Below, piece by piece: positions 1 through 64,000 of a stretch of 64,000 nt of DNA. Source of the stretch: Prochlorococcus sp. AG-363-C02 (lineage in GTDB: Bacteria > Cyanobacteriota > Cyanobacteriia > PCC-6307 > Cyanobiaceae); the NCBI GenBank assembly GCA_003278345.1, contig QCFH01000004.1, positions 10,431 through 74,430 on the forward strand. The letters run 5' to 3'. Under the pieces are notes generated by a model. That model did no database searches. It saw only the letters and a program-made list of their open reading frames with translations, and was not told the DNA's origin. Made by a program: the position numbers and the translations under genes. Numbering within the stretch: position 1 is the stretch's first letter; each line of letters opens with the position of its first letter.

Positions 1-495
1 TTCTATAGATTGTTTAGCATCAAATTTAGATAATCCTTGTTTTACTTCTCCTTCAGCAAGATCCATAATTACTCTACTCAAAAGCTTTACAACTTCTAAA
101 TTATTTAAGTTTGCAAGATGCCAACTAGCTTGAGCAAAAAGGAAATCGCCAGCGAGAACAGCTACTTTGGGATCAAATCGGTTATGAACAGTATCTACTC
201 CTCGACGCGTCGAAGCTTCGTCAACAACATCATCATGAACAAGAGATGCTGTATGAATCATTTCTGTTATTTCAGCTAATCTTCTATGTCTTTTTGAAAA
301 CTGACCATCTACAGATAAAGCCTTGGATATTAGAAGAACGATGCCAGGGCGAAGACGCTTACCTCCTGCACTGAACAAGTGTTCAGCGGCTGCCTGTAAT
401 ATCGGATGCCCAGCCCCTATAAGCACACGAAGATCCTTGAGAAGATGTTCTAAATCCATCTCAATAGGCAGAAGCAACTCAGTTACTGTGGCCAT
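1..495 (-). CDS. sds: Solanesyl/polyprenyl diphosphate synthase, 5' part (runs off the window's left edge)
   Basis: Manual translation from ATG at 495: MATVTELLLPIEMDL...GGKRLRP...EMIHTASLVHDDVVD...RRG, which contains the first Asp-rich DDxxD motif of trans-prenyltransferases. Confidence 0.92.
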   Translation of the reverse strand, partial: MATVTELLLPIEMDLEHLLKDLRVLIGAGHPILQAAAEHLFSAGGKRLRPGIVLLISKALSVDGQFSKRHRRLAEITEMIHTASLVHDDVVDEASTRRGVDTVHNRFDPKVAVLAGDFLFAQASWHLANLNNLEVVKLLSRVIMDLAEGEVKQGLSKFDAKQSIE

Positions 496-517
496 GAAAA
501 CAATCGATATAAAGATA

Positions 518-1321
518 TTAGAAGACGCAGGACCTAGAACGTAGAGAAATAATATCAACTTTAGGATTAATTCTCATCCACTGACTTAAGCCTAAAGAAA
601 ATCTTTGTGGGTCTGAGGTAACACAGAATCGAATATCAAAGGATGCTTTTGAGTTGTATAACGACGAATCCATGCGGTCTAACAAAGAATCCAAACGTCT
701 GGCCAAACCAATAGCAGGATCAATTATACGTATATGAGGAGGAATTAATTCACTGAAAATAGGTTTAATTAAAGGGAAGTGACTACAACCAAGAATAATT
801 GCTTCTACATCGTATTTAATTATTTTCTCAAGATAAAAAGAAGCAACCTCCCTAATATAATTTGAGTTCGATTGAACTCTTTCTATAAGTGGAACAAGTT
901 CTGGACATGCTTCTTCTATAACAAAAGCAGATTCTTTAAATGATTTTATTTTTTTTGTATATGCCTTAGAAGAGACAGTAGAAACGGTTGCAAGTACGCC
1001 TATTCTTGACTCATCTATTAGGTCCAAAGAAGAATCTATAAGATCAAATACTGGAACATTAGAGAATTTCTTAATAACATCTAGTGCAATAGAATTGGTT
1101 GTATTACATGCAACTACAATAGCGTCTATATTTTGAACATCAAACCAACTTACAATCTCAAAAGCTATTTCTCTAATTTCAGAGGTAGCTTTTGAGCCGT
1201 AAGGTAATCTTTCTGTATCAGCTAAATAAATTGCACTGAAATTTGAATGCCTAGAACATATACTTTTAAGTACACTAACTCCACCAAACCCACTATCAAA
1301 TAAAGCAATTCTTTTCTTCAA
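518..1321 (-). CDS. murI: Glutamate racemase
   Basis: FDSGFGG, PYG, VACNT and LGCSHFP catalytic Cys motifs. Confidence 0.95.
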   Translation of the reverse strand: MKKRIALFDSGFGGVSVLKSICSRHSNFSAIYLADTERLPYGSKATSEIREIAFEIVSWFDVQNIDAIVVACNTTNSIALDVIKKFSNVPVFDLIDSSLDLIDESRIGVLATVSTVSSKAYTKKIKSFKESAFVIEEACPELVPLIERVQSNSNYIREVASFYLEKIIKYDVEAIILGCSHFPLIKPIFSELIPPHIRIIDPAIGLARRLDSLLDRMDSSLYNSKASFDIRFCVTSDPQRFSLGLSQWMRINPKVDIISLRSRSCVF

Positions 1322-2409
1322 TATGTCTCCTTAAGATATTTAAGTATTCCTTTGGCTATTGCAAAAGCTATCTGATCTCTATAAGTTTGTTGAGATAATA
1401 AACGTGAATCAACTCTACCTGTTAAAAAGCCCACTTCTACTAATGCAGCTGGCATATGGGTATGTTTTATTACAAAGAATCGGCTTTGACGAACACCTCT
1501 ATCTGGACTTCCTCCAGGTACCTTAACAAGTTCACTTTGTATTTTATTTGCTAAATTCTTTCCGTTATATCCTCTATAAAAATATGTCTCTATTCCGCTT
1601 ACATCTCTCCTATAACCTCTAACAGCATTTGCATGAATGCTTATAAAGGCATTAGCATAAGATTTATTTGCAATTATCACTCTTTCTGATAAATCCAAAT
1701 CAATATCTTTAGTTCTAGTTAATTGAACAGCCACACCCTTTGAAGAAAGGTAACGTGATACTTTCTTCGAAATATCTAAAACAATATCAGTCTCTTTAAC
1801 TCCTCTAAGTCCTATTGCCCCAGTATCAGGCCCGCCATGGCCTGGATCAATGATTATTTTAAATCTACCTGTTTCAACATTAGGAAGAGAATTTGAATTT
1901 AATCTATTATTTAAAAATCTATTTCTTGAACTAGCTAAAGTCAAATTCGAAGTTTTTGTAGTTACATCTCCTTCTCCAAAACTCTCTAAATTAAATACAT
2001 TAAGTCCTGTTAAGCGTAATTCCCATAATGTTGGAGATTTACCTAAAAGCTTTAAATCAGAAGGGTTAAGAGAGACATTTTGATCAAATTCGACAACTAA
2101 TCTAGTATTTCCAACAAAAGGTTTCCCGAGTCTTATTTCCTTAATTGGTCCATTTCCTTTAAGTTTTCTTGGTTGGATTAATTCACCAGGAAAATCTATC
2201 CACAAACGATCTCCAATATTCTTATAACCTGGTTGATAATAAGCATTCAAATTGGCATTAGCTGAAGTTCGAAGTTTCAAAACGCCTTCAGAAGTAATAA
2301 GCCATGCAGCTAAAACACTTGCTGCACTTAAAGGCAAAGAATTTAAAAATGTAAGTAAAAAAACAACTAAGACAAACCAGGTTTTTGATTTTGACTTAAT
2401 TAACCACAT
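1318..2409 (-). CDS. N-acetylmuramoyl-L-alanine amidase (signal peptide, AMIN-like domain, Amidase_3)
   Basis: IDPGHGG, SIHAN and LVEVGF zinc-amidase motifs; hydrophobic N-terminus. Confidence 0.92.
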   Translation of the reverse strand: MWLIKSKSKTWFVLVVFLLTFLNSLPLSAASVLAAWLITSEGVLKLRTSANANLNAYYQPGYKNIGDRLWIDFPGELIQPRKLKGNGPIKEIRLGKPFVGNTRLVVEFDQNVSLNPSDLKLLGKSPTLWELRLTGLNVFNLESFGEGDVTTKTSNLTLASSRNRFLNNRLNSNSLPNVETGRFKIIIDPGHGGPDTGAIGLRGVKETDIVLDISKKVSRYLSSKGVAVQLTRTKDIDLDLSERVIIANKSYANAFISIHANAVRGYRRDVSGIETYFYRGYNGKNLANKIQSELVKVPGGSPDRGVRQSRFFVIKHTHMPAALVEVGFLTGRVDSRLLSQQTYRDQIAFAIAKGILKYLKETY

Positions 2410-2414
2410 AGATT

Positions 2415-3236
2415 TTAAAAAAAATCTTCTTTTCTATGCTTTAAGCATGGCATTTGATTCCTAATACTCTCAACTCTGGAAGAATCGACAGGTGCAATTG
2501 CTGCTCCCTCTTGAACGCCAGCATCGGCAAGAACAGTTCCCCATGGATCAATTATCATTGCGTGACCATGGCTTTGACGACGGCGATAATGCTCTCCTGT
2601 CTGCGCAGGAGCAACGACATAAGCAGTATTCTCAATGGCTCTTGATTGAAGCAAAATTTGCCAATGATCTTTTCCGGTAAAAGCTGTAAATGCAGCTGGG
2701 ATCATTAACAACTCAGCCCCTTCACTTACAAGATGCCTATACAATTCAGGAAATCGAACGTCATAACAAATAGACACCCCTACCTTACATAAACCAGGGA
2801 TATCAATAACAGGAGGTAATTCTTGGCCTGGAATAATTGTCTCGGATTCTCTGTATTTATTCCCATCAGGTAAATCAACATCAAAAAGATGTATTTTATC
2901 GTACCTACCAAGTAATTGTCCGTCTTTACCTACAAGCTCTGCTCTATTTAGGGTACGTTTACCATCATCTGCAGGGACTGGGAAACCTCCTCCTAAAAGA
3001 AATATTTGATAACGACGAGCCATTGTTACTAAAAACTTACTGCACTTTTCAGATAAAGATGATGCAATCTCTAATCGTTTTTGATCATCTCCAATAAAAG
3101 CAAAATTCTCTGGCAATCCAATTAACTCAGCCCCTCTACGAGAAGCAAGTTCAATTTGCTCCTCTGCAATAGCAAGATTAGCCTCCACATTAGAGGTACT
3201 TGTTATTTGAATTGCCGCTGCTAGGAAATCCGACAA
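2415..3236 (-). CDS. Carbon-nitrogen hydrolase, Nit1-like (probable deaminated-glutathione amidase)
   Basis: LPEN, YDKIHLFDV and ICYDVRFPE catalytic Glu-Lys-Cys triad; FTAFTGKDHW; TTG start. Confidence 0.88.
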   Translation of the reverse strand: MSDFLAAAIQITSTSNVEANLAIAEEQIELASRRGAELIGLPENFAFIGDDQKRLEIASSLSEKCSKFLVTMARRYQIFLLGGGFPVPADDGKRTLNRAELVGKDGQLLGRYDKIHLFDVDLPDGNKYRESETIIPGQELPPVIDIPGLCKVGVSICYDVRFPELYRHLVSEGAELLMIPAAFTAFTGKDHWQILLQSRAIENTAYVVAPAQTGEHYRRRQSHGHAMIIDPWGTVLADAGVQEGAAIAPVDSSRVESIRNQMPCLKHRKEDFF

Positions 3237-3266
3237 AAGCTTAAACCAAATGAGGAAGAAGAGAAA

Positions 3267-3998
3267 TCAAAGAGAAAAGAGAATACCTTTTTCTCTTTGT
3301 TCTGGAACAGTACTTATATTATCTAGTTCTGAACAACAAAGGAAATCCTGATCATGATTCCCAATTCTCTGAAGTCTTTGTCCATGTGTAGATTTACGCA
3401 AACATCCAATCAAATCTGTTTCCCAACAAGTCCAGAGGGCAATAGCGGCATTTAATTCATCATTAATTATTTGAACTGAATTCTGTTTCGAACTCATAAG
3501 AAATGAGGCAAGTGCTCCTGCTGCAAGAGAATCCTCCAAAGAATAAGATCCTTCCCATCCACTCCCAAGGATAAGCACTTGATCATTTTTCTGTGAAAGT
3601 AGTTTTTCACCGACAGCCTTTCTATTAACTAAAGACATTGCATAAACATTTTTAAAATCTCTTACCCTTGCAAATGATCGGGTTCCATTTGTTGTACTCA
3701 TAAATATTCTCTTATCTTCTACAACGTCTTTAGTAACTGCAATAGGAGAGTTTCCTAAATCAAATCCCTCTAATTTTTTTCCTCCTCTTTCTCCCAAAAG
3801 AATTCTTTCAGAAGATGGCCATAGAGATGACTCTTTCTTTAATAAATCTAAATCAGCAAAAGTTTGTACAGATGCTGCTCCATTATTCAGAGCACAGGCA
3901 ATTGTTGTTGTCGCTCTAAGGACATCGATTACAACAGCTGTTTCTTCCTCAATATTCTCCGGTACATCATCAGCTACATGATAATAACTAAGATCCAT
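3267..3998 (-). CDS. comB: 2-phosphosulfolactate phosphatase family protein
   Basis: VIDVLRATTT, GERGG, GNSP, STTNGT and SLED motifs; start set at MDLSYY (ATG 3998) rather than the longer ORF start. Confidence 0.88.
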   Translation of the reverse strand: MDLSYYHVADDVPENIEEETAVVIDVLRATTTIACALNNGAASVQTFADLDLLKKESSLWPSSERILLGERGGKKLEGFDLGNSPIAVTKDVVEDKRIFMSTTNGTRSFARVRDFKNVYAMSLVNRKAVGEKLLSQKNDQVLILGSGWEGSYSLEDSLAAGALASFLMSSKQNSVQIINDELNAAIALWTCWETDLIGCLRKSTHGQRLQRIGNHDQDFLCCSELDNISTVPEQREKGILFSL

Positions 3999-4061
3999 GG
4001 TCCAATCTGTGACAATCTGAGTAAGAGTAACTAAAACATTGATATCAATGTGAAGAACATA

Positions 4062-5627
4062 ATGAATGTTTTCCAAAAACGAACAGCATCTCAAGATATG
4101 AGGGCCTTCCTAACACTCCTCGAAACAAAAGGACAATTAAAAAGAATCAGCAAGCCAGTAGATGCTGATCTAGAACTGGCAGCTATAAGTGATCGAGTTC
4201 TGGGAAAAGGAGGGCCTGCTTTAGTATTTGAAAATGTAATTGGTTCTTCTATCCCTGTCGCAATAAATCTTCTAGGAACAGTAGAGAGAGTTGCCTGGAG
4301 TATGGGATACGAAACGATTGAAGAGCTGGAAGAACTAGGGATAAAACTATCTTCACTGCAGCAACCTGAACCGCCTAAGGGAATCAAAGAATCAATAAAG
4401 TTTGGATCTTTGCTATGGGATTTGATTAAAGCCAAACCAGATATAGATTTACTTCCTCCGTGCCATCAAAAAGTGATAAAAGATGACGATATAGATTTGA
4501 ATGATTTTCCACTCATACGCCCTTGGCCTGAAGATGCAAGCAAAATAATTACATTTGGTTTAGTAATAACAAAAGATCCTGAAACAAAAATTCCAAATGT
4601 AGGAGTTTATAGACTTCAGAAACAATCTAAAAACACTTTGACTGTGCACTGGTTAAGTGTAAGAGGCGGGGCTAGACATTTAAGAAAGGCTGCGGCAATG
4701 GGAGAAAAATTAGAAATAGCCATAGCTATTGGAGTACACCCTCTGTTAATCATGGCTGCTGCAACCCCCATTCCTGTTGCATTAAGTGAATGGCTCTTTG
4801 CTGGGCTTTATGCAGGAGAAGGAGTCAGGCTAACTAAATGCAAAACAGTTGATATTGCTGTCCCGAGTCATAGTGAAATAGTTCTCGAGGGGACTATTAC
4901 ACCAGGAGAGGAGATGAAAGATGGTCCTTTTGGGGATCATATGGGTTATTACGGAGGAGTTGAAAACTCTCCTTTAATAAGATTAAGCTGTATAACTCAC
5001 AGAAAAAGTCCTATCTATCTAACAACTTTTAGTGGAAGACCACCAAAAGAAGAAGCAATGCTAGCAATTGCCTTAAACAGAATTTATACACCTATTTTAC
5101 GTAGTCAAATCCCGGAAATTGTCGATTTCTTCCTGCCAATGGAGGCTTTAAGTTATAAATTAGCTATAATATCTATCAACAAAGCTTTCCCTGGTCATGC
5201 AAAAAGAGCAGCAATATCTTTTTGGAGTGCCTTACCTCAATTTACTTACACTAAATTTGTTGTTGTTGTTGACTCAACAATAAACGTTAGAGATCCTCGT
5301 CAAGTCATTTGGGCAATTTCAAGCTTAGTTGATCCTCAAAGAGATCTATTAAATATAGAAAATACACCTTTTGATAGCCTTGATTTTGCAAGCGAGAATA
5401 TTGGTCTAGGTGGGAGACTAGCAATAGACGCAACAACTAAATTAGGCCCTGAAATACGCCATGAATGGGGAAAACCTCTTTATCATTCTGATGAATTACA
5501 AAAGAAAATCGATTCCAGATGGGATGAGTTAGGTCTTTCAGATATAAAGAATCAAGAGCCCGATCCATCATTATTTGGCTATGTAATAAATGAGGTTGTT
5601 AGACTTAATCACATCACAAAATCCTAA
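4062..5627 (+). CDS. ubiD: UbiD family prenylated-FMN decarboxylase (plastoquinone pathway)
   Basis: NVGVYRLQ, DGPFGDHMGYY, GRPPKEE and IDATTK motifs; start uncertain (4050/4062). Confidence 0.92.
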   Translation: MNVFQKRTASQDMRAFLTLLETKGQLKRISKPVDADLELAAISDRVLGKGGPALVFENVIGSSIPVAINLLGTVERVAWSMGYETIEELEELGIKLSSLQQPEPPKGIKESIKFGSLLWDLIKAKPDIDLLPPCHQKVIKDDDIDLNDFPLIRPWPEDASKIITFGLVITKDPETKIPNVGVYRLQKQSKNTLTVHWLSVRGGARHLRKAAAMGEKLEIAIAIGVHPLLIMAAATPIPVALSEWLFAGLYAGEGVRLTKCKTVDIAVPSHSEIVLEGTITPGEEMKDGPFGDHMGYYGGVENSPLIRLSCITHRKSPIYLTTFSGRPPKEEAMLAIALNRIYTPILRSQIPEIVDFFLPMEALSYKLAIISINKAFPGHAKRAAISFWSALPQFTYTKFVVVVDSTINVRDPRQVIWAISSLVDPQRDLLNIENTPFDSLDFASENIGLGGRLAIDATTKLGPEIRHEWGKPLYHSDELQKKIDSRWDELGLSDIKNQEPDPSLFGYVINEVVRLNHITKS

Positions 5628-5698
5628 ATGGATAATAAGAAACTCTTTTTCTAAACCTTTAGCTAATAAGATTTATAAGAATTAAATAGAGTCAGCCC

Positions 5699-7030
5699 TT
5701 GATCATAAATAACACTAGCTCAACATCTATAAGAGAAATCGAACCAGGAGGAAGTTTAAATGGGAAAGTAAAAGTACCAGGAGACAAGTCCATTTCACAT
5801 CGAGCTCTCTTATTTGGAGCAATATCTGAAGGTGAAACAACTATTCAAGGTTTACTTCCTGCAGAGGATCCAATTAGCACGGCAAGGTGCCTAAGATCAA
5901 TGGGAGTAAATATAAGTCCTATAAAACAAGGTGAATTAATAAAGGTTCAGGGTGTAGGTCTTGATGGACTCCAAGAGCCAGAGAAAATTCTTGATTGTGG
6001 AAATTCAGGTACCACAATGAGATTGTTGCTTGGATTGTTAGTTGGTAGAGAAAGTAGACATTTTGTATTAACTGGAGACTCTTCATTAAGAAAAAGACCC
6101 ATGAAAAGAATTGGCAATCCACTTACTATGATGGGAGGGAAAGTCCATGGACGTTCTAAAGGGGAATTTGCTCCCTTAAGTGTAATAGGGAGACAACTCC
6201 ATGGAGCTGTTATTGGAACGCCTGTAGCCAGTGCGCAAATCAAATCTGCCATTCTACTTGCAGCACTTACTGCCGAAGGAACAACAACAGTTATTGAACC
6301 AGCTAATTCAAGGGATCATACCGAGAGAATGCTTAAAGCATTTGGAGCTAATATAAAAGTCAGTGGCGAAATGGGTAGGCATATAACATTGAAATCTGGA
6401 GAGAATCTAAAAGGTACAAAAGTTATTGTCCCAGGAGATATCAGTTCTGCTGCTTTCTGGTTAATAGCAGGAGCTTTAATCCCTGAATCAGATATAACTA
6501 TTGAAAATGTTGGCCTAAACCCAACAAGGACAGGTGTACTTGAAATCGCCGAACAGATGGGAATAAACTTTAATCTGCAAAACAAAAAAGAAGTTGCGGG
6601 AGAACCGGTTGGTGATATTAATGTTGTTTACAGCAGATATCTTAAAGCGTTTAATTTAGATAATGAAATAATGCCAAGACTTATTGATGAAGTACCAATT
6701 CTTATTGTAGCGGCATGCTTCTGTGAGGGAACAACTCAAATAACTGGTGCTAGTGAATTGCGCGTCAAAGAAACCGATAGACTTAAAGTAATGACAAAAC
6801 AGCTAACAAAAATGGGTGCTAATATTGTAGAAAATCCAGACGGCTTAAAAATAAAAGGAATTAGAAAGCTTATAGGGGCTGATGTAGACAGTGAAACAGA
6901 CCATCGTGTAGCGATGAGTCTTGCTATAGCCTCCTTATTAGCACACGGTAAGTCAACCATAACAAGAAGTGATGCAGCATATGTTTCATATCCTGAATTC
7001 TGGAATGACCTTGCAAGGCTTAAATCATAG
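5699..7030 (+). CDS. aroA: 3-phosphoshikimate 1-carboxyvinyltransferase (EPSP synthase)
   Basis: [33 protein letters not shown] and DHRVAM motifs. Confidence 0.97.
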
Positions 7031-7952
7031 TTCTATAGACTTCTACAATTACTCAGATAAATTTTCTGTCCATGAAACAAAAGATGGAAGTATAAGTTTA
7101 AGAAGTTCAAATTTTAATGAATTGTTTCATAGTTTTTCTGGTGCAAAAAAAGAATCTTTAGAGAAATATATAAATCCATCTGAACTAAGTCGTTTTAGAA
7201 AAAAAGGAATCGTTACTGTATTAGATGTCTGTTTAGGAATGGGATACAACTCAGCTTCTCTAATAGAAACTCTTAAAAATGAAAAAGTTTATCTAAATTT
7301 GTGGGCTCTGGAAATTGATAAAAACCCCCTTAATATTGCACTAGAAAATGCAAATTTCAGATCAAACTGGTCAACTAATACAATTAAGATTTTAAATAAG
7401 ATCTTGAAACATAATACATTTAATAATGAATTGATTAATGCTGAAATATTATGGGGCGATGCAAGAAAGAGTATTAATAAAATACCAAAAGATATAAAAT
7501 TTGATTTGATATATTTGGATCCATTCTCTCCACAAAAATGTCCATGCCTCTGGAGTGAGGAATTTTTAACTAAATTATCTAATAAACTTAATGATAACGG
7601 ATGGTTGATTACATATAGTAGAGCTGCTGCTATAAGAACAAGTCTAAAAAATTCCGGCTTAGATATAAAAACTATTATACCAAGAGATAACTATAAAGCT
7701 TGGAGTAATGGTACTTTAGCTTTTAAAAATAATGACTATGAAAGCCAAGAGAATAAAATAAAGCTATGGTCAAATCTAAGCAAAATGGAAGAAGATCATT
7801 TAAAAACTCTTGCAGCGATTCCATACAGAGATCCTTCGGGAAAGTCAACACAGCCTGAGATCATATCCAGAAGGAACATTGAACAAAGTAAAAGTAATTT
7901 AAAACCTACAAGCTTATGGAAAAGACAATGGTTACATACAAAAGGCTATTAA
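7005..7952 (+). CDS. Stand-alone MnmC/MnmD-type SAM-dependent tRNA methyltransferase domain protein
   Basis: DGS...[16 protein letters not shown] and [11 protein letters not shown] motifs; start uncertain (ORF opens at 6969, overlapping aroA). Confidence 0.75.
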
Positions 7953-7986
7953 AAATAGTAGATTTGCAATTAGCGAATTAATTAAC

Positions 7987-9354
7987 ATGCTTGCAATCGC
8001 GATATTAGCTGCTGGCAAAGGGACGAGGATGAAAAGTTCTCTCCCAAAGGTAATGCAGGAACTCGCAGGTCTATCGCTTATTGAAAGAGTATTAAAAAGC
8101 AGCCAAGGGATCAATCCAGACAGAACAATTGTCATTGTTGGACATGAATCAAATAAAGTTAAAAGTAAAATAAGCCATCTAACTGAAATTGAATTTGTAG
8201 AGCAAATACCTCAAAAAGGAACAGGACATGCAATTCAGCAGCTCATTCCAATCCTCAATGATTTCAAAGGAAACCTCCTAGTTTTAAATGGAGATGTACC
8301 ACTTCTAACCACAAATACAATTAAAAAGTTAGTTTCTCATCATTCCGAAAGCCATGCGGATGTTTCCATACTTTCTGCAAGAACTAATGATCCAAAAGGG
8401 TATGGAAGAGTATTTGCAGATGAAAATGGTAAAGTATCCAAAATAACTGAAGAGCGAGACTGCTCAGAACTAGAAAAAGAGAACAACCTAACTAATGCAG
8501 GTGTTTATTGCTTCAATTGGCTAAAATTAAGAGAAATACTACCTACTTTATCCAACATAAATAATCAAAATGAGATTTACCTTACAGATGCGATAGCCAA
8601 GCTGCCATCAGCAGTTCATTTAGAAACAAAGAATCCAGAAGAAACATGTGGCATAAATGATAAGCAACAACTCTCTAAATGTGAGCAATTACTCCAAGAA
8701 AAAATGATCAAGTTTTGGATGCGCGAAGGAGTTAAGTTTATAAATCCTTCAAGTTGTACTCTAAGTGAAAGCTGTAAGTTTGGGAAAGATATAGTTGTAG
8801 AACCAGAAACACATATACGAGGTAATACAATTATTGGAGATAATTGTATTATTGGACCTAATAGTTATATACAAAGTTCTAGGATTGGGGATAATTCAAA
8901 TATTTTCTATTCGGTAATAAAAGACTCTGTAATAGGAGAAAATGTAAATATAGGACCTTATTCACATATAAGACCAAATTCAAATATAAGCAATAAGTGT
9001 AAAATAGGAAATTTTGTAGAAGTTAAAAACTCTATTTTACGAAAAAGTACAAAAGCAAATCATCTTAGTTATATTGGTGATTCAGATATAGGTGAAGAAG
9101 TAAATATCGGTGCAGGTACAATCACAGCAAACTTTGATGGTAAGAATAAAAACAAAACAATGATTGGAGCTTATAGTAAAACAGGTGCAAATTCTGTGCT
9201 TATAGCTCCTGTTGAGATAGGTGAACGTGTGACCATAGGCGCAGGTTCAACTATAACTCAAACCGTACCAAGTAATTCTTTGGCAATTAGTCGCTCTAAA
9301 CAGATTATAAAGGAAAACTGGTCATTAAAACGAAAGAATATTAAAGACATTTAA
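7987..9354 (+). CDS. glmU: Bifunctional UDP-GlcNAc pyrophosphorylase / GlcN-1-P acetyltransferase
   Basis: [16 protein letters not shown], hexapeptide repeats, GNFVEVK, HLSYIGD. Confidence 0.97.
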
Positions 9355-10738
9355 GTAAAGGAATTAATCTTTCTAAAGCAACCTTTCTACTAGCTTTAAG
9401 CAAAAGATAATCTCCGGGTTTGAGCCATTTTTTTAATAAATAAAAAGCCTCTTCTGGAGAAGAAACTAAATCGATATAACTCAAAGTACTACCGGCTAAA
9501 AACATAGCCTCTACTTCTGGTCCATTTCCAAAAACTATTAAACCCGTTATTCCTATTTCAACAGCATGTTCAATTACTTGAACATGCTGTTGAACGCTTT
9601 GTGATCCAAGTTCGTACATATTTCCAAGGACTGCAAATTTACGGCCATTCTTTGTCATCAAAAAATCTAGTAGAGCCAAAACCGACTCGGGCGAAGAATT
9701 ATAAGTCTCATCTAATATGGTTATTCCTTTAATAGTAATCAATCTATTCCTTCCAAATGAAGAACCTAGTAATTTAATATTACAGATTAAATCAAGAGGA
9801 ATATTTAATTCATTAGCTACGGCTAAGGTCAATAAAAAATTATTTGCGTTATGTTTACCTGGCAATGGCAACTCAAACTTCTTATCCTGATAAATTAATT
9901 GCCATTTTTCCTCGTCAAGCAAGCCAATAATATCAATTTCTTTTTCCGCTTTATTAGTAGAACTAAAACTAGACCTTCCCTTTTCTTTTAAACCAACACG
10001 AATAATTCTACCTTGCCATCTTGAACACAATACCTCTTCTAACAAGGCATCTCCCGCTAATATAATAACTACACCCTTTGGATCTAAGTACGATGTTATC
10101 TCACATTTAGCCATTGCAATATTTCTACGGCTACCAAGTAAAGCCATATGAGCCGTCCCAATGTTTGTTATCACAGCAATATCCGGTCGTGAACATTTTG
10201 ACAATCTTTCTATCTGGCCTAATCCACGCATCCCCATTTCTACAACTATTGCTAAATCTCTAGTAGTAGCCGATAACAATGTCAAAGGTACTCCAATATC
10301 ATTATTATTATTTTTATCAGTTGAAGTTATACGACCTAATGTACTCAATGTAGAATAAATTAATTCTTTTGTCGTTGTTTTACCTACTGAACCAGTAATA
10401 GCAACTACAGGGATAGAAAGGGCTTGGCGATGAAGGAATGCTATTTCCTGAAAAGCAATTAATGTATCATCTACTCTCCAATGAAGTAATTCTTTTGGGA
10501 TAAGAAAATTACAATCTTTTGAGATAACAGCTCCTTGAACACCAATCGCAATGACTTGATTTAAAAATTGATGCCCATCAAAATTCTTACCCTTTAAAGG
10601 AACAAAGAAATTTCCATTCTCAAAGCTTCGGCTATCTATAGAAACTTTACCTAGAGGATCATCAAGATTTTTACCTTTAGAATGAAATGGTTGACCAAAG
10701 ATCTCTATCAGATTTAACAACTGAACTTCCATTTTCAA
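9341..10738 (-). CDS. murF: UDP-MurNAc-tripeptide:D-Ala-D-Ala ligase
   Basis: [38 protein letters not shown] and KASR motifs. Confidence 0.95.
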
Positions 10739-10776
10739 TAAATCAAGTATTTATTAGATAAATCGATAAAACTTCT

Positions 10777-12237
10777 TCATTTTATATTTTTATTTTTTAA
10801 AGATGGATCTGCATCTTGTCCAACTGAAAATTTCTCTACCTCTTCAGCATCGGGAGATGGCTCTTTGGTTCCACTTACTTCCATATACATTTTTTCATAG
10901 TCTTTAGCAGATCTTTCCCAACTAAATTCCTGAGTCATTGCTCTCTTTTGTAATTTTGACCAACTGTCTTTATGCCGAAAAGCTTCCCAGGATCTAACTA
11001 AAGCGGTATAAAAATCAATTGGTTCAAATCTATCAAAACAAAACCCAGTACCAGATTCTAATGTTGGATCATGTGGAGTAACAGTATCTACCAAACCTCC
11101 GACTTTTCTAACAATTGGAATAGAACCATAACGCATGGCCAGTAACTGACTTATACCACAAGGCTCAAAACGACTAGGCATTAAGAAAGCATCTGTACCT
11201 GCATAAATCAATCTTGAAAGGAAATCATCATAGGTTAAGAAAACAGCAAACCGTCCTGGATGTTCTATTGCAAGTTGCCATAGTGCAGATTCCAATACTT
11301 GTTCACCAGTACCAAGAACAACAATTTGAGAATCAGTATAAGCTAATAATCTTCGCGTTACTTGCAAAAGCAAATCAACTCCCTTTTGATCGACTAATCT
11401 ACCAACCATGCCTAATAAATATTTTTCTGGATTTACTTCAAGCCCCATTTGTTTTTGTAGCGCCTCCTTATTAATAGACCGGCCAGAAATATTATCTGAA
11501 GAGAAATTAGCCGGAAGCGATTTATCAGAGGATGGATCCCACTCTTCTAAATCAATACCATTAAGAATTCCACGTAACTTTCCAGAAACATAGTTTAAGA
11601 GACCTTCAAGTGACTCTCCATACTCAGATGTTCTAATTTCTCTTGAATAAGTTGGAGAAACTGCATTAACTCTATCCGCATATAACATAGCTGCTGCCAT
11701 TGTATGGTCGCCGCTCATATACCAAGGGCACCACGTCATCCTTTCAAGCTTCCATCTCCAGGGACCTTGATATTTGAGATTATGAATTGTAAAAACAGTG
11801 CTTATTTCAGGATCTTGATGCATCCATACAGGGAGCATTCCAGTGTGCCAATCATGGCAATGCAAAACTTGAGGTTTCCATGAATTCCAAGCAAACTCAG
11901 CAGTGGCACTTGCAAAAAAAGTAAATCTCCAATCTTCATCATCTCCGCCATAAATCCTTTCAGGGTCAAAAACAGGATGTCCAACTAGATATAAAGGTAT
12001 GTTATGAATCGGATGCTTAGTTTCAAAAACGGCAAATTCAGATCCCATGGTCTGGGAACGAAAAACAGGCTCATTTGGTATATCTAACATTCCCCAGAGT
12101 TTGCTATATCCAGGAATAATTAAACGAACATCATGGCCAAGTTTTACTAATGATGGTGGCAAAGAAGCAACAACATCACCCATACCACCGACCTTTACCA
12201 TCGGTGCGCATTCAGCAGCAGCAAAAAGAACGCGCAT
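10777..12237 (-). CDS. glgA: Glycogen synthase
   Basis: [11 protein letters not shown]-glucose motif, [14 protein letters not shown]. Confidence 0.97.
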
Positions 12238-12275
12238 TTACAACAAGACTCAAGAAGTTAAGCAATACTAGTAGC

Positions 12276-13154
12276 TTATGGCAACCAATCAAATTCTGAG
12301 AAATCAGGCTGCCTCTTTTGTAAGAAAGCATTTTTCCCTTCTCTTGCCTCAGCAGTCTTATAAAAAAGATGTGTTGCATGACCTGCTAGCTCCTGTATGC
12401 CAGACAAACCATCTGTTTCAGCATTAAAAGCTGCCTTAAGACAACGTATTGAAGTAGGACTGTTTTTTAAGATTTCCCTAGCCCATCTGACCCCTTCTGC
12501 TTCTAATTCTTCAATAGGTGTGATTGAATTTATAAGTCCAAATTTTAAAGCATCCTCTGCCCCATATTGTCTGCACAAAAACCAGATCTCTCTTGCTTTT
12601 CTTTGACCAACAACTCTTGCCAAATATCCCGCTCCAAATCCCCCATCAAAACTACCAACTTTAGGACCTGTTTGACCAAAGACAGCATTCTCTGCAGCCA
12701 AACTTAAATCACAAAGAAGGTGTAAAACCTGACCTCCGCCAATTGCATAGCCAGCAACAAGTGCAATTACAACCTTTGGAAGGCTTCTAATGATTCTTTG
12801 CAAATCAAGAACATTTAAACGGGGCAATCCTTCATCATCCACATAACCTCCATCACCTCTGATACTTTGATCTCCTCCTGAACAAAAAGCATATCCACCA
12901 TCATTAGCTGGTGAAACACCAGTAAATAAAACAACTCCTATATCTTTTGCTTCTCGTATTTTTGTAAAAGCGTGGCAAAGTTCAGTAACTGTAAGTGGTC
13001 TAAAAGCATTTCTCTTTTCAGGTCTATTTATAGCTACTCTTGCAATACCCTCATCACTTTTATCTAGAAATATATCCTTATACTCTCCCCATTTTTCCCA
13101 CGAGGTAACAACTTCACCTGGCAATACTCTTCTCGAAGAACTAGAGAAATTCAA
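12276..13154 (-). CDS. menB: 1,4-dihydroxy-2-naphthoyl-CoA synthase
   Basis: [23 protein letters not shown] and AREIWFLC motifs. Confidence 0.97.
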
Positions 13155-13200
13155 TTTATTTAAATTGCTATGAAATTCATAATAATATTATTCATTATAA

Positions 13201-15033
13201 TTAATCGATAATCTTCTTCAAATCATTAACAATCTGCTTCCTTAATAAACTGTCTTCTCTTGCATTTGTACATACATGTAGCAAAACAGGTCCAGATAAT
13301 TGCATTGCCCACTCAATACCATCTTTTAAATCGTTGAAAGTTAAGATCTTTCTAAATGGAATCTTATGGGACATTGCAATATCAGATGGATTTGAGGTTT
13401 GTGGCATGGAAAATAGAGAGTCAATATTACCTACATAAAAATCATCTAAATCAATCTGTCTAAAGATACCTCCTCCCTGATTATCAATTAAAATAATGAT
13501 TAGAGGATTTTTTTTAGGCTCTGATAGTAAAAGTGCATTACTATCATGAAGAAATGCCAAGTCACCACACACAAGAATTAAAGATCCAATAGCAATTGAT
13601 ATACCTATAGCTAAGGAAATATTGCCGTCTATGCCTGATGCACCTCTGAAACTAAAACATTTTCTAGTTAAGGCCAATTTTCCTGAAAATGTTAGAAAAT
13701 CTCTTACAGGACTACTAGAAGATAGCATTATAGGAAATGATCTTGGTAAATAGTGTAATAATTTTCTAGCAATACTTATTTCATTAACTATTGCATTTTT
13801 ATCAATATTATTTTGTAACCAAATTCTAATCAACTTATCTTTTGAATAAAGTTTAGAAGAAAAAATTATAGATTCTCTACCTGGTTTTAAATCCATACCT
13901 TTATATTTTTCTATTAAAAGGGTTAACCAACATTTCATTCCTTTTGAATACTGTTCTGCAAGCAAAAGAGGATCTAGAAATCTTTCTTCTCCTTCTGTAA
14001 TAAGTATCTGTTTCCCTTTAGTTTCTTTTAAAAAAGACTCAAGTTTTCTACTTGAAGATAATGGTCCCAATCTTAAAATTTGTATATTACATCCTTTGGT
14101 AAAAACTGACGCCGCAATCAACAATTCCCAAAACTGAACAACTCCAGATTGTTCACTATCAATGCCAGACAAAGGATCTGCAAATACTGGCCATCCGCTT
14201 AAAAACTGAAAATTCTTTAATGATTCTCTAAATTCTTTTAAATCGTTTGGTCTGCCCCTCCAGGGTCCCACCAAAATCAAACCAGGTTTTGAAGGATCCA
14301 ACTTCGGAAAATTTGTTAATACATTTCCCAATTTTTCTTTTTTTTTGTCTTCTTCCGCGACTAATTCTTGTTTATAAGAAATAGGTTTCCATCCCATCAA
14401 AACTTCCTTCTGTTCTTCATATGAAGGATGTAGTGGTTCTTCAATCGGAATATTTAAATGAACTGGACCCGTTTTAAAATGAGCTCCTTTCCAAGACCTT
14501 TTAACAATTGAATCTACTTTTCTACTTGAAATGATTAGATGAATGCCATCTTTAGGAGCATTAATTACTTCTCTACATACAGGTAATAAAAATTCCTCTT
14601 GATTAACTGTCTGATTTGCTCCGCAATTTTTGAGTCTTGCAGGCCTATCTGCTGTAATAAAGATAATAGGCAAACAAGACCTATCGGCTTCTACTGCAGC
14701 GGGCAGTAAGTTGCTTACAGCAGTGCCTGAAGTTGTTATTACAATACTTGCCTTACCTGTTGCAGCTGCTAAGCCTAATGCCAGAAACGCAGCAGATCTC
14801 TCATCAATGGCAGGGTAAAATTTAGTACCTGATTTATTAGCAATTGCTCCTACTGCCAAAGCAAGCGGGGAGGATCTGCTCCCTGGGCAAAGAACAATAT
14901 GTTCCAAGCCTTCTGCTTTAAAACCCTCTAAAAGCTTAAGGCAAATAAAATAATTTTTGCGTGATAATGACAGTGCAAGAAAAGTGACTTCTCTAATCTT
15001 CTCAAAAAGAAGAATCTTTTGCAGCTTACACAA
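13201..15033 (-). CDS. menD: SEPHCHC synthase (ThDP-dependent); true start probably downstream of 15033
   Basis: PGSRSSPL, DERSA, TSGTA, RGASGIDG and GDLAFLHD motifs; adjacent to menB. Confidence 0.95.
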   Translation of the reverse strand: MCKLQKILLFEKIREVTFLALSLSRKNYFICLKLLEGFKAEGLEHIVLCPGSRSSPLALAVGAIANKSGTKFYPAIDERSAAFLALGLAAATGKASIVITTSGTAVSNLLPAAVEADRSCLPIIFITADRPARLKNCGANQTVNQEEFLLPVCREVINAPKDGIHLIISSRKVDSIVKRSWKGAHFKTGPVHLNIPIEEPLHPSYEEQKEVLMGWKPISYKQELVAEEDKKKEKLGNVLTNFPKLDPSKPGLILVGPWRGRPNDLKEFRESLKNFQFLSGWPVFADPLSGIDSEQSGVVQFWELLIAASVFTKGCNIQILRLGPLSSSRKLESFLKETKGKQILITEGEERFLDPLLLAEQYSKGMKCWLTLLIEKYKGMDLKPGRESIIFSSKLYSKDKLIRIWLQNNIDKNAIVNEISIARKLLHYLPRSFPIMLSSSSPVRDFLTFSGKLALTRKCFSFRGASGIDGNISLAIGISIAIGSLILVCGDLAFLHDSNALLLSEPKKNPLIIILIDNQGGGIFRQIDLDDFYVGNIDSLFSMPQTSNPSDIAMSHKIPFRKILTFNDLKDGIEWAMQLSGPVLLHVCTNAREDSLLRKQIVNDLKKIID

Positions 15034-15041
15034 TTAATGAA

Positions 15042-15632
15042 ATGGAATCATCTAGTCCAAACAACGCTAAAGACAAAAAAGGTGGCTGGAAAAATCTTTT
15101 AATATGGATATTTATTGCAATTTTATTAAGGTGGCAAGTCATAGAACCAAGGTGGATTCCTTCAGGCTCAATGTTGCCTACATTAAATATTAGAGAAAGA
15201 CTATTAATAGAAAAGGTTAGTCCAAAACTCAATAAATTATTTGGAACAAATCCCAAAAGAAACTCTATTGTGATTTTCAAAGCTCCCCAAATACTTATAG
15301 ATGCAGGATATGAAAGTAATCAAGCCTTAATAAAAAGAGTTGTGGGAATTCCTGGGGATACATTAAAAATTCATAATGGAAAATTATTTAGAAATGATAT
15401 TGATTTAAATGAGCCTTGGATTCTAGAAAAAATGAAATATGAAATGGATTTAATTACTGTTCCAGCTGACTCAATCTGGGTACTAGGTGACAATCGAAAC
15501 AACAGTTTGGACTCTCATTTGTGGGGCCCATTACCTGTAAAAAACATTCTGGGAACAGCTGTTTTAAGATACTGGCCATTAAATAGAATTGCATTTATTC
15601 GGTTCCCCGCCTCACAAAAGAATGACTATTAA
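15042..15632 (+). CDS. lepB: Signal peptidase I
   Basis: IPSGSMLPTL (catalytic Ser), IKRVVG (catalytic Lys), GDNRNNSLDS. Confidence 0.95.
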   Translation: MESSSPNNAKDKKGGWKNLLIWIFIAILLRWQVIEPRWIPSGSMLPTLNIRERLLIEKVSPKLNKLFGTNPKRNSIVIFKAPQILIDAGYESNQALIKRVVGIPGDTLKIHNGKLFRNDIDLNEPWILEKMKYEMDLITVPADSIWVLGDNRNNSLDSHLWGPLPVKNILGTAVLRYWPLNRIAFIRFPASQKNDY

Positions 15633-15676
15633 CCCCTTCTTGCGATAAGGTCTATAGATACTTAGGACTCCATTGG

Positions 15677-16027
15677 ATGTTTAACCCAGAGTTTCTAGCT
15701 GCAGATAACAATGATTCAAATGAAGGCAATGCCCTGATTCAATACCTACAAGAACAATCACCAGATGTTCTTCAAAGAGTAGCCAAATCCGCAAGTACTG
15801 ATATACAAGATATTATTAGACACAATGTTCAAGGTCTTCTAGGAATGCTTCCTGGGGATCAATTTGAAGTAAAAGTAACTTCCTCAAGAGACCATTTTGC
15901 AAACCTTCTTGCTTCAGCAATGATGACTGGATATTTCCTAAGACAAATGGAACAACGTAAGGAACTTGAAGAATCACTTTTGTCAGATGAAGAGATGTCA
16001 ATTAATCCTGATGATTTTAGTCTTTAA
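15677..16027 (+). CDS. DUF760 family conserved cyanobacterial protein
   Basis: N.L..YLQ...P, NVQGLLG and LLASAMMTGYFLRQMEQR family signature. Confidence 0.85.
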   Translation: MFNPEFLAADNNDSNEGNALIQYLQEQSPDVLQRVAKSASTDIQDIIRHNVQGLLGMLPGDQFEVKVTSSRDHFANLLASAMMTGYFLRQMEQRKELEESLLSDEEMSINPDDFSL

Positions 16028-17213
16028 AAGTATCTAACGGCTTTTCAGGAACAACTCGGTTTTTCAAAAGATTCTTGTCTAATAAATATAAAAAGGACCA
16101 ATTTCCTTTGGAAATTTGCCACTCAGAAAAGTTAATCTTATTTCTAAACTCAATACAATCTCTTTGTGTAAATTTTATAGGTGCAGTAAAGTGAGCTGGG
16201 ATAATTCTCTTTATTTCTTTTATTTCTTTTATTTCATCAAGCCATCTAAGAAACTCAACTTTTGCTCTTGGAAAAACTAATCTTTTAATAACTGGTGCAA
16301 CTTGTAAAATAGGTTTTTCTTTACCAACTATATCTTTAGCTGACAAATCCCAATTCTTTTCCCATTTAAAGGGGAATATACCAAAATGTGATTTTAATGA
16401 ACGTAATCCCGGCTTAAAAGAATTCTTAAGAATGTCGCTAATAGGAGGTATTTTAAGTTGATCAGGTTTTAAATAAGAAGCAAATAAAACAAGTCTCTTC
16501 CATCCTTTTCTTCTTGCTTTAGGAGAATCTTCAAGCGGTTGATCACCTTTATCTCTTGCATGAAACAATAGAGGAGTAGGGTCATTATCGAATAATTTAG
16601 GTGGTTCCGAATCGATACCAACCAAGGCATCTGTAACGATTAAAGATTGAGAACTTTTATGATAACAAGCAATCTCTTGAAATCTACCAAGACCTATATC
16701 AATAGGTCCTAAAGAAATCCACCTACAAATTCCTTTATGTGGCAAACCATCTGCAAACATAATCCGTGTTCTTTTAGATGGGAAACCAAGCCAAGATAAA
16801 GGAAAGTTAAAAGGGAAGCTCCATTGACCTGGACACACCCAAAGAGTTGAGTCTGGAAATACTCTTGCCATTGCAGGCATTGCTACCTTATGTTCTAATC
16901 CTGATGCTGTTGGGAGGACTATCGTACATATTGGGCCATATTTTTCTTGAAGTACTTTTAAAGCTAAAATCAAAGATTTCGTAGGAGGCAAAGGATTAAT
17001 TAACATCAACCCTTTGGGGACTTTAACAACAACCATTCTTATTGGTACTGCTACATAATAAAGACCTTGAAGTTGTTCAAATCCCCACACCAAATTTGGG
17101 ACTAGCTCTGAAAACATTGTGTTTCTTGATCCATAAGGATAAAGAGGAAACAAAGGCCACCAGAACCAATTATTATCTTTGGACAAAGTAACGTTTAAGT
17201 CTAAATTAGACAT
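16017..17213 (-). CDS. DUF4336 family protein (metallo-beta-lactamase-like fold)
   Basis: WWPLFPLYPYG, IRMVVVK, GLEHK, LIVTDA and IIPAHF motifs. Confidence 0.8.
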   Translation of the reverse strand: MSNLDLNVTLSKDNNWFWWPLFPLYPYGSRNTMFSELVPNLVWGFEQLQGLYYVAVPIRMVVVKVPKGLMLINPLPPTKSLILALKVLQEKYGPICTIVLPTASGLEHKVAMPAMARVFPDSTLWVCPGQWSFPFNFPLSWLGFPSKRTRIMFADGLPHKGICRWISLGPIDIGLGRFQEIACYHKSSQSLIVTDALVGIDSEPPKLFDNDPTPLLFHARDKGDQPLEDSPKARRKGWKRLVLFASYLKPDQLKIPPISDILKNSFKPGLRSLKSHFGIFPFKWEKNWDLSAKDIVGKEKPILQVAPVIKRLVFPRAKVEFLRWLDEIKEIKEIKRIIPAHFTAPIKFTQRDCIEFRNKINFSEWQISKGNWSFLYLLDKNLLKNRVVPEKPLDTFKD

Positions 17214-17215
17214 AA

Positions 17216-18079
17216 TTAATTTAAATTATTAAATTTCAATATTCCATGTCTAGGCGCAAAAAGAAAAGCTATTAAGAATAATACTGTTTGTACAAGCACT
17301 ATTGAACCTCCTGTTTCTATGTCTGACCAATAACTAATATATACACCTAATGTACTAGAAATAATACTACTTATAATGGCAATTATTGTCATTCTATCAA
17401 ATCTATCAGTCATCAAATAGGCTGTAGCACCAGGAGTTATTAACATTGCAACTACAAGGATAATACCAACAGTTTGCAGTCCTGCAACTGCTGCTAAAGA
17501 TAATATAGATAATAAAAGATAATGAAGTAATCCTGTATTTATTCCAATAGATCTAGCATGGGTTGGATCAAAACAATATAGCATTAAATCTCTTCTAAAA
17601 ACAATTAGAACTCCTACTACAATAAGGCAAATAATAATTGTTTGTGTTAAATCAGAATTCGAAATACCTAATGGACTTCCAAATAAAATATGCATTAAGT
17701 CAATATTACTTTTTATCTTTGACACAAGGACTAAACCAAGAGCAAAGAAGCCAGTAAAAACAAGACCTATAACCGTATCTTCTTTAACTCTAGATTTTTG
17801 TTTGACAAATCCTATTAACGCTACAGAACCAACACCGAAAACAAATGCTCCTATTGAAAAAGGTATTCCCAAGGCATAAGCAACCACGACACCAGGCATG
17901 ACTGCATGAGATACTGCATCTCCCATGAGAGCCCATCCCTTAAGGGTCATATAACAAGAAAGTAAACCACAAACACCACCTACAATGGTACTAATCATTA
18001 AAGCTCTTCTCATGAAATCATGAGAAAGAGGTTCCACTAAAAAAGAGATAGGTTTTATTGCGATAAAAAAATCATACAT
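17216..18079 (-). CDS. mntB: Mn2+/Zn2+/Fe2+ ABC transporter permease
   Basis: LMGDAVSHAVMPG, EDTVIG and FDP motifs; multiple TM helices. Confidence 0.9.
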   Translation of the reverse strand: MYDFFIAIKPISFLVEPLSHDFMRRALMISTIVGGVCGLLSCYMTLKGWALMGDAVSHAVMPGVVVAYALGIPFSIGAFVFGVGSVALIGFVKQKSRVKEDTVIGLVFTGFFALGLVLVSKIKSNIDLMHILFGSPLGISNSDLTQTIIICLIVVGVLIVFRRDLMLYCFDPTHARSIGINTGLLHYLLLSILSLAAVAGLQTVGIILVVAMLITPGATAYLMTDRFDRMTIIAIISSIISSTLGVYISYWSDIETGGSIVLVQTVLFLIAFLFAPRHGILKFNNLN

Positions 18080-18083
18080 ATAT

Positions 18084-18866
18084 CTATTCTTTATAAGAAA
18101 TTGAGCCAGATATAGGATTTGGAGTCATCCCTCCAAAGGTCATTGAAAGATTTTCTGTAGTAAAGACCTCCGCAGTGTTTCCATAAGCTAGTACTGTTTT
18201 ATTTATTAGAACTACTAAATCACAGAAATCTCTTACATGACCCAAGTCATGAGTCGAGATTAAAATTGATCTTCCATCTTGTCGTAATTGCAAGAACAAT
18301 TCAGCCATAAGTTTTTCAGTTCTGATATCAACTCCAGCAAAAGGCTCATCTAATAAAAGAATAGATGCTCTCTGAGCAATCGCCCTAGCCAAGAAAGCTC
18401 TTTTGCGCTGTCCTCCTGAAAGTTCTCCGATAGGAGATTGTTTGAGATGAAGCAATTCCACTCTTTCAAGAGCATGAACAACTGCTTTTTTATCAGATTC
18501 TCTTGGTACTCTCAAAAAATTCATAGACCCATATCTACCCATCATCACAACATCCCAAACACTTACTGGGAAAGTGCAATCTATTCCCTCATTTTGCGGA
18601 ACATATGCTACTGATTGATCTTTTTGAGCATTTGATACTGAAGAACCATTAATGAGAATTCTCCCTCTTGATGGACGAACGAAACCCATCAATGCTTTAA
18701 ATAAGGTTGTTTTTCCAGCTCCATTCATCCCAACAAGACCACAAATGCATGATGAATTAAGCTTTAAGCTGGCATCATAAAGGGCTACTGTGCCGTTATA
18801 GTCAACACAAACCTGGTCGGCCTGAATTCTAATTGTGTCTATATTTTCTTTAGTTCTATGTTCCAT
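18084..18866 (-). CDS. mntA: Mn2+/Zn2+ ABC transporter ATP-binding protein
   Basis: GMNGAGKTT Walker A, LSGGQ signature, LLDEPFAGVD. Confidence 0.9.
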   Translation of the reverse strand: MEHRTKENIDTIRIQADQVCVDYNGTVALYDASLKLNSSCICGLVGMNGAGKTTLFKALMGFVRPSRGRILINGSSVSNAQKDQSVAYVPQNEGIDCTFPVSVWDVVMMGRYGSMNFLRVPRESDKKAVVHALERVELLHLKQSPIGELSGGQRKRAFLARAIAQRASILLLDEPFAGVDIRTEKLMAELFLQLRQDGRSILISTHDLGHVRDFCDLVVLINKTVLAYGNTAEVFTTENLSMTFGGMTPNPISGSISYKE

Positions 18867-18877
18867 TCTTATAGGGA

Positions 18878-19834
18878 TTAATTAGGAAGGAATCCTTTTA
18901 GAATCAATTTCACGTTGTGCCTTTGCATCTCTAAAAATGTAGGTGCGGGTCCATCAACGTCTGAAAGAGAATCAACAAAAAATTTACCACCAAAAGTAGC
19001 CTTTGTTATTCGAGCAACTTCCAATTGAGGTTTTTCGCTAACAGTGGATTCGCAAAAAACAACTGGGACTTTAGCTTCATTTACCGTATCTATTAGAGAT
19101 TGCATCCTACGAGGAGTAACTTGACTTTCTGCATTTACTGGCCATAAATAAGCTTCCTTAAATCCGTAATCGTCTGCCAAATAAGACAAAGCACCTTCAC
19201 AACTAACAATTATTCTCTTTTCTGGAGGAATTAGATCTAGAGCCTGCTTAAGTTCTAAATCAAGAATTCTTAATTTGTTTTTGTAACTCTCACCATTTGA
19301 TATAAAAAGCTCTTTACCATCTGGGTCTATAGCAATAAAGGCTTTTACAAGATTATCTACATAATAAATAGATCTTTTAGGAGACATCCAGGCATGCGGG
19401 TTTGGTTTGCCATTGTAAGAATCTCCTTTGATATAAAGAGGTGTCATTCCATCTGACAAGACAACTCTGGGAACATCTTTTAAAGAAGCGGTAAACTTCT
19501 TTGCCCAAAGTTCTAATCCTAATCCGTTTTCTATAATTAGGTTTGCTTTTGAAGCTCTAACTAAATCACTTGGAGTAGGTTGGTATCCATGAATTTCTGC
19601 TCCAGGTTTAGTTATTGACTCTATTTCTATTCTTTCTCCTGAAATATTTGAAGCAATATCTGCTAGTACTGTAAAAGTCGTTAAAGCAACAGGTTTAGAG
19701 TCTATTTTTAGTAATTTTTTATCTTCTAAATTTCTTCTGCAAGATGATAAAAATAGGGCAAAAAAAACTACGCCTATCATTAAATATTTCTGTTGTTTTT
19801 TTGCTAAAAAAAATGAAATCAATGTTATCGACAA
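18878..19834 (-). CDS. mntC: Metal ABC transporter substrate-binding lipoprotein, MntC/PsaA type
   Basis: Lipobox LSSC; His (EIHGY), His (NPHAW), Glu (CEST) and Asp (VDSL) ligand set; no His-rich loop, favouring Mn/Fe over Zn. Confidence 0.85.
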   Translation of the reverse strand: MSITLISFFLAKKQQKYLMIGVVFFALFLSSCRRNLEDKKLLKIDSKPVALTTFTVLADIASNISGERIEIESITKPGAEIHGYQPTPSDLVRASKANLIIENGLGLELWAKKFTASLKDVPRVVLSDGMTPLYIKGDSYNGKPNPHAWMSPKRSIYYVDNLVKAFIAIDPDGKELFISNGESYKNKLRILDLELKQALDLIPPEKRIIVSCEGALSYLADDYGFKEAYLWPVNAESQVTPRRMQSLIDTVNEAKVPVVFCESTVSEKPQLEVARITKATFGGKFFVDSLSDVDGPAPTFLEMQRHNVKLILKGFLPN

Positions 19835-19862
19835 ATAAAAAATCTAATAGATTAAATCCTTA

Positions 19863-21209
19863 TTAGCCAATCTGAGGTTGAATATTGTTTCTTTCTTTAA
19901 CTTGGTTGTTGATCCAATTTTTAGATTGAAGGAGAAAACCAGACCAATCAACCTTCTCCTTTTCTGCTGCTTTAGCTACTAAGGATGGAGCTTGAAGCTT
20001 AAGTAATTCCAAATCAGGCTTTGAAACACCATTATTTAAAGCCATCCAGTCAGCCATAGATGTTCCTACAACCCTTGTCAAATAAGCAGCACTTATTGCT
20101 TGCATAGTACCTGCTGCCAACCAAGTGCCTCCATGCAATTTAGCTACCCCTAGAAGCGCCTGACCAGTCCATTCAACAACTCCTTGCGCCAATGCGGCCA
20201 TGGCCAACTGACGGGCAACAGCATTTAGCAAATCAGGTCTCAAATTGCACGACCAAATCGAACCCATTTCTTGAATCATGAGGCCATTGACAACTGCTAC
20301 AGATAAAAGATCAGTAGAAGGAACTGGCGATGCAAATACAGCTCCGGCAACAATCCATTGAGAACGATTCTGAATAGAACGAAATTTATCTCTCCTTAGA
20401 TTTTCTAGATCCGATTGCCAAGAAGAATGTAATCTAGACAACAATCGTTGACGAGTTATATCAAAATTACGCTTTGGTTTATCTAAACATCTTCTAATGG
20501 GAGTCAAAGTGTTTTTAATTTCATCAGTAGTTTTATTCCATTTCAATATTCTGTTTTCCCAACGAGATGGCAATTGAGATTGAAGCTCTTTTAGCTCATC
20601 ACACCAATCAAAATCATCTTTAGTGCAAGCTATTATCCATGAAGGCAAGTCATTTGGAATTTTCTTAAGCCATAGCAAATCAACTGCTCTTAAAGGTAAT
20701 GGCAAGCAATAAACTATAATATCTTGCTCAAATATTTCGTTAGGCAATTCCCACGATTGATTATTTAAAGGTAGAGAAGAAGAACACGCAAGATCTAATG
20801 GATTAGAGCTTTTAAGAGCATCTTGCAAATCATTTGATTTAGGAAAAGTAATACCTTTTGTACTTAAAAAAGTTAAAGATTGGGGTGTATCACGTGATAA
20901 CAATTTCTCAAGCTCAGAAGTCCTTTCTGCAGATTTTTTCAAATGTTCGCCTGGCTCTTCTAAAGCCTCAAATTGCAATAGAACTTCTTTACAGCGTTTA
21001 ATCCATCCTTTAACAGAATCAGGAGGGACAAATAAACCTTTAGAAGGGTTTGAAATCAACCAAACTCCCGCTCCAGCAGCTAAAACTGCAAGACCTCCTG
21101 ATGGGATATGAACAAGATCATTTACCACCCATTGCCCAGCAATTATGGAGCCTAGAACTAAACCCACTTTTCCAACTGGTAATGATGGAATGTTAAAAGA
21201 ACCTTTCAT
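19863..21209 (-). CDS. YcjF/DUF697 family membrane-associated protein
   Basis: N-terminal TM segments; C-terminal QWIVAGAVFASPVPSTDLL and QAISAAYLTR motifs. Confidence 0.75.
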   Translation of the reverse strand: MKGSFNIPSLPVGKVGLVLGSIIAGQWVVNDLVHIPSGGLAVLAAGAGVWLISNPSKGLFVPPDSVKGWIKRCKEVLLQFEALEEPGEHLKKSAERTSELEKLLSRDTPQSLTFLSTKGITFPKSNDLQDALKSSNPLDLACSSSLPLNNQSWELPNEIFEQDIIVYCLPLPLRAVDLLWLKKIPNDLPSWIIACTKDDFDWCDELKELQSQLPSRWENRILKWNKTTDEIKNTLTPIRRCLDKPKRNFDITRQRLLSRLHSSWQSDLENLRRDKFRSIQNRSQWIVAGAVFASPVPSTDLLSVAVVNGLMIQEMGSIWSCNLRPDLLNAVARQLAMAALAQGVVEWTGQALLGVAKLHGGTWLAAGTMQAISAAYLTRVVGTSMADWMALNNGVSKPDLELLKLQAPSLVAKAAEKEKVDWSGFLLQSKNWINNQVKERNNIQPQIG

Positions 21210-21450
21210 GAAATTAACTTTCGCCTCCTACTAACTTAACTGCATAATTTTTATTAAAGCAAATATATATAAATAAAAAAGCCTTTAAAACCTTGATTTT
21301 TCAGTAGAAATTCTCACAAAGATTAACTCTTTCTTTTTTCTTATGACTTTATCAATATCAAAAAACGTGTGAATCTGCTCAACGAGTCCAACTAAACTTC
21401 TCGATAGGGGCAACGATAGTCCAAAATTACATTAATAGTAACCAAATAAA

Positions 21451-22014
21451 ATGGGTGATTCCTACGGAGATTCTCAAAGGACAAAAAGCTATCAAGGCCA
21501 AGGGGCTAGAGATACTGGCAGAGGAAGTTTCAAAGGAGGTCGAGGAGGGAATAATCGAGAAGGAGGTGGTTTTAGAATACGCTTAAGTGACAATGAAATG
21601 AGATCAGCAAAAATAATTCAAGAAGCCTTTAACCTTCGCTCTACCGTTGCAGTATTAGGTTTTGCGCTTAGGACACTTGGTCAAATGATTCAAGATGGAA
21701 AACTTGATGATCTCATCAATCAATATCGTTCTCAAGCTCCACATGACAATTTCAATAGAAATCAATCAGTAAAGGGAGTTAAAAGAGTTGACACAAACAC
21801 AAATTCGAAGCCAAATCCATTTGCAAGGCCAGCTAAACCAGAGCCTGAAGCCGAACCAGAAGCAACTTCCAATTCTGAAGATTCAACTAGTGATAAATCA
21901 TTAACTACTGCTGACCCAAACATAAACTCCAATGAAGAAATTGAAAGTACTGAAAAATCAAAAGATAAAACTATAGAAGTAAAAGAGCAACAAACCACAA
22001 CATCTAACGAATAA
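21451..22014 (+). CDS. Conserved hypothetical protein (RGG-rich N-terminus, RHH-like core, acidic tail)
   Basis: 187-aa ORF with ATG start, 6 bp before trpS. Confidence 0.8.
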   Translation: MGDSYGDSQRTKSYQGQGARDTGRGSFKGGRGGNNREGGGFRIRLSDNEMRSAKIIQEAFNLRSTVAVLGFALRTLGQMIQDGKLDDLINQYRSQAPHDNFNRNQSVKGVKRVDTNTNSKPNPFARPAKPEPEAEPEATSNSEDSTSDKSLTTADPNINSNEEIESTEKSKDKTIEVKEQQTTTSNE

Positions 22015-22020
22015 AAATCA

Positions 22021-23037
22021 GTGCAAAAAAAAAGAGTTTTATCCGGCGTTCAACCAACAGGGGCTCTTCATCTAGGTAATTGGCTGGGAGCTATTCGCAA
22101 CTGGGTTGAACTACAAAATGAATACGAAACCTTCGTTTGCGTAGTAGATCTACATGCTATTACTATTCCTCACAATCCTCAGGAACTAAAAGAAAATACA
22201 TTAAAAACAGCAGCACTTTATCTTGCATGTGGGATGGACCCTAAAAAGTGCTCAATATTTATTCAAAGTCACATTCCTGCTCATAGTGAACTCTGCTGGA
22301 TTCTCAATTGCATAACACCATTAAATTGGATGGAAAGAATGATCCAATTTAAAGAAAAAGCTATTAAGCAAGGCGACAATGTATCTCTAGGATTACTTGA
22401 TTATCCAGTATTAATGGCATCAGACATACTTCTTTATGATGCTGATTTAGTGCCAGTAGGTGAAGATCAAAAACAGCATCTTGAGTTAGCAAGGGATATA
22501 GCTCAGCAAAGAATAAATTCCCGATTTAGTAAAAAGGGCTCACCAATTCTTAAAGTTCCAAAACCCCTAATTATTAAAGAAGGAGCAAAAATCATGAGCT
22601 TATGTGATGGAAAAAATAAAATGAGCAAAAGCGATCCCAATGAAAATAGTAGAATTGCACTTTTAGATAGCGCAGATATGATTAGAAAAAAAATAAAAAA
22701 GGCAAGGACAGATGAGCACTTTGGTCTAGAGTTTAATAATCCAAATAGACCAGAATCAGAAAATCTCTTAGGAATTTACTCCATGCTAAGTGGTAAACAA
22801 AGAGAAACAGTAAGCGAGGAATGCTCAAATATAGGGTGGGGAAAATTCAAACCTATGCTTACTGACGCCATAATCTCTTCATTAGAACCAATCCAAACAA
22901 AATACAACTTTCTTAGAAAGGATCCGGAATACTTAAATCAAATTCTTAGTGATGGTGCAGATAAAGCAACTATACTGTCAAATTTAACTCTCAATAAAGT
23001 AAGATCTGCTTTTGGTTTTCTTCCAAAAATAGATTAA
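22021..23037 (+). CDS. trpS: Tryptophan--tRNA ligase
   Basis: [25 protein letters not shown]. Confidence 0.97.
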
Positions 23038-23039
23038 TA

Positions 23040-24965
23040 ATGCCAATTATTACTTTGCCTGACGGAAGTCAGAAAAACTATTCAAAACCAGTAACTATTT
23101 ATGAGATAGCATCAAGCATTGGACCTGGTTTAGCTAATGCAGCAATAGCAGGTAATGTTGATGGTAATTTGATAGATACATGTATACCAATAACAAAAGA
23201 TTCAAATATAAAAATAATAACGTCTAAAGATAAAGAAGGTATTGATATTATTCGTCATTCATTTGCTCACTTAGTAGGCCATGCTGTAAAGCAATTATAT
23301 CCAGATGCAAAGATGGCAATAGGACCTGTGATTGAGAACGGATTTTATTATGATATAGGCTACAAAGAAAACTTTACTCCCGATGATCTTAAAAATATTG
23401 AATCTAGAATAAAAAAGCTTATAGCATTAAATTATGATGTTGAAGTAAAGATAGTTTCTAAAGATGTAGCTCGTAAAATATTTAGTGATAGAAATGAAAT
23501 ATATAAAGTTCAAATAGTAGATAATATTCCTGAGAATGAAACTATAAAATTATATAAACATCAAGAGTATATCGATATGTGTAGAGGACCACATGTACCT
23601 AATACGAAACATCTTAAATCATTCGCACTAACAAAAGTTTCTGGAGCATATTGGCGTGGAAATTCTAACAATGAAATGCTACAAAGAATCTATGGAACAG
23701 CCTGGGGTAATTCAAAAGAATTAAGAGAATATATTAAGAGGTTAGAAGAAGCTGAAAAGAGAGATCATAGAAAGCTAGGTAAAAAATACGATTTATTTCA
23801 TACCCAAGAAGAAGCACCAGGAATGATTTTTTGGCATCCAAAAGGATGGTCAATATATCAAGTCTTAGAAACATATATAAGAGAAATTCTTGCGCTTAAT
23901 GACTATAAAGAGATAAAAACCCCCCAAGCTGTAGATAGATCACTATGGGAGAAATCTGGACATTGGGATAAATTCAAAGACGATATGTTTACTACTAATT
24001 CTGAAAATAGAGAGTACGCAATAAAGCCAATGAATTGTCCTTGTCATATACAAGTTTTTAATCAAGGTTTAAAAAGCTATAAAGATCTGCCAATAAGACT
24101 TGCTGAATTTGGCTCATGTCATAGAAATGAGCCATCAGGTGCACTCCATGGCCTTATGAGGGTTAGGAATTTTGTTCAAGACGATGCACATATATTCTGC
24201 ACAGAAGAACAAATTCAAGGAGAAGTAGATAATTTTATAGATCTTGTTTTTGAGGTTTATAAAGCATTTGGCTTTGATTCAATTATCATTAAATTATCAA
24301 CAAGACCAAAAAACAGAGTCGGTAGTGATGAAATTTGGGACAAGTCTGAAAAAGCTCTTTCAGAAGCGCTAAATTTTAAAAAATTAGAGTGGGAATATTT
24401 GCCAGGAGAAGGTGCTTTTTACGGTCCAAAAATAGAGTTTTCATTAAAAGATAGTCTAGAAAGAATTTGGCAATGTGGAACAATTCAAGTAGATTTCTCA
24501 ATGCCTGGAAGATTAGGCGCAAGCTATATTAATGAAAAAAGTAATAAAGAAACACCCGTAATGCTTCATAGAGCAATACTTGGATCATTTGAAAGGTTTA
24601 TAGGAATTCTAATAGAAGAATATGAAGGAAAATTTCCAACATGGTTAGCACCTATTCAAGTTGCAATAATGAGCCTAACTGACAGGAATAAAGATTTATG
24701 TGAAGATATCTATAATTTGCTTATTAAAAATAATTATCGATCAGTTTTAGATATAAGGAATGAAAAAATTGGATTTAAGATAAGAGAGCACACAATTCAA
24801 AAAATACCTTATATGATAATTATTGGAGACAAAGAGCAAGATTCTAATAAATTATCAGTAAGGACAAGAGAAGGCAAAGACTTAGGCATCATGAACTTTA
24901 AGCAATTTCAGAATATAATTGATGAGGCTATAATTAAAAAGTCTAAATCTAATTCATCCGAATAA
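23040..24965 (+). CDS. thrS: Threonine--tRNA ligase, gammaproteobacterial type with TGS domain
   Basis: [36 protein letters not shown] and HRAILGS motifs. Confidence 0.97.
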
Positions 24966-24992
24966 AATATGAGAAAATTTAAATAGAAACTA

Positions 24993-26039
24993 ATGCATTT
25001 AATAGCTGGCGATATTGGAGGAACAAAAACTCTTTTGGGAATATATAAATATTCTGGTACATTAGAATTGATTTATAAGAAATATTATTTATCAAATGAA
25101 TGGACAAACTTTGAATCTCTTTTAATGGATTTTGTCTCAAAATGGCCAAAAGATCTGGAATGGCCAAAATATGGATGCATTGGAGTTGCAGGAAATGTTA
25201 ATGGCGGAAAAGTATCTTTAACAAACTTAAGCTGGGAAATAAATCAAAGTCATATATGCAATTTATTAAATCTAAAAAATCTTTTAATTTTAAATGATTT
25301 TTATTGCCTTATTCATGCAATACCATTTATAAATAAAAACCAATTTGCGATAATCCAAAACTTTAAAAGTAATTCAATTGATATCGTTAACAACTCTCCT
25401 ATAACAATAATAGGTGCAGGTACTGGACTTGGTGTAGCAAGAGCATTATTTTCTAAAAATAGAATAGAAGTTCTAGCAAGCGAAGCTGGGCATACAGAAT
25501 TTGCTCCAAGATGTGAAAAAGAATGGGAACTTTCTTTATGGCTCAAAAAAATTTTTAACTTAAAAAGAATATCTATAGAGCGTGTAATAAGTGGAACAGG
25601 GTTAGGAAATATAGCTCGTTGGAGAGTAAGCAGAGGTGATATAAAGAATCATCCAATAATGAAAATCATTAAAGATCTAGAAAGTCAAAATAAATTACAA
25701 ACCAATTTGCCTGCAATTGTCAGCCAACTAGCTAATGAAGGTGACAATTTAATGAAAGAAGTTTTAGAGATGTGGCTTAGCGCTTATGGATCTGCAGCAG
25801 GTGACATTGCTTTACACGAACTTTGTAATGGTGGGCTATGGATTGCTGGTGGCACTGCCTATAAACAACTAGAAGGAATTCGTTCATCAAAATTTTTAGA
25901 TGCTTTTAAAAACAAAGGTCGTTTTACTGATTATCTCGATCAACTCCCGGTAATAGCTTTAATTGATTCTGATGCTGGCTTATTTGGAGCTGCATGCAAA
26001 GCGCATTTAATTTCCAAATCTAGTGTCAGAATCACATAA
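24993..26039 (+). CDS. glk: Glucokinase
   Basis: GDIGGTKT, LNDF, GAGTGLG, SEAGH and KGRF motifs. Confidence 0.93.
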   Translation: MHLIAGDIGGTKTLLGIYKYSGTLELIYKKYYLSNEWTNFESLLMDFVSKWPKDLEWPKYGCIGVAGNVNGGKVSLTNLSWEINQSHICNLLNLKNLLILNDFYCLIHAIPFINKNQFAIIQNFKSNSIDIVNNSPITIIGAGTGLGVARALFSKNRIEVLASEAGHTEFAPRCEKEWELSLWLKKIFNLKRISIERVISGTGLGNIARWRVSRGDIKNHPIMKIIKDLESQNKLQTNLPAIVSQLANEGDNLMKEVLEMWLSAYGSAAGDIALHELCNGGLWIAGGTAYKQLEGIRSSKFLDAFKNKGRFTDYLDQLPVIALIDSDAGLFGAACKAHLISKSSVRIT

Positions 26040-26052
26040 GATAAAGAACATA

Positions 26053-26997
26053 ATGATTCAGCCGCATATAGGCAAAAAAGTAATAGTGGAGGTTCCCTCT
26101 ACTACAGCTAACCTTGGACCAGGATTTGATTGTCTTGGCGCAGCATTAGGACTGAAGAATTTTTTTACTATTACCCGAATTGAAGGAGATAGTGAAAAGT
26201 TTGATTTAATAATGGAAAGTACAGAAGGAAATCATTTAAGAGGTGGTCCTGAAAATCTTTTTTATAGAGCAGCACAAAGAGTTTGGAGTGCAGCTGAAGT
26301 AGAACCCTTTGCATTAGAGGCAAGAGTAAAACTTGCAGTACCTCCAGCAAGAGGGCTTGGAAGTAGTGCGACTGCAATTGTTGCAGGATTGGTAGGTGCC
26401 AATGCCTTAATTGAAGACCCACTAAGCAAAGAAAAGCTTCTTGAACTAGCAATAGACATTGAAGGTCATCCAGATAATGTCGTCCCATCCCTTCTTGGAG
26501 GATTATGCTTTACAGCTAAAGCTGCCTCACAAAGGTGGAGAGTTGTCAGATGTGATTGGCATAAATCCATAAAAGCAGTTGTTGCAATACCATCACTTCG
26601 CTTAAGTACAAGTGAAGCAAGAAGGGTTATGCCAAAAACCGTTCCAATAAGTGATGCAGTGGTAAATCTAGGTTCTTTAACCTTATTACTTCATGGCCTA
26701 AGGACAGGTAGAGAAGATTTAATTTCAGATGGAATGCATGATCGCCTTCATGAGCCATATAGATGGAAACTCATAAAGGGTGGTAAAGAAGTCTGTGAAG
26801 CAGCTATGAGCTATGGGGCGTTAGGATGTGCAATAAGCGGAGCTGGGCCCAGCATTCTTGCCTTATGCAAGGAAGAGAATGGGAAAGCTATAAGCCAAGC
26901 GATGGTAAAAGCTTGGGAAAGAGCTGATGTAGCCAGCCGAGCCCCTTTACTAAACCTTCAAACATCAGGCTCCACATGGATGCCAGGCCAGAAGTGA
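26053..26997 (+). CDS. thrB: Homoserine kinase
   Basis: ANLGPGFD, PPARGLGSSA (GHMP), EGHPDN, ISGAGP; start set at ATG 26053. Confidence 0.96.
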   Translation: MIQPHIGKKVIVEVPSTTANLGPGFDCLGAALGLKNFFTITRIEGDSEKFDLIMESTEGNHLRGGPENLFYRAAQRVWSAAEVEPFALEARVKLAVPPARGLGSSATAIVAGLVGANALIEDPLSKEKLLELAIDIEGHPDNVVPSLLGGLCFTAKAASQRWRVVRCDWHKSIKAVVAIPSLRLSTSEARRVMPKTVPISDAVVNLGSLTLLLHGLRTGREDLISDGMHDRLHEPYRWKLIKGGKEVCEAAMSYGALGCAISGAGPSILALCKEENGKAISQAMVKAWERADVASRAPLLNLQTSGSTWMPGQK

Positions 26998-27036
26998 GTA
27001 GATCTACTTACTAAAAGGCACAACAGCTGATAAAGT
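26993..27036 (+). promoter_or_regulatory. 20-bp palindrome containing NtcA-like GTA-N8-TAC, followed by extended -10 (TGaTAAAGT), upstream of ndhD
   Basis: AGTGAGTAGA|TCTACTTACT at 26993-27012; GTA-GATCTACT-TAC at 26998-27011; TAAAGT at 27031-27036. Confidence 0.45.
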
Positions 27037-27058
27037 CTATTCTCATTCTCGTCAGATT

Positions 27059-28630
27059 ATGGACGCCACACTAGTAACACATACAGCGTCCACAAGCTCA
27101 GTACCATGGCTTTCTCTCATAGTACTTTTGCCGGTCTTTGGGGCACTAATAATACAATTCCTTCCAGTAAAGCAATCTGATAATCCGTCCTTTTTTAGAA
27201 ATATTGCAATTGCATTTTTAGGTTTTGATTTTCTTATAATAATAACTGTTTTTAGTCGATTTTTTGATAATAAAATAAGTGAAATTCAATTAATAGAAAG
27301 AATAAGCTGGCTGCCTTCAATAGGGCTTGAATGGTCACTAGGAGTAGATGGTATTTCAGCTCCTTTAGTTGCTTTAAGCGGCTTAATAACTCTCCTTTCT
27401 GCAGCTGCAAGTTGGAAGATTAATAATAAACCAAAACTTTATTTCTCCTTACTTTTAATTCAAGCTTCAGCACAAGCATTGGTTTTCCTGTCGCAAGATT
27501 TTCTATTATTCTTTCTTGCTTGGGAATTAGAACTTGTTCCTGTATATTTACTAATTGCAATTTGGGGAGGGAAAAAGAGGTTATATGCTGCTACAAAATT
27601 TATACTTTACACAGCTCTTGCATCACTCCTAATTCTTGTAAGTGGTCTTGCACTTGCATTATCAGGTAATCAATTTTCATTAAACCTTACAGATCTCAGT
27701 ACAAGATCTGCTTCTGGAACTTTTGGATTGCTTTGTTATTTAGGATTCTTAATTGGGTTTGGAGTAAAACTACCAATATTCCCTCTTCATACATGGCTTC
27801 CTGATGCTCATGGTGAAGCAAATGCTCCTGTTTCAATGTTGCTAGCAGGCGTACTTTTAAAAATGGGAGGTTATGCATTGATTAGGTTTAATGTACAAAT
27901 GTTCCCTGAAACACATATTCAATTTGCACCTGCTCTAATAATAATAGGAATTGTAAATATAATTTATGGGGCATTAAATGCATTTGCTCAAGATAATGTA
28001 AAAAGAAGAATTGCTTGCAGTTCTGTTAGCCATATGGGATTCGTTTTACTAGGAATTGGTGCAATAAATACTCTTGGAATTAATGGAGCAATGCTCCAAA
28101 TGATTAGCCATGGATTAATAGCTGCAGCAATGTTTTTTGTGACAGGCTCCTTTTACGAAAGAACAAATACACTTTCAATTCCCAATATGGGAGGGGTAGC
28201 CAAAGCCTTACCAATTACTTTTGCTCTTTTTCTAACATGTTCATTGGCATCTTTAGCCTTGCCTGGGATGAGTGGATTTATTAGTGAAATAACAATATTT
28301 TTAGGCATAACAAGTCAAGAAGCATTTACATCATTATTTAAATCGATTTCAATTTTTATTGCTGCAATTGGATTAGTTCTTACCCCTATATATCTTTTAT
28401 CAATGTGTAGACGTGTATTCTTTGGACCTAGAATACCAGCACTAGCAATTGTGGAAGAGATGAGTCCAAGAGAATTGTTTATATCATTAAGTCTGATAGT
28501 ACCCACTCTCCTTATTGGTTTTTGGCCAAGAGTCATAACTGAATTATATGAGAGTTCTTCGAACCTAATTGCAAATAACCTTTTGTCTCATATGCTTATA
28601 ATAACTAATAATTCAATGAATTTACTTTAA
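27059..28630 (+). CDS. ndhD: NAD(P)H-quinone oxidoreductase (NDH-1) subunit 4, stand-alone paralog
   Basis: [28 protein letters not shown] and SSVSHMG motifs; many TM helices. Confidence 0.93.
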
Positions 28631-28636
28631 GCAAAA

Positions 28637-30760
28637 GTGAGAAAGAATATGGGATGTATATTTACGAGCAAAGGACTACCTGCATTTGAAAGAATAACTC
28701 CTAAAGAAATTGAAAACCATCTACCTCCTTTACTTAAAGAGCTTAATGAAGAACTAATTACATTAGAAAACAATATACGAAGAAAATTAAATAAGAATGA
28801 TTCTCTTACTTGGAACGAATTAATAGGAACTCTACATAAAATAGAGAAAAAGCTTCATTCTGGCTGGGGTGTTGTCTCACATTTATATGGAGTCTCAAAC
28901 TCTCCGGAATTAAGAGAAGTATATTCTTCTCAACAACCGAAAGTTATACGATTTTGTAATCGTCTTGGACAGAGCACGATTCTTTTTGATGCTCTAACAA
29001 AACTTCTTCAAGACAAGAAACAACAGCTAGACGAAACACAGCAAAGAATTATTCGAGCAGAGCTTTTAGAAATGAAGAACAAAGGCGTAGGCCTTACAGG
29101 CGACGAGAAGGAGCTTTTCAATTACAATAGCGAACGTCTTGCCAAATTATCTACTACGTTTAGTGATAATGTTTTAGATGCTTCAAATAGCTGGAAACTT
29201 CTTCTAACCAAGCAAGAAGAGATAGCAGGGCTACCGCGAAGAAATCGTGAACTGATGGCAAAAGCAGCAAAGAACAATTCAGATCCCTCCTCAAAAGAAA
29301 AATATAAGTACACCGCAGATCAAGGTCCTTGGCTACTTACTTTAGATGTTCCAAGCTACATAGCATTTATTACTTACTCAGAGAATAGAAATCTTCGTGA
29401 AAAAATTTATAAAGCCTATGTTAGTAGAGCAAGTAAAGGAACAAAAAACAATGAGATTTTAATTGAGGAAATTTTAGATCTCAGAAGTAAACAATCTAAA
29501 TTACTCGGCTACCAGAATTGGGCTGAATTAAGCCTTGCAAATAAAATGGCACAAGATATTAACGAAGTTGAGTCTCTCTTAGAAGAAATAAGAGTGGCAG
29601 CAATGCCAGCAGCTCATAAAGAAATAAAACGTTTACAAGATTTTGCCTCTAAAAATACCAATAAAGAATTCAATGATTTTGCTCCTTGGGATCTAAGCTT
29701 TTGGTCGGAAAAGCTTAGACAAGATATCCTAGATCTAAATCAAGAGGAACTTAGAGCTTGGTTCCCTCTATCTCAAGTACTTAATGGCCTGTTTAAATTG
29801 TGTGAGAGACTTTTTGATATTTATATAGAGCCAGAAAACAAAAGCTATCCAGTTTGGCATAAAGATGTTCAATTATTTAATGTTATAGATAACAAAGGGG
29901 CCAAAATAGCATCTTTTTATTTAGATCCATACTCAAGACCAGAAACCAAAAGAGGTGGCGCATGGATGGATGAATGTCTAACCAAAGAAAAGCTTCAAGA
30001 TGGAAATTACATAGTACCAGTAGCGTATTTAATATGTAATCAAACACCTCCAATGAACAATACGCCTAGTCTTATGAGCTTTGAAGAAGTAAGAACACTA
30101 TTTCACGAATTTGGTCATGGTCTACAACATATGCTTACAACCATTGATTACCCTAAGGCTGCGGGTATAAACAACATTGAATGGGATGCTGTTGAATTAC
30201 CTAGCCAATTTATGGAGAACTGGTGTCTAGATAATAGAACTATTCATGATATAGCAAAGCATTGGGAAACAAAGGAATCCTTGTCAGATGAAGATGTCAA
30301 TAAATTGCGCTTAAATCAAATCTTCAACTCTGGTATTTCTACGATGAGACAAATTCACTTTGCACTTACAGATATAAAGCTTCATAGCTCTTGGGAGAAG
30401 GAATCTGGCATAAAACCAAATGATTTGAGGAGGGATTTAGCTAAAAGCACATGCGTATTGCAACCTATTCCAGAAGATAATTTCTTATGTGCCTTTAATC
30501 ATATCTTTGCTGGAGGATACTCGGCAGGATACTATTCATACAAATGGGCTGAAGTTCTAAGTGCAGATGCATACGCAAGTTTTGAAGAGTCAGGTCTAGA
30601 TAACGAATTAGAAATAAGAAAAAAAGGAACTCTCTTTAGAGATACTGTCCTTAGTCTAGGAGGAAGTAAATCACCTGCAGAAGTATTTAAATTATTTAGA
30701 GGCAGATCTCCAAGTACTAAACCATTAATTAGACATAGTGGGCTTATTAGCAACTCCTAG
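28637..30760 (+). CDS. prlC: Oligopeptidase A (M3 metallopeptidase)
   Basis: HEFGH zinc motif, KRGGAWM, WDAVELPSQ, GYSAGYYSYKWAE. Confidence 0.95.
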   Translation: MRKNMGCIFTSKGLPAFERITPKEIENHLPPLLKELNEELITLENNIRRKLNKNDSLTWNELIGTLHKIEKKLHSGWGVVSHLYGVSNSPELREVYSSQQPKVIRFCNRLGQSTILFDALTKLLQDKKQQLDETQQRIIRAELLEMKNKGVGLTGDEKELFNYNSERLAKLSTTFSDNVLDASNSWKLLLTKQEEIAGLPRRNRELMAKAAKNNSDPSSKEKYKYTADQGPWLLTLDVPSYIAFITYSENRNLREKIYKAYVSRASKGTKNNEILIEEILDLRSKQSKLLGYQNWAELSLANKMAQDINEVESLLEEIRVAAMPAAHKEIKRLQDFASKNTNKEFNDFAPWDLSFWSEKLRQDILDLNQEELRAWFPLSQVLNGLFKLCERLFDIYIEPENKSYPVWHKDVQLFNVIDNKGAKIASFYLDPYSRPETKRGGAWMDECLTKEKLQDGNYIVPVAYLICNQTPPMNNTPSLMSFEEVRTLFHEFGHGLQHMLTTIDYPKAAGINNIEWDAVELPSQFMENWCLDNRTIHDIAKHWETKESLSDEDVNKLRLNQIFNSGISTMRQIHFALTDIKLHSSWEKESGIKPNDLRRDLAKSTCVLQPIPEDNFLCAFNHIFAGGYSAGYYSYKWAEVLSADAYASFEESGLDNELEIRKKGTLFRDTVLSLGGSKSPAEVFKLFRGRSPSTKPLIRHSGLISNS

Positions 30761-31351
30761 CAAGTCCTCACTTATTAATTGAATACTAATTGAATTCCTT
30801 ATTAACCCTTTATGAGTTATAACTGGTAGAGAAATTGAATCTCCTATAGGCAACACTGCATGAAAACCAGGGAAAACCATTAAGTCAGAAAAAGAGAAAT
30901 AGCTTATACATTGAATACTTGTCAGGTTAATTAAAGAATTATCTAGTGAATACAACAAATTACTACCTATCTTCATTTCTGCAATACCTAAGAAGAAAGA
31001 CCTAGGTACACATTGAGCAGTCAAAGTCCCCTTATGGGGACTTCCAATGCTAAAGAAGCGTATAGTTCGCTTAAATCCCATAAACTCCTGCAACCAAACT
31101 CTACTAATTAAGCCACCCATAGAAAAGCCTAATATATCTATTGGTTGTTCAGAACCAAATCTACTTTGAATCTGAAGGTCAAGCTCTTTAGCTAACTCCC
31201 TAATACCTACTCTTCCAAAGTCATGTGGCAAATGAGGAGCTAATAAAAGAGATGGCTTTTGATTCAGGTGATTTATAAGTCTCTCAAACAGCTGTGGAGT
31301 ATTCCATAAGCCATGAACCAAAACCAATGGTCTAATCAATTGTCTTTTCAT
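30725..31351 (-). CDS. Lipase-family alpha/beta hydrolase
   Basis: LVHGL oxyanion motif, GFSMGG nucleophile elbow, GSPHKG. Confidence 0.85.
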   Translation of the reverse strand: MKRQLIRPLVLVHGLWNTPQLFERLINHLNQKPSLLLAPHLPHDFGRVGIRELAKELDLQIQSRFGSEQPIDILGFSMGGLISRVWLQEFMGFKRTIRFFSIGSPHKGTLTAQCVPRSFFLGIAEMKIGSNLLYSLDNSLINLTSIQCISYFSFSDLMVFPGFHAVLPIGDSISLPVITHKGLIRNSISIQLISEDLLGVANKPTMSN

Positions 31352-31355
31352 GAGC

Positions 31356-31736
31356 TCATGGAAAAATATTTTTTTTCCTATTTATTGAAACACTACCTTG
31401 AAAACCATCTATTGGAGGTGTGCATTTTTTCAAGGAAATCTCCATAGGAATAGGGCCATACAAGTTTTCAAGCCTTTCTAAAATGCATTCACTAAAACGT
31501 TCAATGGTTTTACATTTAATTCCGAGAGCTAATTGCTGAATATTGTTAATAGCAAGGCTATAATCAAGAGTTGCGGAGAGCTCATCATTTATAGCAGCAT
31601 CATTTACGTCAACCCACAGTATAATATCTAAAAGAAAATCTTGTCCTAACAATTGTTCTTTTTCTAGAACACCAACATGAGCCCAAAGGTTGACATTCGA
31701 AATGTTAATAGAAGTCAAAGAAGTCTCATCCATCAT
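31356..31736 (-). CDS. folB: Dihydroneopterin aldolase
   Basis: HVGVLEKE..LGQ.F, TLDY and TIE motifs. Confidence 0.88.
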   Translation of the reverse strand: MMDETSLTSINISNVNLWAHVGVLEKEQLLGQDFLLDIILWVDVNDAAINDELSATLDYSLAINNIQQLALGIKCKTIERFSECILERLENLYGPIPMEISLKKCTPPIDGFQGSVSINRKKNIFP

Positions 31737-33049
31737 TACTTTAAATCCTTATGAGAAAAACTTTTCTTTCCTAAAGAAAAATCCGCAGCCACATGTCCTT
31801 CTCCTTTTAAAAAATATCTATATGTAACTAAGCCCTCTAGGCCGACTGGTCCTCTTGGAGGAAGGGTTTGAGTGCTAATTCCAACTTCTGCACCAAATCC
31901 ATAACGGAAACCATCAGCAAACCGAGTAGAACAATTATGATAAACACCTGAACTGTCTACTGATAACATAAATTTTCTAGCTATCTCTTTATTATTTGTG
32001 GCAATAGCATCTGTATGCCTAGAACTATAAATACGTATATGCTCTATTGCCTCATCAACAGAAGAAACAATTTTTATTGAAAGTTTTAACTCAAGGTATT
32101 CTGTAGACCAATCACTATCAATGGCCTTATTACTCACACCTAACTCCTGTGACAGCTCGTCTCCTACAAGCTCAACTCCTAGATTGGCAAGAGCTGGCAC
32201 GGCAATCTCTAAAAAAGAAGATGCGATATCCTTGTGCAAAAGTAATGTCTCAATCGCGTTACATGCAGCAGGATATTGACATTTACTATCAATCGTTATA
32301 TCTAGAGCTTGATTTAAATCAACATTAGAATCTACATACAAATGACAAATACCATCAGCATGACCCAAAACAGGTATTCGAGTATTGTCTTGAATAAACC
32401 TCACTAATTCATTACTTCCTCTGGGAATTATAAGATCTACATATTTATCTAAAAGAAGTAAACTCAAACTTTCTTCTCGCGTTGTTAGTAAACATAAAGA
32501 GTTCGATGAAATATCAGAGTCATTTAAACCATTATTAAGTGCTTTTATAATTGCCTCATTCGTTAAGCTTGCTTCACTACCTCCCTTAAGGATAGCTCCA
32601 TTACCAGATCGTATAGCTAAGGAAGCTATCTGCATAACAGCATCAGGTCTAGACTCGAAGATAACTCCAAGTACTCCTAAAGGAACTGTAACTCTCTCTA
32701 AAATGAGACCTTTATCTAATTCCCGATATAGTTGGCGGCATCCGAGCGGATCAGTTAAAGCGGCTACTTGCGTAACACCCTCTATAGCATTGCTCAACTT
32801 TTCTTTATTAAGTTTCAATCTTGATAACAGTGCCTGGCTAAGCCCGTTTTCCTGTGCTCTTAGAAGGTCACTTTCGTTAGCATGAATAATTTCATCAGCA
32901 TGAGCATGCAAACTATTTGCCATTGAAGACAAAGCACTTTGACGTTGCTCATTACTACTTTGAGCTAATTCTATTGAGGCTTTCTTAACATCACTAGCAC
33001 GTAAGAGCAGATCATCTGTAGGTGCAGAAATTTTGGTTTGATTTTGCAT
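31736..33049 (-). CDS. proA: Gamma-glutamyl phosphate reductase
   Basis: [34 protein letters not shown] and RGPVG motifs. Confidence 0.97.
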
Positions 33050-33178
33050 GAGTTACTAGATTTTTAAATACATCCTGCCTCAAGAATTTTAATGGGCTGT
33101 AAAATCTTAAAATAGTTAGAGTGGCAAGAATATCTTAAATTCGATTAAAAGATAAATAAGGATATTTATTATATAAAA

Positions 33179-36100
33179 TTAGTATTTAAGGAACAATTGT
33201 AATTGACTTTGCCAGTTTCCATCATTATCAAGAGAGCCTAAAACCCCAACACTTGGAAGGAACTGATATGTAAGCGTTCCATGTGGAGGAATATCATTAC
33301 GGTTGGGTGTTGTCTGAATCGATAAATTAATTTTGTCAGAGAGATCCATACCCACTTCTGCTATCCAAGACTGTTTAGGAGACAAGTCATCTTGTGAGTC
33401 TTCTAAATCAACAAAATCAGCTCCTTCTTCAACATCACTATTATCTGTCTCATCACTAGTAAATTTATTCGAAACAAACGCAGGATAAAAAGCTAACTGA
33501 ATTCTCTCACTAAAAGCATCACTTAATCTACCTAAGGCAGGAGAAACTAAAGATCTTCCAAGTAGTCCTACAAGAACTTCTCGTTGACTACCTGTCATTA
33601 ACATCGTTAAAGAGTTTCCACCTATAAGATTAAACAAATAACTCTGTGGCAATACAGGCGTGCTGCTTAGTTCATACGTTTCTGCTACACGATCAGCTAA
33701 GCCAGTAGCGATTAAATCTATCTTTACAAGTCTTGATCCACCTATTCCAACTGAGGTTGAACTATTTAAAACAAAATCATTGGAAGAAGTTGACTGATCA
33801 GTATCATTAGCAACATCGGGCACCCTGGTTATAAGCTTGATGTCTAAGAAAGGAACCAACCCCATTGAAGGAGTAAATGTTGCTGTATTTTTATATTTTC
33901 TATCTAAATTAAATGTAGTTGTAAATAGATTAACTCTACCTTTCTCAAGTCTAATTAAGCCCGTCAAATCAAGATTCTCATCAAATGTACCGTCAAGAAT
34001 AATTTTGCCTGAAGTAGTAAAACTTGCTATTGGCTGAGAAACAATATTTAAATTAGGTCCTAAGACAACATTAAGCGAATTAAATCCAATATAAGAGTAT
34101 CCTTTTGGAATTCCAGAACTAAGAATTTTACTTGCTGGAGATTCCTTATCTTGGAGAAAAAGAATTAAAGGTTTAGCTGCAACATCTTGATAATCCCAAC
34201 TCTGCTCAGGAAATACTTGACTATTTAATCGAATAGATTTAAGTGTATTTCTTCCCGAGTCAATTGAATCCTTACGTCTAGGTCTCGACCGCTTTGTTGA
34301 AATTGTTCCTTCACTAATAGAAATTTGACCTCCAATTAATGGATTTAAAACAGACCGTCCTATCTGAAGATCTGATGAAATATTTACATCATAATTCTGC
34401 TGCTTTAGCTTTATCGATTTCATCTGAACGTTAAGTTGCTCTTTAGCCTCTTTGGAAGGCCTAAAGAGGGCTAAAGCCCCAGAGGCTTTTATTTTTCCCT
34501 TACGACCTAATTTTGCTTCTAAAGACTGAACATCAAATCTATTAAAATCAAAAAATATCTTACTATTAAAATCTCTTACTGGCATTTCGTTTAAAAGGAG
34601 TCTTCCATTTTTAATAACTAAAAAACCATTAGATGTTACTTCTTCTGAAGCGCCTCTAATTAAAAGTTTCATATCGATACTTCCAGATTCCCAAGAAACA
34701 ACATCATTTGAAAGACCATCAAGAAAACTAAGAGCATTTCCATGACTTTCAATCTGCAAATCAAATGGTTGCTCCGAAGATAAAGGGATATCCCCAAAAA
34801 TAGAAACAGTTTCAGTAGAGGTTATTTCTCTAAAAGATATATCAGTCTTTAATACTGAATTAGCTATAAAAATATCAGATTTTTCTAATACAAATTCCTT
34901 GTCTAATATTTTCGCATCTTCTAAAACTAATTCAGCCGTTAACTCTGGGGACTTCTTATTAAATCTATATCTTCCTGTTATACCAAACATTCCGCTTATT
35001 GAAGAAGGTGTTGAGAAAAACAAAGAAAGCATAGAGAAAGGAAGATTAAGCAAAACAAATTCACCATTTTTATTTAGTGATTGTGAGAAAAATTGAGCTT
35101 TAAAAGGTTTTATAGCTACACCTTTACGACGACTTCCTCTAATCCAAAGTTTTCCAGAAGCCTCAACATCAAGTTTTAAATCGGAGAGTTGGGAGCCTTC
35201 GAGATTCGCAATGGCATTAATACTACCTCTTAATTTCTTAGGATCAATTAATTTCTTACTAGTTTCATTTAAATAAATGTCATTCAACGCAATTAGTGAT
35301 TTCTGCAATAGAGATATCTGATTATCTAATGATTCATCTGGATTAATTGATACTTTGCTGAGGTCATTAGCCGTACCAAAAGCTATTTTCGGAAATAAAT
35401 CGAATTCTGAAATCTTAAGTCCAGTATCAAGAAGCCAGCTAGGTCTAATACCTTTAACTTCTGTTCTAGCTTTAATCTCTCCCCCTATTCGTCCATCTGC
35501 ATTAATCAAGATCTTTCCTTTAGCTGGCGGAATTATTTCTGCTGTCATCGAATATTTGTTTTCTGAATAGCTACCACTTAGTTGCCATTTCTTCAATGCA
35601 ACACCAAGCCACCTATAACTCTTTGTAGTTAATTTTCCATCTATAAAAAATGGATTCATTTTAAATGAGCCTTGACCAATCATCTTGCCCATAACTCTTT
35701 TAAAACTATTCTCAGGAGGAACAGCAATCTCCAAACGATCCAATCTGAAATTATCCGCTTTCCATGAATATCCTTCTGCAGTCTGATTTACTAAAATAGA
35801 ACCACCATATCTTTCTAATGCGAGATCCTTTAATGAAAAATTGTTGGTAAATGTTGCATCTAATTTACCAGCAGTATCAGGTGAGACTGAAGCAATAGAA
35901 AGTTGACCGCTCCCTCCTAATCCATTAAATTCACCTTCCCATTTTTCTTGTAACTTTAAAGCACTTAACTGTGGATCCTCTAATTTTATTGATAAATCTG
36001 TCTTCAAATATGGTAAAGGTCCGTTAATAGTTCCACTTGTAGAGATTTTTCCAGAGACAGGAACGCCAATCAATGGACTTAAAGAAGACAATTTAAATGT

Positions 36101-37168
36101 TTTTAGATCAATTTCTGAACTCAATTCACCAATTAAGAATCTACCTTCATCTATCCAAAAGGGTAAAGAAGCTTTTAAATTTAATGGTGCATTAAGTTGA
36201 TCATTAGAGCGTAAAAAAGATTTTATTTTTAAATCATACTTAGTCGTATTCTTAAAAGGAATAGCTCCACTAATCCTTCCATTCCAAGTTTCATACTGAA
36301 AGTCAGAATCAAGTAATTCTAATTTTCCATTTCTACAAATTATTGATGTTTTTGGAGATATTAATTTTGAAGTAGAAGTTTTAGATAGCAAAGTTAAATT
36401 CTTAAAAGAAACTTCTCCCCTACAACTTAGATTTGATGAATTAACACCAAGTTTTATATTTCCATTAACATTTCCACCTGCAAAAAAGTTTCTATTTTTA
36501 AATAATGTTGATTGAAAGTTTTCTAAATCAAGATTTCTGGCTATTGCCTTACCGTTAAATTTAACTTGATTGAAATAACCAGAACCTTTTAAAGATAAAG
36601 ATCCTTCATCATTAAACAAAAATGAGAGTTTACCAACGATCTTTTTCTCTGGAAGCCTGAATAAAACATTAGCCTTAGGTTTTATTGAGCTACTTTTGGA
36701 ATCAATATAAATCTCTGAAGAAGAATCCAAACGTAACCTTAGATTTAAATTAGGAGGGCTACCTCCTTCAGAAGATCCCAAAACCCAATAAGATCCGTCC
36801 TTATTGGAATTTAAAAAGATTTTTGTATCCTTAGGGCTAACTACCAACACAGGTCGCCAATTCAATACGCTCGCAATTGGAGCAAATTGGATTTTCAAAT
36901 TAGAGAAGCTCGCACTTGAAGTGTCTAAAGGTCCTTCTAATATCTTTGAGCTTCCTATAGAGAATCCCCATGCCCTTAAGCCTTTATAAGGACCAATAAT
37001 TACATCATGACCAAGTTGAGCTGAAAAATTCTTCTGAAGCTGAGATCTAGAATTAAGAAAAATGTTTCCTATTACATTATTGGTAACAAGGTAGAGTGAT
37101 CCTCCACCAAAAACCATTAGAGCCCCATATATGCCCAGTTTTTTAATTTTTGTGTTTTGAATCTTCAC
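33179..37168 (-). CDS. tamB: Translocation/assembly module TamB (DUF490) family protein
   Basis: 1329 aa; N-terminal anchor; long beta-rich body; C-terminal GRVNLFTTTF...P.LDI and WQSQLQLF motifs. Confidence 0.8.
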   Translation of the reverse strand: MKIQNTKIKKLGIYGALMVFGGGSLYLVTNNVIGNIFLNSRSQLQKNFSAQLGHDVIIGPYKGLRAWGFSIGSSKILEGPLDTSSASFSNLKIQFAPIASVLNWRPVLVVSPKDTKIFLNSNKDGSYWVLGSSEGGSPPNLNLRLRLDSSSEIYIDSKSSSIKPKANVLFRLPEKKIVGKLSFLFNDEGSLSLKGSGYFNQVKFNGKAIARNLDLENFQSTLFKNRNFFAGGNVNGNIKLGVNSSNLSCRGEVSFKNLTLLSKTSTSKLISPKTSIICRNGKLELLDSDFQYETWNGRISGAIPFKNTTKYDLKIKSFLRSNDQLNAPLNLKASLPFWIDEGRFLIGELSSEIDLKTFKLSSLSPLIGVPVSGKISTSGTINGPLPYLKTDLSIKLEDPQLSALKLQEKWEGEFNGLGGSGQLSIASVSPDTAGKLDATFTNNFSLKDLALERYGGSILVNQTAEGYSWKADNFRLDRLEIAVPPENSFKRVMGKMIGQGSFKMNPFFIDGKLTTKSYRWLGVALKKWQLSGSYSENKYSMTAEIIPPAKGKILINADGRIGGEIKARTEVKGIRPSWLLDTGLKISEFDLFPKIAFGTANDLSKVSINPDESLDNQISLLQKSLIALNDIYLNETSKKLIDPKKLRGSINAIANLEGSQLSDLKLDVEASGKLWIRGSRRKGVAIKPFKAQFFSQSLNKNGEFVLLNLPFSMLSLFFSTPSSISGMFGITGRYRFNKKSPELTAELVLEDAKILDKEFVLEKSDIFIANSVLKTDISFREITSTETVSIFGDIPLSSEQPFDLQIESHGNALSFLDGLSNDVVSWESGSIDMKLLIRGASEEVTSNGFLVIKNGRLLLNEMPVRDFNSKIFFDFNRFDVQSLEAKLGRKGKIKASGALALFRPSKEAKEQLNVQMKSIKLKQQNYDVNISSDLQIGRSVLNPLIGGQISISEGTISTKRSRPRRKDSIDSGRNTLKSIRLNSQVFPEQSWDYQDVAAKPLILFLQDKESPASKILSSGIPKGYSYIGFNSLNVVLGPNLNIVSQPIASFTTSGKIILDGTFDENLDLTGLIRLEKGRVNLFTTTFNLDRKYKNTATFTPSMGLVPFLDIKLITRVPDVANDTDQSTSSNDFVLNSSTSVGIGGSRLVKIDLIATGLADRVAETYELSSTPVLPQSYLFNLIGGNSLTMLMTGSQREVLVGLLGRSLVSPALGRLSDAFSERIQLAFYPAFVSNKFTSDETDNSDVEEGADFVDLEDSQDDLSPKQSWIAEVGMDLSDKINLSIQTTPNRNDIPPHGTLTYQFLPSVGVLGSLDNDGNWQSQLQLFLKY

Positions 37169-37239
37169 TCCTTTAGAAGTTTCTTTGTCTTTTAGGGAGC
37201 AGACGAACTATAAGGAGTGAATGTATTGTTAACCAGTCA

Positions 37240-37869
37240 ATGTCAATTTCTCAATTCTTACAAGATGCCACCAGCTGGCTTGCTTGGTCAGGCATCGGAC
37301 TAACAATAATTACCTTGATCGCATTTATAACTAGATGGGGTATAAAGTTCAGGCTAGTTGGAGCAACGATTTTCACCATATTACTTTCTGGAAGCTTTTG
37401 GGCTTTTCAAGAAAGTTATACACCACCAAGAGAAATAGAAGGTGCTTTATACGTACCTGTGGTTTATGACAATGGTGCAGATCTTGTAGTGGCTCAAGCC
37501 TCAGAAGACTTTCCTGAGGAAGCAATACAACCATCACTTGAACAAATAGCTGAAAACTTGAAAGGAGGCGGAAGGAATGTGAAAAATGTATATGTAAGAA
37601 TTCGTAGAATAGAAGATGTTGAAGAAGGGATTAGTAAGCCTGTGGTTCTAGGGCAAATTATTAGAGACCCTTCAAAAAAGATAAATTCTCCTGTATCCCC
37701 TGATGAAATCGTAAAAATGAATGAGTTCAGCCTTAGCGATCCTTTAAAGGAATTTAAAGAAAATGAAAGCAATTACGAAGAAAGCTCAGATGATATTTTT
37801 GCCCTAGAAGAGACAACGGATGATAGTCAGAAAGAAGTAAATCCTCAAAAAGAAAGTGATCTTATTTAA
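37240..37869 (+). CDS. ycf51: Ycf51 (DUF2518) family membrane protein with acidic C-terminal extension
   Basis: WGIKFRLVG, two TM helices, VYDNG motif. Confidence 0.82.
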   Translation: MSISQFLQDATSWLAWSGIGLTIITLIAFITRWGIKFRLVGATIFTILLSGSFWAFQESYTPPREIEGALYVPVVYDNGADLVVAQASEDFPEEAIQPSLEQIAENLKGGGRNVKNVYVRIRRIEDVEEGISKPVVLGQIIRDPSKKINSPVSPDEIVKMNEFSLSDPLKEFKENESNYEESSDDIFALEETTDDSQKEVNPQKESDLI

Positions 37870-38029
37870 CTAGATATTCGATGCTTAAAATATTTAAAAA
37901 GCTTATAAAAATTCAAAAGTACAAATTTGTTTAGTTAATCAACCTATAGGCAATATATGAACTGACATATGGGATCACCAATTAGAATGAATTCGAGTCT
38001 GAAATATAGACAGTAAGTCAGGAGAAAAA

Positions 38030-38296
38030 ATGAGCTACTTTGTTGCGATATTAATTGCCTATCTTGCCTCACCTTCAATTGTTTATGGGCAATCTAAACT
38101 TCTTGAAAATGTAAAAAAGAATCCTGAAGAGGCAAAAGCACTTTGCAATAAATTCAGAAGGGACAATTCAATGGGCATCTCTTCTAGATCAAAAGCAGTA
38201 ATTGAGGGCATCAGTCAAGAGAAAAATCTAAGCTTCACTGATGCAGAAATACTTTCTATATACGTTATTGGTATGTACTGCCCAGATGTGAAATAG
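38030..38296 (+). CDS. Small conserved secreted hypothetical protein
   Basis: AGGAGA SD-like sequence upstream; signal-peptide-like N-terminus; two Cys (LCNKF, MYCP). Confidence 0.75.
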   Translation: MSYFVAILIAYLASPSIVYGQSKLLENVKKNPEEAKALCNKFRRDNSMGISSRSKAVIEGISQEKNLSFTDAEILSIYVIGMYCPDVK

Positions 38297-38309
38297 CAAA
38301 AAGAAAATT

Positions 38310-39893
38310 ATGAGTTTAGAAATAAATTATAGAGATGAAGTACTAACTCTTACAGATGGAATAAAGCTTAAGGCAAGACTCTGGATTCCTGATGGTGAAG
38401 GACCATGGCCAGCATTATTGATGAGACAACCATATGGAAGAGAAATAGCCTCAACAGTTACTTATGCTCATCCAGTTTGGTGGGCAAGACATGGCTTTTT
38501 AGTAATCATTCAAGATGTTCGAGGTCAGGGAGATTCTGAAGGAAAATTTATTGGCTTTGAACAAGAATCATCTGATACAACTGAAACACATAAATGGGTA
38601 AGGTCTCTCCCGGAATGCAATGGTCTTTTAGGCACATATGGGTTTTCCTATCAAGGGCTTACACAACTCCTAGGAGAGCCTGGTAGCCGCCCTCCAGAAT
38701 GCCTTGCTCCTGCAATGACTGGTCTAAATGAAGGAGCCCATTGGAGCAATGAAGGAGGAGCTTTTTGGTGGCATCTCGGAATTGCCTGGGGTCTTCAATT
38801 AGCCGCACAAAAACTTTCAAGAGAGAAAAATTTAGAAGGATGGGCAATTATTCGAGAAAGCCTAGAGTCAAAAAGATATTTAACTAATGGACTTGAACTA
38901 TTAAAAAAATACGACTCAGAAGGTATGGCCATAAAATGGATGAAAACATCAGAAAGTTTTTCCAAGGATTGGAAAATTCATGAGCCTTTAAAAGAATGGC
39001 TTAAACAACCGATGCTTTTATTAGGAGGCTGGTGGGATCCCCACCTAAGAGGGATTTTAGAAATTAATCAAAAAGCAATTGAAGCAGGAGGAAATCCTGA
39101 TTTATATATAGGTCCTGCAACACATCTTCAATGGTGGGAAGAGACAAACAATACTCAATTAGATTTCTTTAACCGGCATTTAAAATTTACTTCTTCTAAG
39201 AAAAACAATAATTCTATAAGGCTATGGAACATGACTGGCAAGACATGGCAACCCAAACAGCCATCAAATCTTTTAGCTAAAAACATAAGTTTTTTTCTTT
39301 CAAGCAAGGGTTTGGCTTGTAACAGCTCAAAAGATGGAAAACTAATAGCCTCACCTAATAAGGAAAGATTTATAAATATCGTTCATGATCCTTGGCGCCC
39401 AGTACCTTCAATTGGTGGTCATTTAAGTCCTAATCCTGGAGAAGCAAATAGAGCTCTTATTGATATGCGAGGTGATGTAGCCACTTTCACAAGCAAGCCA
39501 TTTAACAAAGAGGAAGTTTTGGAGAGTACCCCCACACTGGAAATACAAGCAAAAGCTGATAAAGAAGGATTCGATCTTTGTGTAGCTCTTTCAATATTTT
39601 TCGAAGAACAAAACGAGGCAAATCAACTATCTACTGGATTTTTAAGAATAATTGGTGAAAATGCAAAAATATTTACCCAAAGAAAAGTAATCTTGCAACC
39701 TTTCTTAGCAAGTTTTCCCAAGGGATCTCAAATACGTATATCTATTTCTGGTTCTTCTTGGCCAGCAATTGCAATTAATCCTGGTTCAATAAATAAACCC
39801 TGTATTTCCTCGAATCCAAATTGTTCTATAACAACAATATCTATTGACCTATCTAAATCAAAAATAAAATTCAATCCTATATTCTCAAACTAA
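38310..39893 (+). CDS. CocE/NonD family serine hydrolase
   Basis: RQPYG, QDVRG.G.SEG, GFSYQG nucleophile, GWWD. Confidence 0.9.
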   Translation: MSLEINYRDEVLTLTDGIKLKARLWIPDGEGPWPALLMRQPYGREIASTVTYAHPVWWARHGFLVIIQDVRGQGDSEGKFIGFEQESSDTTETHKWVRSLPECNGLLGTYGFSYQGLTQLLGEPGSRPPECLAPAMTGLNEGAHWSNEGGAFWWHLGIAWGLQLAAQKLSREKNLEGWAIIRESLESKRYLTNGLELLKKYDSEGMAIKWMKTSESFSKDWKIHEPLKEWLKQPMLLLGGWWDPHLRGILEINQKAIEAGGNPDLYIGPATHLQWWEETNNTQLDFFNRHLKFTSSKKNNNSIRLWNMTGKTWQPKQPSNLLAKNISFFLSSKGLACNSSKDGKLIASPNKERFINIVHDPWRPVPSIGGHLSPNPGEANRALIDMRGDVATFTSKPFNKEEVLESTPTLEIQAKADKEGFDLCVALSIFFEEQNEANQLSTGFLRIIGENAKIFTQRKVILQPFLASFPKGSQIRISISGSSWPAIAINPGSINKPCISSNPNCSITTISIDLSKSKIKFNPIFSN

Positions 39894-39946
39894 ACTCCCA
39901 ATATTACCTTTAATCATATAAGCTCCTGTTTCTATCCAATTAAGTT

Positions 39947-42235
39947 ATGTCTCCCAGTATTGCTATGGACTGGACGGCAGCAGAAGGTGTAAAACTAGCC
40001 AATTGCAGACATGACAACCCTTTTGGTGTTCTTGGTCCACAACCCAATGAAAACAAATGGTCATTAAGGGTATGGATGCCTGAGGCAGACGAAGTTAATC
40101 TAATTTTAAATGGCCAGGAAAAGGAATTAACCAATCCAAATCACCCTTGGATATTTGAGGCACTGTTAGAAGAAGATCCAGGTTGTAAATATCAAGTCAA
40201 AGTAAAAAGAGGTGGTATATCACATTCCCAATATGACCCATGGGCATTTAGATCAGAATGGATGGGTGAAATTGATAGACACTTATTTGCAGAAGGAAAT
40301 CATCATCATATTTGGCGCAGAATGGGTGCGCATATTATTTCAAAAGAAGGAATTGAAGGGGTAATGTTCTGCTTATGGGCACCTAATGCAAAAAGTGTTT
40401 CAGTTGTCGGCGAAATGAACAGTTGGGATGGGAGACACCATCCCATGCAAAAAAGACTTGGAGGAATTTGGGAATTATTTATACCTGGTTTAGACAAAGG
40501 AGATCTGTATCAATATGAAATCAGAACCCAAGAAGGTCATTGCTATAAAAAAGCTGATCCCTACGGATTCCAACATGAAGTTAGACCTGCTCAAAGCTCA
40601 GTAATTTCAAATCTTGATGGCTTCTTATGGGAAGATGAAACTTGGATGAGCAAACGAGATACAGAAGACCAACTTAATAAACCCATATCAGTATATGAAA
40701 TGCATCTAGGCAGTTGGATGCATGCATCAAACTCCGACCCTTTTCTAGAAGATGATGGATCAGAGAGAGCCCCAGTTCCTGCAGCTGACTTAAAGCCTGA
40801 AACAAGATTCCTAACTTATCCAGAGCTAACAGAAAAACTTATTCCTTATGTAAAGGCAAGAGGCTTTACGCATATCGAATTAATGCCTATTTCAGAGCAT
40901 CCATTTGATGGTTCATGGGGTTATCAGGTTACCGGCTGGTATGCACCTACAAGTCGATATGGAAGTCCTGATGAGTTCAAATCTTTTGTAAATGCATGTC
41001 ATTCAGAAGGCATAGGTGTAATTCTAGATTGGGTTCCAGGACACTTCCCAAAAGATCAGCATGGATTAGCATTTTTTGACGGATCACATCTTTATGAGCA
41101 TTCCGATCCTCGAATAGGAGAACATAAAGAATGGGGAACATTGATTTTCAATTACAGCCGAAATGAGGTTAGGAATTTTCTTGTAGCTAATCTTGTTTAT
41201 TGGTTTGAACAATTTCATATAGATGGGATAAGAGTTGATGCTGTTGCATCAATGCTCTACAAAGATTATTTGAGGCCTGAAGGAGAGTGGATTCCAAATG
41301 AGGATGGTAGCAATCAAAATTACGAAGCAGTAAATTTCCTACAACAAGCAAATCATGTTCTTTTTCAACATTTTCCTGGAGCACTCTCTATTGCAGAAGA
41401 ATCAACAACATGGACAGGTGTTACAAAGCCGACAGACGTAGGAGGGCTTGGATTCAATCTAAAATGGAATATGGGATGGATGCACGATATGCTTGATTAT
41501 TTCGAAATAGATCCTTGGTTCAGGCAATTTCACCAAAATAATGTAACTTTCTCAATTTGTTATAACTACACGGAAAATTTTATGCTCTCTCTTAGTCATG
41601 ATGAGGTGGTACATGGCAAGAGTCATCTATTACACAAAATGCCAGGAGATGATTGGAAAAAATATGCAAATACAAGAGCGTTACTTGCTTATATGTGGAC
41701 ACATCCTGGTAAAAAAACAATATTTATGGGAATGGAATTTGGTCAAAGGCAAGAATGGAATGTATGGGATGATCTTCAATGGGAACTATTAGAACATCAG
41801 CCTCACCAAGGAATTCAAAGGCTAATTGATGACTTGAATACTCTATATAAAAATCAACCAGCTCTATGGAGAGAAGATTTTGATGAATATGGTTTCCAGT
41901 GGATTGACTGCAAAGATAATGCCAATTCAGTTATTAGCTTTATGCGTAGAGAAAGAGAAACAGGAGAGTGGCTAGTTATAGTGACTAATTTCACTCCAGA
42001 ATTACATTCAAATTATAAGGTAGGTGTCCCTATAGATGGATTCTATAGAGAAATATTTAATACTGATTCTGATAAATATGGCGGATCAAATAAAGGAAAT
42101 CTAGGTGGCAAATATACCGAAAAATATAATATACATGAATATGAAAATGCCTTAGAACTCTCTCTACCACCTTTAAGTGTACTTATTCTTAAATACGACA
42201 AAAATAAATCTAAAACTAAATTAAAATCAAAATAA
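39947..42235 (+). CDS. glgB: 1,4-alpha-glucan branching enzyme
   Basis: [29 protein letters not shown] and SHDEVVHGK motifs. Confidence 0.98.
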
Positions 42236-42256
42236 ATCAATCCCAAGCAAAAAACG

Positions 42257-42322
42257 GTGAAATCCAAAAAGGTGTGAAGAAGATGCACACTAATGAGATT
42301 TTTTTTACTTTTGGACTTCACA
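42257..42322. repeat. Nested inverted repeats in the glgB-hemE intergenic region
   Basis: GTGAAATCCAAAAAG (42257-42271) / CTTTTGGACTTCAC (42308-42321); inner GTGTG-N9-CACAC (42272-42290). Confidence 0.55.
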
Positions 42323-42356
42323 CTCCAGTAAATTTTTGAACTGATCCGCATAGAGA

Positions 42357-43412
42357 ATGACTGAATCTCTTCCACTACTTCTCCGAGCTGCACGGGGTGA
42401 ATCAGTAAGCAGAACACCTGTTTGGATGATGCGCCAAGCAGGTAGATACATGAAAGTGTATAGAGAGTTAAGAGAAAAATATCCTAGTTTTCGAGAAAGG
42501 TCAGAAAATCCTGCTTTGTCATACGAAATATCAATGCAACCATTTCATGAATTCCAACCTGATGGTGTAATTCTTTTTTCTGACATATTGACCCCTCTGC
42601 CAGGAATGGGAATTGATTTTGATATCGTTGAAAGCAAAGGTCCAATTATAAATAATCCCATTAGGACAATTCAACAAATAGAAGATCTTTCCACTCTTGA
42701 GCCAAAAGAAAGTCTTCCTTTTGTTGGGGAAGTTCTAAATCAACTAAGAAAAAGTGTTGGAAATAAAGCTGCTGTTTTAGGTTTTGTTGGTGCACCTTGG
42801 ACACTGGCAGCTTACGTAGTGGAAGGTAAAAGCAGCAAGAACTACTCAGTCATTAAAGCAATGGCTTTCCGAGAACCTCAGATGCTTCATAAACTTTTGA
42901 ATCATTTTGCTGAATCAATAGCGAAATATTTGAAATATCAAATTGATTCAGGAGCACAAGTTGTTCAAATGTTTGACTCATGGGCCGGACAGTTAAGTCC
43001 AACCGACTACGACACTTTCGCAGCTCCTTACCAAAAAAAGGTTGTAGATCTTGTAAAAGCCACCCATCCAGATACACCGATGATCCTTTATATATCAGGA
43101 AGTGCTGGGGTTATCGAAAGGATGGCTGCTACAGGTGTAGATATAATTTCTTTGGATTGGACCGTAGACATGGCTGAAGGTTGTGCTCGTCTACCTAAGG
43201 ATATTGGTATTCAAGGAAATGTTGACCCCGGCATTTTATTTGGTTCATCAGACATGATCAAAGAGAGAATTATTGATACTGTTTTAAAAGCTAAAGGGAG
43301 GAAGCATATCCTCAACCTTGGTCACGGGATTCTTCCAGGCACTCCTGAAGAAAATGCAAGAACCTTTTTTGAAGCTGGTAAAAATGTAAATAATTTAATT
43401 TCTGCAATTTGA
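42357..43412 (+). CDS. hemE: Uroporphyrinogen decarboxylase
   Basis: [20 protein letters not shown] and NLGHG motifs. Confidence 0.98.
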
Positions 43413-44422
43413 AAGAAGCACGTATACTCGTAACAGGGGCAAGTGGATGTGTAGGCCAATACACTAGTAATTGGCTATTAAGAAATACAGAAGCAAAATT
43501 ACTTTTGTGGATTAGGGACCCGGATAAACTTACTGCAATTGACCCTAATAACCCAAGAGTAAAATTATTAATAGGGGACTTAAGAACGCCAGAAAAGTTT
43601 TCAAAAGAAATTTTTTCTGCAACACATTTAATACATACAGCTACAGCCTGGGGCGATTTAGAAAGGACAAAGCAGGTAAACTTAATTGCTGTGAAAAAAA
43701 TCTTAGATTTAGTTAATCCAGCTATTATCCAAAAGATTATTTACTTTTCTACTGCAAGTATTTTAAACAAGCAACTACAACCAATTCCTGAAGCCAGAAC
43801 AAAAGGTACAGAATACATACAAACTAAAGCTAAGTGCTTACAAGAGCTTGAAAAGCACAGTCTTTCAAAAAAAATAATTGCTGTATTCCCTACCCTTGTA
43901 TTTGGAGGTAGGTATGACAATTCAGGATTATTCCCCGCAAGTTATTTGACTCAAGGGCTAAAGCAAGCTGTTAATTGGCTTTGGCTTGCAAGATGGTTTA
44001 AGGGATATTCAAAGTTCCATTTCATGCATGCTGAAGACATCGCTTATGTAAGCTGTCAACTTTTATTTAATAAAACTTTTAGTGGAACCAAAATCTCCAT
44101 CGAAAACACAGGACTCACGAAAATAGTCCTAGGACAACCCTATTTGTCTATAGACCAAGCAATAAACATTTTATTAAATTGGAGAGGACTTAAAAGATTT
44201 ATATCAATACCTCTTTGGGGATGGTTAATTGAAATCCTAATAAAAATTCTTCCCCTAAATTTATCTGCTTGGGATAGGTTAAGCATTAGACAACGCCATT
44301 TTATTCACTCTCCAACTACAAAACCAGAAGATTTAGGAGGAACTAGCTATGCAAAATCTCTAGATGACATACTTTTTCATTCAGGATTACCAAAAAAGCA
44401 TAAATTTACATTTAAGAGGTAA
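43409..44422 (+). CDS. NAD-dependent epimerase/dehydratase (extended SDR)
   Basis: TGASGCVG Rossmann motif, YxxxK (YIQTK); overlaps the hemE stop. Confidence 0.85.
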
Positions 44423-44447
44423 TATATACACAGAGATAAAAAAAAGA

Positions 44448-44807
44448 ATGATTCAATTCCTTCGTAAAGCTATTGCAGCTGCTTCTGCTTTAGTGTTGGC
44501 AATGGTTTTGGGAGTAAGTGCAGCCCAGGCAAAAACAGTTGAAGTAAAACTTGGAACAGATGCAGGTATGCTTGCTTTTGAGCCAAGCACTGTAAACATC
44601 AGTACTGGTGACTCAGTTAAGTTTGTAAATAACAAACTAGCTCCTCACAATGCTGTTTTCGAAGGTCATGATGAACTAAGCCATCCTGACCTTGCTTTTG
44701 CTCCTGGAGAATCATGGGAAGAGACTTTTTCAGCAGCTGGTACTTATAACTATTATTGTGAGCCTCATAGAGGGGCTGGAATGGTTGGCAAGGTAGTAGT
44801 TAATTAA
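44448..44807 (+). CDS. petE: Plastocyanin precursor
   Basis: Signal peptide ending AQA; Cu ligands PHN, YYCEPH and AGM; start set at ATG 44448. Confidence 0.97.
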
Positions 44808-44824
44808 ATAAATCAGATTTATTT

Positions 44825-44856
44825 ACCTTGCAGTTTAAAAACTGCAAGGTTTTTTT
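44825..44856 (+). terminator. Rho-independent terminator of petE
   Basis: ACCTTGCAGTT-taaa-AACTGCAAGGT 11-bp stem followed by a T-tract. Confidence 0.9.
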
Positions 44857-44928
44857 ATGTTCTAATTTATATTTAATATTGAAAACTATTTTAAATAATC
44901 CAAAATATGAATAAAGTAATTAAAAAAT

Positions 44929-44984
44929 TTACTGATTACCGAACAAACTAAGATTTCCACACTTTAAAATTCGGATAACCCTCT
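44929..44984. promoter_or_regulatory. Two K-box-like (GTTCGG-NNAN-CC) heat-shock elements upstream of clpB
   Basis: Minus strand GTTCGG-TAAT-CAGTAA (44944-44929); plus strand ATTCGG-ATAA-CCCTCT (44969-44984). Confidence 0.5.
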
Positions 44985-45037
44985 AGATCAAAGAATTAAT
45001 TTATAGATAATTAAAGATAAGTTAAAATAATAAAATT

Positions 45038-47632
45038 ATGCAGTTACAACCTGATCTTTTTACAAATAATGCTTGGTCGGCCATTATTTCTGCTAAGGAA
45101 AAGTGTAAAGAGCAATATACTCAATATATAGAAAGCGAACATCTCTTATTAGCACTTTTAGAAGGCAATAAACTCTCTAGAAGAATTTTAGAGAAAGCCA
45201 ATGGATCAGTTGATAACTTAATAAAATCAATAAATAATTTTAGAGAGTTACAACCAAAGCTAAGCAAAAAACCAGAAGAACTATTTATAGGAAAATCCTT
45301 GCAAGATACTATTGATAAAGCTATAGAAATAAAAATATCGTTCAAAGATGATTTTATTTCTATAGAACATATAATCCTTGGACTATCAAAGGATCTTCGA
45401 TGTTGCAAAAAGATTCTCCAAGATGAAAAAATTTATGATGAAATTCTATTTAAAGTTATTAATCAAATCAGAGGAGACCAAAAAGTGACAGATAAAAATT
45501 CAGATATTTTATATGAATCACTTGAGAAATACGGAAGGGATCTTACTTGCGAAGCCAGCAAAGGCAACCTAGATCCTGTAATTGGTCGAGACGAAGAAAT
45601 TCGCAGAACTATACAGATTTTAAGTAGAAGAACTAAAAACAACCCTGTCCTTATTGGTGAACCAGGTGTTGGGAAAACAGCCATAGTTGAAGGTCTAGCA
45701 CAAAGAATAATTAATGGAGATGTTCCATCGGCTTTAAAAAATCGTCAGCTGATATCACTTGATATGGGAGCACTCATTGCAGGCGCAAAATTCAGAGGCG
45801 AGTTTGAGGAAAGGCTAAAAGCAGTTTTAAAAGAAGTAACTTCCTCTAACGGGAAAATTATCCTTTTTATTGACGAAATACATACAGTTGTAGGCGCTGG
45901 TGCAGCAGGTGGGGCAATGGATGCCAGCAATCTATTAAAGCCAATGCTTGCCAGAGGAGAACTGAGGTGTATAGGAGCAACAACTTTAGTCGAGCATCGT
46001 ACTCATATTGAAAAAGATCCAGCCCTTGAAAGACGCTTTCAACAAGTACTCATAAATGAGCCTTCTATAGAAGATACAATTTCTATTCTTCGAGGTTTAA
46101 AAGAAAAATATGAAGTGCATCATGGAGTAAGAATTTCAGATAATTCTCTTGTTGCTGCTGCTGTACTAAGCAAAAGATACATTTCAGAACGTTTTCTACC
46201 TGATAAAGCAATAGATCTAATAGATGAATCAGCATCAAAATTAAAAATGGAAATAACTTCAAAACCAGAAGAAGTGGATGAAATAGATAGAAAGATAATT
46301 CAATTACAAATGGAAAAATTATCGCTTAAAAGAGAATCAGATTTAACAAGTAAACAAAAGCTAGTGACAATAGATGAAGAGCTAAATTATCTTGAAAAAA
46401 TTCAAGATTCTCTAACAACTCAATGGCAAAATGAAAAGGAATCTATAAATACTATTAGTGAATTAAAAGAAGAGATAGAAAAAATACAAGTACAAATTGA
46501 GCAGGCAAAGAGAGATTATGATTTAAATAAAGCAGCTGAACTTGAATACGGTAATCTTGCATCATTAAATATTAAATTAAGAAATAAGGAGGATCTATTA
46601 TTAACAAATAGTATTGATCAAGATAAAAAACCTTTATTAAGAGAAGAAGTTACAGAGAATGATGTTGCAGATGTAATTTCAAAGTGGACATCAATTCCAA
46701 TAACAAAATTAGTAAAGTCAGAAATAGATAAGTTATTGGGCCTAGAAGAATTACTTAATACAAAAGTGATAGGTCAAAAAAAAGCAACTAAAGCTATTTC
46801 TGATGCAATATTAAGATCAAGAACTGGTCTTAGCGACCCAAACAAACCTATAGCAAGTTTCTTGTTCCTAGGTCCAACTGGAGTAGGTAAGACTGAATTA
46901 GCAAAATCTCTTGCCATTGAATTATTTGATAGCAAGAAAGCAATAATACGAATTGATATGTCTGAATATATGGAAAAACATAGCATTAGCAGATTAATAG
47001 GAGCTCCTCCAGGTTATGTTGGATATGAAACAGGGGGACAATTATCGGAAGCAGTAAGAAGAAATCCTTATTCAGTAATTCTTTTTGACGAAATAGAAAA
47101 AGCTAACAAGGACGTCCTGAATATTATGTTACAAATATTAGACGAAGGTAGGGTTACAGATGGGCTTGGGAAAAGCATTGATTTTACTAATACTATTATA
47201 ATACTAACCAGCAATATTGGTAGTAACTTTATAACAGATAAGGAGTTTAAAAATAATAATTTTGAAGATATAGAAAAAATTTTAGAACTAAAGCTAAAAG
47301 AATATTTAAACCCTGAGTTTATAAACAGATTAGATGAAAAGATTATCTTTAAAAGTCTTACCAAAGAAGACTTAAAAAAGATAGTCAAGAAAGAATTAAA
47401 TAAGCTTAGAAAGAGGCTAGAATCTAAAGATATAGAACTTATTATAAGTAATTCTGTAATTAATTGGATAGCCGATAAAGGGTTTGATAATCTTTATGGA
47501 GCAAGACCGGTAAAAAGAATTATTCAGAGGGAGATTGAAAGTTGTCTAGCTAAATCAATACTTAATAATAAAAATGATTGCTCTAAAAATATCGAAATTG
47601 GAGTAAAGGGAAATGAATTAGTAATTATTTAA
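45038..47632 (+). CDS. clpB: ATP-dependent chaperone ClpB
   Basis: Two AAA+ modules ([16 protein letters not shown]), long M-domain (AAELEYG), GYVGY pore loop, GARP. Confidence 0.95.
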
Positions 47633-47639
47633 AGTTAAA

Positions 47640-48401
47640 TTATGAAGGTAAGCTATCTAGGCTAAACCTATATCCCTGTTGTCTAACTGTTGTAATACCC
47701 CCTCCATCACCTAGACCAGCCTGCTCAAGTTTTCTTCTAAGGGTTAACACTTGCGTATCAACTGACCTTGGACCTCCACTAAAAGGAGGCCAAGCCATTC
47801 TCAAAAGCTCATGTCTGCTTCTGACCATGCCAGGTGGCATAAGAAGAGCACAAAGCAAAGCGAACTCTCTAGGGCTTAATTCAACTGGCTTTTCCCTTAA
47901 AGTAACCTGTCTAAGAAGCAAGTGAACTTCTAATGGTCCAACAGTAACTCTCTCTTGAAGGCCAATACGACCTCTTTTTAAAAGTGTTCTGCATCTTGCT
48001 GCCAATTCCTCTAATCCAAAGGGCTTGCGTAATACATCATCTGCACCATCATCTAGAAGTCCAACTAATGTTTCAACTCCAGCTCTAGCTGTAAGGACCA
48101 TAACAGGACAGCCCAATTGCTGGCCTAAATTTAAAGCAGAGCTTTGCTCTAGTAGTTCTGCGCTAACCAAAAGATCAGGCGATTGATCCCTACATAAGTC
48201 AATTGCTTCAAAAACGGATCCAACAGCTGCTGCAAGATGACCATCCTGTCTTAGTCTTTGAACAAGAACTGTTCTTAAAGTCGGATGAGGCTCTACAACA
48301 AGTATTCTCGAAGGACTTTGTGAAGTCGGATTCAATGGACTGGAGGCTAATGAATCCTGCGCACTCTGCTCATCAGAAAGCAAATCTGGAGTTAATGTCA
48401 C
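47640..48401 (-). CDS. OmpR-family response regulator with atypical receiver domain
   Basis: LTA...GADD..KPF receiver plus winged helix (LSPREF, SVDTQVLTLRRKL, TVRQQGYRF). Confidence 0.9.
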   Translation of the reverse strand: MTLTPDLLSDEQSAQDSLASSPLNPTSQSPSRILVVEPHPTLRTVLVQRLRQDGHLAAAVGSVFEAIDLCRDQSPDLLVSAELLEQSSALNLGQQLGCPVMVLTARAGVETLVGLLDDGADDVLRKPFGLEELAARCRTLLKRGRIGLQERVTVGPLEVHLLLRQVTLREKPVELSPREFALLCALLMPPGMVRSRHELLRMAWPPFSGGPRSVDTQVLTLRRKLEQAGLGDGGGITTVRQQGYRFSLDSLPS

Positions 48402-48475
48402 AGGGCAAATTCAAGTCGGTTTATGATAACGAATCAAGAGCTCAACTGTAAGAAATACCTAAACATCATCGCAAA

Positions 48476-48748
48476 ATGACATCACAAGCATTTCAAGATC
48501 CTGAATCGATAAGACATTTTCAATCAATTTGCGATGTATGTCAGCAACTTATTAATACTTTTCATACTCCAGCAGAATTAAAACTTTATACAGATGGGTA
48601 CTTACATGCTCTTAGAAAAGAAAGAATACTTAATCCCAAGGACCAAGATAAGCTAGAAAAGCTTGTCTCAGCTTGGATAATGGATCCATCCAGCTTCATT
48701 GGACCTGATGGGGATATAAATAATCTTTATTTCCAAAAGTATAGATAA
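48476..48748 (+). CDS. Conserved cyanobacterial hypothetical protein
   Basis: 90-aa ORF with IRHFQ.ICD, LYTDGYLHAL and DPSSF pattern, typical of the ORF divergent from this regulator. Confidence 0.8.
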   Translation: MTSQAFQDPESIRHFQSICDVCQQLINTFHTPAELKLYTDGYLHALRKERILNPKDQDKLEKLVSAWIMDPSSFIGPDGDINNLYFQKYR

Positions 48749-48763
48749 TCAAAAAGAAAAAGC

Positions 48764-49087
48764 TTAAGAAGCTAGAGCAATATCAATCTTTTCTCTTAAT
48801 TCTCCTGAGTTATACATCTCAATCAATATGTCAGAGCCACCCAAGAATTCTCCCTTCAAATAAACCTGGGGAATGGTAGGCCAATTTGAATATTCTTTTA
48901 TTCCTTCTCTAATATTCATATCCTGAAGAACATCAAAAGTCTCAAAATGAATTCCAAGCGAATTCAATATTTGCACAACATTATTTGAAAACCCACACTG
49001 AGGCATGATTTTACTTCCTTTCATGAAGACCATTATTGAATTAGAAGTGATTAGATCTTCAATTCTTTTTTTTGATTCAGAATCCAT
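48764..49087 (-). CDS. grxD: Monothiol glutaredoxin Grx4 family
   Basis: PQCGFS, WPTIPQ, GGSD. Confidence 0.95.
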   Translation of the reverse strand: MDSESKKRIEDLITSNSIMVFMKGSKIMPQCGFSNNVVQILNSLGIHFETFDVLQDMNIREGIKEYSNWPTIPQVYLKGEFLGGSDILIEMYNSGELREKIDIALAS

Positions 49088-49104
49088 TTTAAAAAAGCAA
49101 GGGT

Positions 49105-49335
49105 TCAGGGTGTAGAAGTCTTTAAAGCCAACGCATGAATTGCTTCACTTGCAAGCTCCTTTTGAAGAGCTTTGTAAATAATCTGATGCTGTTGAACTTT
49201 TGAGAGTCCTGAAAACGCTGATGAGACAACATTAACCTGTAAGTGATCTCCTCCACCATTCAAATCCTCTACTAATACCTCAGCATCAGGCAAGAGTTTG
49301 TTTATTGAAGAGACCACCTCTTGAGGAAGAACCAT
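49105..49335 (-). CDS. bolA: BolA family protein
   Basis: GGDH, FSGLS.VQQH and IHAL motifs; adjacent to grxD. Confidence 0.92.
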
Positions 49336-49389
49336 AATTTTTGAAAATATTAATAAATAAAAAAATTATAAACCAGGATAATAGATAAT

Positions 49390-49911
49390 TTATTTGTTCC
49401 CAACATAAGGTGTGTCAACAAATCCTAATTCAAAAAGTAATTTGTAAGCTTTTTGACCATCCGTATTTGAAGGGCTTGATATCCGAACAACTTCAACCAG
49501 TAAAGGAACAGCTAATTCAGTTTTATTAATCTTCCTAAAAACAGCCACTAAACGCAAATTAGATTTTGTAAGTAAAGAAAGTGCCTGTCTACTATTGATA
49601 TCCATCTCTCGAGGTATAAGTGCATCAACCCCTTTAAAAGAAGTACTTAAATCATTATAAAAACCTAATAATAACTTTGACATATCCCTTGCCTTATCAT
49701 AGTTCTTTCGTGCAACAGTATAGTTTCCATTTAATAAATATTTATCACCTTCAGTAATTAATTTTTCTACACTGTTTAAGTTTAAACCAATTTCCTCATT
49801 AGCCAAAATCCTATAATCATGGGCTTTAGTAGGTTCTGCTATATATTTAACACTAGTGAAAAAAAAACTAATACTTATTGCTAAAGCTGTTATAGGAACT
49901 CGCCAAATCAT
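49390..49911 (-). CDS. Conserved exported hypothetical protein (helical, TPR-like)
   Basis: Signal-like N-terminus from ATG 49911; AVPLLVEVVR...ELGFV pattern. Confidence 0.7.
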   Translation of the reverse strand: MIWRVPITALAISISFFFTSVKYIAEPTKAHDYRILANEEIGLNLNSVEKLITEGDKYLLNGNYTVARKNYDKARDMSKLLLGFYNDLSTSFKGVDALIPREMDINSRQALSLLTKSNLRLVAVFRKINKTELAVPLLVEVVRISSPSNTDGQKAYKLLFELGFVDTPYVGNK

Positions 49912-49957
49912 TTTACATAAAAATAATTTTTCTTTATAAAATTGCATTTGATAATAA

Positions 49958-50641
49958 TTAAGAGATTCTACCAACTGCTGAAAGAGCATTCTTCTCTGCT
50001 AAATGCATACTCTCAGCTAATTTAGTATCAAAATCTGCTGCTGCTAACCTACCAGGCTCACTAATTTTTATAGGTTCACCAAAACAAATTGCTGCTTGTC
50101 CAAAAAATTTAGGTATTACTTCACTATAACCAAGCCCAATAGGGACAACTTTGACATCAACACCATTTCTAAAGGCAAGCTGAGAGAGTCTAACTAAGCC
50201 CTTCTCTATTTTAATTGGTTTTCTCTTTCGATTGATTCTTCCTTCAGGGAAAACGACAAGTTGCTTTCCAGCAACCAAAAGATCTATTGAATATCTAAGT
50301 GAAACTAAAGAAGGTTTCTTTTTATTTACAGGGAAACAACCTAAGCGATTTAAGAACCAACCTTGCAGCCCTTGCATCTCAGATAAAGTAACCATAAAAC
50401 GACAATCTCTTTTAGTTACTCTCCTGCCTGCTGCCATTGTCAACATAAGAGCATCCCATCTTGAACGATGGGTAGGAGCAAGCACTACAGCTCCTTCTTT
50501 AGGCAAATTTTCTTTACCAAGAACAATCCTTCTTTTAAAAAAAATATTCAATGCAATATCTTGAGTGGCAATCATCGCAAGCTTGCCCCACAAAGGCTTT
50601 ACTCCCATACATAAAGTTGTTTCTCGTTGAGCTAATTCCAA
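49958..50641 (-). CDS. plsC: 1-acyl-sn-glycerol-3-phosphate (lysophospholipid) acyltransferase
   Basis: THRSRWD (HxxxxD) and FPEG motifs. Confidence 0.88.
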   Translation of the reverse strand: MELAQRETTLCMGVKPLWGKLAMIATQDIALNIFFKRRIVLGKENLPKEGAVVLAPTHRSRWDALMLTMAAGRRVTKRDCRFMVTLSEMQGLQGWFLNRLGCFPVNKKKPSLVSLRYSIDLLVAGKQLVVFPEGRINRKRKPIKIEKGLVRLSQLAFRNGVDVKVVPIGLGYSEVIPKFFGQAAICFGEPIKISEPGRLAAADFDTKLAESMHLAEKNALSAVGRIS

Positions 50642-50799
50642 AGAAGTTAAAAGAAGCTTAGTTTCTATCTATTAAGAACTTAACGGTCAAATGAAACTTT
50701 TATCTCCATGTATTGGGCAGTTAAGTCATCGGCTATATATATCATTAGGAAACAAAAGTTAATTTGGATAATAAACTTAAGCCAAATTGACAATTAAAT

Positions 50800-51540
50800 A
50801 TGACAACCCTGGGCATAAACATCGACCACATTGCAAATGTGCGACAAGCTCGTTTAGCAACTGAACCTGATCCAGTTCAATTGGCCTATTTAGCAGAATT
50901 AGGTGGAGCTGATGGTATTACTATTCACTTAAGAGAAGATAGAAGACATATACAAGAAAGGGATCTGAATCTACTAAGACAAACTATCGGAAGTCGCCTG
51001 AACCTTGAGATGGCCGCAACGAAAGAAATGCTTGATATAGCATTGGGAACAAAACCAGATATGGTAACTCTTGTTCCAGAAAAAAGAGAAGAAATAACTA
51101 CTGAGGGAGGGTTAAATATAGAGCAAAGCAAAGCAAATATCAAAAATATTATAGAGATTCTTAAATCAAATAATATTCCTACGAGTCTTTTTATCGATCC
51201 AATTGCGACCCAAATCGAAGCCTCCTTAGAAGTTGGCGCTAAATGGATAGAGATTCATACAGGTTCATATGCAATGTCTAAATTGAACAAGCAAGAATTT
51301 GAATTTTCAAAGATAAAAGAAGGTGTAATCAAAGCAAGAAGCCTCGGATTACGAGTTAATGCTGGTCATGGACTTACGTATCAGAACGTTGAACCTATAG
51401 CTTCTATAGAAGGCATAGAAGAATTAAATATTGGGCATACGATTATTGCTAGAGCAATTGCAGTTGGACTAAAAGATGCCGTCAAAGAGATGAAATATTT
51501 GATTTTAAATCCACGCAAAGAACCTTTTTTTGGGTCTTAA
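50800..51540 (+). CDS. pdxJ: Pyridoxine 5'-phosphate synthase
   Basis: LGINIDH, HLREDRRH, LVPEKREE.TTEGG, NAGHGL and ELNIGH motifs. Confidence 0.97.
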   Translation: MTTLGINIDHIANVRQARLATEPDPVQLAYLAELGGADGITIHLREDRRHIQERDLNLLRQTIGSRLNLEMAATKEMLDIALGTKPDMVTLVPEKREEITTEGGLNIEQSKANIKNIIEILKSNNIPTSLFIDPIATQIEASLEVGAKWIEIHTGSYAMSKLNKQEFEFSKIKEGVIKARSLGLRVNAGHGLTYQNVEPIASIEGIEELNIGHTIIARAIAVGLKDAVKEMKYLILNPRKEPFFGS

Positions 51541-51561
51541 AAATTTTAAACCAATAAATCC

Positions 51562-54500
51562 TTGTTAACGGTCTACAGAAGTAATCGAGCAGAATGGTTA
51601 TCAGCGCTTCTTTCAGAGCAGCTGAGGGTAAGCCCTCCTGAGCCATTTAAAACAGTAGACATTATTGTTAATACATGGCCTACTAGCCGTTGGCTTAGTG
51701 AACAAATAGCAAGTGTTAATGGAATAAGTGCGCAAATAAATTTTCCTTTCCCTAATGCACATTTAGCAAAACTAGTTCAGCTTTATTTAGGTCAAGAAGA
51801 AAGCGATGTTGATTCATGGAAAGCCAATCAATTGATTTGGACAATTATTGATGTATTACCAGAGTTGCTTGAAAAGAAAGAAGCACAAACTCTTATTAAT
51901 ATAAATACTAAAGAGAAATTGAGTCAAAGAAAAATTAATAAGCAAATCTGGGAAATAGCCAACGATCTAACCAATACCATTGATGAATATATATTTTATA
52001 GACCAAAAACTATTAAGAGCTGGTGGGAATCACGAGAAAGGCATAATCAGAGAAAGAAAGAGGGCTCAGCAGAAGAGCAGTGGCAAGCAATGTTAATCAC
52101 TTTACTAAAGGAAAGAATCAAAACCAAGCCAATTTGCCTACAAATTATTGACGTTATTAATAAATTAAAACGAAATGTGGCTCCACAAAATGAGATGCCT
52201 GATGAAATAATAATTTTTGGCGTTAGTAGTCTGGCCCCAATCCAAATAGATCTTTTACAAGCATTATCCAGCATAATGGAAATAAAGGTTTTCCTATTAA
52301 CTCCGTGCAAAGATCTATGGATGCGTAGCAAAGATCGTAGAATAAATCTTGGCTATAATTTAGAAATACCAACAGATGGATCTTGGTTACTTAATTCACC
52401 AAGACTCGAAGCAAACTTTGGTCGCATGGGAGCAGAGTTTCAACAATTGCTTGAAGGAAGTGGCGAATATCAATTAGGCCTATGGAATGAAGAAGACTTG
52501 TTTTCAATGCCTGCTAAAATTGCAACAAATGATTCAAGAGTACCTACTCTTCTAGAACAATTACAAGAAAGTCTTGTCAAAAAAGATTCTGAAATCAAAT
52601 TATGCAGACAAGCTTGCGATAACTCATTATTATTCATTGCTTCACCTGGTCAAAAAAGGCAAATTCAAATAATTCGAGATCAGATAATTCAATTGTTAGC
52701 TCAAGATTGTGAACTTCAACCTAGAGACATATTGATCATGACTCCACAGATCTCACAACTTGCTCCGCTAATTACATCTGTATTTAACGACGTTTCATCT
52801 ACTAAAGTTAAACTCCCTTGGAGAATCACCGATAGAACTCAAATTGAGAAACCAGGCTTAATTCAATTCATGATAGATCTTATAGATCTATCATCAAATA
52901 AGTTAACCCCATTAGAGCTTATTCGACTATTATCTAACGACGTAATCCAAAAAGAATTTAATTATGAACAAGAAGAAATTGATAAATTGATGAATTGTCT
53001 ACAAAGTAGCGGATTTCATTGGGGTGTTGATAAAACAGATCGAAACGGTGAAGCAACCAATAGCCTTGACTGGTGCCTAGAGAGGTGGTTACTGGGAATT
53101 ATTTTGCCTGACACTCCAGGTCTAGCTCCGCAAGGAATAGCTCCTTTCTCAGGATCTTTTTCAGTCCATGAAATTACAAAATGGTGGGTGTTACTATCAA
53201 AATTAAAAACACATTTACAAGCTCTTAGGGTTTCCAGATCTTGCAAAGATTGGTGTGTTTTGTTGTTTTCAATATTAAACGACCTTTTCTCAGTAGACAA
53301 TAATATGACTTGGGAGCATGAATCTTTTCTCTCACATATAAAACGATGGCAAAGCCATGCGGGCAATTGCAAGTTAAAAATAGAAACTCCTGTCCTTAGT
53401 GATATCTTAAAAAAATATATATCACTAGAAAGCGGAAGATTTGGTCATAGAAGCGGAAAAATTACTTTTAGTGCTCTAGAGCCAATGAGAGCAATTCCTC
53501 ACAAGGTTATTATTCTAATGGGTCTAGACAACTCTATATTTCCTCATAGTGAAAACAGGTCAAGTTACAGCTTGTTAGAACACTACCGTTTTCTTGGTGA
53601 CCCTAGAAGTACTGATAAAGATAGATATGTACTATTAGAAGCGATAATGTCTACAAGGAATAAGCTATTAATAAGCTGGAATGCTAGAAACGAAAAAACA
53701 GGAGAGTCCCTTGAGCCTGCAACACCTATACATCAGTGGATAGAATATTTAAGGAATGAATTAGACGATGAAAGTTTTAATGGAATAATAAAAACACCGC
53801 CATCAAACCCTCTAAGTTTTGATAATTTTATATCTAATAAGAAGAGTAGAATATTAAGTTGTGATCATCGAGATCTAGAAGCAAGGCTATATCTTGATAA
53901 TGAATTAAACCCAAAATCATCGGCTCTAGCTTTGCCACTTAATTGGGAAAAAAACTTCAAACCCAATGCAAATTCTATTGAAATAAATATTGAACTGATA
54001 AGAAAATGGCTAACAGCTCCTCAACTTACATGGCTCGAGCAATTGGATATAAAGCCAAAACTTTTGAGACCCAAAATACTAAACACTGAAATTTATGAAC
54101 TTTCAGAGTTAGAAAGATATTCTCTTTTAAAAGAAAAGTACAAAGAGTTAGAAAATGCATCCTTCAATACTAATAATCAGAATCTGTATAAATTCCCAAG
54201 AAGTATATACTGGCAAAGCAAAGTCAAAGGTCAAGGAATACTTCCACCAAAATCAGCCGCAAAAATTGAATGTGAATTACTAGAATCTAGATGGACTAGC
54301 ATTTTAAATATTTTTAAAAATATGGGGCAAGCGAGAAATTACTTGTTAGAGATAGAAAATGAAAGGATGAATATCACCTTACTTAACGAGGACGTTTTAA
54401 CATTTGAGATTGGCCAGATAAAGTTAAAATCGATTTTATCTACATGGCTAAAACACTTATATGTCTGCGCTTACGATATTCATCCAAGAAGAACAATAAT

Positions 54501-54882
54501 AATTAGCAGAGCTGAATCCATTAAAAGCGCAAACAAATATTATAAATCTCTAGAATTTAATTCAATAAGCAAAGAAGAAGCAATGAATTTGATTTCAAGG
54601 CTGAAATTATTAGTTAAGCAGGGGACTATAACGTGCTGGCCAGTACCTCCTCAAAGTGGTTGGGAATTTTACAGAGCGAAATACTATAATAAAACTAAAT
54701 TTAAAAGTATTTTCAAAAATTCATGGGAAGGAAGTTATAAAAGGTCTGGAGAAAGATCAAAAGAAGAAATGAAAATTTGTTTTGGAGAAGAATGTGATTC
54801 CATGACATTTCTTGATAATAGTATAATTGAAAGTTGCCTTTTAGAACTATATGATCCAATCCTAAAAAATATAATAACTTGA
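51562..54882 (+). CDS. recC: Exodeoxyribonuclease V gamma subunit
   Basis: MLTVYRSNR start, PRDILIMTP, LEPMRAIP, DRYVLLEA; first gene of the recCBD cluster. Confidence 0.92.
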   Translation: MLTVYRSNRAEWLSALLSEQLRVSPPEPFKTVDIIVNTWPTSRWLSEQIASVNGISAQINFPFPNAHLAKLVQLYLGQEESDVDSWKANQLIWTIIDVLPELLEKKEAQTLININTKEKLSQRKINKQIWEIANDLTNTIDEYIFYRPKTIKSWWESRERHNQRKKEGSAEEQWQAMLITLLKERIKTKPICLQIIDVINKLKRNVAPQNEMPDEIIIFGVSSLAPIQIDLLQALSSIMEIKVFLLTPCKDLWMRSKDRRINLGYNLEIPTDGSWLLNSPRLEANFGRMGAEFQQLLEGSGEYQLGLWNEEDLFSMPAKIATNDSRVPTLLEQLQESLVKKDSEIKLCRQACDNSLLFIASPGQKRQIQIIRDQIIQLLAQDCELQPRDILIMTPQISQLAPLITSVFNDVSSTKVKLPWRITDRTQIEKPGLIQFMIDLIDLSSNKLTPLELIRLLSNDVIQKEFNYEQEEIDKLMNCLQSSGFHWGVDKTDRNGEATNSLDWCLERWLLGIILPDTPGLAPQGIAPFSGSFSVHEITKWWVLLSKLKTHLQALRVSRSCKDWCVLLFSILNDLFSVDNNMTWEHESFLSHIKRWQSHAGNCKLKIETPVLSDILKKYISLESGRFGHRSGKITFSALEPMRAIPHKVIILMGLDNSIFPHSENRSSYSLLEHYRFLGDPRSTDKDRYVLLEAIMSTRNKLLISWNARNEKTGESLEPATPIHQWIEYLRNELDDESFNGIIKTPPSNPLSFDNFISNKKSRILSCDHRDLEARLYLDNELNPKSSALALPLNWEKNFKPNANSIEINIELIRKWLTAPQLTWLEQLDIKPKLLRPKILNTEIYELSELERYSLLKEKYKELENASFNTNNQNLYKFPRSIYWQSKVKGQGILPPKSAAKIECELLESRWTSILNIFKNMGQARNYLLEIENERMNITLLNEDVLTFEIGQIKLKSILSTWLKHLYVCAYDIHPRRTIIISRAESIKSANKYYKSLEFNSISKEEAMNLISRLKLLVKQGTITCWPVPPQSGWEFYRAKYYNKTKFKSIFKNSWEGSYKRSGERSKEEMKICFGEECDSMTFLDNSIIESCLLELYDPILKNIIT

Positions 54883-54891
54883 CATCAAAGC

Positions 54892-55029
54892 ATGAAAATA
54901 TTTTATTCATTTTTCAATTACATAGGCAAAAATATTTTTGCTTATTTTTCACTATTACTCAACGATATTACAGCACTAATGATATTTACTAAACCAAGGA
55001 AATGGCATTATATATTTTATTATGACTAA
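54892..55029 (+). CDS. Possible 45-aa hydrophobic small ORF between recC and recB (or gene remnant)
   Basis: ATG 9 bp after the recC stop; MKIFYSFFNYIGKNIFAYFSLLLNDITALMIFTKPRKWHYIFYYD; stop overlaps the recB start (ATGACTAA). Confidence 0.3.
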   Translation: MKIFYSFFNYIGKNIFAYFSLLLNDITALMIFTKPRKWHYIFYYD

Positions 55030-58000
55030 ATCTATTTCTGAATTCGATCCAAATCATTACCCATTAACTCCAGGAAAACGTCTTATTGAGGCAAGCGCAG
55101 GAACCGGTAAAACTTTTTCATTAGCGCATCTTGTCTTAAGGCTAATTACAGAGACAGAGCACAAGATAAATGAAATACTAGTAATTAGCTTTACAAAAGC
55201 TACAGCTTCAGAAATAAAATCAAAAATAAGTTCTCGATTAATGCTTGCGCTAAAAGGACTAGAAAATTTAGATAATGACTTTATTGATCAAAAAGCTGAT
55301 GAAGTCCTTAAAGAATGGTTAAAGTTAAACTATAAAAGGCCTGAAAGAATAATTAAGTATAAAAGCCTTATATTAAGTTCTTTAGAAAATATAGATAATG
55401 CAGATATTACAACAATTCATGGTTTTTGTAGCAGAAATATAAAAAGAGAAGGCCTAGAAATTGGATGCAATATAAACTCTAGTCTTATTTCTGAGAAAGA
55501 GAACAAAGAGTTAATGGCTGATATCGTTGATGATTACTGGAGGGAGGAAATTCTAAGCCTTGATCCATTAGATTTAAAGGGGCTAAAAGATGCCGGCCTA
55601 TCTAGTAAAGTTATTTTGAATTGTTTGTATAAGATCGATAGTGATCCTAGTATAAATTTCGAAGTAGGTTTACACGATATTAATTTCAATAAAGGAATAT
55701 CAGAGCAATTTGAAAGCTGTTTCTTTAAATATTGGACTCACTTTGTCAACTCATGGTGCAAAGAGGGATATGAATTAGAAGAAGGCCTAAAAAGCAAATG
55801 TATTAAATGGAAAGAAATGGGAATTATTAATACCAAACCATTTTCCAGTAAACCTAGACGAAATCGCTTTGATGAGACAAACGAATGGCTTAATCAATTC
55901 ATAAAGGATAAAACAAATAAAGAGAAAGATTCTAAGAGAGTTGTTTTTTATGGCGACATACGAAGTCATCATTTATTAAGAGATTATTTTCATCCAATAA
56001 AAATCTGTGATGTTGAACGTCGTAATAATATAGATATTTCACCATTAATTAAACCAAAGCTACAAAATGACATCGCAAATATTTGGGATATGCCTGCACA
56101 AATTGTATGGCAACACGCACTCAGCTATTGTTTGGGAAAATTAAAAACCATAAAGAGTGAAATTGGTGTTGAAAGTTTTAGCGACCAGATTGCAGCCTTA
56201 GATCCTAATTCAAATGAACTAGATGAAAACAAAAGAAATCTCCTATTACAAAAATTACGCCAACGATACAAAGTTATATTAGTCGATGAATTTCAAGATA
56301 CGGATCCCATTCAATGGCGAATAATAAATCAGACTTTTGGCCATAGTGAAAATCATTTACTACTTATGGTAGGTGATCCAAAACAATCAATATATAAATT
56401 TAGAGGTGGTGACTTGGAAACATATTTAAAGGCTAAAATGTCTGTAAGCAGAACAGATTCGTTGTTAACTAACTATAGGGCTTCACCAGAACTCTTAGAA
56501 GGATTAAATGCTTTAATGCGAAATGGACTTGTGCAATCAAAATTAAAGGTTCCTCGTTTAAACTCATCAAGAGAAAAGGCTCTTTACACAACAAAGGCTT
56601 CAGCGCCAATAGATATAATTAATCTTCAAATTAAATCTTCTATAGATAAAACATCTAACGAATCACTACCTTCTAAGATAGAAATAGATTCGTATATTCC
56701 ATTAGTAGTTAATAATTATATTTTTGACTTAATGGATAATCATGCAGAAAACATTAGCTTAGATGATATTTGCATACTAGTTAGTAGTCATGATCAAGCA
56801 GAACAAATTAGAAGACGTCTTGCCAATTCAAATTTACCAAGTAAATTAGTTAACCAACAAGATATACTTAATAGTAAGGCCGCGAGTTATATACAAATTT
56901 TCTTAAATTGCCTTGCATATCCAAAAGAATGCAACAACATAAAACTTCTTGCCTGCTCCCCCTTACTCCAATGGAACATAGAAAAATTTACAAATTCAAC
57001 TCATAATGATGAGCTTGATAAGCTTGTAGTTAAATGTATAAGTTTGTCTGAAAGACTACAAGAGATAGGATTAATAGGATGCTTATTTGAAGTTTTAGAA
57101 AGTAGAAATATGGCAAATATTTCTTTGCAAGGAGGATTACTTGGAGACCTAAAACAATGTGCCGAAATAGTTGAAGAAGCAATCCATAATCAAGGAATGG
57201 ATGCAAAGAAAGCTTCTAGATGGTTATATCAACAGCGGCTAGATCAAAATGACATTATTTCTGAGAATCGTAGATCTAATAGTGACACTGAAGATCAAGC
57301 TATACATATAGTGACTATCCATAGAAGCAAAGGACTTGAATATAAAATAGTTATATGTCCATATCTTTGGCAATCTCCACCGCTCCCCAAAGGGCCATTA
57401 TGGAAAAAAGAATTGTCAAAGCGTTGGTTTATATCACTTACCACTGGATGGGGTGAAAATAATTCAATTTTAAAAGAATCAATACAACAATCAATAGAAG
57501 AGGCAGAAAGGCTTGCTTATGTTGCCTTAACAAGGGCACGAGATAAATTAGTTATTATATGGTCTTTAACTAATAATCAAGAAAACAACCCACTGAGATA
57601 TATATTATTTAATTCTAATCAAAAAGAATATAATCTTCAAGAACTAAATGAACGAAAAATGCGCGATTGGACAACCTTATATAATTCAAATATTAATATA
57701 ATAAATATGAACGAATTCAAAGCTGAAAGATTTTGGAAGAATAAGTCTAAAAAATCATTATTACATACTGGACCAATACCAGAAAGAAAATTAGATGAAG
57801 ATTGGGGAAGACATAGTTATTCATCATGGATAACTAAACAAAAATTAAAAAAAGGAATAAATGAAAGTCTTAATGATGAAGAAATAAAGGATGAAGTTGA
57901 ATTAATAGATAATACAACTGAAGGAATAAATAACCAATTTTACAAATTAGAAGTAAAATCAAATCTTTATTCCCAAAGTCCACTTGCTAATTTTCCTCGA

Positions 58001-58807
58001 GGTTCTAAAGCAGGGAGTTGTCTCCATAGAATTTTAGAACAAATAGATTTTCAGTTGCCTGTTAATTCAAAAACTACTGATTTAATAATTTCGAAAGAAC
58101 TTGATCAAATTGGGCTTGATTTACAATTTAAAGATAATATAAAAGAATCACTTTATAGGATACTTAATATCCCATTAGGATTACACTTAAGCAACACTAA
58201 ATTCAGTAAGTTAGGTAAAAATAGATGCATTAAGGAATTAAAATTCGATCTTTCTATTTCAGATAGAGGCAAGTCCTTAAATACAAGAGAAATACGAAAT
58301 GCATTTACAAAAGCAGGAGTAATTATATTTGGTAATCAGTACAATGATTCCTTAAAAGATCTTGATATATCAAGCAAGGGATTTCTTACAGGGTCCATTG
58401 ATCTTGTTTTTACTGACAATGAAGACCCTAATAATGCTCGTTGGTGGATAGCTGATTGGAAGAGTAACTGGATTGGTAAAGATACTAATGATATTAATGC
58501 ATCATGTTGTGGTCCAGATTTCTATACTGAAGATGCTATGAAAGCGCAAATGATAAGCCATCATTATCCATTGCAGGCATACTTATATCTCTTGGCATTA
58601 CATAGATTTCTTAAATGGAGAATAAAAGATTATAAGCCTGAAAAACATCTAGGAGGTTATATATACGTATTTCTAAGAGGCTTACCTAATCCAGAAGAAA
58701 TTTTAGAAGTATCAAAATTTCAACATCCAGGTCTTTTTATTGAGAACAATCCAATAGCTATAGTACTTGAACTTGACAAATTAATTAATAGGAGTAATAC
58801 AAACTAA
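55022..58807 (+). CDS. recB: Exodeoxyribonuclease V beta subunit (helicase-nuclease)
   Basis: EASAGTGKT, DEFQDT, VGDPKQSIYKFRG, TIHRSKGLE, YVALTRA; nuclease GSIDLV..IADWKS. Confidence 0.95.
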   Translation: MTKSISEFDPNHYPLTPGKRLIEASAGTGKTFSLAHLVLRLITETEHKINEILVISFTKATASEIKSKISSRLMLALKGLENLDNDFIDQKADEVLKEWLKLNYKRPERIIKYKSLILSSLENIDNADITTIHGFCSRNIKREGLEIGCNINSSLISEKENKELMADIVDDYWREEILSLDPLDLKGLKDAGLSSKVILNCLYKIDSDPSINFEVGLHDINFNKGISEQFESCFFKYWTHFVNSWCKEGYELEEGLKSKCIKWKEMGIINTKPFSSKPRRNRFDETNEWLNQFIKDKTNKEKDSKRVVFYGDIRSHHLLRDYFHPIKICDVERRNNIDISPLIKPKLQNDIANIWDMPAQIVWQHALSYCLGKLKTIKSEIGVESFSDQIAALDPNSNELDENKRNLLLQKLRQRYKVILVDEFQDTDPIQWRIINQTFGHSENHLLLMVGDPKQSIYKFRGGDLETYLKAKMSVSRTDSLLTNYRASPELLEGLNALMRNGLVQSKLKVPRLNSSREKALYTTKASAPIDIINLQIKSSIDKTSNESLPSKIEIDSYIPLVVNNYIFDLMDNHAENISLDDICILVSSHDQAEQIRRRLANSNLPSKLVNQQDILNSKAASYIQIFLNCLAYPKECNNIKLLACSPLLQWNIEKFTNSTHNDELDKLVVKCISLSERLQEIGLIGCLFEVLESRNMANISLQGGLLGDLKQCAEIVEEAIHNQGMDAKKASRWLYQQRLDQNDIISENRRSNSDTEDQAIHIVTIHRSKGLEYKIVICPYLWQSPPLPKGPLWKKELSKRWFISLTTGWGENNSILKESIQQSIEEAERLAYVALTRARDKLVIIWSLTNNQENNPLRYILFNSNQKEYNLQELNERKMRDWTTLYNSNINIINMNEFKAERFWKNKSKKSLLHTGPIPERKLDEDWGRHSYSSWITKQKLKKGINESLNDEEIKDEVELIDNTTEGINNQFYKLEVKSNLYSQSPLANFPRGSKAGSCLHRILEQIDFQLPVNSKTTDLIISKELDQIGLDLQFKDNIKESLYRILNIPLGLHLSNTKFSKLGKNRCIKELKFDLSISDRGKSLNTREIRNAFTKAGVIIFGNQYNDSLKDLDISSKGFLTGSIDLVFTDNEDPNNARWWIADWKSNWIGKDTNDINASCCGPDFYTEDAMKAQMISHHYPLQAYLYLLALHRFLKWRIKDYKPEKHLGGYIYVFLRGLPNPEEILEVSKFQHPGLFIENNPIAIVLELDKLINRSNTN

Positions 58808-60511
58808 ATGAAACATGAAGAATATAATAAAAGATTAATCAAAAAATTAATCGAAACCTTAAAGAAAAGGATTCCACCTGAAAAAGAATCTAACTACTTA
58901 GATGATATAGTTAATTTACTAATGGATTCATTATCAAAAGGCGAAGTATATTTTGATATAAATAAATCATACCCTCACATTGAACTGAAAGAAGATGGCT
59001 GGCCAAAATTACATCTAAAAGAATTAAAAGAAAGTGGATGGATAGATAAAGAGCAATCTCCAATAGTTATTCATAACAATCAAATAAGTTGGCGGCGCTG
59101 GTTTGAGGAAATGCAGAACTTGATAAATCAATTATCAGAGAAATCTTTACTTAAGCCAAAGTATAATCTTAATAGTAAAGTTGAAAATATTGATACTATT
59201 TTATTGAAATTAAACTCACAGCAAAAATTAGCAGTTGATGCTGTAGTTAATAATAACTTAATTCTTTTAAGTGGAGGCCCCGGAACAGGGAAAACAACTA
59301 CAATTGTAAGTATGTTAGTCAAAGCAGTTTCAATTAAAAAAAATATTAATATTGGTCTTTGTGCACCTACCGGAAAAGCATCTAGAAGATTAGAAGAAAC
59401 TCTAAAAAAATCATTATCACACTTAAAAAGCAAATACAAGCAAAAATTAGCTGATATACCTTGCTTAACAATTCATAGCTGGTTACAAGCATCTGATGAA
59501 GGTTTTATTAAAAGCCAAGACAATCAATTACAACTAGATCTTTTGGTAGTAGATGAAATGTCAATGGTCGACTTCTCATTAATGCAGGGTTTGCTTAATG
59601 CTCTAAATCCAGAAAGTCAATTGATTTTAGTAGGAGATACTAATCAATTGCCTCCAATAGGCATTGGTTCAATTTGGCATGAACTACATAAATCTAATCA
59701 TCGTCTAAAATTTAAACACTGTTCAATACATCTTAATCAAATTTATCGAAGTAAAGGAGAGCTTATCTACTTATCAGAACTTATCAGGTCAAAAAAATTG
59801 AATGAGTTCTTTGATGAAGTCCAAAATCATCATGCTTCTGAAAATATAAACATATTTTTTTCAAATAAGGAGCTAATACCCGAACAAATAATTGAAACAA
59901 TTCATATACAGCAAAATAAATTAAAGCATTTAATTATGACTCTAAAAACATTTGTAAACCCAGAACTAATCTTATTAGATAATTCAGATGCAAAGAATGC
60001 TGCTGAAGATATTTTGACTTGTTTAGAATCATTAATTGTACTTTGCCCTAGGAAATATGGATATTGGAGTGTAGAACATATCAATAAAACATTTTTAGGA
60101 AAGAATTTTGAAGAAGGCTTATCAAAATGGCCTGAGGGCACTCCTGTGATATGTACAAGAAACCAATCCAATATTAAACTTGCTAATGGAGATATAGGAG
60201 TAATCATTGAAGGTATAAATTCAAAATACCTATTATTTAGAGTAAATTCACCAGGAGAAAGCGGAAATTGTCAGCTAATTAATCCGGCTAGAATCAAGTT
60301 AATTGAAGCCGCCTTTGCAATTACAATTCACAAAGCACAAGGTAGCGAATCTGAGCACGTAATTTGTTTTTGGCCTGATCATATTGCCAATCAAAATCCA
60401 ACAACAGAAGAATTGGAATACGAAGATGATGAATATAAAAAAAAATTATTATATACTGCTATCACTAGAACGAAAATTAAATTAGATTTAGCAGTTGCTG
60501 AGAAAAATTAA
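58808..60511 (+). CDS. recD: Exodeoxyribonuclease V alpha subunit (5'-3' helicase)
   Basis: GGPGTGKT, APTGKA, VDEMSM, TIHKAQGSE and LYTAITR motifs. Confidence 0.93.
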   Translation: MKHEEYNKRLIKKLIETLKKRIPPEKESNYLDDIVNLLMDSLSKGEVYFDINKSYPHIELKEDGWPKLHLKELKESGWIDKEQSPIVIHNNQISWRRWFEEMQNLINQLSEKSLLKPKYNLNSKVENIDTILLKLNSQQKLAVDAVVNNNLILLSGGPGTGKTTTIVSMLVKAVSIKKNINIGLCAPTGKASRRLEETLKKSLSHLKSKYKQKLADIPCLTIHSWLQASDEGFIKSQDNQLQLDLLVVDEMSMVDFSLMQGLLNALNPESQLILVGDTNQLPPIGIGSIWHELHKSNHRLKFKHCSIHLNQIYRSKGELIYLSELIRSKKLNEFFDEVQNHHASENINIFFSNKELIPEQIIETIHIQQNKLKHLIMTLKTFVNPELILLDNSDAKNAAEDILTCLESLIVLCPRKYGYWSVEHINKTFLGKNFEEGLSKWPEGTPVICTRNQSNIKLANGDIGVIIEGINSKYLLFRVNSPGESGNCQLINPARIKLIEAAFAITIHKAQGSESEHVICFWPDHIANQNPTTEELEYEDDEYKKKLLYTAITRTKIKLDLAVAEKN

Positions 60512-60553
60512 ATAATAGAAAATAACATTTAGAAACTTATTTGACACACAAAA

Positions 60554-60662
60554 TGATAGATTAAAAGAACCTTTAAAAAGGCGAGTCAACAAAGAGCGGT
60601 TATTGCCGATTGGAGAGTTGTCTGCCTGATTTTTAAAGGCTATCAGGCAAACAATCTCTTAA
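60554..60662 (+). promoter_or_regulatory. Extended -10 (TGaTAGATT) and structured 5' leader of the DEAD-box helicase gene
   Basis: TAGATT at 60557-60562; 17-bp interrupted hairpin at 60612-60659; competing helix 60570-60590/60617-60639. Confidence 0.6.
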
Positions 60663-62471
60663 ATGACAAAAACCAAAACAAATGAGGATATTAGTTCCTC
60701 TATTTCTTTAGAAGGTTCAACTCAACTTGATTCTGAAAAAACAACTCCTATAGATTTCATAGACAAAGAAACCCCATCTTCTAAGAAAATAGATGATGAA
60801 AGTCTTAAAAAGGGTTTTAATTCTTTTGGATTTAGCAAAGATCTAATACATACACTTGAGAAGAAAGGATACGAAGAACCTACTCCAATACAAAAAGCAG
60901 CTATTCCAGAGTTACTTCTGGGAAGAGACCTTCTAGGACAAGCGCAAACTGGTACAGGAAAAACAGCAGCCTTTGCATTACCTTTGCTAGAAAGAATAAA
61001 TAATGAAGAACATAATCCACAGGTCCTAGTCTTAACGCCCACTCGTGAACTTGCCATGCAAGTAGCTGAGTCATTTAAGGCTTACGCAGTAGGACATCCA
61101 AATATAAAGATACTTGCTTTATACGGTGGTTCAGATTTTCGATCACAGGTTTACTCACTAAAAAGAGGCGTAGAAATAGTAGTAGGGACGCCAGGCAGAG
61201 TAATGGACCATATAAGGCAAGGAACATTAATTCACGAGGGTCTTCAATGCTTAGTTCTAGATGAAGCAGATGAAATGCTGAGGATGGGTTTCATAGATGA
61301 TATTGAATGGATTCTTGAACAGATACCAAATGAACGGCAAATGGTATTTTTTTCAGCAACAATGCCTTCAGAGATAAGACATCTTTCCAAAAGATTCCTT
61401 AAAGATCCTGCAGAAATTACTATTAAGTCTCACAAAAAAGAAGCCAAGTTAATCAAACAAAAATACATAATAATCCAAAATAGCTATAAGCTAGAAGTGC
61501 TAAAAAGAGTTCTTGAGTTATCTAGTGGAGAAGGAGTCATAATTTTCGCAAGAACTAAAGCAATAACTTTAAAGCTTGCAGAAACCCTTGAAGCATCTAA
61601 GCACAATGTAGCCGTCCTCAATGGAGATGTACCACAAAATTTGAGAGAAAGGACAGTCGAAAGGCTACGACAAGGTGGCATTGATATTTTAGTAGCAACT
61701 GATGTAGCCGCAAGAGGATTAGATGTCGAACGTATAGGCCTTGTAGTTAATTACGACATGCCATTCGACTCAGAAGCATATGTCCACCGAATAGGGAGAA
61801 CAGGAAGAGCAGGTCGCACAGGTGATGCAATTTTATTTATAAGCCCAAGAGAAAGATCATATCTCCGCCACCTAGAGAGAGCAGTAGGTCAAAGTATAGA
61901 AAAGATGGAAATCCCAAGTAATCAATCTATCAATGAGCACCGTATTGCAAAAATAAAAAAAGATCTCTTAGAAAAAGCCTCTATTAGTAAGGAGAATAAA
62001 GATGAATCTGATTTGCTTCAAATTATAATTAACGAAGTAGAGGAGGAACTAGAACTAAACCCTAAAGAGCTTGCTTTGGCAGCATTAAATCTTGCTATTG
62101 GTCAAAGTACTTTATTAATGAAAACTGATGAAAGTTGGATAAATCAAGCAGAACGATACAACAAAAGTGGAGAGCGTCGAGATAGTAGGGGACGCAACCG
62201 TCGAAAAAACCCTATGGACATAGGCTCGAATGATAAAGATAAGGAAAGATTTAGAGTAGATGTAGGCCATAGAGACAGAGTAAAACCAGGGAATATAGTT
62301 GGTGCGATTGCTAATGAATCAGGGTTAAATGGACGTATGATAGGTAGAATTCAAATATTTGAAGATTACAGCCTCGTTGATCTCCCGAAAGGTATGCCAA
62401 CAAATATTTTCAAGAGCCTTAAAAAAGTAAAAGTAATGAATAAAGAACTAAATATTAATCGATTTAGTTAA
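60663..62471 (+). CDS. deaD: DEAD-box RNA helicase, DeaD/CsdA type with C-terminal DbpA RNA-binding domain
   Basis: Q motif, AQTGTGKT, PTRELA, DEAD, SAT, ARGLD, HRIGRTGRAG; C-terminal VGHRDRVKPGNIVGAIANE. Confidence 0.95.
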   Translation: MTKTKTNEDISSSISLEGSTQLDSEKTTPIDFIDKETPSSKKIDDESLKKGFNSFGFSKDLIHTLEKKGYEEPTPIQKAAIPELLLGRDLLGQAQTGTGKTAAFALPLLERINNEEHNPQVLVLTPTRELAMQVAESFKAYAVGHPNIKILALYGGSDFRSQVYSLKRGVEIVVGTPGRVMDHIRQGTLIHEGLQCLVLDEADEMLRMGFIDDIEWILEQIPNERQMVFFSATMPSEIRHLSKRFLKDPAEITIKSHKKEAKLIKQKYIIIQNSYKLEVLKRVLELSSGEGVIIFARTKAITLKLAETLEASKHNVAVLNGDVPQNLRERTVERLRQGGIDILVATDVAARGLDVERIGLVVNYDMPFDSEAYVHRIGRTGRAGRTGDAILFISPRERSYLRHLERAVGQSIEKMEIPSNQSINEHRIAKIKKDLLEKASISKENKDESDLLQIIINEVEEELELNPKELALAALNLAIGQSTLLMKTDESWINQAERYNKSGERRDSRGRNRRKNPMDIGSNDKDKERFRVDVGHRDRVKPGNIVGAIANESGLNGRMIGRIQIFEDYSLVDLPKGMPTNIFKSLKKVKVMNKELNINRFS

Positions 62472-62485
62472 AAATTCACAATCAA

Positions 62486-62782
62486 ATGAAATCAGCAATT
62501 AAAATAATATCTTCAATTCAAATAATAATAATAATAGTGATAATAGATTCATCTATTCCTAAAAAATATCATAGTGCAGATTTAAATGAACTTATAAAGG
62601 CTATTTGTATAGAGAGTTTCAAAAAAGAACTTATTAATAATAAAGAAGATATAGATATAGATCTAGGTAATAAGGTATGTGAATGCTTTGTAGACAGAAT
62701 AAACAATAATGAAACCATAGAATCAGCCCGTGAAAAATGCAAGGATGATATCATAAGAGAGATTAATTATAAAACAATATAG
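62486..62782 (+). CDS. Small Cys-containing exported hypothetical protein
   Basis: Hydrophobic N-terminus; C..F..., CEC and terminal C (4 Cys). Confidence 0.7.
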   Translation: MKSAIKIISSIQIIIIIVIIDSSIPKKYHSADLNELIKAICIESFKKELINNKEDIDIDLGNKVCECFVDRINNNETIESAREKCKDDIIREINYKTI

Positions 62783-62790
62783 AAATTATA

Positions 62791-64000
62791 ATGATAAATA
62801 TTTTAAGAAATAATTCTTTTATTAATTTAAATAATAATCCATTGATTAGGCTGCTGAAGAATCAATCCAAGCAAAATAATTTAATCATTCTAGCAGTAGC
62901 AAGCTCAATACTAAATAAACTATTTGACCTTGCTCCCCCTGTTCTCATAGGATTATCTATAGATGTTGTTATCAGAGAAAAGTCATCATATTTATCAACC
63001 TATGGATTCAAATCTGTACCAAGTCAACTTTTCGTACTTGCAATTACTTCTTTTATTATATGGACAGCTGAATCATTCTTTGAATACTTATATGCTGTAT
63101 TATGGCGAAATTTGGCTCAAAGTACTCAGCATAATTTAAGGATACAGGCATATAAGCATTTACAAAAATTAGAAATGTCTTTTTTTGAAAATGATAATTC
63201 AGGAAGGCTTTTAGCAATACTAAATGATGACATTAATCAACTAGAAAGATTTTTAGACCATGGAGCAAATCAACTAATACAATTAATTATAACAGTATTA
63301 TTAGTTGGTGGTGCAATGGCTTCACTTGCACCAGAAGTGGCAATTTATGCGTTTATACCAATTCCTATAATATTATTAGGTTCAATTAATTTCCAAAAGA
63401 AATTAGCACCTAAATATAAAGATGTAAGAGATAAAGCAGGAGACTTAGCTGGGAGATTAAGCAATAACTTGGGAGGAATGCTAACGATTAAAAGCTTTGC
63501 AACTGAATCATGGGAACTTAATCGTCTTAGTTTAGATAGTTACACATATCAGAAAAGCAATAGAGAAGCGATAAAGCTATCTGCTGCTTTTATACCATTA
63601 ATTAGATTCGCAATTCTATTTGCATTTCTTGCTATTCTTATTATAGGTGGGCTTAAAGCTTGGAGTGGGAATCTAGAAATAGGTGTCTATAGTTTTCTTG
63701 TATTTATTACTCAAAGGTTACTTTGGCCTCTAACCACTTTAGGTCATGTTCTTGATGAGTATCAACGCTCAATGGCATCTACAAATAGAGTATTAGATCT
63801 GATCGATAGACCAATAAAAATTTCAAGTGGATCATTACGGCTAAAACCAGGCCAGGTAAAAGGAAAAATAACATTTAAAAATGTATGTTTTCAATATGAT
63901 GATCGAATTAAACTATTAGATAATTTTAATCTAAACATATTAGCGGGGAGTACTATAGGAATTGTTGGACCAACTGGTTCAGGTAAAAGTAGTCTGGTTA
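62791..64000 (+). CDS. ABC transporter fused permease/ATP-binding protein (MsbA/multidrug type), 3'-truncated by the window edge
   Basis: Manual translation: MINILRNN...LNKLFDLAPPVLIG...LNDDINQLERFLD...TQRLLWPL...GIVGPTGSGKSSLV (Walker A). Confidence 0.92.
   Translation, partial: MINILRNNSFINLNNNPLIRLLKNQSKQNNLIILAVASSILNKLFDLAPPVLIGLSIDVVIREKSSYLSTYGFKSVPSQLFVLAITSFIIWTAESFFEYLYAVLWRNLAQSTQHNLRIQAYKHLQKLEMSFFENDNSGRLLAILNDDINQLERFLDHGANQLIQLIITVLLVGGAMASLAPEVAIYAFIPIPIILLGSINFQKKLAPKYKDVRDKAGDLAGRLSNNLGGMLTIKSFATESWELNRLSLDSYTYQKSNREAIKLSAAFIPLIRFAILFAFLAILIIGGLKAWSGNLEIGVYSFLVFITQRLLWPLTTLGHVLDEYQRSMASTNRVLDLIDRPIKISSGSLRLKPGQVKGKITFKNVCFQYDDRIKLLDNFNLNILAGSTIGIVGPTGSGKSSLV

Follow-up and report, generated by a model that had tools for sequence, protein, structure and literature searches.

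In the E. coli cspA cold switch and in RNA thermometers, translation is set by alternative mRNA folds and co-transcriptional folding is involved. Translational riboswitch platforms and attenuators operate through exchange of sequestering and anti-sequestering strands near a start codon. Among DEAD-box RNA helicases, E. coli DeaD (CsdA) represses its own mRNA through the 5' UTR in negative feedback that requires helicase activity, and remodelling of its own mRNA was proposed (Ojha and Jain, 2020, PMC7430678). In the available text of that paper the UTR is 838 nt long with spread determinants, control involves Rho and RNase E, and the RNA determinants of autoregulation could not be localised. 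Synechocystis crhR likewise encodes a cyanobacterial DEAD-box helicase that is cold-induced and autoregulated (Rosana, 2012, PMC3485376). CrhR belongs to a different, CrhR-like clade and is encoded in a rimO-crhR operon (PMC8190605, accessible part), and the accessible part of PMC3485376 mentions no two-fold leader and describes cold sensing as helicase-independent.

The leader analyzed here precedes a helicase gene of the same subfamily as E. coli deaD. In contrast to the E. coli UTR as described in PMC7430678, it is compact (∼95 nt), with two defined folds (A and B) and a predicted effect on initiation; feedback was demonstrated for E. coli deaD and is proposed here. It differs from cspA and RNA thermometers in that the A/B balance has no computed temperature dependence, no Shine-Dalgarno-type site lies under the hairpin and no sequence or Rfam match was obtained. 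It differs from riboswitch platforms and attenuators in that no conserved aptamer-like pocket, leader ORF or U-tract was noticed. The element appears to work like an autoregulatory leader with a riboswitch-style expression platform, so far outside any named family.

The window is a 64,000-nucleotide stretch of contig QCFH01000004.1 of Prochlorococcus sp. AG-363-C02, and the features of the locus are listed in Table 1. The leader of deaD (95 bases) lies in the 151-nt gap between the end of recD (60511) and the start of deaD (60663). CsdA-like helicases, found mainly in Prochlorococcus, Synechococcus and Cyanobium, are defined by a DEAD + Helicase_C core and a C-terminal DbpA RNA-binding domain (PMC8190605, accessible part). 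Synechococcus elongatus PCC 7942 lacks DEAD-box genes. The deaD product has this composition in the domain search and is a CsdA-like cyanobacterial DEAD-box helicase; its best NCBIfam match was PRK11634, with a score below the cut-off of that model. The helicase was matched in 235 of 251 genomes of the family and in all 168 near-complete ones, and no relatives were found in viral contigs with this query.

Table 1. Features of the recD-deaD locus (positions in the window)
Feature	Position	Strand	Pairing or remark
recD	58808..60511	+	Upstream gene in source lineage only; outside switch element; TIGR01447 above cut-off
Extended -10, TGnTAnnnT	60554..60562	+	Predicted +1 ∼60568-60570
Strand a (CCUUUAAAA)	60570..60578	+	Fold B: pairs strand d (P1, lock); fold A: pairs 60578-60581
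Strand b (AGGC-GAGU-CAAC)	60579..60590	+	Fold B: pairs central strand (P2a, P2b)
Variable insert with hairpin P3 (60597-60608)	60591..60611	+	
Central shared strand c (GGAGAGUUGUCUGCCUGAU)	60612..60630	+	Pairs b (fold B) or e (fold A)
Strand d (UUUUAAAGG)	60631..60639	+	3' strand of P1 in fold B; loop in fold A
Strand e and pyrimidine-rich stretch before start codon	60642..60659	+	Fold B: free; fold A: paired
CsdA/DeaD-type DEAD-box RNA helicase (deaD), 602 aa	60663..62471	+	Pfam DEAD, Helicase_C, DeaD_dimer and DbpA above cut-off
Hairpin early in deaD, codons ∼5-16	60676..60709	+	Core GAGGA 60684-60688/UCCUC 60696-60700; possible accessory element

Two further reading frames follow deaD closely, a 98-aa ORF without NCBIfam match at 62486-62782 and an ABC transporter gene at 62791-63999. 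In MED4, PMM1099-1101 form a single operon in the published list, and effects of the leader may therefore reach genes 3' of deaD. In one relative (L137) the deaD frame is broken near the start into frames of 146 and 503 aa, which is either a sequence error or a broken gene. In five others (L122-L126) stops were flagged inside the match, yet the frames are open for 596-599 aa and the flags are likely an alignment artefact.

Every pair that the original prediction had listed for the two folds was present in the sequence, base for base. In fold A, UGCCUGAU (60623-60630) pairs with AUCAGGCA (60642-60649) over 8 bp. The helix continues through a C.A mismatch, UUGU/ACAA (4 bp), a G bulge and an outer stem of GGAGA (60612-60616) with UCUCU (60655-60659, 5 bp), giving 17 bp in total and ending 3 nt before the ATG at 60663. 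The loop here is 11 nt and U/A-rich. Fold B comprises 9+4+2+4 = 19 bp between 60570-60590 and 60617-60639, and the small hairpin claimed at 60597-60608 is present. A 5' hairpin absent from the prediction accompanies fold A, with CCUU (60570-73) pairing AAGG (60578-81). The a-d + b-c pairing of fold B and the c-e pairing of fold A are mutually exclusive.

Fold A was the minimum free energy structure (-29.7 kcal/mol, z -2.73), equalled by 3 of 200 shuffles. Fold B was recovered twice, as the best structure without fold-A pairs and as the nascent-chain fold. The energies of both folds were reached by 2 of 1000 dinucleotide shuffles of this leader. Among 676 upstream regions of the source genome, which are G+C-poorer (median 0.32 vs 0.40), 9 reached the fold-A energy and 25 the fold-B energy. 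The two-fold signal from the single sequence alone is moderate; the strong evidence for the two folds is conservation.

The 5' end of the transcript was predicted from the promoter motif and a published start site. TGATAGATT at 60554-60562 is an extended -10, as originally stated. In 123 of 125 leaders the motif TGnTAnnnT precedes strand a by 16-23 nt, and the promoter is taken to be real. It was not called in a sigma-70 scan of the locus because the scan needs a -35. MED4 gene PMM1101 is presumably deaD, which agrees with the operon length. A transcription start is listed 81 nt upstream of PMM1101, the first gene of a three-gene operon (PMC5607370, accessible part). Other high-light-type leaders were used to stand in for the MED4 leader; 7 of these give an expected distance of 79-83 nt, with 79 nt from strand a to the AUG. 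The predicted start at the 5' end of fold B agrees with this distance. The start lies 1-4 nt before strand a, so the extreme 5' end of the transcript is paired in fold B. By the promoter and the MED4 start-site and operon entries, the leader lies within the 5' UTR of the helicase's own transcript.

A total of 135 loci of the family were taken, of which 134 had upstream DNA. The same architecture was found upstream of the CsdA/DeaD-type helicase in 127 of the 134, parsed into identical ordered blocks and representing 125 distinct leaders from ∼52 genus groups; Prochlorococcus sp. AG-424-M03 and Synechococcus sp. MIT S9452 are among the named relatives that share it. The blocks are the extended -10, strand a (CCUUU), strand b (GGC + P2b arm), a variable insert, strand c (GCCUG core), strand d (AAGG) and strand e (CAGGC core), with the start codon mostly 11-16 nt further on. 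Core pairs were retained in 122-125 of 125 leaders, partly by construction of the anchors, as the parsing motifs presuppose the cores (GCC/GGC) and six leaders were anchored by hand. The distance from strand b to the central strand varies from 27 to 190 nt in relatives. The a-b hairpin is part of the fold-A minimum free energy structure in 81 of 125 leaders.

recD lies directly upstream in 60 of the 125 leaders; of the remaining 65, 63 have a cupin-like ORF there. In the window, 60511-60554 contains no cupin-like gene and recD adjoins instead. The element is retained when the upstream gene changes and therefore belongs to deaD. The alternative attached to the original prediction, that fold A is a recD terminator, is excluded by the persistence of the element where recD is not adjacent.

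Outside these counts were one locus at which the contig ends (L032), one that was not parsed (L142), duplicates (L012-L021), three expanded leaders (L109, L111, L112), one diverged leader (L118) and three different leaders (L130, L131, L140). The expanded leaders, all of genus group g33, are 270-300 nt long with large structured inserts common to all three. Their cores are recognisable with a U-A to C-G change in the c-e core, an extra small hairpin holds part of strand e, and fold A is favoured by 7-12 kcal/mol. L118 keeps a B-like nascent fold with an altered core of strands b, c and e. The different leaders upstream of deaD in L130 and L131 (g9) and L140 (g49) may be independent solutions; in L130 a long hairpin of its own immediately precedes the AUG.

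A covariance model (R1) was built from 42 marine-type leaders. At E<=1 it matched all 5 family loci examined and none of 75 other deaD loci, and it identified one real copy in the source genome. It gave no match in 148 genomes of other families in the phylum, which is a weak negative because the two family genomes carrying divergent versions escaped the model as well. A sequence-pattern search was left unused, as it gave many matches per G+C-rich genome.

Alignment of deaD leaders placed both folds under selection, with the signal for fold A alone weak in the MAFFT set. This structure-blind alignment comprised 42 marine-type leaders. In fold B, 11 of 22 pairs were changed on both sides, against 3.8 in shuffled alignments, and none of 500 shuffles scored as high; controls with the fold slid along the alignment gave 2-8 such pairs. 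By helix, both-side changes were present in 4 of 7 pairs of P1, 4 pairs of P2 and 3 of 4 pairs of P3. The 8-pair stem of fold A was 84.8% paired in the same set. It had both-side changes in 2 pairs, no excess over shuffles (332 of 500 as high), while the covariation score was matched by 46 of 500 shuffles and a weak excess was present in paired cells (6/500) and both-side cells (10/500). This result for fold A is weak, though a core held by two partners would be expected to give it. RNAalifold returned just 5 pairs (the fold-A core), with no both-side change.

An anchored analysis was also performed, in which strand a was placed by best pairing. When each genus contributed one leader, the c-e stem gave 31.8 both-side cells, compared with 14.2. 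A DeaD protein tree of 82 tips, whose deep nodes are weak, gave 11 tree-independent double changes in the c-e stem and 6 in P1, each against 0-2 in slid controls. Pairing of a leader's own strands was only slightly above that of G+C-matched swaps (27-36 of 52). One leader (L081) carries a triple change, G to A in strand c with U in both partners, strands b and e. We conclude with high confidence that both folds matter.

A single static structure, be it fold B, fold A or a pseudoknot of a-d + c-e with the second fold as by-product, would fit the weak covariation of fold A in the MAFFT set and the preference of this leader for fold A by 8.5 kcal/mol at 20°C. It is very unlikely, as both partner strands track the central strand, including in the triple change. 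In addition, the C of GGC in strand b is conserved at 95% and is explained only by b-c pairing, which excludes both fold A and the pseudoknot.

The ensemble gap between the folds (A-B) had a median of -1.5 kcal/mol at 10, 20, 30 and 37°C across the 125 leaders. At 20°C fold A was more stable in 82 leaders and fold B in 43, and the gap was within 3 kcal/mol in 70. The leader of the window lies at the end of the range where A is favoured (-8.5 kcal/mol at 20°C); its gap is -6.4 at 37°C and -10.2 at 10°C, so the closed fold gains in the cold. On cooling from 30 to 10°C the gap shifted by a median of just -0.24 kcal/mol; of 52 genus groups, 24 moved towards A in the cold and 13 towards B. The cold thermometer suggested by the original prediction therefore fails as an equilibrium device in these nearest-neighbour computations: the balance barely moves between 10 and 37°C across the family, and in this leader cold deepens the closed fold. 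A stable hairpin adjoining the start codon downstream of recD is what an equilibrium RNA thermometer or a recD terminator would look like, yet given this flat balance and the independence from recD either reading is barely credible.

Three further identities were tried and rejected. No intrinsic terminator was called at fold A, and 6 of 125 leaders have 5 or more U among the 8 nt that follow the helix. For Shine-Dalgarno sequestration, the anti-SD duplex is -2.9 kcal/mol here and below -5 in 16 of 125, with no SD-like site under the hairpin. For mimicry of 23S helix 92, the longest shared stretch was 7-10 nt (p 0.1-1.0, 6 leaders) and the loop 5-mer, in the form we take to be the helix-92 loop motif, occurred in 7 of 125.

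Computed opening energies bear out the original proposal that fold A closes the initiation region and fold B leaves it more open. Opening of -15..+13 at 20°C cost a median of 11.4 kcal/mol in A against 6.4 in B, and was costlier in A in 103 of 125 leaders; in 22 of 125, A was not more closed than B. The median distance to the start codon is 27 nt from the end of P1 and 10 nt from the end of the A helix, and the latter distance exceeds 12 nt in 46 of 125 leaders.

Alternatively, the main target of the switch could be mRNA decay or processing, whether or not the helicase takes part; fold A would then expose an A/U-rich loop or remove 5'-end protection. The pairing of the very 5' end in fold B, the 11-nt U/A-rich loop of fold A, cold induction visible at the mRNA level and the RNase E route of E. 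coli deaD control (PMC7430678, accessible part) are all in keeping with this. Against it are the raised cost of opening the ribosome footprint in those 103 leaders and the loops of fold A, which are G+C-richer in many relatives. As the main action of the switch, decay is improbable; it is not exclusive with helicase feedback.

Because strand e is transcribed last, fold B is computed to form first. On a nascent chain ending just after strand d, fold B made up >0.5 of the ensemble in 110 of 111 leaders, 14 leaders with long inserts being left out of the nascent-chain and barrier set. In the leader of the window B is the dominant fold between 60627 and 60647; from 60649 on, the equilibrium favours A. 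The B to A barrier had family medians of 21.5, 19.7 and 17.4 kcal/mol at 10, 20 and 30°C, and values here of 20.7, 17.1 and 14.1 kcal/mol; these are nested-path upper bounds, which a partial pseudoknot could lower. The original prediction had treated pairing of the fold-A loop with the 5' end as a toehold for strand exchange. Since B is made first, this pairing (P1) is better read as the lock of fold B.

A purely kinetic cold switch would dispense with the helicase: B would convert to A unaided, perhaps via a partial a-d + c-e pseudoknot, at a temperature-set rate that races ribosome loading. The barrier does rise from ∼29 to 38 kT between 30 and 10°C, and a defined intermediate would require the tight spacing seen around strand d (7 nt in 99 of 125 leaders, 8 nt in 75 of 125). 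Cold induction of the gene in MIT9301 and WH7803 also fits. However, barriers of 14-21 kcal/mol here look too high for a short-lived mRNA once converted to rates; the median half-life of an mRNA pool is 2.4 min (PMC10989914, accessible part). The link of the element to a helicase gene would also be left unexplained, and we consider passive switching unlikely.

Helicase-operated negative feedback is regarded, with modest confidence, as the most likely mechanism of the leader, which would thereby likely report the RNA-unwinding capacity of the cell. In the proposed sequence of events, the order of synthesis makes B the birth state, with A the resting state or nearly so, and new transcripts would be trapped in B and translated. 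P1, an A/U-rich helix of 7-9 bp flanked by a single-stranded 3' tail, would bar the route from B to A. Active DeaD would load on this tail and open the lock, whereupon the local hairpins of A (c-e; a-b) would close and initiation fall; closure probably also shortens mRNA life. In the cold, or with the helicase busy on other misfolded RNA, B would persist and more helicase would be made. We tentatively describe the leader as a protein-catalysed kinetic-trap sensor, in which the metastable first fold may be a built-in test substrate for the encoded enzyme and cold may be read indirectly, without thermometer or transcription factor.

Helicase feedback is favoured by the regulated gene being itself an RNA remodeller and is consistent with the activity-dependent self-repression of E. 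coli DeaD (PMC7430678, accessible part). Short duplexes carrying a 3' or 5' extension are unwound by E. coli CsdA, which also displaces strands (PMC1616957 and PMC3590231, accessible parts). In MIT9301 deaD mRNA per cell was 0.057 at 17°C and 0.006 at 30°C in the dark, and 0.092 and 0.024 in the light. The level at 17°C thus exceeds that at 30°C 4- to 9-fold, in a non-monotonic course (25°C at least equal to 20°C). In WH7803 the gene called crhR, taken to be the CsdA-like gene, is cold-induced in high-light cells. Neither induction implies the leader as cause, and mRNA levels do not imply translational control. Helicase-independent cold sensing and transcript stabilisation of crhR in Synechocystis (PMC3485376, accessible part) count against the feedback reading.

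A different RNA-binding protein, an sRNA or a metabolite (as in a riboswitch) could also flip the switch. The layout, with mutually exclusive pairings, has the form of a riboswitch expression platform, and a few conserved bases are explained by neither fold, namely an A that follows AAGG (78%) and purines that follow GGC (82% and 81%). Nearly all bases conserved >85% are nevertheless paired in fold A or B, and no Rfam match was obtained. A look for a ligand core found few conserved unpaired bases and a very variable insert, whose 27-190 nt range leaves no fixed pocket evident. Such a factor is a distinctly improbable alternative to helicase feedback.

The view that the leader is no named RNA family was upheld by a scan against Rfam 15, in which no family reached its gathering threshold and the best overlapping match scored 18 bits against 83 needed; 8 homologous loci gave no Rfam match. 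Literature searches, with term look-ups in the accessible parts of PMC1242208, PMC5737381 and PMC9111926, returned no description of it. A CMfinder screen of cyanobacteria published in 2026 included DeaD-group flanks (PMC12873609, accessible part), and the leader may be among its 409 unnamed structures, listed in a supplement that could not be read. The leader is a real, family-wide two-fold element and is probably undescribed.

A hairpin early in the coding region was compared with synonymous recodings, which gave p<=0.05 in 23 of 124 homologs (p=0.10 for this gene) and z<0 in 38 of 52 genus groups. Its conservation beyond amino-acid constraint is moderate. In many relatives it coincides with an H-E-x-x-S-C-S-V-D-like motif in the variable N-terminus. 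A protein motif or a translation-activating stem-loop could account for it, and the two may coincide. The translation-activating stem-loop of fepA reportedly sits at +19. That element is also in early coding sequence (PMC11979758, accessible part), and the likeness is positional only.

The leader offers a small, defined and naturally varied substrate with two named folds, which makes directly testable how a DEAD-box helicase senses its own activity. It may qualify as a new Rfam family and could serve in reporters of helicase activity. Its retention extends from G+C-rich relatives down to the most streamlined Prochlorococcus. Cold limits the range of that lineage, in which the leader may be one of few post-transcriptional controls left. 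If the proposed mechanism is true, picocyanobacteria would set DeaD levels by measured unwinding capacity.
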